From positions 1 through 26,802 of IMG/VR virus record IMGVR_UViG_3300030397_000389: DNA of 26,802 nt. One strand, written 5' to 3'. This document shows positions 1 to 26,802 of the stretch, piece after piece. The position numbers and the translations under genes were made by a program. Numbering within the stretch: the stretch's first letter is position 1; every line of letters begins with the position of its first letter. The DNA is from a virus. Its lineage: Duplodnaviria; Caudoviricetes. The notes below the pieces were generated by a model. It had not been told where the DNA came from and did not search any database. It saw nothing but the letters and a program-made list of their open reading frames with translations.

Positions 1-55
1 CTACGCATCCCCACGCAATTCGGTCTTTCCATACCGAGAATCCATTTTGTGACAT
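1..55 (-). CDS. 5' fragment of a gene running off the window (MSQNGFSVWKDRIAWGCV...)
   Basis: ATG at 55 with the frame open to the window edge; no clear RBS. Confidence 0.3.
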   Translation of the reverse strand, partial: MSQNGFSVWKDRIAWGCV

Positions 56-125
56 TTTGTTGGCCCGCTTTCGTTGCCCGTTTTCGACTAGTATTGGGCA
101 GGGCGGGGTGTCGTCCTGATAAACG

Positions 126-159
126 GCCCTCACGTTCACAGCGTGGGGGCTATTTTTTT
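126..159. terminator. Intrinsic terminator-like hairpin
   Basis: GCCCTCACG-7nt-CGTGGGGGC stem followed by a T7 run on +; abuts the stop of the minus-strand gene ending at 150, possibly bidirectional. Confidence 0.55.
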
Positions 160-500
160 GAACTGCCGCCAGCCTCCAGAATCCAACCCTTGGTGGTTTC
201 GGTGTGCTGGTTTGTGGTGCCCTCTTGGGGGCGGTACATCCACCCAGCGCCCAGGATTGATCCGCCAAGTATCGCCGCAGCAAGTGCCGTCCATGCGGCG
301 CTTGATTGCGGCTTAGGGTGTTGGTGCACCGTTGGGGAATTGAAGTTGATCACATCTTCATATTTCGGATCTTTGAACGCCTCGCCATAGTGCTGCCTCA
401 GTTGAGCATCACCCATCTGTCTGGCTCGGCTGTGGTTGTTCATCTCCTCCGCGATCCCCGCCATGTGCGACATCATCGCCATGTTCCAGAAATCGCTCAT
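150..500 (-). CDS. Hypothetical protein with C-terminal transmembrane helix (ORF open to 608; start uncertain)
   Basis: AWTALAAAILGGSILGAGWMY hydrophobic segment; last gene before the hairpin. Confidence 0.7.
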   Translation of the reverse strand: MSDFWNMAMMSHMAGIAEEMNNHSRARQMGDAQLRQHYGEAFKDPKYEDVINFNSPTVHQHPKPQSSAAWTALAAAILGGSILGAGWMYRPQEGTTNQHTETTKGWILEAGGSSKK

Positions 501-627
501 GGAACGCCGCGAATCTGGCGACGGCTGACTGGAGCCCGTCGCGGCGGCCGACCTCTCTGACGAATTGCCGCCGCGACTCATACCAAGGGAATTCAAGAAT
601 CGATTCATCGTTGGGATCTTCGATCAT
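409..627 (-). CDS. Small hypothetical protein overlapping the downstream gene in another frame
   Basis: ATGA start/stop overlap with the 624..953 gene suggests translational coupling. Confidence 0.5.
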   Translation of the reverse strand: MIEDPNDESILEFPWYESRRQFVREVGRRDGLQSAVARFAAFHERFLEHGDDVAHGGDRGGDEQPQPSQTDG

Positions 628-953
628 GAACCTTTAATCGCGTCGGGGGCTACGTTGCCACCGCTGGGCAGGTTCCCAGGGAACACGCCAGACGATTTCA
701 ATTGCAGCAGCGTGTCTGCGAGCCCCTCTTTCTCAAGCAAGTTTTGTGCGGTAGCGCCCATGAGCATCTTTTGCAGCAGGAATCCCTGCTTCGATTCCTG
801 AGCAACAAACGCGGACCCGTCGTTGAACCGTTCTGCGGTCTGCTCGATTCGGGTGTGGCGCGCGATGAAACCCTGGCTAAGAATCTCTTCTGAAAGTGGC
901 ATTAAACTACCCTCTAGGGTTGAAGTGATTTCCCCCGTCGATTCTTCGGGCAT
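624..953 (-). CDS. Hypothetical protein
   Basis: 109-aa ORF starting 12 nt after the protease stop; tight packing. Confidence 0.75.
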   Translation of the reverse strand: MPEESTGEITSTLEGSLMPLSEEILSQGFIARHTRIEQTAERFNDGSAFVAQESKQGFLLQKMLMGATAQNLLEKEGLADTLLQLKSSGVFPGNLPSGGNVAPDAIKGS

Positions 954-964
954 GACGTCTGCCT

Positions 965-2602
965 TTACTTAGGAGGTATCTGACGGAGGTATCCGTCGTG
1001 GTCCAGGCCGAACGTAACGACGTTTGGCTGGCCGTTACGCTTGTAGGTTGGATTGTCGTCACCGTCCACAATGTGGATCCGGTAGATCTTCTGTTCGAGC
1101 TGATCCACGCGATCGGACAGGCTGCTGGTGTCTGGTTTCAGGTTGACCAGCAGCTTGTCGTCAGCGTACAAGTTGCCGTCTTCGTCGACCGACATGACAG
1201 GGGTTCGCCCGTCCTTGCCGTCTTTCCCGTCCTTGCCGTCCTTGCCATCCGCTCCGCGTAGCGCCGGGTCGGATTTCAGCTCGGCGGCTAGGTCGGCTTT
1301 CATGCTGCTTAGCATGGCCGACAAGCGGTCTGAGACGGTGTCAATCACCAGGTCGGTGTCGGCGTCCTGTCCTGGCTCACCCTGAGGGCCCTGTGGCCCT
1401 GCTTCACCTTGTGGCCCTGCTGGTCCGGTTTCACCTTGCGGGCCCTGTTCGCCATCTGATACCTGATTAAGCACGCGAGCCGCGACGTCCTCAACAATCG
1501 CGTTACGGTCAATCGTGACCTGCACCGGCTTGCGACCATGGCCAAACGCTACCTGCTCATCCGCATAGCTCGAGAGCGGCTTCTCTTCTGTGGCCCGCTG
1601 CTCGAAATCCTCAAACGTCTCAGCTGACACGAACGGCGTGTCATTGCTGTCCGGTTCCGCGGCCGCCTCAGACTGCATCAGCCGTTCTGGGCTCATGTCC
1701 CAGGACAGGTCAGTCAGCTCGGCTTTGAGCCAGTTGCGGACGGTTGAAACGTTGGTCCCGTAGGTCGTCTGCGGGTCACCCCACAGCACAGCCACCAGCT
1801 CACCATTAGCGTTGAATTGACCGCCGCCGCTATTACCTTGAGTCGCTGCGGACAACGTCTGCATCTGGGTAAGGCCGCTGTCGAATTGCATCCGGGCTAT
1901 CGGATCGGACGGCACCGGAATCGATTCCTCGTCGCTGGTTACGTCCACCTGAGTTACCGGGTTGCAGCGTCGTCGACGAAACAGGAATCGGCAGGACGTT
2001 TCGGAGCGGGTCAGCGATACGGGAGCGCCGTCGCGACCAGTCCACCCCACGTATCGCTCACCCTCGCTTCCGTTGTGCCACATGTTGACGTATCCACCTA
2101 CGCGGCCCGACTGCAGCTTGTAGCGGCCAGCCGAATCAAACGCCGAAGTCCAGACCGTTGAGCCTTTGCGGGCGTGTGTCCGGGCCAGCGGCGCCACCCG
2201 TGGATACGTGACGCCGCTGACCTTGAGTACGGCCAGGTCGTAACGCTCTGACACGGCTACGCGAGTTGCCAAAGCCTGCCTGCCGTCCGCGAATGTCACG
2301 CCGATTGTGTCGCCGTCGCTCGAGCCGTGGGCGCACGTCAGCAGCCAGGTCCCGGTACTGTCGCTGTGGATAGCCGTTGCCGACGTGGCCCGCTTGATTT
2401 TCTTGTCTTCGCTGATTGCACCCACTCGAGCGGTGGTAGCCCGTACGTCTGGGGCAGTCTGCTGCGTGAATTGCTCAGCGACGAATTGAGGTCTTGCCAC
2501 AACCTGCGGCACGAATCTCTGTCCTCACGTGCCGGTCGTGCATTGCTGGGCTGCAGCCTGTGCTGCGAACGATAGACACAATACGGCAGTCAACAAACGC
2601 AT
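965..2602 (-). CDS. Secreted trypsin-like serine protease with collagen repeats; in-frame TGA at codon 26 (2525-2527), candidate selenocysteine
   Basis: Triad motifs LLTCAHG, DLAVL, GNSGGG; GXY repeats. ATG 2602 abuts the upstream stop (2603) and reads MRLLTAVLCLSFAAQAAAQQCTTGT*GQRF in frame with the 965..2512 ORF; classic signal peptide. Confidence 0.85.
1364..1453 (-). repeat. Collagen-like (Gly-X-Y)10 coding repeat; a second (GKD)n tract lies at about 1211-1249
   Basis: GEQGPQGETGPAGPQGEAGPQGPQGEPGQD and GADGKDGKDGKDGKDG in the translation. Confidence 0.9.
2488..2527 (-). promoter_or_regulatory. Putative bacterial SECIS element directly 3' of the in-frame UGA
   Basis: UGA-GGACAGAGAUUCG-UGCCGCA-GGU-UGUGGCA-AGACCUC: 7-bp upper stem starting 14 nt after UGA, apical GGU, GAG/CUC lower pairing; apex resembles the GCAGGUCUGC of E. 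coli fdhF SECIS. Confidence 0.7.
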
Positions 2603-3916
2603 TTACTCATCCTCCAGAAAGTACATGTGCCGCGGGTGTTTCTGCGGGTCATACATTTCGCAGACCACACCGTCCCACTCGGGTTTGAATTGGAAGTTCA
2701 GATTTGGGCCGCGGGTCCGGGCTGCTTGCGACCATAAGTCGACACTGAGAAATCCGCCCCGCTTCAGACTGCCGTCGTCAGCAATCTCCGGCTTGTTGCC
2801 GCGGAGCCAGCCGTACTTGCCATTGGCGAATGCGAATTTGCGAGCACTGGCCAAAGAGTGCTTGTGACAGTTGGCACACGATACACGGTCGTTTCCTAGG
2901 AAGCTGCCGCTGTAGTTGCTGGGCACGATATGGAAACCGTCCGCAGTCGGTGCCGCACAATTCGGCTTCCAGTCGACGCCCAGCGCACTTGCGAATCCGC
3001 TCAGCCGCTTGTCGTCCAACGCTCGCCGCACCACCTCAGCCGGAATCGGTGGCAGCTTGTCTACTCCGGCCCGCACGTCAAACGCCGAACCCCGCTGTGT
3101 ACCGAAAGCGTTATTGCCGCTGGTCTGGTCGGTCAAACGCATTGATACGACCGTCGTATCATCCAGCAAGTGACGGTGAAGAGTGCCGACCTGGCCGGTC
3201 TTATCGTGGTTGGTGGCAGATAGATACTCGGCCAGGTCGGCGGCACGTGGGAACGGCCTGAAAATCTCAACGCCAATCGAATCCGGTTCGCGAATCCGCC
3301 AGCGTATTTCTGCTACGTAGTGCTGCTGTGCCTCGTTGTCGTCGACAGTAATTAGCTCGAGCACCTTGGTTCCAACCGGCACACGGAAATCGGTTCCCGT
3401 TACCGTTGGCCTTGGCTGGAACACGCCCTCGAGTTCCGTGCGGTGTACGACGATTGGCCAGAATGTGCCGTCGTCACGCTTGGGGAGCAACAGGCCTTTG
3501 ATGTGACTGACGTTGTTGCTGCGAGCTGTGCCGCCGGGCTGTGGCATCCATGGCCACGAGTTGGCATCCTTTGCGTTGAGGTTTCCGCCGAAACCATCTG
3601 GTCGGCCGGCGTCTGGGAATTCACCCGAGATATTCTGGAGCGAGTCAGCCAGCCCAACCATGCCGACGTTGCCGGCCTCGCCGTCCGCACTGATAGTGAA
3701 CCCAAGCTGGTAAACCCTCGAGCCCTCGTACCAAATCATATCAGGGCTGTGCAGCGCCTCATCAAACTCTGGATCGAGCAGCTTGGGCAAGTGCTGGCGA
3801 ATGCGGTTTACTTGCTCGTCGCTGAGTACCTGCTGGCCATGAGATACCAGGCACGCCACCAGGACGGTAGCCACCAGGGCAACTATTGCCAGTGCGTCAA
3901 TCAATGCTCTTCTCAT
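2603..3916 (-). CDS. Secreted/membrane-anchored protein with one CxxCH c-type heme motif
   Basis: GAGGG-6nt-ATG at 3916; MRRALIDALAIVALVATVLVACLVSHG signal; CANCHKH motif near the C-terminus. Confidence 0.75.
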   Translation of the reverse strand: MRRALIDALAIVALVATVLVACLVSHGQQVLSDEQVNRIRQHLPKLLDPEFDEALHSPDMIWYEGSRVYQLGFTISADGEAGNVGMVGLADSLQNISGEFPDAGRPDGFGGNLNAKDANSWPWMPQPGGTARSNNVSHIKGLLLPKRDDGTFWPIVVHRTELEGVFQPRPTVTGTDFRVPVGTKVLELITVDDNEAQQHYVAEIRWRIREPDSIGVEIFRPFPRAADLAEYLSATNHDKTGQVGTLHRHLLDDTTVVSMRLTDQTSGNNAFGTQRGSAFDVRAGVDKLPPIPAEVVRRALDDKRLSGFASALGVDWKPNCAAPTADGFHIVPSNYSGSFLGNDRVSCANCHKHSLASARKFAFANGKYGWLRGNKPEIADDGSLKRGGFLSVDLWSQAARTRGPNLNFQFKPEWDGVVCEMYDPQKHPRHMYFLEDE

Positions 3917-3924
3917 TTGAACCC

Positions 3925-4305
3925 TCAAAACCAGAGCACCCTTAGGAACAGGCACCGCCACATGATTCGCAGCTTGGCCCATGCCGATAACGGCTCGCTG
4001 AACGTGAAATACCAAACGCCATTCAACGCTACCCGCCGATAGTAAATTCCCGCGAACCACGCACTGGCACCGCATCGCCGCAAGTTGCGTTTGAAAATCC
4101 GGTCGACCTCTTCCCGCCGCCGCTCGTTCCCGCCAATGCCGTAGGCGTAATCGTGGTAGTGACACGCTGGCCGCAGGTCGGTGCCGCCAACCAGGTCCGG
4201 GCTCATGGTGCAGCCGTTGCTCATGTAGTCATCTGGCGGCGTCGGCCCCTCCATGAGGGTTAGCAGCGACTGCGGTAAATCGGCGTTGCACAGGTGCGGT
4301 GGCAT
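3925..4305 (-). CDS. Phospholipase A2-like protein
   Basis: NGCTMSPD...ACHYHDYAY...DRIFKRNL pattern matches the C-x-x-H-D-x-x-Y catalytic helix of prokaryotic PLA2-fold proteins. Confidence 0.7.
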   Translation of the reverse strand: MPPHLCNADLPQSLLTLMEGPTPPDDYMSNGCTMSPDLVGGTDLRPACHYHDYAYGIGGNERRREEVDRIFKRNLRRCGASAWFAGIYYRRVALNGVWYFTFSEPLSAWAKLRIMWRCLFLRVLWF

Positions 4306-4322
4306 GTTAGCCCCAAGAAACG

Positions 4323-4372
4323 AAAAAAGCCCGCCGCAAGTCGCTGGCCAATTCAGCGAACTACGGCGGGCT
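4323..4372 (-). terminator. Intrinsic terminator ending the early operon
   Basis: AGCCCGCCGUAG-UUCGCUG-loop-CAGCGA-CUUGCGGCGGGCU followed by a U-run on the minus strand. Confidence 0.85.
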
Positions 4373-4392
4373 CTCCAGCCAATGGCGGCGTC

Positions 4393-4581
4393 TCACCCTG
4401 GTCGATTTGTCTTCCGTAATAGTAGGGCTTCGGGGGTGGTTGGTGCAAGCCGAACGCGGGTATTCGGCGGTGCGGAAACCACCACCTGGCCGCTATTTCG
4501 GTCCATTATCACGCGGATATTGTCGCCGATTTCTATTACACCTGGCCTGAATCGGAACGGCTTGAAAGTCGGCTCTGCCAT
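4393..4581 (-). CDS. CsrA/RsmA-like small RNA-binding protein (62 aa)
   Basis: AGGAGG RBS before ATG 4581; VIEIGDNIRVIMDRNSGQVVVSAPPNTRV aligns to the CsrA core (I-x-IGD-x-I-x-V...I-x-AP-x-x-x-x-V); N-terminus divergent. Confidence 0.6.
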   Translation of the reverse strand: MAEPTFKPFRFRPGVIEIGDNIRVIMDRNSGQVVVSAPPNTRVRLAPTTPEALLLRKTNRPG

Positions 4582-4637
4582 GGGCGCCCCTCCTGAGCTA
4601 TCCACTACGAAATCCCCGTCGTCGCTGACTTGTTGAA

Positions 4638-5030
4638 TCAATACTCCACCCTCACCGCGTGCCCTTGCTCGACAAGCCAGTTGTTGACGTTCGTTTGGCC
4701 TATCCAAACCGTCGCTATCCACCGGCCGTATTTGCCGCGTCGGTCCCCGTGCGTGTCGATTACGATTCGCTTGCCCTCAATCAACTCGACCAGCGCCGCT
4801 TTGGCTGCCAGCCCCCGCTCGCGTTCGTCGCCGCGTGTCTCCCATGCGTCGATACCTTGGAGCCGAAACCGGTCCCGCAGCACGTGGCGGAAGCCGGATG
4901 CGACAACTAGGTCCAGCGTGTCGCCGTCTACCACGCGTTCAACGCGGGCGTGGTAGGTCGAGGTGACCGGCGGCGCGGGTTGGACCATCGATAGGGCGAT
5001 GAGTGCGGCGATGGTTAGGGGGCTACGCAT
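4638..5030 (-). CDS. Thermonuclease (SNase family) with signal peptide
   Basis: RVVDGDT, RLQGIDAWE, GKYGRWIA, VNNWLVEQGHA motifs. Confidence 0.9.
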   Translation of the reverse strand: MRSPLTIAALIALSMVQPAPPVTSTYHARVERVVDGDTLDLVVASGFRHVLRDRFRLQGIDAWETRGDERERGLAAKAALVELIEGKRIVIDTHGDRRGKYGRWIATVWIGQTNVNNWLVEQGHAVRVEY

Positions 5031-5424
5031 CCGTCAGGCCCTCCAGCCAATCAAACACCGCATCGGCATCGCCCACGCTATCGCAACGTATGCGCACCTG
5101 ACAGTAACTTCGGCTGATCGTGACCGCTCGCTCTCGCAGTAGTCGTTCTCCCTTGCTGGGCTCTGAGGCATCCGGCACCCAAACACGTTTCCTTGCCCCC
5201 CAGGTGCTTTCCAGTAACAGGCTCCCGTCAGCGTTATCCTGGGCCACCCACCAGCCCACCAGTGACTCACGCTGCGATTTCAGCTCCCGCAGCCGCTGAA
5301 TCAACCTCTCGACCTCGATCCGCTTATCAGTCGGCAACCCCTCCAGGCACTTACACCCGCCGTTTGTGTGCTGGCCGGTCACGGGCTCCAGTCGTAGTTT
5401 GCAGTTTCCGTCGCTACAGGGCAT
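5023..5424 (-). CDS. Hypothetical protein
   Basis: GGAGG RBS, tight packing, HTNGGCKC motif. Confidence 0.65.
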   Translation of the reverse strand: MPCSDGNCKLRLEPVTGQHTNGGCKCLEGLPTDKRIEVERLIQRLRELKSQRESLVGWWVAQDNADGSLLLESTWGARKRVWVPDASEPSKGERLLRERAVTISRSYCQVRIRCDSVGDADAVFDWLEGLTDA

Positions 5425-5425
5425 T

Positions 5426-5632
5426 TCAGCACCTCCTCCCGCACACCATGCACCGCTCGGCGTACTGATGAACGGTCACGCGTTCGCACTTCGGGCACAT
5501 CGTGGCGTCGGGTCCGGCTTGCTGCTCTGGCGAGCAGGGCCTATCAACCCGCCGCTCTAACAAACGCTGATATTCATCCGGGTCGCCATGTGCGTCTGCC
5601 CAACATTTCTCACAGCTCGGCATTGCCTTCAC
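5426..5632 (-). CDS. Small Cys-rich (Zn-binding) hypothetical protein
   Basis: CEKC, CPKC, CMVC motifs; operon packing. Confidence 0.65.
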   Translation of the reverse strand: MKAMPSCEKCWADAHGDPDEYQRLLERRVDRPCSPEQQAGPDATMCPKCERVTVHQYAERCMVCGRRC

Positions 5633-5638
5633 CCCATG

Positions 5639-5833
5639 TCATTGGTTCGTGCTCACTTTCCCATCCCGCCAGCAGGCTGGCAGGCTCCAGCAGTGCGAGA
5701 AATTACTATCAAGCCGTTCGCGGCCAATCTCACGCCACTCGCCGAGCCAGTCTTGGATCTCAACCACAACCTCAGCTTCAGGGTCGTCTTCGCCACCAAC
5801 GCGGCGGATTTTTACGCTCTGGACCTCCATCAT
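5639..5833 (-). CDS. Hypothetical protein
   Basis: GAGG RBS; start overlaps the stop of the upstream gene. Confidence 0.6.
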   Translation of the reverse strand: MMEVQSVKIRRVGGEDDPEAEVVVEIQDWLGEWREIGRERLDSNFSHCWSLPACWRDGKVSTNQ

Positions 5834-6099
5834 TTCAACACCTCTTCCGGCCAATGCTCCTTCAGGAACTCATCCAAGCTTATCGGCGGGTGGTAGAGGA
5901 CCTTGGCCCATTCGATTAGCTGGCGTTCGGTGTTGACGAGTCCTTGGAATGCTTGGTCTAGCTTGTGGTCATATCCGGGGAGCCCGCCAGCGAGTGCCAG
6001 CAACCGTTTTCCGACCTTGCTATCTTCGTCGGCGTCCCAGTAGTCATGAGTGTCATTTGCGAACTGTCGGATAACGCTTAGGCTTTGGCTAACGGTCAT
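5830..6099 (-). CDS. Hypothetical protein
   Basis: GGGAG RBS, 89-aa ORF. Confidence 0.65.
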   Translation of the reverse strand: MTVSQSLSVIRQFANDTHDYWDADEDSKVGKRLLALAGGLPGYDHKLDQAFQGLVNTERQLIEWAKVLYHPPISLDEFLKEHWPEEVLK

Positions 6100-6246
6100 T
6101 CAACTCTCCCTGGTGCGGTGGATGATATCTCTCGTGAATCCGGTCTTTTGGTTACCCAATTGCCCATTTCGGCGTCCTTATCAATCGCCCAGCGTCGCGC
6201 AAACCGTAGACCGACCGGACGCTAGTAGATTGTCACGTGCGTCTGC

Positions 6247-6395
6247 TCAATTAACTGGCGTGAGAATCAATGCCGGGACGCCGTCAGTCATAACGTCCTC
6301 GTGTCCACGTTCCCCTCGGCATCCTTGGCCATAACGACTTCGCGAGTTTGGTCAGGCACTCCCAGCAGCAGCTCAACTAATTCACCGACTGTCAT
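6247..6395 (-). pseudogene. Small phage gene with internal deletion/frameshift
   Basis: Strong GGAGGTG RBS; MTVGELVELLLGVPDQTREVVMAKDAEGN then a frame change near 6305 to EDVMTDGVPALILTPVN*. Confidence 0.55.
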
Positions 6396-6396
6396 C

Positions 6397-6618
6397 AAAT
6401 CACCTCCACCTTAACCCTCACGTGCGGCTCTTCTCGCACAGAACCACGATGTAGTCGCACAGGCGCTCTACGACGTCATCCAGCTCGCCCACCTCGTCTT
6501 GGGCATCAGAATCGCCGTTCATCGCCCGTTGCACCTGTTCGACGTAATCCAGTGCCTGCCTCCTGGTTGATTCAAATGCCACGCTAAATCACCTCCACCT
6601 TAACAGTCACGTGCGGCT
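6397..6618. repeat. 33-bp direct repeat (6397-6429 and 6586-6618, 31/33 identical) duplicating the rusA 3' end and RBS
   Basis: aaatcacctccaccttaac[cc/ag]tcacgtgcggct seen twice, 189 bp apart. Confidence 0.9.
6418..6582 (-). CDS. 54-aa hypothetical protein between the direct repeats
   Basis: GGAGGTG RBS, GTG start; MAFESTRRQALDYVEQVQRAMNGDSDAQDEVGELDDVVERLCDYIVVLCEKSRT. Confidence 0.6.
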   Translation of the reverse strand: MAFESTRRQALDYVEQVQRAMNGDSDAQDEVGELDDVVERLCDYIVVLCEKSRT

Positions 6619-7096
6619 GCTCGTCGCCGGCCGCGATGACCTTGGTTGCATCTAGCTGTGCTATCTGTGAGTCGTCGTGCCAGACCAGCTTGCTCAATGC
6701 GTCCTTGACGGCTTTGGCTAGGTTGTCCAGGTCTGGTCGCTTTGCGTGGGACACACGTGGCATGGGTTTGGTTTTCCACATCATCTGCCGGGGCCGCGGC
6801 ATAACGAATGTCAGCGTCAGTCGCAGCGGATCTCTGAGCGGCGGACCGTCGTAGACAGCCGATGCGGCTTCACGGCAGCTGGCCTTGAACGCGTTAACCG
6901 GGTGTTTCGTCGGTGTGTAGTTGCGGACTTGGCCGTTGACGAACGCCGAACGCTGGCGGGGCTGGGCGACTGGCACGGCGTGGACGTCAAACTCGATCGC
7001 GTCGTCGTTCGTGTCGAGTGTCATCACGACTACCAGCCGGTCTAAGCCGTCCTGTTCTTCCATGTCCCGGTTCGAGGATTTTCCGGCCATCGTCAA
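6584..7096 (-). CDS. rusA: RusA family Holliday junction resolvase (start may be 7024)
   Basis: PVAQPRQR, KRPDLDNLAKAVKDAL, WHDDSQI motifs. Confidence 0.92.
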   Translation of the reverse strand: MTMAGKSSNRDMEEQDGLDRLVVVMTLDTNDDAIEFDVHAVPVAQPRQRSAFVNGQVRNYTPTKHPVNAFKASCREAASAVYDGPPLRDPLRLTLTFVMPRPRQMMWKTKPMPRVSHAKRPDLDNLAKAVKDALSKLVWHDDSQIAQLDATKVIAAGDEQPHVTVKVEVI

Positions 7097-7281
7097 TCCT
7101 CGTCCAATTCAGCGTCGATAAACGTCTGCACCTCAAACAGCGTCCCTAGGCTGCGTGCCGTGCGGAGGACTATACGCAGCCTCGCCACCTCTTCCGACAG
7201 GCAGTTCGGGCAGCCCTCGGACGTGGCTTGGTGGTGGCAGACTTCGCACTCGTGAGTTTCGGCTTTCTCGCAATTCGTCAT
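7093..7281 (-). CDS. Small Zn-finger hypothetical protein
   Basis: GGAG RBS before ATG 7281; CEVC and CPNC motifs. Confidence 0.55.
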   Translation of the reverse strand: MTNCEKAETHECEVCHHQATSEGCPNCLSEEVARLRIVLRTARSLGTLFEVQTFIDAELDED

Positions 7282-7526
7282 GCCAACTGCTCCATATGGA
7301 TCAATGGGTGTGTATCGCAGCTCAAGCGTGCCTTCCGTGAGTCGTGTGGACACCATGCGAGGCTCTCGCCATGGTCGTGTATAGGACGTAATCGCCCGTC
7401 GCACTCGGGTATTTCGATCCGGACGAACGATGCACCGCCAATCGAGATCTCACTGACCAGACCGGCGTCCTGGTTATGTCCCATGATTTCCAAGATGCAC
7501 CACTGCTCGAACTTGCTCTCATCCAT
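7278..7526 (-). pseudogene. Phage gene with probable internal deletion near 7391-7404
   Basis: MDESKFEQWCILEIMGH...SFVRIEIPECDGR resembles a recurrent phage family; a plausible continuation (RRAITSY) is in another frame at the same bases. Confidence 0.5.
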
Positions 7527-7897
7527 ACTATCCAGTCCCAGTCCCAAAAGTTCGGGTCACGTTCACACTTGACCCAAAGTACGTTCGCGTTGGTCAGCGT
7601 CGTTATCCACCGGCTATTGAGCTTGATCTTTGAGCCGTACGTATGGTGGCGGTGGCGCCAATGGCACAGGGGACAGCCAACGATCGCCGCGCGCCGGTCC
7701 TCAACCCGAACCATCCGGCCGCCACCGGCTGCCACGTGCATCCGCTGCAACGACCAGTCCGCATACCACCAACGCGGCCGGTCCGATTGCGAGCGACCAC
7801 ACGCCCAGCACCATGGCTTGGCCGCGATCATGTCACGGTACGCGATCCCCTCAGGACTGCGGCGTTGACGTTGGCGCTTCTTGCTGATCGCTCGCAT
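7322..7897 (-). CDS. HNH/NinG-like Zn-binding putative nuclease (C-terminal tail overlaps next gene)
   Basis: Basic N-terminus, CWACG...H...CPLCH motifs; position upstream of rusA. Confidence 0.6.
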   Translation of the reverse strand: MRAISKKRQRQRRSPEGIAYRDMIAAKPWCWACGRSQSDRPRWWYADWSLQRMHVAAGGGRMVRVEDRRAAIVGCPLCHWRHRHHTYGSKIKLNSRWITTLTNANVLWVKCERDPNFWDWDWIVWMRASSSSGASWKSWDITRTPVWSVRSRLAVHRSSGSKYPSATGDYVLYTTMARASHGVHTTHGRHA

Positions 7898-8088
7898 TGA
7901 ATCCAAAACTCCTAGCGCACCGACCCCATAGAAAATATGAGTACCTCCGCTAACTGCTGGGCGACGCTCTTTGTGTCGGTCATTTCCTCCCGCAGGAGTT
8001 GGCCTCGGCCCACCGGGTAGGGCTGTACCATGCACGCCTGCCAACAGCACGCCTCGATCACTGCCAATCTGTGGCTATTTACCGCTGA

Positions 8089-8799
8089 TCAAGGTCTTGC
8101 GGTATCGGGATTGCGATCTCTGTAATCTGGCCAATTGCAGTACAGCCGCTCGCAATCCTCTCGCAGCCGACTGATTGTTTGCTCACCGAACAACTCCCTA
8201 GCACGGTCCAACGCGCTTGCACCCGAACAAATAGGTATGTTGCAGGTCACCCATGTGCCGCGCCCTTTTGTGTAGCGTGAATTTACGATCCGAAACAAAC
8301 ACTTCCTGTTCGCCTCGGTCGTTGCTTCGAGAACTGGGTCACTCAGACACACGATGTCAGGACTGTACAACTGATGCTCCCACCCTCCGTTGTCGCGCAC
8401 GTCTTGATACAACCGCTGCGTGTCCACCCATCGGCACGACATGCCTAAGTTCGCAGCATGCTTCAACAGCGCAATGACAACGTGATCCTTTCCTGTTCCA
8501 GGCGGTCCGTACAGAAACAGACTGCGACCCCTTTTCGCAAACTGGACTATGTCGCGACCAATTTCAATCAACTTGGACATGACGTCATTCTGACGCGTGT
8601 CGTAAATCTCAAAGTTTCGGATCGTGGCCCCTTTGTGACGTTCGCCAATATCAATTTTCAGCTGACGGATACAGCGGTCTCGCTTTTCCGCAGCCTCCCG
8701 ATCCCTCTCCCTAGCCGCTATCACCTCATCATCTTCTAGCTCGTAGTCGTTTAGGCGAGCGATGACTTCAGCCAGGCGATCTGAAATCAAGCTGCTCAT
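8089..8799 (-). CDS. DnaC/IstB-like ATPase (helicase loader)
   Basis: LFLYGPPGTGKDH Walker A, IVNSRY, TCN, SRLRE; ATGA coupling to the upstream replication gene. Confidence 0.88.
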   Translation of the reverse strand: MSSLISDRLAEVIARLNDYELEDDEVIAARERDREAAEKRDRCIRQLKIDIGERHKGATIRNFEIYDTRQNDVMSKLIEIGRDIVQFAKRGRSLFLYGPPGTGKDHVVIALLKHAANLGMSCRWVDTQRLYQDVRDNGGWEHQLYSPDIVCLSDPVLEATTEANRKCLFRIVNSRYTKGRGTWVTCNIPICSGASALDRARELFGEQTISRLREDCERLYCNWPDYRDRNPDTARP

Positions 8800-9791
8800 A
8801 TGTCTGCCTCCGCGTCCGTGAGGTGCATGGATCTTTTGGGCTGCGTTTTGTCTGTGGGATGGAACACTCCCTGCCACCCATTGGTGATAGAGTTTTCAAT
8901 GGCTTCCACGGCCACAGCTGGCCCCCATTTTTCCATCTTCGTAAACAGTCGGCTGATGCTAATCGTCGTCAGCTTTTTGCCTGATTGAGACCGAAATATC
9001 ACGAAGTCTTGCCATGCATTCACAAACCCTTCATCGCTTGCTAAGGACTTCGGCATCTTTGCATCTGGCTCGATTACCCCTGCGCCACCGCAACGAACAC
9101 AATTGACGACATCGTGCGAAGACCCCTTTTTTCCCGTCTTCCCGTTGCTCAGCTTGGCTGGCTTCGGGCCACCAATCGCCTCCTTGATCGATGCCGCTTC
9201 CCCAGACTTGACCGAGGCCACAATCTGCTGCTGGCTCTTCTTGTCGTACTCGGCCAGCTGCTGAACCTCGCTCTTGGTGGCTTTCAGGTCGCCAGACTGT
9301 ATCGCGTCCTTAATCGGCTTGGCGAGGCTGTCAACGGACTCGGCATATTGCCCGTCGCGTTTTACGGTTGCGGGTGATACTCTCGTTGCATCTGCCACTT
9401 GCTGTGCCGTGGTGCCCTCAGAAATTGGCTCATTTTGAGCCAATTTTTTGGGCCTTCCCGCAGCGTGCTGTTTCCGGCCGTTGTACAGCTTGCCTCTCAG
9501 ATAGGACGCTGCCTGTGGGCTCAGATTCCGCCTCCCCAGTTGGTGGTTGATAATCCAGTTCTTGGCCTCATTCGCGTCGGCGAACGTGCGGCAGACCGTG
9601 TCGTACTTGAGCTTGTGCTTCGTGGCGATCTTGAAGCGGTTGTGACCGTCGATTATCTGGTCTCGCCAGGTAACGATGTCGTCGAGCACACGACCGTCTT
9701 CGATGATGTTTGCCGCCAGCCGCTCGAACTCCTCGCTGGACAGCGGCGGACAGAGGGCCTCAAATTCAGGGTTGATTTGTAATTTTGCCAC
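8796..9791 (-). CDS. ParB-N domain/HTH protein fused to a phage replication-initiator-like C-terminus
   Basis: IIDGHNR, NHQLGRRNL, HTH (AQQVADATRVSPATVKRD), C-terminal WQDFVIFR...NSITNGWQGVF; precedes the DnaC-like gene. Confidence 0.75.
   Translation of the reverse strand: MAKLQINPEFEALCPPLSSEEFERLAANIIEDGRVLDDIVTWRDQIIDGHNRFKIATKHKLKYDTVCRTFADANEAKNWIINHQLGRRNLSPQAASYLRGKLYNGRKQHAAGRPKKLAQNEPISEGTTAQQVADATRVSPATVKRDGQYAESVDSLAKPIKDAIQSGDLKATKSEVQQLAEYDKKSQQQIVASVKSGEAASIKEAIGGPKPAKLSNGKTGKKGSSHDVVNCVRCGGAGVIEPDAKMPKSLASDEGFVNAWQDFVIFRSQSGKKLTTISISRLFTKMEKWGPAVAVEAIENSITNGWQGVFHPTDKTQPKRSMHLTDAEADI
9422..9446. repeat. Perfect 11-bp inverted repeat inside the ParB/replication gene
   Basis: AAATTGGCTCA-TTT-TGAGCCAATTT. 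Confidence 0.85.
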
Positions 9792-9798
9792 GGTTACG

Positions 9799-10209
9799 TC
9801 ACCTGACCTTGTAGTCCTTGTCGGTGTACGCGTGGTCCCGACCCATCCAGTTGTGCACGCTCATCGGCAGCGCGGTTCCAACTGGTGGCAGAATCCGGAC
9901 GCATAAAACGTTTCGCTTTCCAAAGCACTCCTTCAGGTATCGCTTGCTGACCGTGACCTTTTGGCCTTTCCACTTGTCGCGGTCGTTGCCAAACAGGGCG
10001 ACCATCACCCGGTAGTTGGTTCGGTTCAGAATCAGGCGCTTCGTAGCCTTCTCGAACCTGAGCATTGCCTCTGTGATCAGCTTCTTTGACTTGTCTTTCT
10101 CCGTTCCTCCGCGAATGACCTCTGCCACAACAAGCGAATACGGCTTGTCTAAGTCGAGCGCTTCGAGGTAATCACCCTCGTACTTCGGTTCAAGATCGGG
10201 TTTGGTCAT
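9799..10209 (-). CDS. Putative ssDNA-binding/recombination protein
   Basis: YLEALDL...LILNRTN...FGND..KWKGQKVTV pattern; sits between exonuclease and replication genes. Confidence 0.55.
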   Translation of the reverse strand: MTKPDLEPKYEGDYLEALDLDKPYSLVVAEVIRGGTEKDKSKKLITEAMLRFEKATKRLILNRTNYRVMVALFGNDRDKWKGQKVTVSKRYLKECFGKRNVLCVRILPPVGTALPMSVHNWMGRDHAYTDKDYKVR

Positions 10210-11036
10210 CCCTGGAACTCCAGCACGTCTTCGTCATCCATGGCGTAGTTCGGAATCACGAGTTCGCATTCCGCACCGACTCCGGGCCAAGAGTCCTCCT
10301 CAATGCACTCACGGACGCACTGCAGAATCTTCTCCGCTCGGGGCCAGGCGTTCTCAAGAACCGGCTCCCGAATCGGGAACACGGTGACGTCATAGTCATC
10401 CTTGGTTTCCACGGCGATGACCTTGACCTCTGGGATGTCTGCGCCCGTCAACTTCTCGACCCAACGCTTGTAGCAGGACATCTTCTCGGCATAGTGCAGA
10501 CGAGCGAAGATGCGGCCGAACGCGTGCGGCTCAACGTTCGTCGTCGTTTTCAGGTCAAGCAACAGTTTCCCGACCTGCAGCCCGTCCACCCTGCCTCTGC
10601 ACTGCATGCCAAAGTCTTCAAGGAACAGCGAGACCTCATGCTGTGTTGCCTCGATCAACTCCATTGCCTCGGGGGAATTGCGAACGGCATCCGCTGTCCG
10701 GCGGGCTTGGTCGTACGCGTCAGGGCTAACAGCCTCCTTTCCCTCGTTCTTCCACTTCCACAGCTGGTACTTTTTGCTGTCCTCACGCCGCTGTCCGTTG
10801 AAGATCGCGTAACGGCCGTAGAACGTGTCAGGCTCGAAGATCAGCAAGTGAGTGATTGAGCCAACCAGCAATCCCCGGTCCGGCTTGTCATCGCCGCCGT
10901 AGTTCTTGAACGACTTCATCGACTTAATGCCTTTGACTATGCGGCTCGGATTGATCCCAGGCGCCCGCTTGTAGTCTTCCCACGACATCGAAGCGTCGAT
11001 GTGGTTCTTGAACGGTGGTGAGGTAATAAATTCCAT
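10206..11036 (-). CDS. PD-(D/E)XK exonuclease, RecE/exonuclease VIII-like
   Basis: GSITHLLIFEP, CRGRVDGL, LLDLKTT motifs. Confidence 0.85.
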   Translation of the reverse strand: MEFITSPPFKNHIDASMSWEDYKRAPGINPSRIVKGIKSMKSFKNYGGDDKPDRGLLVGSITHLLIFEPDTFYGRYAIFNGQRREDSKKYQLWKWKNEGKEAVSPDAYDQARRTADAVRNSPEAMELIEATQHEVSLFLEDFGMQCRGRVDGLQVGKLLLDLKTTTNVEPHAFGRIFARLHYAEKMSCYKRWVEKLTGADIPEVKVIAVETKDDYDVTVFPIREPVLENAWPRAEKILQCVRECIEEDSWPGVGAECELVIPNYAMDDEDVLEFQG

Positions 11037-12520
11037 CAGAGTTTGACTACGCTCAGATCTCCGTCAGTCACTTGGGCACCGAACAGATACAGCCCGTTCT
11101 CGTTGGCGTACGCGGCTAGTTGCTCGCGGTCCGTCGGTGGCAGGTCCTGGTAGGTCCGCTGCGGAATAGCGAACAGTCCAGGCGACTTGACCAGTGGCAG
11201 CAGTTCGTCGATCGAGGCCCGAACACGCTCGCCATCGCTCAGGCCGTCCACCTGGTCGAACAGCGTCTTGCCGCGGTCCGGGTGGTCAACCACGAGGCGA
11301 GGCGATCCGGCTACCTGCTCGATGCGAATGACAGAGGTCCTGAGCTTCTCAGTCAGAATGCCGAATACCTCAGAGGCCGCGCCTCGCAGGTCGGAAGCCT
11401 GCGCGTCCGCATCGACCGCGGCCGCCTTGTGCGACTGTGCCTGTGCGGCTGCCTTCTTTGCGTCACGGATGCGAACACCAGCCTCATGGGAATCGCGGGC
11501 TTTCTGCTTTGCGACTTTGGCTGCTTCGATCTTCTCTTGGGGGACAGGCTCGACGGGATCGCCGATGGAGTCCTTCCAACGCTGAATGTCTGCGGCATGC
11601 TGTTCCGCGGCGGCCAGAACGGCGACCGTCTCGTTGTATTCACCTTGCTTTGCGGCTAACGATTCCTTCGCCCTTTGCAGTTGCAGCTCCAGCTGCTGCT
11701 TAAGTTCGAGCGCCTCGTTCAGCTCTTGCTGCTTAGCGTCGCGCACAGCCTGCGCTTCAGTGACTGGCGGGCCGTCGTACGACTCCTGTGCAATGTAAAG
11801 TCGTTCTTTTGCACGCTTCGTGTTCTCGATTGCTTCGAGCGCGGCTTTGGCCTGCTGCTCCAAAGCCGTCAGGTCGGCGCTGGCCTTGTCGACCGCGTCG
11901 GCTAGTGATTCTGGATCCGACTCGGCATTCAGATCCACGCCGGAAGCCTGTTCCTCAAGCGCCTTCGCATGACCGACCTCGGTCTTGGAATAGTCCTCTT
12001 TCTGTTTGGCAGCTTTGTCGAGTGCAGCCTTCACGCGAGAGGCGAACAAGACCGGGTCGTCAGTCTCAGCCACACCAAGCTCTTCAAACTCGGTCTGTCC
12101 ACCGACCAGGTCGTAATAGTCGGACGGCTCAAGCTTGAGGTTGATGAGCGACGCCAGCGCCTTGATTCTCACAGAGTCGCGCGTCTCGGGTGTCTTCCCA
12201 TCCGGATCAATCAGGTCGACGAGATCAAACTTCTCGGTGTCCAACGTGTCAACGCTGCATTCCCCGCGAGACTTCTTGCGTGAACCAACCGGGGCGACAA
12301 CACCGAACCCTTCGACGCTCCCTGACAGTTCACCATCGTGAACCGTCAACGCAACCTTGTGGCCACTGATGAGAGACAGGGCGCTAAGGGCAGTTGTCTT
12401 TCCGCGCCCCTTTGAACCACGAAGTTCATACAGGCCCGGACCATCGAGGTGAATCTTGAATTCGCCATTGATGGGACCCACGTTTTCGAGTTTCACTTCC
12501 GTCATTTCCGCTGTCGCCAT
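11036..12520 (-). CDS. Rad50/SbcC-like ABC ATPase with coiled coil
   Basis: LENVGPI, GSKGRGKTT Walker A, long Ala/Glu/Gln coiled coil, LSDGER signature; AAGGA RBS. Confidence 0.85.
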   Translation of the reverse strand: MATAEMTEVKLENVGPINGEFKIHLDGPGLYELRGSKGRGKTTALSALSLISGHKVALTVHDGELSGSVEGFGVVAPVGSRKKSRGECSVDTLDTEKFDLVDLIDPDGKTPETRDSVRIKALASLINLKLEPSDYYDLVGGQTEFEELGVAETDDPVLFASRVKAALDKAAKQKEDYSKTEVGHAKALEEQASGVDLNAESDPESLADAVDKASADLTALEQQAKAALEAIENTKRAKERLYIAQESYDGPPVTEAQAVRDAKQQELNEALELKQQLELQLQRAKESLAAKQGEYNETVAVLAAAEQHAADIQRWKDSIGDPVEPVPQEKIEAAKVAKQKARDSHEAGVRIRDAKKAAAQAQSHKAAAVDADAQASDLRGAASEVFGILTEKLRTSVIRIEQVAGSPRLVVDHPDRGKTLFDQVDGLSDGERVRASIDELLPLVKSPGLFAIPQRTYQDLPPTDREQLAAYANENGLYLFGAQVTDGDLSVVKL

Positions 12521-12542
12521 GTCGTTCCTTTCGTACGTCTCG

Positions 12543-12725
12543 TTATCCACAGATCCTCCGGAAACAATCCGGGCACAGCTTCCGCTCCTGGCGCCCATGA
12601 ACAACGTTGTTCAAATCCTTCCAGTACCAAATCCGCTGGCAGTGATCGCAACGATGGCAGTTCTCGTACCGCTCGCCCCCCGCGTAGGTGCAGGGAGCTG
12701 TATTCCTGAGATCAGCGAACCGCAT
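12543..12725 (-). CDS. Small Zn-finger hypothetical protein
   Basis: GGAGG RBS; CDHC and CPDC motifs. Confidence 0.5.
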   Translation of the reverse strand: MRFADLRNTAPCTYAGGERYENCHRCDHCQRIWYWKDLNNVVHGRQERKLCPDCFRRICG

Positions 12726-12808
12726 CAGTCCCTCCACTCCCGCTCACCCCTCACCGCAACCCAGGCGATGACCACGAGTCCGACGGCGAATAGGGTGAGG
12801 ATTGTCAT
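12725..12808 (-). CDS. 27-aa membrane peptide
   Basis: MTILTLFAVGLVVIAWVAVRGEREWRD; TGATG coupling to the next gene. Confidence 0.4.
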   Translation of the reverse strand: MTILTLFAVGLVVIAWVAVRGEREWRD

Positions 12809-12817
12809 GGTTCAAGA

Positions 12818-12895
12818 ACGCGAGGCTGCACCGACATGGAATGCCCCGTACACGTAGGCATGGAGACGGTGCGGAGCGACAAGCTCACCTCGCGC
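12818..12895 (-). other. Multi-stem structured intergenic element
   Basis: Nested pairings GCGAGG/CCTCGC, GAGC/GCTC, GCACCG/CGGTGC, ATGCC/GGCAT. Confidence 0.5.
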
Positions 12896-12910
12896 GCAAC
12901 TGGGTTTCCC

Positions 12911-13003
12911 AAAAAACCACCCGGCCTTAACCCTCCTAAAATCCGTTGTGCGGCCGGGTGCAGATCCTTACCTGCGGACGTCCTGTCCGGCGTCCTGCTC
13001 CTA
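12911..13003 (-). promoter_or_regulatory. GGA-hairpin array (CsrA-site-like) fused to an intrinsic terminator
   Basis: 7 GGA in about 70 nt incl. 2x CAGGACG, AAGGAU, ACGGAU; hairpins CGGAC-AGGAC-GUCCG and GCAGG-UAAGGA-UCUGC; stem CACCCGGCC/GGCCGGGUG plus U6. Confidence 0.7.
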
Positions 13004-13471
13004 GTTCTCAGAAGAATCGTGTTTCGGATTGACGAGTCGCTGGACACAGTCGTCCCAGGTCGGAAAGAACCGAACACGATCGAGCCAGCAAAAAATGTTC
13101 TCGCGATAACCGACGATCCAGACTCGGCGAGAAAGTCCAAGTGCCATACCAAGCTCAACGTGTCGTCCGCCGCGGCTGGCCGATGATCGTGGGGGCTCCG
13201 TGAAGGCAATCAAAAGGTCGCACCTGTGAACGTCCCTTAAGTCCTCCATGGCAAACTGTTGCCGAAGTGCCGCCGCCTGCTCAGACGATGAGCCGTCGTC
13301 CCCCTCAACCAGCTGTTCACCCTGGTCGCCAATCGGCTGGCCGCTGTCGCTGATTTGATGCGATCCGTTCAGCCAGCGACTTGTTACCTCGTGACCAAGT
13401 GATTGGATTTGCTCGCGGTAGGCGCACAGTTCCTCGCGGCGGCTGTATCGCGATGCCAAGTAAATCTTCAT
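13001..13471 (-). CDS. Nucleoside 2-deoxyribosyltransferase-like protein
   Basis: KIYLASRY, VTSRW, EDLRDVHRCDLLIAF, GGRHVELGMA, ENIF motifs. Confidence 0.8.
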   Translation of the reverse strand: MKIYLASRYSRREELCAYREQIQSLGHEVTSRWLNGSHQISDSGQPIGDQGEQLVEGDDGSSSEQAAALRQQFAMEDLRDVHRCDLLIAFTEPPRSSASRGGRHVELGMALGLSRRVWIVGYRENIFCWLDRVRFFPTWDDCVQRLVNPKHDSSEN

Positions 13472-13474
13472 TCC

Positions 13475-13659
13475 TTAATCCTCGTCAACAATCACGTTCG
13501 CGTACTCAACAAGCTCCGGGTACTTGTCGCACCACGGCTGCCTCAGAGCCAGTAATCGTCTGGCACGTCGCGAAGACACCGACCCTGGTAGCGGCCAAAC
13601 GTCATTCGGTCGAAGCCCCACACCGCAATTGCAAGTCCGATTAGTTCAGGTCCGCTCAT
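13475..13659 (-). pseudogene. Frameshifted small protein of the FGKYKG..LxDVPxxY (DUF3820-like) type
   Basis: MTFGRYQGRCLRDVPDDY then a shift near 13550 to ALRQPWCDKYPELVEYANVIVDED*, ending at the next RBS. Confidence 0.6.
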
Positions 13660-13660
13660 G

Positions 13661-13834
13661 TCAGGTACTCCGGTTAGCATGTCGGAATTCACGACGGAGG
13701 TAGGCATCTCGCCCAAGACGAGACCCAAGGTCGCACGCCTCGTTCATCGCTAGTGCAACGAACTCATCGGCCAACGCACGCGCCTCAATGAGGTTGGCAA
13801 CGTCGGTAGGTTCGATCTCGGGTCCAGATGACAT
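13661..13834 (-). CDS. 57-aa hypothetical protein
   Basis: GGAG RBS; MSSGPEIEPTDVANLIEARALADEFVALAMNEAC... Confidence 0.55.
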   Translation of the reverse strand: MSSGPEIEPTDVANLIEARALADEFVALAMNEACDLGSRLGRDAYLRREFRHANRST

Positions 13835-13860
13835 GTGCTACTCCGTCAGCAACTTTCGAG

Positions 13861-14097
13861 TCAGTCGGCTCGCCGGTAACTTCGAGGCGGGTCCTCATTG
13901 CCAGTCGCCACGATCCAGGCAATGACCTCTTTTCCGAGGTAGTAAACACGTCGGCCGCGGAACAACGGCTTGACAATGCCGGAATCGCACGCGTCACGAA
14001 TTGACTGGGGACCGAGCGCGGCGCAACGCCAAAGGCCCTCTTTCGTGTACACCTCGTCGGGTGATATCACGCCGATTAACTTGCCGGATGCAGCCAT
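13861..14097 (-). CDS. Excisionase-like winged-HTH protein
   Basis: EVYTKEGL...LGPQSIRDA...GRRVYYLGKEVIAWI pattern; second gene of the early operon, divergent from the integrase. Confidence 0.65.
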   Translation of the reverse strand: MAASGKLIGVISPDEVYTKEGLWRCAALGPQSIRDACDSGIVKPLFRGRRVYYLGKEVIAWIVATGNEDPPRSYRRAD

Positions 14098-14108
14098 GGT
14101 TGTGCGCC

Positions 14109-14474
14109 TTACTGCGTGGAATCAGAGAGCTGTCTGACGAACGCATTGGCTGGCTTTCGTCCCGCACGCTTTGTGTGCAGAAGCATTCCATCGCGGATCA
14201 GGTCCTCTTCGGAATACTTCCCCGAAGCGACCGCGGCAGAAGCAGCCTTGCGGCAATTCCAGCACAACCCCCTCGCAACCGCCGGCTTCTCGCAGTCGTC
14301 AATAATGCAGATGCCCGCGTCAATCGACGGTTGAATTTTGTCTCGCACTTTCTTGGGAACTTTGACGTTCACAACGACCTCGCGAATGAGTACTTGCCGG
14401 CTGACAATCAGCATTCTGTTGAGCCTCCAGAGGGTGAAAGTGCTGCCTCCGTGCTCAACCCGTTTCCATGACAT
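14109..14474 (-). CDS. Zn-finger protein in the Cro position (alternative start GTG near 14372 with GAGGT RBS)
   Basis: CIIDDCEKPAVARGLCWNC...SGKYSEEDLI...GRK; first gene of the leftward operon. Confidence 0.8.
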   Translation of the reverse strand: MSWKRVEHGGSTFTLWRLNRMLIVSRQVLIREVVVNVKVPKKVRDKIQPSIDAGICIIDDCEKPAVARGLCWNCRKAASAAVASGKYSEEDLIRDGMLLHTKRAGRKPANAFVRQLSDSTQ

Positions 14475-14479
14475 GCGGG

Positions 14480-14508
14480 ATGTTATGATGAGACTAATAT
14501 TTCGTCAA
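14480..14508 (-). promoter_or_regulatory. Leftward (lytic) sigma70-type promoter
   Basis: TTGACG-17nt-TAACAT, 5 nt before ATG 14474. Confidence 0.7.
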
Positions 14509-14568
14509 TTGAAGATCAGGATCAAGATCTTAGTCAGGTGTCGTAAGTCAGGTGGCAGTCGTGACTTA

Positions 14569-14596
14569 TTGACCGAAATATTTTTCTCGATATGTT
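14569..14596 (+). promoter_or_regulatory. Rightward (lysogenic) sigma70-type promoter, probably giving a leaderless mRNA
   Basis: TTGACC-16nt-TATGTT, 7 nt before ATG 14604, no SD. Confidence 0.65.
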
Positions 14597-14603
14597 TCTT
14601 GGT

Positions 14604-15197
14604 ATGGAAATCAAACCGGCGGACGTGAAGTCGTTGAAGGAGATCGCGGATGCGATGCGAGGCTTAGCCGCCAAATTGGATGCAATATTTGTCGCGACCC
14701 CAGCCCCTCCGTTAGCCAAAATTGATGACAGCGAAGTGGCAACGCGCGTTGCAGCAAATCTCTGCCTTACCTGCGAAAAGAAGCCAGTGTCGCGTGGTCT
14801 TTGTCACGCCTGCAGGAAGGAGGCGGCGAAGAAAGTAAATAGCGGTGATTACAGTGAAGACGACCTAATCAGCGCAAACATGATGCTTCCGGCACAACGC
14901 CCTGGCCGCAAGTCCGAAAGCGGTTTCGCCAGGCGACTTCCGACAGCGACAGAACTTGCTGACGTACTTATGAATCCGGTCGAGGTGATCGTCAAAGACG
15001 GTGACGGCAACGTAACGCAGCACCTCAAGAACGGCGAAGACATGCTCTCTCGCCAGCAAAACAAACCCGACGACGCCTTCATTGCCGAACGTGACGCTCT
15101 AGTCGCAGAAGCCGAGCAAGCCGAAAAGGAAATGGAGCGAGATCGCGAAAGGAAGCCGCGTCGCAAGAAGGCGAAAAAGACAGCACGCAAGACCTGA
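14604..15197 (+). CDS. Zn-finger protein in the CI/repressor position (ORF open from 14592)
   Basis: CLTCEKKPVSRGLCHAC...SGDYSEDDLI...GRK; directly upstream of the integrase. Confidence 0.8.
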   Translation: MEIKPADVKSLKEIADAMRGLAAKLDAIFVATPAPPLAKIDDSEVATRVAANLCLTCEKKPVSRGLCHACRKEAAKKVNSGDYSEDDLISANMMLPAQRPGRKSESGFARRLPTATELADVLMNPVEVIVKDGDGNVTQHLKNGEDMLSRQQNKPDDAFIAERDALVAEAEQAEKEMERDRERKPRRKKAKKTARKT

Positions 15198-15203
15198 CCC
15201 GCC

Positions 15204-16286
15204 ATGCCTCGCGTTCTCGTCCGCCAGAAAGCCGACCGCAAGTTCCTGCAGCTGTACTATGTGGACCAGTTAACCGGCCTCGATGTCACGAAGTCGAGTC
15301 GCACGACTGACTGGGACGACGCCCAGCGTGCCGCGGCCAGATGGGAAGAGGAACTTGAGCAGACGGTTGCGTTCGAAGACGTGTCGTGGGAGCAGTTCCG
15401 ATACATTTTCGAATCCGAGCACATGGCCGGCAAATCGAAGGGTGCGCGCAAGACCATGTCGGCGGCGATGAATCACCTGGAAGAGGCGATTGGCTGCGCG
15501 CGCCGAGCCGCGGACATCAATTCGGCCGACATCAGCCGAATGCAGGCGGCTTGGCGTCGAGGCGGCATGAACCCGCAAACACTTGCCAGCTACCTGGGAA
15601 ACCTTCGTGCGGCGTTCAACTGGGGAAAGCGGATCGGATACCTTCGAAGGGCGCCTGAGTTCCTGCTGCCAAAGCGACCGGCCCGGCACATGCGGGGACG
15701 ACCGCTCACGGAGGCCGAATTCAAGCGATTCATGGCGACTATTGACGATTTGTACCCCGACGTTGCCCAGGGCTGGAAGCAGCTCGCCAAGGGGATCTGG
15801 CTGGGTGGCATGCGGCTGTCAGAGGCGATTGCCCTCGACTGGACGCAACCGCCGATTCGTGTCGACCTGGAAGGAGGGCGGCACCCCCGGCTGCGATTCC
15901 GAGCCGAGGGGCACAAATCCCGGCGTGACGCACTTTGCCCGATCACGCCCGAGTTCGCCAAGTTCCTTCGAAGGTGGAAGAAGACCGACCGCCAGGGCCC
16001 GGTGTTTCCTCTGCTGTCGCCGAAGAGCGGTCGGCCGCTGCGTGCGGAATCTCGCGTTAGCGAGGCACTAAGCGGCGTCGGCAAAGCGGCTGACATTATC
16101 GTCAACGAGGAGACCGGTAAGTACGCCAGTGCTCATGACCTTCGAAGGAGCTTCGGGACTCGCTGGGCGATGAAGGTCAAGCCGATCACACTTAAGGCCC
16201 TGATGCGGCACAAGTCGATCGAGACGACGCTGAAATACTACGTCGACCAAGATGCGGATGACGTGGCGGATGAATTGTGGAGCTGA
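15204..16286 (+). CDS. int: Tyrosine integrase
   Basis: GMRLSEA (R), HKS (K), HDLRRSF (HxxR), MRHKS (H), YYV (Y); N-terminal arm-binding-like segment. Confidence 0.96.
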   Translation: MPRVLVRQKADRKFLQLYYVDQLTGLDVTKSSRTTDWDDAQRAAARWEEELEQTVAFEDVSWEQFRYIFESEHMAGKSKGARKTMSAAMNHLEEAIGCARRAADINSADISRMQAAWRRGGMNPQTLASYLGNLRAAFNWGKRIGYLRRAPEFLLPKRPARHMRGRPLTEAEFKRFMATIDDLYPDVAQGWKQLAKGIWLGGMRLSEAIALDWTQPPIRVDLEGGRHPRLRFRAEGHKSRRDALCPITPEFAKFLRRWKKTDRQGPVFPLLSPKSGRPLRAESRVSEALSGVGKAADIIVNEETGKYASAHDLRRSFGTRWAMKVKPITLKALMRHKSIETTLKYYVDQDADDVADELWS

Positions 16287-16292
16287 CCTGGA

Positions 16293-16814
16293 GTGTTCGA
16301 AGAGCAACATCTAATCGGTGACACGGAAGAGTCGATTCGCCTAGACACTCGAACTGGCGAACCTATCACTAATTCACGCCCCCTGAAGCCGAACGGTACG
16401 GAAGACTACAAATTCAACCATTTCTGCGGCGAACACGGGGGAGGCACATGGAAGATTCGCTCGCTTGTTGATATTACCTACAATTGTGCGGGTCATGTCT
16501 GGGCAAGTCGACGTACTTGCATTTATGAAACGTCGGAATGGCGCAAGATTCTTGAACACGACGGATACCGAAAGACGAATCAACCCGTACCGGATGATCT
16601 TGTAATATACTGGCTTGAAGATGATTCTCTTGCCCACGTCGCACGCGTGTCGCATTTGGTTGATTCAGGATTGAGTCATCCGATTCCATTTGTGATCAGC
16701 AAATGGGGTGACACCGGAGGCGAGGTGTTTCATAAGGTGTCCGAAGTCCCAAACGCAATTCGAGGGCGATATGAATTCTGGACTGACAGACAGAGAGATA
16801 CGCCCGGTTTTTAG
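16293..16814 (+). CDS. Putative papain-fold Cys-His enzyme
   Basis: YNCAGHVW...DLVIY...AHVARV...SKWG...H motif order typical of small Cys-His catalytic domains. Confidence 0.6.
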   Translation: MFEEQHLIGDTEESIRLDTRTGEPITNSRPLKPNGTEDYKFNHFCGEHGGGTWKIRSLVDITYNCAGHVWASRRTCIYETSEWRKILEHDGYRKTNQPVPDDLVIYWLEDDSLAHVARVSHLVDSGLSHPIPFVISKWGDTGGEVFHKVSEVPNAIRGRYEFWTDRQRDTPGF

Positions 16815-17352
16815 CAGCTTCCTTTCGCCGGAGTTTGAAGTAAGCGTCTCGTTGGCCGGCACAAATGAAGCTTTGCATTCGATACTCGATCGCTCTCCGG
16901 TCGTAGAGGAGCTAAGGCAGTCACTTCAATCTGAAGCGGTTGCCGACGAAGAAGTGCGCGCGTTTGTGAATGGCCTGCTTCGGACCTTTCGTCCGGGTGT
17001 GCTCTTTGCTTATGACCTTGTGCTTGCTGCGATTGCGGTTGCTCTGTGTCGACGAAGAACACGCTTTGCCTCTGAGTATATTTCTGACTTAGCACAACTC
17101 AAAAGCTCCGAACTACGGCGCGCAGTTGCCATCGCACGATTAGTCAGACGAAATCGTTCGCACGCGTCGCGGACTATCGGCAGATCGATGACAATGGAAT
17201 CGCGACTACCATCGAACATTGTTACACGAGGGCCTTTCTCCCCGCCCGTGCGTCTGGTCATGCCTGTGCGAGAAGCATGCGCTGATGCACGCCAAGACTT
17301 ACCCCACCAGGACAAGGGCAATGCCCAAACTCGAGTATTTTCTAGTATGTGA
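16771..17352 (+). CDS. Hypothetical protein (middle moron gene)
   Basis: GAGGG RBS before ATG 16771; overlaps both neighbours. Confidence 0.65.
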   Translation: MNSGLTDREIRPVFSSFLSPEFEVSVSLAGTNEALHSILDRSPVVEELRQSLQSEAVADEEVRAFVNGLLRTFRPGVLFAYDLVLAAIAVALCRRRTRFASEYISDLAQLKSSELRRAVAIARLVRRNRSHASRTIGRSMTMESRLPSNIVTRGPFSPPVRLVMPVREACADARQDLPHQDKGNAQTRVFSSM

Positions 17353-17758
17353 ATCCATCTCGGTTGACCGCGACACAAATCGAATAAGCCTGTTCAACGT
17401 AATCGAAGAGGTTCATGTCGCAAAAACCATTGATGATGTCAGGGGGCCAGCGTTGTCGAATTTCGTTGCGGTGGCGTGCTGGAACAGGCAGGAGGGTGAC
17501 GAAGGGCGTGATTTTCAAGCGATGCTGAGAGTGTATTTACCCACACCAGAAGACGCCGATGACGTCGAACCGGGCGAGCTGACCATGAACTTTCGAACGG
17601 AGTCACCGCGACAGCGGCTCTTGATGCGGGTTTCAGCGCAGACCATCCCGTTTGTGCCACGCGGCAAGCTTCGGTTCGAACTACTGCTCAACGGCGAACA
17701 TTGCGCGGAGCATGAAGTTGCCGTCATCGGCCATGGCCAAACTTCGGACGACAGCTGA
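17321..17758 (+). CDS. Beta-sandwich hypothetical protein (DUF6941-like)
   Basis: FLVCESISVDRDTNRISLFNVIE N-terminus and G-x-L-x-FELLLNGE C-terminus; family recognised from memory. Confidence 0.65.
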   Translation: MPKLEYFLVCESISVDRDTNRISLFNVIEEVHVAKTIDDVRGPALSNFVAVACWNRQEGDEGRDFQAMLRVYLPTPEDADDVEPGELTMNFRTESPRQRLLMRVSAQTIPFVPRGKLRFELLLNGEHCAEHEVAVIGHGQTSDDS

Positions 17759-18011
17759 ACTGTACCCCCGACTGTACCCCCAGAGCCGTCTTGAGCTACC
17801 CGTCGCGGTTCGAAGAGGTGCGTGAAACCGCTGAAAAATGGTGGTTAGAGGTTGCTGCTGAAGGCTCTGGTAGATTTCGAATCAACCTCCTCACCAATTC
17901 GGATACCCTCCGGGTGTCTCCGCAACGTGTTAATCCATAACTGGTTGCGAAGATAAATCCGCTCGCGATTTTGACTCCTTGTTGCTCAACTGTACCCTCC
18001 AGTGTACCCCT
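17759..18011. other. attP: arm-type repeats flanking a core site
   Basis: ACTGTACCCCC x2 (17759, 17771) and ACTGTACCCTC/AGTGTACCCCT (17989, 18001), each pair with 12-bp period; core GTAGA-TTTCGAA-TCAAC at 17870-17886 lies roughly midway. Confidence 0.85.
17870..17912 (-). tRNA. 5' half of tRNA-Ser(CGA) (attP identity block; not a complete tRNA)
   Basis: (C)GGAGGG-TA-TCCG-AATTGGTG-AGGA-G-GTTGA-TTCGAAA-TCTAC: acceptor 5' strand, D-arm and anticodon arm; no T-arm follows. Confidence 0.75.
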
Positions 18012-18249
18012 GAGCGTCAACCGCAGCGAAGAATTCTACTGCAGACTCACTGAACCGTGAAGCGCTGACTTCGAAACAGGATAAGACCATTCTGTGTTCT
18101 CGGCTGAACGAATACTCTGCCAGCACAGAGTGAAACAGTTTCAGCGTCCAAGCTGTCTTTGGCATTGGCCTTCCAATCATTCGAACAGGTCTCCCCTCAT
18201 CCAGCGGGTCGTACAGTCCCAGCTGAATCCATCGTTCTCCTATAGCCAT
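17986..18249 (-). CDS. 87-aa hypothetical protein ending in the right attP arm
   Basis: AAGGAGGT SD 10 nt before ATG 18249. Confidence 0.55.
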   Translation of the reverse strand: MAIGERWIQLGLYDPLDEGRPVRMIGRPMPKTAWTLKLFHSVLAEYSFSREHRMVLSCFEVSASRFSESAVEFFAAVDAQGYTGGYS

Positions 18250-18678
18250 CGAACCACACACCTCCTTCCGCGCTGCCCCATATGGCCACCGGCCGGGACC
18301 GCCCCGCCCAGCGTCGCCCGCGTTCCGATCCGTCGGTTACGATTCGGAAGGAGTTCTCCTACGCACTTTAGATTCCCAGCATGCAGCTGGCTCTCGTTTG
18401 TTCAGTCTGAAGTTGACGCAAACCAGTTCAGGCAATCAAACAATTCGCTTCGCCATTTTCGCGGGGCCGCTTGATTGCCCTACGTCGAGCGTGTACGGAT
18501 TTACAACGCTGATTGCACTTTGGTTCACCCAGTGTCCAGCCGTTGCGCGAGTGCGCATGAAGCGTTCAGAGAGCGGCCGGCGGTGGCGTGTGGAAACAGA
18601 CCAGTGGGCAGTGAAATCCAGTCAGTCCGTTTTGCCGGTCGCCGCGATGCATTGGTAAGCCTCAGGGTTGGTGCGACC

Positions 18679-18706
18679 AGTATAGTGTACGTTTGAATAG
18701 GTTCAA
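18679..18706 (-). promoter_or_regulatory. Sigma70-type promoter with an overlapping palindrome
   Basis: TTGAAC-16nt-TATACT; TTGAA-N4-TTCAA inverted repeat over the -35. Confidence 0.5.
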
Positions 18707-18766
18707 GCAGGTGCTAGCGATTTTGCGGACAGCATCAGTCTGGCAGGCTTTCAGCGACCCAGGGTG

Positions 18767-18874
18767 CTAGAAAATACCGGTTCCTACGGCGTACATGATG
18801 GCACCTGCGATAACACCAGCAAGTGCGCCTACAACCAAAAGGACGCCCGCAATTGACTTGATGTGCGTTCGCAT
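18767..18874 (-). CDS. 35-aa single-TM peptide
   Basis: MRTHIKSIAGVLLVVGALAGVIAGAIMYAVGTGIF; TAGAAT -10 six nt before ATG (leaderless). Confidence 0.55.
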   Translation of the reverse strand: MRTHIKSIAGVLLVVGALAGVIAGAIMYAVGTGIF

Positions 18875-18925
18875 GCGTCGATTCTAACTTTTGGCGGCGA
18901 CGTAGAGAATGCGTCTGACAATCAT

Positions 18926-19821
18926 TTACTTCCGCGGCCGGCTCAGCCCCCGACGCTGGTCCCGCGGCAGCCACTCGCGGTTATCTACCATTAAGGGGCC
19001 ACCCACCCCCAAGACACTCCCTGGATAACCTTGCGGATCGTCGATGGGGCGACCCCATGGTGCCTTGCCAATTCCGAAATACTTGCTGTACTCGACCGAA
19101 TACTCCGAACGTCTCCCTCATTCAGCTTTGCACAATGAACGCGAGTTCCGCGGTATTCTTTGCACGAGACACCGCCTCCAGTCAGCCATGCCCAGCTCTT
19201 TCCGTTCGCAATTGCATCAATACTCTGGGCCTTTACTCCGTACCTGCGGGCTACGCTGCGCTGTGACTCACCACTTGCCAGTCGTCTGCAGATATCGCCA
19301 ACATCGTCCTCAGTGAGCTTGCCGATTCCGCTTCGCTCACCGCGATTCGACGTGCCGTGCCGTAGCCTGTCCTTGGCGTTTTCATGCCTTGTCCCCCAGC
19401 AAAGATTGGACAGTGCTGGGTTCCCCCGATTTCCATCCAAGTGCCGACATTCCTGCCCATCTGCCGCACCGCCGACAAACGCCTCAAGGACATACATAAG
19501 CACCTGATCGGTTCTTGATGTGAACCCGAGGATAGCCTTGCAGTAGATTTCCTGTCAGCTGCCGCCAAGGCCAATGTTTCTTTGATTTCCCTCTTTTGCA
19601 GCTCCAAACAGAACCATCTGTGCCGATCCGGTATCCAGGGTATTCGTCAAGTTCCGCGTACCGCGTGACATCCATTCGTCAATCCTCCGCAGACAATTAT
19701 ACAAAACACCCGGCGTAGAGTTGCCATCGACCACGTGATTCACCTCGATAACGTCAACCACGTCGCGGACGCATTGCTGGCGGGGGATGGCGGTGAATAG
19801 GAGGAGGACAGCGGCGGCCAT
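18926..19821 (-). pseudogene. Small secreted-protein gene interrupted by the HNH cassette (N-part from 19821, C-part 18926-18991)
   Basis: MAAAVLLLFTAIPRQQCVRDVVDVIEVNH... before the cassette and VDNREWLPRDQRRGLSRPRK* after it resemble both ends of one Planctomycete family (from memory). Confidence 0.45.
18991..19675 (-). pseudogene. NUMOD4-HNH homing endonuclease, frameshifted near 19490
   Basis: YPGYRIGTDGSVWS (NUMOD4) in 19484..19675; VLEAFVG, CRHLDGN, NLCWGT..EN plus two HTH repeats in 18991..19503; the expected VHRL is missing at the junction; own TATAAT and GGAGG. Confidence 0.85.
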
Positions 19822-19824
19822 TGG

Positions 19825-20607
19825 CTACCGTTCTTTTGAGTGAGCTTTTACGTAGAAATAGGTCCCCGTTTCTTCGGCGTTGCCGGCAGCGCCGTCGCGG
19901 TCGTTCTCCAGCAGTACGCCCCAGTGCCTGCGCCCCTCTTGTATGTCGCGAAATGGCGCTAAGCTGTGTGCCAAATAGCTAGCCGTCACCACCCCAGCTG
20001 ATAGCGTTCCGATAAATATCCCAGCTAGGTATTCGTCGTTTAATGCCGGGTCATTCCTCCGTCTAATGTGGATATGCATGACCTGCTGGGTTTCTTCTGG
20101 GTCTCCCCCGCTGCCCGTTTCAAGGCTAAACCCATCGTCAAATATCCAGTTGTACTCATCATCGTCATAGTGACATTCGATTGAAACAGTGGCGGGATAC
20201 CTGCTTTCCATTCTCATTGAAACAGTGTTATCGTCGGGGTCGCCGCGTCTCACAATTTGCACCTCATAGTGCATCGACAGGTGTTCCACTGTGTGTGCAG
20301 GAGTCGGGTCTAACGCAGACCGTGACATAATACGCGGTTTGTTCGGGTCGTTCCCGTTCCCACTATCGGCCCCATCGTGCAACAGTTCACCGCCAAGAAC
20401 GCCCCAGTCACCATGAGCAACACGCTGATCCACCCAGCTGCTATCCAGCGTGTTGAAATGGTCGACAAACTCATTTCCGCTAATCGCGTTGTAAGCCAAG
20501 AAGTCCGCATCGGTGAACGGACTGTTGCCCGCTTGTATCGCCCCGCCGGCGCCGTACGCTCGTCCGGGTTTCCAGCAACCGACAGTGCCTGGATCTGACG
20601 CGACCAT
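19825..20607 (-). CDS. Putative tail tip/receptor-binding protein
   Basis: Last large gene of the tail operon; TAATG coupling; beta-rich composition. Confidence 0.55.
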   Translation of the reverse strand: MVASDPGTVGCWKPGRAYGAGGAIQAGNSPFTDADFLAYNAISGNEFVDHFNTLDSSWVDQRVAHGDWGVLGGELLHDGADSGNGNDPNKPRIMSRSALDPTPAHTVEHLSMHYEVQIVRRGDPDDNTVSMRMESRYPATVSIECHYDDDEYNWIFDDGFSLETGSGGDPEETQQVMHIHIRRRNDPALNDEYLAGIFIGTLSAGVVTASYLAHSLAPFRDIQEGRRHWGVLLENDRDGAAGNAEETGTYFYVKAHSKER

Positions 20608-21641
20608 TAATACACCTCGATGTCGATTGGGTACGCATACGGAAGAAAGGAATCGTACGTATAGACGATTTGGTAGAAATGGTCGCTGTCAAACTGCATC
20701 CCGGTATTATTGCGGGCTGACACAGTTTCGGACTGGCTGGCCCAGCTGCCAGATGAGTTAAGGGCGTAAATGTCAAACGTGCCTGTCGAACCGCTTTGTA
20801 GGTCAGTTTGCGGCTTACCAACAATTACACTCCGCGGCACGAACGACACACGCCATTTGTCTGTAAACCATGTAACCATCACGCGGTCATTATTGAACAG
20901 TGCCCGCGGTGCCGTGTACTCAAAGTTGCCGTTGTGTATCGTGATGCTGTTGCCGGTTTCTGTCGTGCCCTCCATTACGTTTGCGCTACCGTTGCCCTTG
21001 ATCGCAATGGCGGCGGTAGTTTGCACCTGACGCACTAGGCCAAACGACAGCAGCTCATACAGCCCGGTTTCTACCTCCACCGCGAAATTCTGTTCACCTG
21101 GTAGCATGCAACAATCGGATTGCGAATTGAGGCAATTAACGTCATCGCCTGAATCGTCCCACTGGTTGGTTGATTCATTCCACTCCATCAAGTCGAATGA
21201 CGTTGAGCCGTCGCCTGGCTCAAAAAATGTATTTGCTTCCACCCGGACTAATGACGAGCCGCTGCCTGGTGAGCCGCCACCCTTGGACGTCGACGCGTAC
21301 AGCTTGCCGGTCAACATTTCCTTTGTGAGAAATACGTAGGTGCTGCTGGAAATCGCAGTTGTGCATAGGTTGTACGCCGTTGCCGTGACATCATTTGCAT
21401 CTGCGTCCTGGCGTGCCGTTAGCGTGCCGCCCGATGCCACCTCCTGCAGTGTCACCGTACCGCTTCCGGGTGTCGTGCCACTGAGTGCCGTGATGCCAGA
21501 CCCGTCAGTCTTGCCGATGTACGCCATTGACCCCTGCTTGGCATACACCGGACGCCTGATGGTTGCCTCACGCTCACCAAGCACGCGACGAACAACCTCG
21601 CGTACCTGTGCTATCGCCTTGTCTGACAGGACACGGACCAC
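20607..21641 (-). CDS. Putative tail structural protein
   Basis: Position; repeated (G)SGTVT..Y / V.A.N beta modules; Thr/Gly/Ser-rich. Confidence 0.65.
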   Translation of the reverse strand: MVRVLSDKAIAQVREVVRRVLGEREATIRRPVYAKQGSMAYIGKTDGSGITALSGTTPGSGTVTLQEVASGGTLTARQDADANDVTATAYNLCTTAISSSTYVFLTKEMLTGKLYASTSKGGGSPGSGSSLVRVEANTFFEPGDGSTSFDLMEWNESTNQWDDSGDDVNCLNSQSDCCMLPGEQNFAVEVETGLYELLSFGLVRQVQTTAAIAIKGNGSANVMEGTTETGNSITIHNGNFEYTAPRALFNNDRVMVTWFTDKWRVSFVPRSVIVGKPQTDLQSGSTGTFDIYALNSSGSWASQSETVSARNNTGMQFDSDHFYQIVYTYDSFLPYAYPIDIEVY

Positions 21642-22067
21642 TTACGCCCTCACATACCCAGTGACGTCTATATTGAGATTTATCTCAGTCGTGCTCGAGC
21701 CGGTGCCAAGTATCGACGAATACCACCCACTGGCACCGTCGCTCACCGGCGCGATGCCGCCGGTAGTTGCCGACAGCACATACACCTCACCTACAACTAC
21801 CGTTCCACCGACTGTATAGGTGCCGCGACTTTGAACTAGCATGCTTTCACCGTCCGCAGCGTTTGAAATCGCGATTACCAGCCCCTCGCTGCCGGCAGTC
21901 TCAGCGGAGTTATCGGCGTCGCCACGGTAATACTCGCCGTCCGAATCCTTCTTGTAACACACCATGCCGGCGGTGATCGTTTCGCCAGCCGTAACTGTCT
22001 GGACCGTTGCCCCACCCTGCGTTGAGCCTGGCCGGACATTCGCTGCGGTAACTGACACGTCAGCCAT
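21642..22067 (-). CDS. Virion structural protein, paralog 2 (141 aa)
   Basis: AGETITAG..Y, YVLSAT.GGIAP motifs of cement/fibre-type beta proteins. Confidence 0.75.
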   Translation of the reverse strand: MADVSVTAANVRPGSTQGGATVQTVTAGETITAGMVCYKKDSDGEYYRGDADNSAETAGSEGLVIAISNAADGESMLVQSRGTYTVGGTVVVGEVYVLSATTGGIAPVSDGASGWYSSILGTGSSTTEINLNIDVTGYVRA

Positions 22068-22492
22068 TACGCCCTCACGTATCCAGTGACGTCGACATTC
22101 AGGTTAATTTCAGTTGTGCTGCTGCCGGTGCCCAGTATCGATGTGTACCACCCACTGGCACCGTCGCTGGCTGGAGCAATGCCGCCGGCAGTCGACGACA
22201 CAACATACAGCTCACCCACAACCGTGGTTGCCCCTGCCGCATAGACGCCCTTTTTCTGTATCACCAGCGTCTCACCGTCTCCTGCGTTGGTGAGTGCCAC
22301 AGCCAGGCCGCCGCTCCCCGCAGTCTCGGCGGAACTATCAGCGTCGGCCTTATACCACTCCGAATCGGACGCCTTCTTGTAAACAGACTGGCCGGCGGTG
22401 ATCGTTTCGCCTGCCGTGACCGTCTCAATGTTTGCACCGCTGGCGAGCGAACCCGCACGCACATTGGCAGCCGTAACTGATATGTCAGCCAT
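22067..22492 (-). CDS. Virion structural protein, paralog 1 (141 aa)
   Basis: About 71% identical (hand count, ungapped) to 21642..22067. Confidence 0.75.
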   Translation of the reverse strand: MADISVTAANVRAGSLASGANIETVTAGETITAGQSVYKKASDSEWYKADADSSAETAGSGGLAVALTNAGDGETLVIQKKGVYAAGATTVVGELYVVSSTAGGIAPASDGASGWYTSILGTGSSTTEINLNVDVTGYVRA

Positions 22493-23436
22493 TAGATTAC
22501 TCCCGGTAACACGGTTGGGACGCCTAACACGTCGCCAAAGTCAATTTCTTCATACACCTCAAACGGATCGAGCCCAGCCGTTGTGCCGTCGTAATACAGC
22601 GGCTCGGATGCGATTGCCCTCTTTGTTCCGTCTGCGTTCAGGTCGCCGATCCCGTCGCCGTATTCCAAGCCCTCATCAGATACAAACTTCTTACCAGGCT
22701 CAGCGTCACCCGCCGCGGCCTTGTATCGGGGGCCCTCGTTGCGTGGCTTGTATCGCCAGTCGTCGCCGTTAATCTTGGTTTCAAACCCAAACGTGCAGCG
22801 GAAGAACGGCGTACGTCCCCAGTATTCCAAGGTCCACTCGAACTCAGAGTAAAGCCATTTGCGAACGCCCTTGCCAAAGAATGACGTCGAGTTGATCGAA
22901 TCGCCGCTATCGGTAAACGCCGGCAGGTCGAACGTTGAAATGCTGTAGTATTTCTCTAGCCGTAGGTCGGACGTGCTTTCCGTCCGCGTCAGGTTTGGGA
23001 ACTTATCGCCTACCACATTACGGACAGCGTTCCCGTCTTTGTCCCTGTCCACTTCAACCAGGTGCTTTAGAAACGACCCACTCATCTTGGCAGGCAGCGT
23101 CGTTGGGTCCGTGACGTTCTGCACGAACGCCGGGTCGAACGCCGTAGGTGTGCCACGCGGGCGGCTGCTGTAGACAACAGTAACATCCCACACCTTCCAT
23201 GAGTCGCCCTCGTCTGACAGCTGAGCATCTATAGACTGGCGGTATGAGCCCTGGTCAAGTTCACTGCCGTAGGTGTACGTGTCCAGGTATCCAGGCAGGT
23301 CGTCGTCAATAACAACGCTCAGCGGCCCGTTGTTTACGGAGTCTGTTTCAACCTTATACATAACAACCGTGTTGCGGTGTCCGTCCGCATCAAACCCGCC
23401 GCGAGCACTGAATTCGTTAACTGAGGTGATTGCCAT
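22492..23436 (-). CDS. Putative distal tail/hub protein
   Basis: Immediately follows the tape measure gene, TAATG coupling. Confidence 0.6.
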   Translation of the reverse strand: MAITSVNEFSARGGFDADGHRNTVVMYKVETDSVNNGPLSVVIDDDLPGYLDTYTYGSELDQGSYRQSIDAQLSDEGDSWKVWDVTVVYSSRPRGTPTAFDPAFVQNVTDPTTLPAKMSGSFLKHLVEVDRDKDGNAVRNVVGDKFPNLTRTESTSDLRLEKYYSISTFDLPAFTDSGDSINSTSFFGKGVRKWLYSEFEWTLEYWGRTPFFRCTFGFETKINGDDWRYKPRNEGPRYKAAAGDAEPGKKFVSDEGLEYGDGIGDLNADGTKRAIASEPLYYDGTTAGLDPFEVYEEIDFGDVLGVPTVLPGVI

Positions 23437-25157
23437 TAGAAGTTCACCTCCTCAATCTTCAGTGCATCGCGTGTATTTTGCTCAATCCGCTCCAGCACCT
23501 GCAGCGTTTTTTTGGCGGCCTTAGCTACGTTTGCCTTCGCTTTATCCACAGTCCGCTGATCTAAGTTGAACGGCGCTGGCCCCGCCAGCTCTTCGGCAAT
23601 GCGTGCATTCCGGGCTGCAATTCCAGCACGAAACTCCTTTACCTCCGCTCTGACAACATTTGGATTGCCAAAGGGGAACCGCTGGGCAAGTTCTTTCGCG
23701 TGAAAGTTTGGGCCGCGACGGCTGGCGTTTGCAAATGCTTGGGCGGGGTTAAATGCAAACGGGAACCTACGCACGGACCTGTCCGGTTGTGCTGCCCTAT
23801 CAACAGCGTCAGCTGGGGGCGCGTTAAGAAATGCCTGCCCCGGACCAAACAGCTTGAACATCGGGTTGTCAGTCGCTTCATCCAGTTTGTCCAAACCTTT
23901 GCTAAGCAGCTTCAGGAATGGGCCCAGTCCCTTATGCGAAACAGACTGAAAACTAGCACTCAAACGGTTCATTGACTTCTCAAACTCGGGCACCGTCTTA
24001 TCCGCAATATCCTCCATCGTCCCCGTTGCGGTATTCAGGTCGCCGCGATAGTCCTTGATCGCCTTTGACATGCCCACAAGTGCTGCGATGTAACCGACAG
24101 ACTTATCCGTGAACCCCAGCGCCATCAACGTTGCCTTTCGCTGTGCAACCGACAGTGGCCCCAGTTTTGACTCCAGGTCGGCGACAATATCACTCATGGC
24201 GTGCATTTTTCCGTTAGCATCAAATACAGCAATGCCGGCACTCTTAAATGCACGCTCATTTCTAAGCGCCTTAGTCGTCAATTCGCGTAACACAATCGCC
24301 AATGCCGTTCCGCCATCAGCACCCTTAACTCCCTGGTCGGCGAACGCAGCCAGCACCGCAACGCCTTCCTCAATGCTCTTGTTTGTCTGCCTCAACGCAG
24401 CCCCAGCTTTGTTGGTAAGTGACTCCGAGAATTGCTGGACCGATGCGTTTGCAATTGTGTTTGCCTTAACAAGCACGTCGGCCACGCGGGTCATGTTTCG
24501 CATATTCTCAGCGGTGTCTTTGGACGTCAGACCCAGAGCTGATTGAGCGTCGGTTAACAAATCCGTTGCCAGTGCCAAATCAAAGTTGCCAGCTTGTGCG
24601 AACTTGGCAACCTTGGGAAGTGCAGCGATCTGTTGCGTGGCGTTCATCCCCGCGGATCCCAGGAAGAAATATGCCTCAGCAGCATCCTTGGTAGAGAAGG
24701 GCGTATCCTTAGCAACCTCCTTTGCGGTGCGGGTCATCTCATGGCGAATCTGTCCATTCATGTCGGCGATAATCGCGGTTGAGCGAGCCATTGCACTTTC
24801 AAAGTCACGTGTAGCCCGCAACGCCGCACCACCCACGCGGCTTACTAACGCCCCACCCACAATGGCCGAGCCGAACTTGCCCAACTCTGCTCCCAAGCTC
24901 GCTGCCGTAGTTTTTGTAGTCTTCATCTGGCCTGACAGCTGCTGATGAGCACGCCGATACGTGTGGACGTCAATTGCCCCCTTCTTGTAAAGAGCCCCTA
25001 GCGACTTTAACGAGGTCTCGAGTTTTTCCGCCGGCGTCTTGGTCTCGAACATGACCTTCTTGGCCAGGTTCAATTCCTTGCGACTGGCTACACTTCCGGA
25101 CACAAACTGCTTGTGGTCCATGACTAGCTTGTAAGCCAGTGTCTCAATAGCCATCAC
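23436..25157 (-). CDS. Tail tape measure protein (TP901-family core)
   Basis: FESAMAR, TPFSTKDAAEAYFFLGSAG, DLALATDLLTD, GVKGADGGTAL, FDANGKM motifs. Confidence 0.95.
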   Translation of the reverse strand: MMAIETLAYKLVMDHKQFVSGSVASRKELNLAKKVMFETKTPAEKLETSLKSLGALYKKGAIDVHTYRRAHQQLSGQMKTTKTTAASLGAELGKFGSAIVGGALVSRVGGAALRATRDFESAMARSTAIIADMNGQIRHEMTRTAKEVAKDTPFSTKDAAEAYFFLGSAGMNATQQIAALPKVAKFAQAGNFDLALATDLLTDAQSALGLTSKDTAENMRNMTRVADVLVKANTIANASVQQFSESLTNKAGAALRQTNKSIEEGVAVLAAFADQGVKGADGGTALAIVLRELTTKALRNERAFKSAGIAVFDANGKMHAMSDIVADLESKLGPLSVAQRKATLMALGFTDKSVGYIAALVGMSKAIKDYRGDLNTATGTMEDIADKTVPEFEKSMNRLSASFQSVSHKGLGPFLKLLSKGLDKLDEATDNPMFKLFGPGQAFLNAPPADAVDRAAQPDRSVRRFPFAFNPAQAFANASRRGPNFHAKELAQRFPFGNPNVVRAEVKEFRAGIAARNARIAEELAGPAPFNLDQRTVDKAKANVAKAAKKTLQVLERIEQNTRDALKIEEVNF

Positions 25158-25504
25158 ACACCCGTGATACTGCGGAGCATATTGAACTGATCATCAGCGG
25201 ATTGCACGTATACCTTCTGCTGCGGCTCCTCGCCGAATTCCGGCATGAAATCATCCGGCGTTTTCCAGTCGGACTCAGCAACCTCACCGCCAAGTCTCGA
25301 TGCGATTCGCAGGCTTGCGTTGTAGATGTCGCATCGTATGGCCGACACCATCTTCCACTGTCCGCCCCAGTCATCAAGCAATGCAAGTGCGTGAAAGAGC
25401 CGCAACTCATCGGGCGGCAGGTCGTCTATCTGGCTATCTGTCCAGCCAGTGCGAACCGCTAAGCGTTTTCGGAAGATTTCGTCGGGTCGTTTTCGGAGTT
25501 TTTT
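25154..25504 (-). CDS. Tail assembly chaperone T segment (gpGT, reached by -1 frameshift)
   Basis: Slippery A AAA AAC at 25498-25504; the -1 frame is open (KLRKRPDEIFRKRLAVRTGW...LRLFHAL) to 25154. Confidence 0.85.
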   Translation of the reverse strand, partial: KKLRKRPDEIFRKRLAVRTGWTDSQIDDLPPDELRLFHALALLDDWGGQWKMVSAIRCDIYNASLRIASRLGGEVAESDWKTPDDFMPEFGEEPQQKVYVQSADDQFNMLRSITGV

Positions 25505-25872
25505 ACCGCGTCCTCAATCAGCGTGAAATCGTTGTCGTCCGCGAATCCTGTATGCTTCTTGCACGCGTTGAACAGCGTCGTCACTACACCGCCGTCGATA
25601 CTGTCAAATACGCCGTTAAGTGCGTCGGCGTCGCTGAACATGGGCGTGGCGTCTGCGTTGAGTACGCACCGCGAAATCAGCAGCTCCTGCATTCGGTCGC
25701 CACGCTCGCGGATGAGTTCACCTTTGCGGTCCAGCAGTGACGTTCGTAGCTGCCGCATTTCCGTATTGGTCAACGACTGAATACGGATGTCGCCGATATC
25801 TAGCTTTACGATTTTGTAGCGTCGGCCGCTCGACTTGCTTAGCAGCTCTGACTTATCCAGCAGTGCCATCAT
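25459..25872 (-). CDS. Tail assembly chaperone (gpG-like)
   Basis: Between major tail and tape measure; ends ...DAVKNS at the slippery site. Confidence 0.85.
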   Translation of the reverse strand: MMALLDKSELLSKSSGRRYKIVKLDIGDIRIQSLTNTEMRQLRTSLLDRKGELIRERGDRMQELLISRCVLNADATPMFSDADALNGVFDSIDGGVVTTLFNACKKHTGFADDNDFTLIEDAVKNSENDPTKSSENA

Positions 25873-26180
25873 TCACCTGTGTAGATATTTGACGGTTCAT
25901 CAGGCGGCGGCGGTGGCTCAAATACCCGCAGCCCCTCTTCTCCACGCATCGATTCAATTTGGCTGACAATCGCGGCCTTTTGATCTTCGCTGAGCTTTCG
26001 GAACGTATGGATGCCGTTGAACGGCGAGCCCGGCTTCTTGCCGATATAGCCCATTTGAATTGGCTTGCCGGAAAACGGTGTGGATGCCATCACGACGTAT
26101 TGGTCGTGCTCAACCTCAGCCGGGCCGAGGGGAGTCATTTGAACACCGATGTGCGGTCGTAGCTCAACCGTGACTTGCAT
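25869..26180 (-). CDS. Hypothetical protein in the tail operon
   Basis: Coupled to both neighbours (TAATG, ATGA). Confidence 0.75.
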   Translation of the reverse strand: MQVTVELRPHIGVQMTPLGPAEVEHDQYVVMASTPFSGKPIQMGYIGKKPGSPFNGIHTFRKLSEDQKAAIVSQIESMRGEEGLRVFEPPPPPDEPSNIYTGE

Positions 26181-26587
26181 TAGGTCGCCGCTGTGTAGGT
26201 CGGTCCTGTGCCGCCATCAAATACCACGTCAACTTCACCAACCATCAGCTCACCAACAGCCATATCGGGGAACTTGCGGCGGGTGACGTAGGCCGTGCCG
26301 GCAATGTCCGCAGCACTCGAGCCACCGCTAATTAGCGGGTGAGTGACCGTTACCGTCTCGGCGGCAGCGAACGTTGGCAGCCCAGCTGTACCTAGAAACT
26401 GAATCCTCACCGTGAACGGCGCCTGCTCTTCCAGGTCCGTTGGGATTGACGTTTTCTGGCCAGTTGTGGCCAAGTGCGTTGTGTCGACTACGCCGCGGCT
26501 TTCTTCGTGGCCGGCAATACTGATCACAGAATACGATCCGCCTTGTGTGCCAAACGTGATTGTCCCGCCTGTTCCGACATCGGCCAT
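26180..26587 (-). CDS. Major tail (tube) protein
   Basis: GTGGTITFG, VDTTHL, PTDL..E motifs; position; GGGAG RBS. Confidence 0.8.
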   Translation of the reverse strand: MADVGTGGTITFGTQGGSYSVISIAGHEESRGVVDTTHLATTGQKTSIPTDLEEQAPFTVRIQFLGTAGLPTFAAAETVTVTHPLISGGSSAADIAGTAYVTRRKFPDMAVGELMVGEVDVVFDGGTGPTYTAAT

Positions 26588-26603
26588 GATTTATCTCCCC
26601 GCG

Positions 26604-26802
26604 TTAGCTTGTCGCCTCGGCGTGATGGATGTTGTAGATTCTCCGCGTCCAATACCGCGGCCTGTCGCTGGCGTGCCGCGGCGTGTCAAACCCTGTGTCT
26701 CTGTGTCCGCTTGCACTCACTGCACGGACTGCCGTTGACCCCATCGTGCCATCAAACCCTTGCAACGGTGCAAGCCTCACCACCTCGGCCAAATCGTTAG
26801 CT
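26604..26802 (-). CDS. Tail completion/terminator protein, 3' part (runs off the window)
   Basis: Frame open to the edge; LAEVVRLAPLQGFDGTMG pattern; upstream of the major tail gene. Confidence 0.6.
   Translation of the reverse strand, partial: ANDLAEVVRLAPLQGFDGTMGSTAVRAVSASGHRDTGFDTPRHASDRPRYWTRRIYNIHHAEATS

Follow-up and report, generated by a model that had tools for sequence, protein, structure and literature searches.

The locus analyzed in this work raises the question of whether a phage protease gene with an in-frame TGA is decoded at that codon as selenocysteine by the host cell. The whole stretch of DNA that was analyzed, hereafter the window, is a virus contig of 26,802 bases, 26% complete according to CheckV, that carries integrase, RusA, replication and tail tape-measure genes. 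On its minus strand lies a protease gene (965-2602) of 545 codons if the UGA is read through. Codon 26 is a TGA (2525-2527, minus strand) that closes the series C-T-T-G-T-TGA (residues 21-26; 2525-2542, minus strand), equivalent to the CxxGxC motif of the protein family with the TGA as the second Cys. Having weighed together a prior for Sec that is low among interrupted phage genes, the Cys position, a hairpin behind the codon, the absence of any second case and the scale of the scan, we consider host-dependent selenocysteine recoding of this UGA to be the probable explanation, if far from a certain one. As a candidate phage-encoded selenoprotein that would bring a new motif, the gene is real and well placed, although unproven. 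It was picked from a very large scan, so that rare coincidences are to be expected.

The sequence-only reading had proposed that the gene begins at an ATG next to the upstream stop codon and encodes a leader followed by QQCTTGT-TGA-GQRF in frame with the protease. Translation from ATG 2602 confirms this, giving MRLLTAVLCLSFAAQAAAQQCTTGT-TGA-GQRF in the same frame as the protease, with 519 open codons after the TGA (2527-2525). The ATG (2602-2600, minus strand) abuts the TAA of the upstream gene (2605-2603), and a Shine-Dalgarno sequence GGAGG lies 8 nt to its 5' side (2611-2615, minus strand), within the end of that gene; in a comparison of 16 starts, its duplex with the anti-Shine-Dalgarno sequence (-9.3 kcal/mol) belongs to the stronger ones. 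As judged by eye, the signal-peptide-like leader (residues 1-18 with the start codon; 2549-2602, minus strand) has a basic start, a hydrophobic core and AAA ahead of QQC, and homologues of the family show a like leader ahead of their Cys motif. Coding sequence and homology are found on both sides of the in-frame UGA, as is expected of a selenoprotein gene. The start given in the open reading frame track, GTG 2512 (2510-2512, minus strand), lies inside this longer gene, also as proposed. This GTG stands at the foot of the hairpin, has a weaker Shine-Dalgarno-like GAGG (-5.9 kcal/mol) that overlaps the TGA, and is a possible re-initiation site; no exact copy of the 515-residue truncated product was present in the protein collection. 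A promoter and terminator scan of positions 1-4800 gave results at chance level.

The body of the protein is a trypsin-like (HtrA/DegS-like) serine protease domain (residues ~54-300; 1700-2443, minus strand; Pfam Trypsin_2, E 1e-14) followed by a collagen-like G-X-Y stalk (1367-1453, minus strand) that matches Pfam Collagen with an E value of 1e-5, below the curated cut-off. The triad H92/D122/S258 is intact and falls at invariant columns of the homologue alignment, and the best PDB sequence matches of the protease are DegS, DegQ and DegP. The phage protein thus shares with HtrA/DegS-type proteases (Pfam Trypsin_2, PF13365) the protease domain and the His-Asp-Ser triad, whereas it differs from them in that Pfam found no PDZ match, in that all NCBIfam HtrA/Deg scores were far under the cut-off, and in its collagen stalk and N-terminal Cys module. 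For the first 287 residues of the mature protein, AlphaFold gave a model with a pLDDT of 80 and a pTM of 0.78; the protease domain contains a low-confidence insertion, and the first 21 residues, motif included, are unstructured and of low confidence.

What residue relatives carry at the TGA column was determined by a profile search against 1.84 billion representatives, which gave 878 matches. Among the best 150 of these 878, which were examined, 55 have CxxGxC ahead of the catalytic His (a separate count limited to the first 70 residues gives 54), 10 carry a different Cys motif, 78 have none and 7 could not be placed. The motif is found in four of the five nearest proteins (P0003, P0031, P0068 and P0117), while P0002, which is the closest homologue with 68% identity across the aligned part, is without the whole motif segment. 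In P0003 (52% identical), CANGRC stands in register with CTTGT-TGA, and L034, a locus that is a near twin of P0003 and has the same two kinds of downstream gene, reads TGT at the TGA column. The near clade is marked by shared insertions, with Cys-Cys in the same four proteins. The proposal that the TGA occupies the second Cys of a C-x-x-G-x-C motif is therefore borne out by homologues that have Cys there, namely P0003, L034, P0031, P0068 and P0117. In the wider family, studied in 80 of 89 viral loci that include many near duplicates, a Cys module fills this slot in 70 of the 80 (16 CxxGxC, 42 paired CxxCxG, 8 WCxxC and 4 similar modules), and two proteins have a Pfam thioredoxin domain in the slot. 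We take the paired CxxCxG modules to resemble the DnaJ zinc finger. Since Cys modules, thioredoxin-type ones included, recur across the family, the slot is a module of thiol or metal type, and one of its cysteines is where the TGA falls.

Two observations on the family can be added. Across its members, the Cys modules that occupy the slot between signal peptide and protease are interchangeable (L179-L258; P0116, P0152). Furthermore, P0047, P0048, P0060 and the P0161 cluster are family members annotated without a leader, and the six 293-residue members of the P0161 cluster all start just 5' of the catalytic His codon; these leaderless members are candidates for an upstream in-frame stop.

The hairpin behind the TGA, UGCCGCA-GGU-UGUGGCA, folds as the earlier reader had claimed. 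This SECIS-like element (2488-2511, minus strand) comprises a 7-bp upper stem (2511-2495), a GGU loop (2504-2502) and a lower stem that extends to 2488 and is predicted to pair back with bases at and just after the UGA; the hairpin starts at the 14th base after the UGA and its loop 20 nt after it. Folding energy was barely beyond chance for a 40-nt stretch (z -1.73; 9/200 shuffles as good), longer stretches gave z values of -0.75 and 0.27, and no Rfam family matched positions 2300-2700 at E ≤ 10. The bacterial SECIS model, in the form in which it appears in Fig. 2A of PMC13188914, calls for a loop of 3-9 nt with a G in the first two places, an upper stem of 4-16 bp, a distance of 16-37 nt from the UGA and an MFE of -7.5 or below. 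All four constraints of that figure are satisfied by the focal hairpin in our own implementation, which is other than bSECISearch. The model is permissive, given that it passes 203 of the 928 TGA triplets of the window, or 93/928 when a G[G/U] loop rule is applied (a background of 10-22%), 5/16 Cys versions of the family, and 721/2000 or 426/2000 synonymous recodings.

For a narrower test, eight formate dehydrogenase (FDH) genes, five with TGA and three with Cys, served as calibration; they were used because the search for SelD, the intended positive control, found only Cys-type genes (4/151 genomes over the cut-off). A stem of 5 bp whose G-U triloop lies 19 nt after the codon was present in 5/5 FDH genes with TGA and in 0/3 with Cys. 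The focal hairpin resembles this fdoG-type SECIS, with its G-U triloop 19 nt from the UGA, as well as the SECIS of SaoC, described in the portion of 10.1101/2022.07.06.499078 at hand as a GGU loop on a 7-bp stem. The narrow test passes the focal hairpin, all five FDH Sec codons and none of the three FDH Cys codons; elsewhere it passes 3/929 TGAs of the window (the focal one included), 15/5351 sampled positions, 112/5000 synonymous recodings and 0/16 Cys versions of the family. As it was fitted to the FDH genes and defined after the hairpin was known, and as these controls are homologous, we weighed the hairpin as a factor of about 5 to 50 and not more. A "strict" rule demanding a 7-bp hairpin, which selects 5/928 TGAs, was dropped as the main statistic because 0/5 real FDH SECIS elements pass it.

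A second UGA version of the gene was sought in several collections. None appeared in 102 related loci, nor in ten further loci, two of them new contigs. A scan of viral contigs for the motif plus a SECIS, covering 20 of the 64 parts of the collection, gave no UGA version among 120 matches, and a second motif scan of viral contigs gave 13 matches with two real genes, both with TGC; otherwise, both scans returned off-frame TGA noise only. The full-length protein retrieved from viral contigs 33 loci with collagen matches only, and a three-sequence alignment retrieved none from viral contigs and three metagenome loci, of which one was a true near homologue. Cultured phages gave no match, no shorter homologue was present among 574 candidates, and a genome scan with the downstream gene yielded one unrelated locus. 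The reach of these searches is set by a near-clade DNA coverage of one locus (L034), by the fact that protein collections cannot show UGA forms, and by a search space outside which Planctomycetota genomes fell. The UGA with its hairpin was thus met in two near-identical haplotypes from a single study and in no independent lineage and, since a second conserved lineage was sought and not found, membership among bacterial selenoprotein genes is not established. Of the expected alternation of Cys and TGA with a hairpin in TGA versions only, one half is seen, in that Cys stands at the column and no Cys version passes the narrow test, but the other half, a second TGA version, is not. Likewise, the circumstance named beforehand as telling against the proposal, a TGA private to this phage, is partly the case: every homologue with readable DNA has TGC or TGT, so that, up to now, the TGA has been seen in this phage population only.

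As far as contigs show, the TGA is not a read error. The stretch is present in three runs (X1, X2 and X3), all from one study and one of them possibly the source of the window itself, and the TGA is unchanged in the contigs of all three, at contig depths of 13-55, contigs being prone to drop rare alleles; no RNA dataset is listed among those that contain the stretch. In X1, a single contig of depth 19.7 crosses the TGA. X2 and X3 each have a pair of contigs that overlap on 2513-2542, with the TGA inside, and no other letter is found there. The contigs of X1, X2 and X3 all depart from the window at five shared sites within 2368-2423 (the third positions of codons 60 and 64, two positions in codon 65 and the first of codon 79), and well-covered contigs show no further differences across 900-4300. 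This five-site stretch has the look of a short tract of recombination; in X1 there is, in addition, a protease allele that shows 25 differences in 2268-2407. Given the five nearby differences, two close haplotypes share the TGA and its hairpin; the time depth of the TGA is small, since a single study supplied all three runs and the two haplotypes show no other differences. As a separate observation, the 30-mer at 2513-2542, which spans the codons C-T-T-G-T-TGA-G-Q-R-F, is the exact meeting point of the X2 and X3 contig pairs, with depths of 17.6 vs 55 for one pair and of 37.8 vs 13.3 for the second. Further sequence must diverge at this block, and it may be another allele with the same TGA block.

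The strongest competing explanation is a recent nonsense change from TGC or TGT to TGA that became widespread in one phage or prophage population, after which the gene would be dead or re-initiated and the hairpin a product of chance; upon re-initiation at GTG 2512 a signal-less cytoplasmic protease would be made. We regard it as a substantial minority possibility. One base separates a Cys codon from TGA, yet of the single-base routes to a stop in the protease gene only 2/167 (2/34 for those to TGA) hit a motif Cys. Lax SECIS rules pass 10-36% of controls, whereas a control-like hairpin would follow in only 0.3-2% of cases. The GTG has its Shine-Dalgarno-like GAGG, but is placed at the foot of the stem. 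The integrase implies that the phage is able to live on as a prophage, the TGA is so far private, and three of the five haplotype differences change amino acids (codons 65 and 79); against this, no second stop has arisen in the 519 codons downstream, the triad is intact, and the TGA allele stands alone in contigs, which drop rare variants. If this explanation were right, the locus would be an ordinary nonsense allele.

Rather improbable, in our view, is that the UGA is read through as Cys by a SECIS-dependent tRNA of the tRNA-ReC type, or leakily as some other residue, so that the hairpin or the context would tune expression independently of selenium. Cys is indeed the family residue at this column, and SECIS-dependent UGA-to-Cys decoding has been reported in some bacteria, but the system is described, in the part of PMC13582414 at hand, as standing beside a normal tRNA-Sec and in few lineages, the phage record is without tRNA and nothing here points to such a system. 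The last alternative, a sequencing or assembly error in what is an uncultured-virus contig, or a TGA that is a sense codon phage-wide, is largely refuted and very improbable, as the TGA recurs in the contigs of 3/3 runs and is the ordinary stop of most phage genes, several overlapping the next start, which excludes a changed genetic code of the 4/25 type.

Under selenocysteine recoding, the gene product would be a trypsin-like protease of 545 residues, exported and borne on a collagen stalk. Host SelB would bind the GGU-loop hairpin and deliver Sec-tRNA at UGA 26; upon cleavage of the signal peptide, the protein would start with a flexible arm carrying C-x-x-G-x-U, in which C21 and U26 may join in a small Se-S ring, in place of the disulphide expected in relatives. 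As the arm lies outside the protease fold, the Sec is probably non-catalytic, and as failed recoding would leave a peptide of 25 residues, the output of exported protease may be tied to the host selenium supply. The machinery had been said to be absent from the window, and it is: the record contains no tRNA and no SelB, and no Sel gene was detected in the 35 ORFs scanned with Pfam. A CxxGxU selenoprotein that relies on host machinery, as proposed in the sequence-only reading, hence receives partial support, from the Cys column and the hairpin geometry, but not from a second UGA lineage. The fuller claim, in which a temperate planctomycete phage encodes a true selenoprotein, its CxxGxU motif new to the present catalogue, that acts as a selenium-switched envelope protease, with more members hidden as truncated calls, we hold to be slightly short of an even chance.

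That the host is a planctomycete is suggested by the names of family members, which point to Planctomycetota, and 4/10 structural neighbours of the integrase point the same way, as a lead only. The part of PMC4807772 at hand lists four planctomycetes with full Sec gene sets and one without. The protease is followed by a gene of 109 codons' product length (109 aa; 624-953, minus strand), which follows a related protease gene in other phages, and by a second gene (152 aa; 150-608, minus strand) with a hydrophobic C-terminal stretch and a like-built counterpart in L034. This cassette of protease and two small genes, located after RusA, recurs in other phages and, judging from gene context only, most likely acts on the host envelope.

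Among known systems, bacterial selenoprotein genes with a SelB-read SECIS inside the open reading frame (FdoG/FdnG type) share with the phage gene an in-frame UGA at a Cys column, a short stem whose triloop, 19-20 nt after the UGA, starts with G and contains U, and a lower stem. However, FDH has many UGA orthologues whereas no second one is known for the phage gene, and the phage gene would also differ in the absence of its own Sec machinery and, according to the model, in a Sec located in a flexible arm outside the enzyme fold. Trypsin-like selenoproteins had been predicted on the basis of Global Ocean Sampling (GOS) data in marine bacteria (Zhang and Gladyshev 2008, PMC2398784). As described in the portion of that article at hand, they have in common with the phage protein a secreted trypsin fold and a predicted Sec at a conserved Cys, but in that family (COG5640) the Sec lies inside the domain, in WGYGU after the catalytic Ser, and the C-terminus is different, whereas the phage protein has its candidate Sec at residue 26, in CxxGxU, before the domain, and a collagen stalk. 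Membership of the phage protein in COG5640 was rejected because residue 26 precedes the trypsin domain; the "MucD" family of the same portion of PMC2398784 is a CxxU thioredoxin-like protein distinct from the phage protease. The contention that no selenoprotein of such architecture is known therefore holds for the site and the architecture, but trypsin-like selenoproteins as such were already predicted. Basilisk-like phages touch the Sec pathway by encoding a tRNA-Sec (PMC6145125, in the portion at hand); what is described there is a tRNA gene and not a selenoprotein, while our record is without tRNA.

No phage selenoprotein and no CxxGxU motif was found in the literature searched, although a precedent may exist in supplements, in BSepDB or in subscription papers. 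The words "phage", "viral", "protease", "trypsin" and "CxxGx" are absent from the portion at hand of a 2026 review of 119 prokaryotic selenoprotein families (PMC13188914), and searching for the motif in planctomycetes returned general planctomycete papers only. If true, the recoding would make this a phage gene decoded by the host selenocysteine system, the nearest case described being, in the portion of PMC6145125 at hand, the phage tRNA-Sec. It would also add a new Sec motif, CxxGxU, that is secreted and non-catalytic, tie phage host range and protease output to the selenium supply, and provide a first handle on the very common, unexplained CxxGxC of planctomycete-phage secreted proteins.

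Some minor observations were made elsewhere in the window. The gene upstream of the protease (2603-3916, minus strand), with ATG 3916 as its most likely start, combines a leader resembling a signal peptide with a CxxCH motif (CANCH), which we take to be of the haem c-binding type; queries that began four codons in matched neither a Pfam or PHROG family nor any viral relative. Between RusA and the cassette (3925-5030, minus strand) lie a phospholipase A2/DUF1353-like gene and a gene for a staphylococcal nuclease whose leader is hydrophobic. Two tandem genes of 141 aa at 21642-22492 (minus strand), the first without a Pfam or PHROG match, are clear paralogues. Finally, two short ORFs ahead of the tape-measure gene (25154-25872, minus strand) are presumably placed like the tail-assembly-chaperone pair, which is often joined by a frameshift.

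Follow-up and report, generated by a model that had tools for sequence, protein, structure and literature searches.

The two divergent genes at positions 14109 to 15197 of the window (the whole 26,802-nt stretch of viral DNA that was analysed) probably constitute a lambda-like CI/Cro lysis/lysogeny switch which is built on a treble-clef-type finger, the long protein being CI-like and the short protein Cro-like. The genes are arranged in the order int - long | short - xis - early genes. This arrangement recurs in other elements and comes along with a recurring promoter geometry, with tandem repeats between the promoters and with co-variation of the two partners. The roles themselves, with the long protein repressing and the short one opposing it, are assigned from position only and should be taken as presumptive.

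The window element and its two finger genes

The window comes from a linear, fragmentary record for which CheckV estimates 26% completeness. Tail genes (tape measure and tail assembly chaperone; 23436..25872, - strand) lie beyond the integrase and therefore mark the element as a tailed phage. The short zinc-finger gene (P0001, 101 aa; 14109..14414, - strand) occupies the Cro slot and heads the early/lytic operon. Directly 3' of it a small Xis-like HTH protein is encoded (13861..14097, - strand). Its HTH_17 match is below the cut-off in the window (E 0.0065), and the same slot in relatives scores HTH_17/Tn916-Xis. Early recombination and replication genes follow, coding for an exonuclease VIII-like protein, an O-like initiator, a DnaC-like loader and RusA (6584..11036, - strand). 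The long zinc-finger gene (197 aa from 14604; 14604..15197, + strand) takes the CI slot, and a tyrosine integrase (15204..16286, + strand; PF00589 E 4.8e-11, phrog_1 E 5.5e-36) starts 7 nt past its end. The initial annotation had placed the short gene at the head of an Xis/replication operon and the long gene at the head of an integrase operon; the gene order found here agrees with both.

Between the integrase and the tail genes, a putative attP region (17754..18022) carries two arm-type direct-repeat pairs (CTGTACCC core), 230 nt apart, around a CCA-ending stretch. In three of three runs of one study, from which the window may derive, this region is spanned by single contigs with no joint or loose end; hence the element has the appearance of a temperate tailed phage that is not integrated. 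Searches of the window for tRNA, tmRNA and Rfam families gave no match, and none was called at the attP-like site. Three genes of lower GC content with weak CHAP and DUF6941 matches are located between integrase and attP-like region (16293-17758, + strand) and are likely cargo expressed in the lysogen. Downstream of the early region a trypsin-like protease with a collagen repeat is encoded (965-2512, - strand). In one run (X3), loose contig ends at 13776 and 14379 with raised depth were seen around the xis/short-gene stretch; chimeric contigs or a variant of this module may account for them. Since the relatives carrying the divergent pair are mostly Pirellulaceae genomes, the host of the phage is likely a member of the Pirellulaceae (Planctomycetota).

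The reading frames are open from 14474 to 14109 (- strand) for the short gene and from 14592 to 15197 (+ strand) for the long gene, and both peptides quoted earlier are present as written. The database gene call makes 14414 the most likely start of the short gene. For the long gene, the alignment with its relative P0003 and the promoter geometry point to 14604 as the most likely start. The intergenic region would thus be ~14415-14603. Of the region 14475-14603, which had been suggested for footprinting, the right end stands and the left end shifts to ~14415.

The two proteins share a ~70-aa domain (CxxC...RGLCxxC-helix) in which 33 of 71 residues are identical (46%; BLASTP E 8e-20 in a single comparison), and the gap between their genes contains two outward sigma70-like sites compared to 0.5 +/- 0.7 in shuffles. 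The divergent genes with a common domain around back-to-back promoters are thereby confirmed. The short protein consists of an N-terminal extension, a CxxxxC knuckle, RGLCxxC, helices and a GRK motif. Its AlphaFold2 model is confident (pLDDT 89.5), with the helix beginning at the second CxxC. The long protein comprises an N-terminal amphipathic helix, the finger domain, a low-confidence linker, a C-terminal helix and a K/R-rich tail; its AlphaFold2 helices span residues 9-35, 72-84 and 161-187, and the model is confident for the finger and the N-terminal helix. In the phylogenetic tree the short and long proteins of the window are sisters (support 95/88). Recent gene conversion within the window pair is unsupported, as only 8 of 26 identical residues share the codon. 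P0003 (232 aa), to which the long protein is most closely related (57%), continues into a segment similar to the central part of the window integrase, likely owing to a deletion or an assembly join.

Fold and recurrence of the finger family

Both proteins are predicted to bind zinc via a treble-clef-type fold. The best fold rows were treble-clef fingers, namely A20 (Z 2.8) and nuclear-receptor DNA-binding domains (DBDs; Z 2.0-2.3), all of them weak (Z<3). A treble-clef finger is described as combining a knuckle, a hairpin and a helix headed by a CxxC (PMC4999995). The window domain, as modelled, appears to follow the succession knuckle, hairpin, CxxC and helix of the first finger of nuclear-receptor DBDs and of A20-type fingers, and its co-varying residues (see below) fall on P-box positions. 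Unlike those, it is a single finger with extra short helices, and given Z<3 and the lack of a PDB sequence match we claim a likeness in fold only. Foldseek against PDB and BFVD returned nothing at E<=0.001 and the PDB sequence search with an 86-row profile gave E 0.036 at best, which does not establish a new fold.

Pfam, PHROGs and NCBIfam yielded only sub-threshold knuckle matches to the finger domain, and no HTH family was found on the two window proteins in Pfam and PHROGs. The finger domain is an unnamed family. A link to the fingers of HNH/endo VII proteins, as drawn in the initial annotation, extends over a 22-residue knuckle (phrog_5351, residues 52-73, E 0.007; weak BFVD rows) and not beyond. 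No fusion of the finger to a His-Me catalytic domain was found; the pair members are 90-200 aa in length and have no HNH match.

Small phage C4 zinc fingers affecting transcription are known from TraR/DksA (lambda Orf73) and P2 Ogr. As an alternative reading, the fingers might bind RNA polymerase or another protein, as TraR/DksA-like fingers or HNH accessory knuckles, and reside in their slot for expression reasons instead of reading DNA sequence. TraR-type C4 rows appear in the Atlas structure search at TM 0.36-0.38 (below threshold), the knuckle weakly matches an HNH family, and A20-type ubiquitin binders top the fold list. For the C4 finger itself (zf-dskA_traR / TIGR02419), there is no match in Pfam, and in NCBIfam a single member out of 86 has a sub-threshold one (E 0.008). 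However, every one of these supporting scores is sub-threshold. TraR/DksA and Ogr, to which no family match above threshold exists, are moreover not paired repressors in an immunity slot, and the element-specific repeats as well as the co-variation at helix columns 4, 5, 8 and 12 presented below would be left unexplained. We therefore judge pure protein binding highly improbable.

A three-row profile retrieved 430 clusters at E<=0.001. The best 150 of these 430 comprise minimal proteins of 65-90 aa, short-like proteins of ~100 aa with an N-terminal extension, long-like proteins of 135-200 aa, which have an N-terminal helix and a basic tail as in the long gene, and multi-copy proteins. Across the family, RG and the four ligands hardly vary. 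His is the fourth ligand of the short protein in 11 of 22 non-redundant pairs, and the third ligand is His in several. The designation as Cys4 fingers is hence correct for the window but not as a general rule, half of the pairs being Cys3His. Word-index searches found only one relative of the finger proteins, tblastn against cultured phages nothing meaningful, and back-translated pattern searches from single proteins or A1 no true loci.

The domain is also present outside switches, as lone copies in early operons and as chromosomal orphans in non-phage surroundings. Six loci carry co-oriented tandem minimal finger genes (L045, L050, L058, L129, L297 and L306), so that the assumption of all two-copy loci being divergent is false. 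Three proteins with 2-4 finger repeats (P0007, P0021, P0035) were likewise seen outside the switch layout.

Divergent short/long pairs were found in 26 loci, the window and 25 others, mostly from Pirellulaceae genomes. Pattern scans resulted in 157 loci, and the domain was present in 54 of the 159 loci examined; the first pairs from these scans belonged to two Pirellulaceae MAGs, one viral contig and one metagenome contig. Within the family of one pair-bearing MAG 39 of 401 genomes matched, and flank retrieval and HMM refinement brought the number of divergent pairs to 25 including the window. An order-level sample (18 of 381 genomes matched) contained one further pair (G829). In a phylum sample at least 20 of 401 genomes matched, these counts being lower bounds with 11-15 candidates scored per genome, and no divergent pair was found besides that of the reference genome G001. 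One locus fetched by integrase similarity alone (L002) carried the divergent pair, and an Xis-like gene came next. The record of this locus bears the label Saccharibacteria, from which we infer a misbinned phage contig. The near-duplicates L213, L218 and L225 were left out of pooled statistics.

In every pair one member has the longer C-terminal extension, which is basic at its end where complete. The tyrosine integrase is on the long-gene side in 18/25 pairs, on the short side in 1/25 (L229, after a ParB-like gene) and was not seen in 6/25, four of which end within 1.5 kb. The initial annotation had proposed an HMM check for divergent pairs next to integrases, and such pairs do recur. Short-side genes include HTH_17/Xis in seven loci besides the window, RecT/DUF3799 in two and DnaB in two. 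Near the beginning of the early genes, again on the short side, 8/25 elements have a CsrA-family gene (L133, L198, L205, L213, L217, L218, L224, L225). L194 has one HTH_17 on the long side, adjoining the integrase. A terminase was located near the pair in five of the seven elements checked, together with a portal in four (scan of 73 large ORFs, i.e. 72 of 117 picked and one more, cut to 600 aa).

On the long side an unnamed conserved gene of ~150 aa lies next to the integrase in 13/25 pairs (e.g. L206:12731-13186, L224:1290-1727, L201:5646-6110) and is absent from the window. It is a candidate for an induction or excision factor. By eye it appeared to be a WYL-like sensor, which Pfam, PDB and hhalign did not support. 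In L201 (9756-9944) the short gene of G226 loses similarity past the helix and host-like genes follow, so this locus is likely a decayed prophage with intact long gene and repeats.

Neither HTH_3 nor S24 was detected among 253 ORFs neighbouring the pairs (crude caller, within 4.5 kb). A six-frame search of the window contig gave no S24 and only a weak HTH_3 inside an HNH gene (19195-19284). The earlier impression that no XRE HTH or S24 is evident thus holds for the CI slot, judged from the window contig as a 26% complete fragment and from five relative genomes. Since the window is incomplete to this extent, the pair might merely consist of DNA-binding autoregulators of two operons while another master repressor elsewhere in the genome confers immunity, and the lone finger copies acting as ordinary early genes as well as the orphans in non-phage surroundings would fit. 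The relatives, however, point in the other direction. In G001 and G150 the contigs that carry the pair (G001:C27 and G150:C18) have no HTH_3. It is found no closer than >160 kb from the pair in G175 and G141, and in G362, a complete genome with its prophage near 1.04 Mb (G362:C1), amounts to a weak match after RusA. S24 was on other contigs or absent in five whole genomes and in none of them on the pair-bearing contig. Moreover the slot, the polarity and the promoter, with its predicted leaderless transcript, correspond to those of cI. We hence regard mere autoregulation as quite improbable.

Promoters, candidate operator repeats and partner co-variation

In the window a predicted PR-like promoter serves the short gene (14508-14480, - strand; TTGACG-17-TAACAT) and a predicted PRM-like promoter the long gene (14569-14596, + strand; TTGACC-16-TATGTT), the latter ending 7 nt before the ATG at 14604. 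The candidate operator zone between their -35 elements (14510..14568) contains A(A/G)GATC three times (14512-14529), AGTCAGGTG twice (14532-14540 and 14546-14554) and the inverted TAAGTCA-N11-TGACTTA (14544-14568). Upstream of the PRM-like -35, the loci have a TAAGT-N11-14-ACTT motif in common, which may be a site for a host nucleoid protein, IHF-like.

A -35 element (TTG/TTA-type) is positioned 33-38 nt before the long ATG in 18/24 loci and before the short ATG in 0/24, with a background of 0.07. Based on this distance the long-gene mRNA is predicted to be leaderless in a cI-like manner. The short-gene promoter is TTGAC-type and stronger, and is found 93-125 nt from the long ATG in 22/24 loci. 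For these counts L211 was dropped as it has no clear start, and starts were picked by eye, that of the window with the promoter in view. Leaderless cI mRNAs are described for lambda and PY54 (PMC4488713).

The 60 nt between the promoters exhibit a period of 11 bp (lag 11: z 9.0 and 10.4 in two runs; lag 22: z 6.6-7.2). Tandem repeats of 11 bp (z>2.5) are present in 15/21 loci compared to 2/36 host head-to-head controls. The repeat unit is element-specific, i.e. its sequence differs between elements, and the repeats lie over the -35 of PR. A-tract curvature as the source of the signal was rejected because G/C-only analysis still gave z 8.9 and the controls were flat (5/36 controls AT-rich). No clear 11-bp period is evident in the window, where lags 6 and 12 score best with z 2.0 and 1.7, not significant alone.

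Co-variation was evaluated by permuting partners within clades, with columns counted from the R of RG as 0. Identity to the own partner at helix columns 4, 5, 8 and 12 amounted to 10 vs 2.6, 7 vs 3.1, 8 vs 2.8 and 10 vs 5.1 expected, respectively. Columns 4, 5 and 8 pooled gave 25 vs 8.5-10.1 expected (p<1e-4), in a test that is not fully blind because these columns were first spotted in the earlier column-wise test. The excess holds without two sister pairs and with finer strata, and neither the other helix columns nor the rest of the domain showed excess partner identity in the pooled test. Columns 4, 5 and 8 coincide with the P-box, whose three positions in the nuclear-receptor motif C-E-G-C-K-G are given in PMC3908500. 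The long proteins of clade B (Cys3His) group to the exclusion of the short ones (support 99), therefore the sharing of residues has arisen by convergence in each element. For the long proteins of clade A, monophyly is not rejected (p-AU 0.095). Such co-variation is as expected if both proteins read the same element-specific operators.

A second layout was observed in 15 single-finger loci (L099:1325-1591, L108, L019, L059, L077, L015, L191, L208, L222 and others), where the gene across the promoters encodes an all-helical protein of 75-130 aa with no Pfam family and unrelated to the finger. The integrase is on the helical side in 4/15 and on the finger side in 0/15, the 10-11-bp period is weaker (z 3.0-3.5), and leaderless geometry is seen in 1/15. 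Hence the CI slot is modular and a finger is not required there. The first helix of the helical protein is weakly similar to the N-terminal helix of the long protein (hhalign probability 7.7%, 24 columns).

This second layout keeps alive the idea of a repressor/antirepressor pair like CI:Mor of TP901-1, or of an activator/anti-activator pair, working mainly via a complex of long and short protein and not via competition for operators; for divergent CI/Mor pairs direct interaction is described (PMC11149083). Co-variation restricted to predicted base-reading positions is nevertheless more in line with common DNA sites than with a contact surface between the proteins, and the tandem repeats over the PR -35 argue likewise for operator binding. 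Moreover, such a complex can coexist with the operator model, Mor being antirepressor and corepressor at once. As the main mode of action we consider it rather unlikely.

The helical family matches 60/401 Pirellulaceae genomes, and in 12 further loci no gene of the finger family was seen opposite. The family, also represented by L254-L266, includes a highly conserved subfamily in these 60 genomes that is often chromosomal and has a basic N-terminal tail, possibly a domesticated repressor or nucleoid protein. In L254, L255, L258 and L262 the gene opposite encodes a different small protein, which is helical in its N-terminal part and ends in a CxxC...WPCxxC knuckle.

A proposed switch and its relation to known systems

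Under the CI/Cro-like model, long protein and integrase would be made in the lysogen from the weak leaderless PRM-like promoter. The fingers of the long protein would bind the 11-bp repeats head-to-tail, one per helical turn and overlapping the PR -35, aided by the N-terminal helix (oligomerisation) and the basic tail (backbone contact). This array would silence the early operon and thereby hold lysogeny. Once the long protein falls, PR would fire and the short protein would be made first. Having the same base-reading residues and no tail, it would take the same array, block the return to the PRM state and later temper PR.

Induction by an antirepressor or by proteolysis is more likely than by self-cleavage, which is ruled out by the lack of an S24 domain. 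Redox or metal sensing is described as possible for treble clefs in general (PMC4999995). RecA-independent induction of this kind, as the initial annotation had supposed, is unsupported here, with half of the pairs using His ligands and SOS control via an antirepressor still compatible with the missing S24. The proposal of a new switch class consequently survives in part: the recurring divergent pair in the CI/Cro slot by integrases with no HTH or S24 there stands, whereas the Cys4 and the redox/RecA-independent components do not.

To our knowledge, almost all described lysis/lysogeny switches are helix-turn-helix proteins. The window pair resembles lambdoid CI/Cro (lambda, 434, PY54/N15 immB) by divergent paralogous regulators at back-to-back promoters, the small one heading the early operon, by a larger gene whose mRNA is predicted to be leaderless and by partners sharing predicted recognition residues. 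In contrast to these it is devoid of XRE HTH and S24 and has a predicted zinc finger instead, and its candidate operators are 11-bp tandem direct repeats, whereas lambda operators are symmetric (palindromes). CI:Mor of TP901-1/phi13 has the gene order int - CI | Mor - early genes - replication and partners related in fold, which the window pair shares, but is HTH-based and not finger-based.

Non-HTH phage repressors do exist, such as Arc/Mnt of P22. In SPbeta-like phages SroF is described as a non-HTH master repressor with an integrase-like fold that is induced via the antirepressor Sar (10.1101/2025.11.27.690993). It has in common with the proposed switch a master repressor outside the HTH family and the absence of self-cleavage; it differs by another fold and the lack of a paralogous Cro-like partner, and no antirepressor was identified in the window system. 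The switch logic is thus known and the protein family is new. Neither a zinc-finger immunity switch nor a planctomycete prophage repressor was found in the full-text literature searched, most subscription papers being outside its scope.

In its widest form, our reading is that Pirellulaceae phages evolved a CI/Cro-type bistable switch independently, from a duplicated treble-clef finger with P-box-like reading, a head-to-tail polymer on 11-bp repeats and a modular CI slot, and that the finger proteins are a new prokaryotic family of sequence-specific transcription factors with a readable code. We give this an even chance. If true, it would be a clear instance of bistable logic having evolved convergently, here out of zinc fingers of an unnamed family, and would account for unannotated repressors in planctomycete prophages. 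The ~25 natural protein/operator pairs would make the recognition code directly testable, and as small orthogonal repressor-operator pairs they would be of practical use in a phylum for which genetic parts are scarce.
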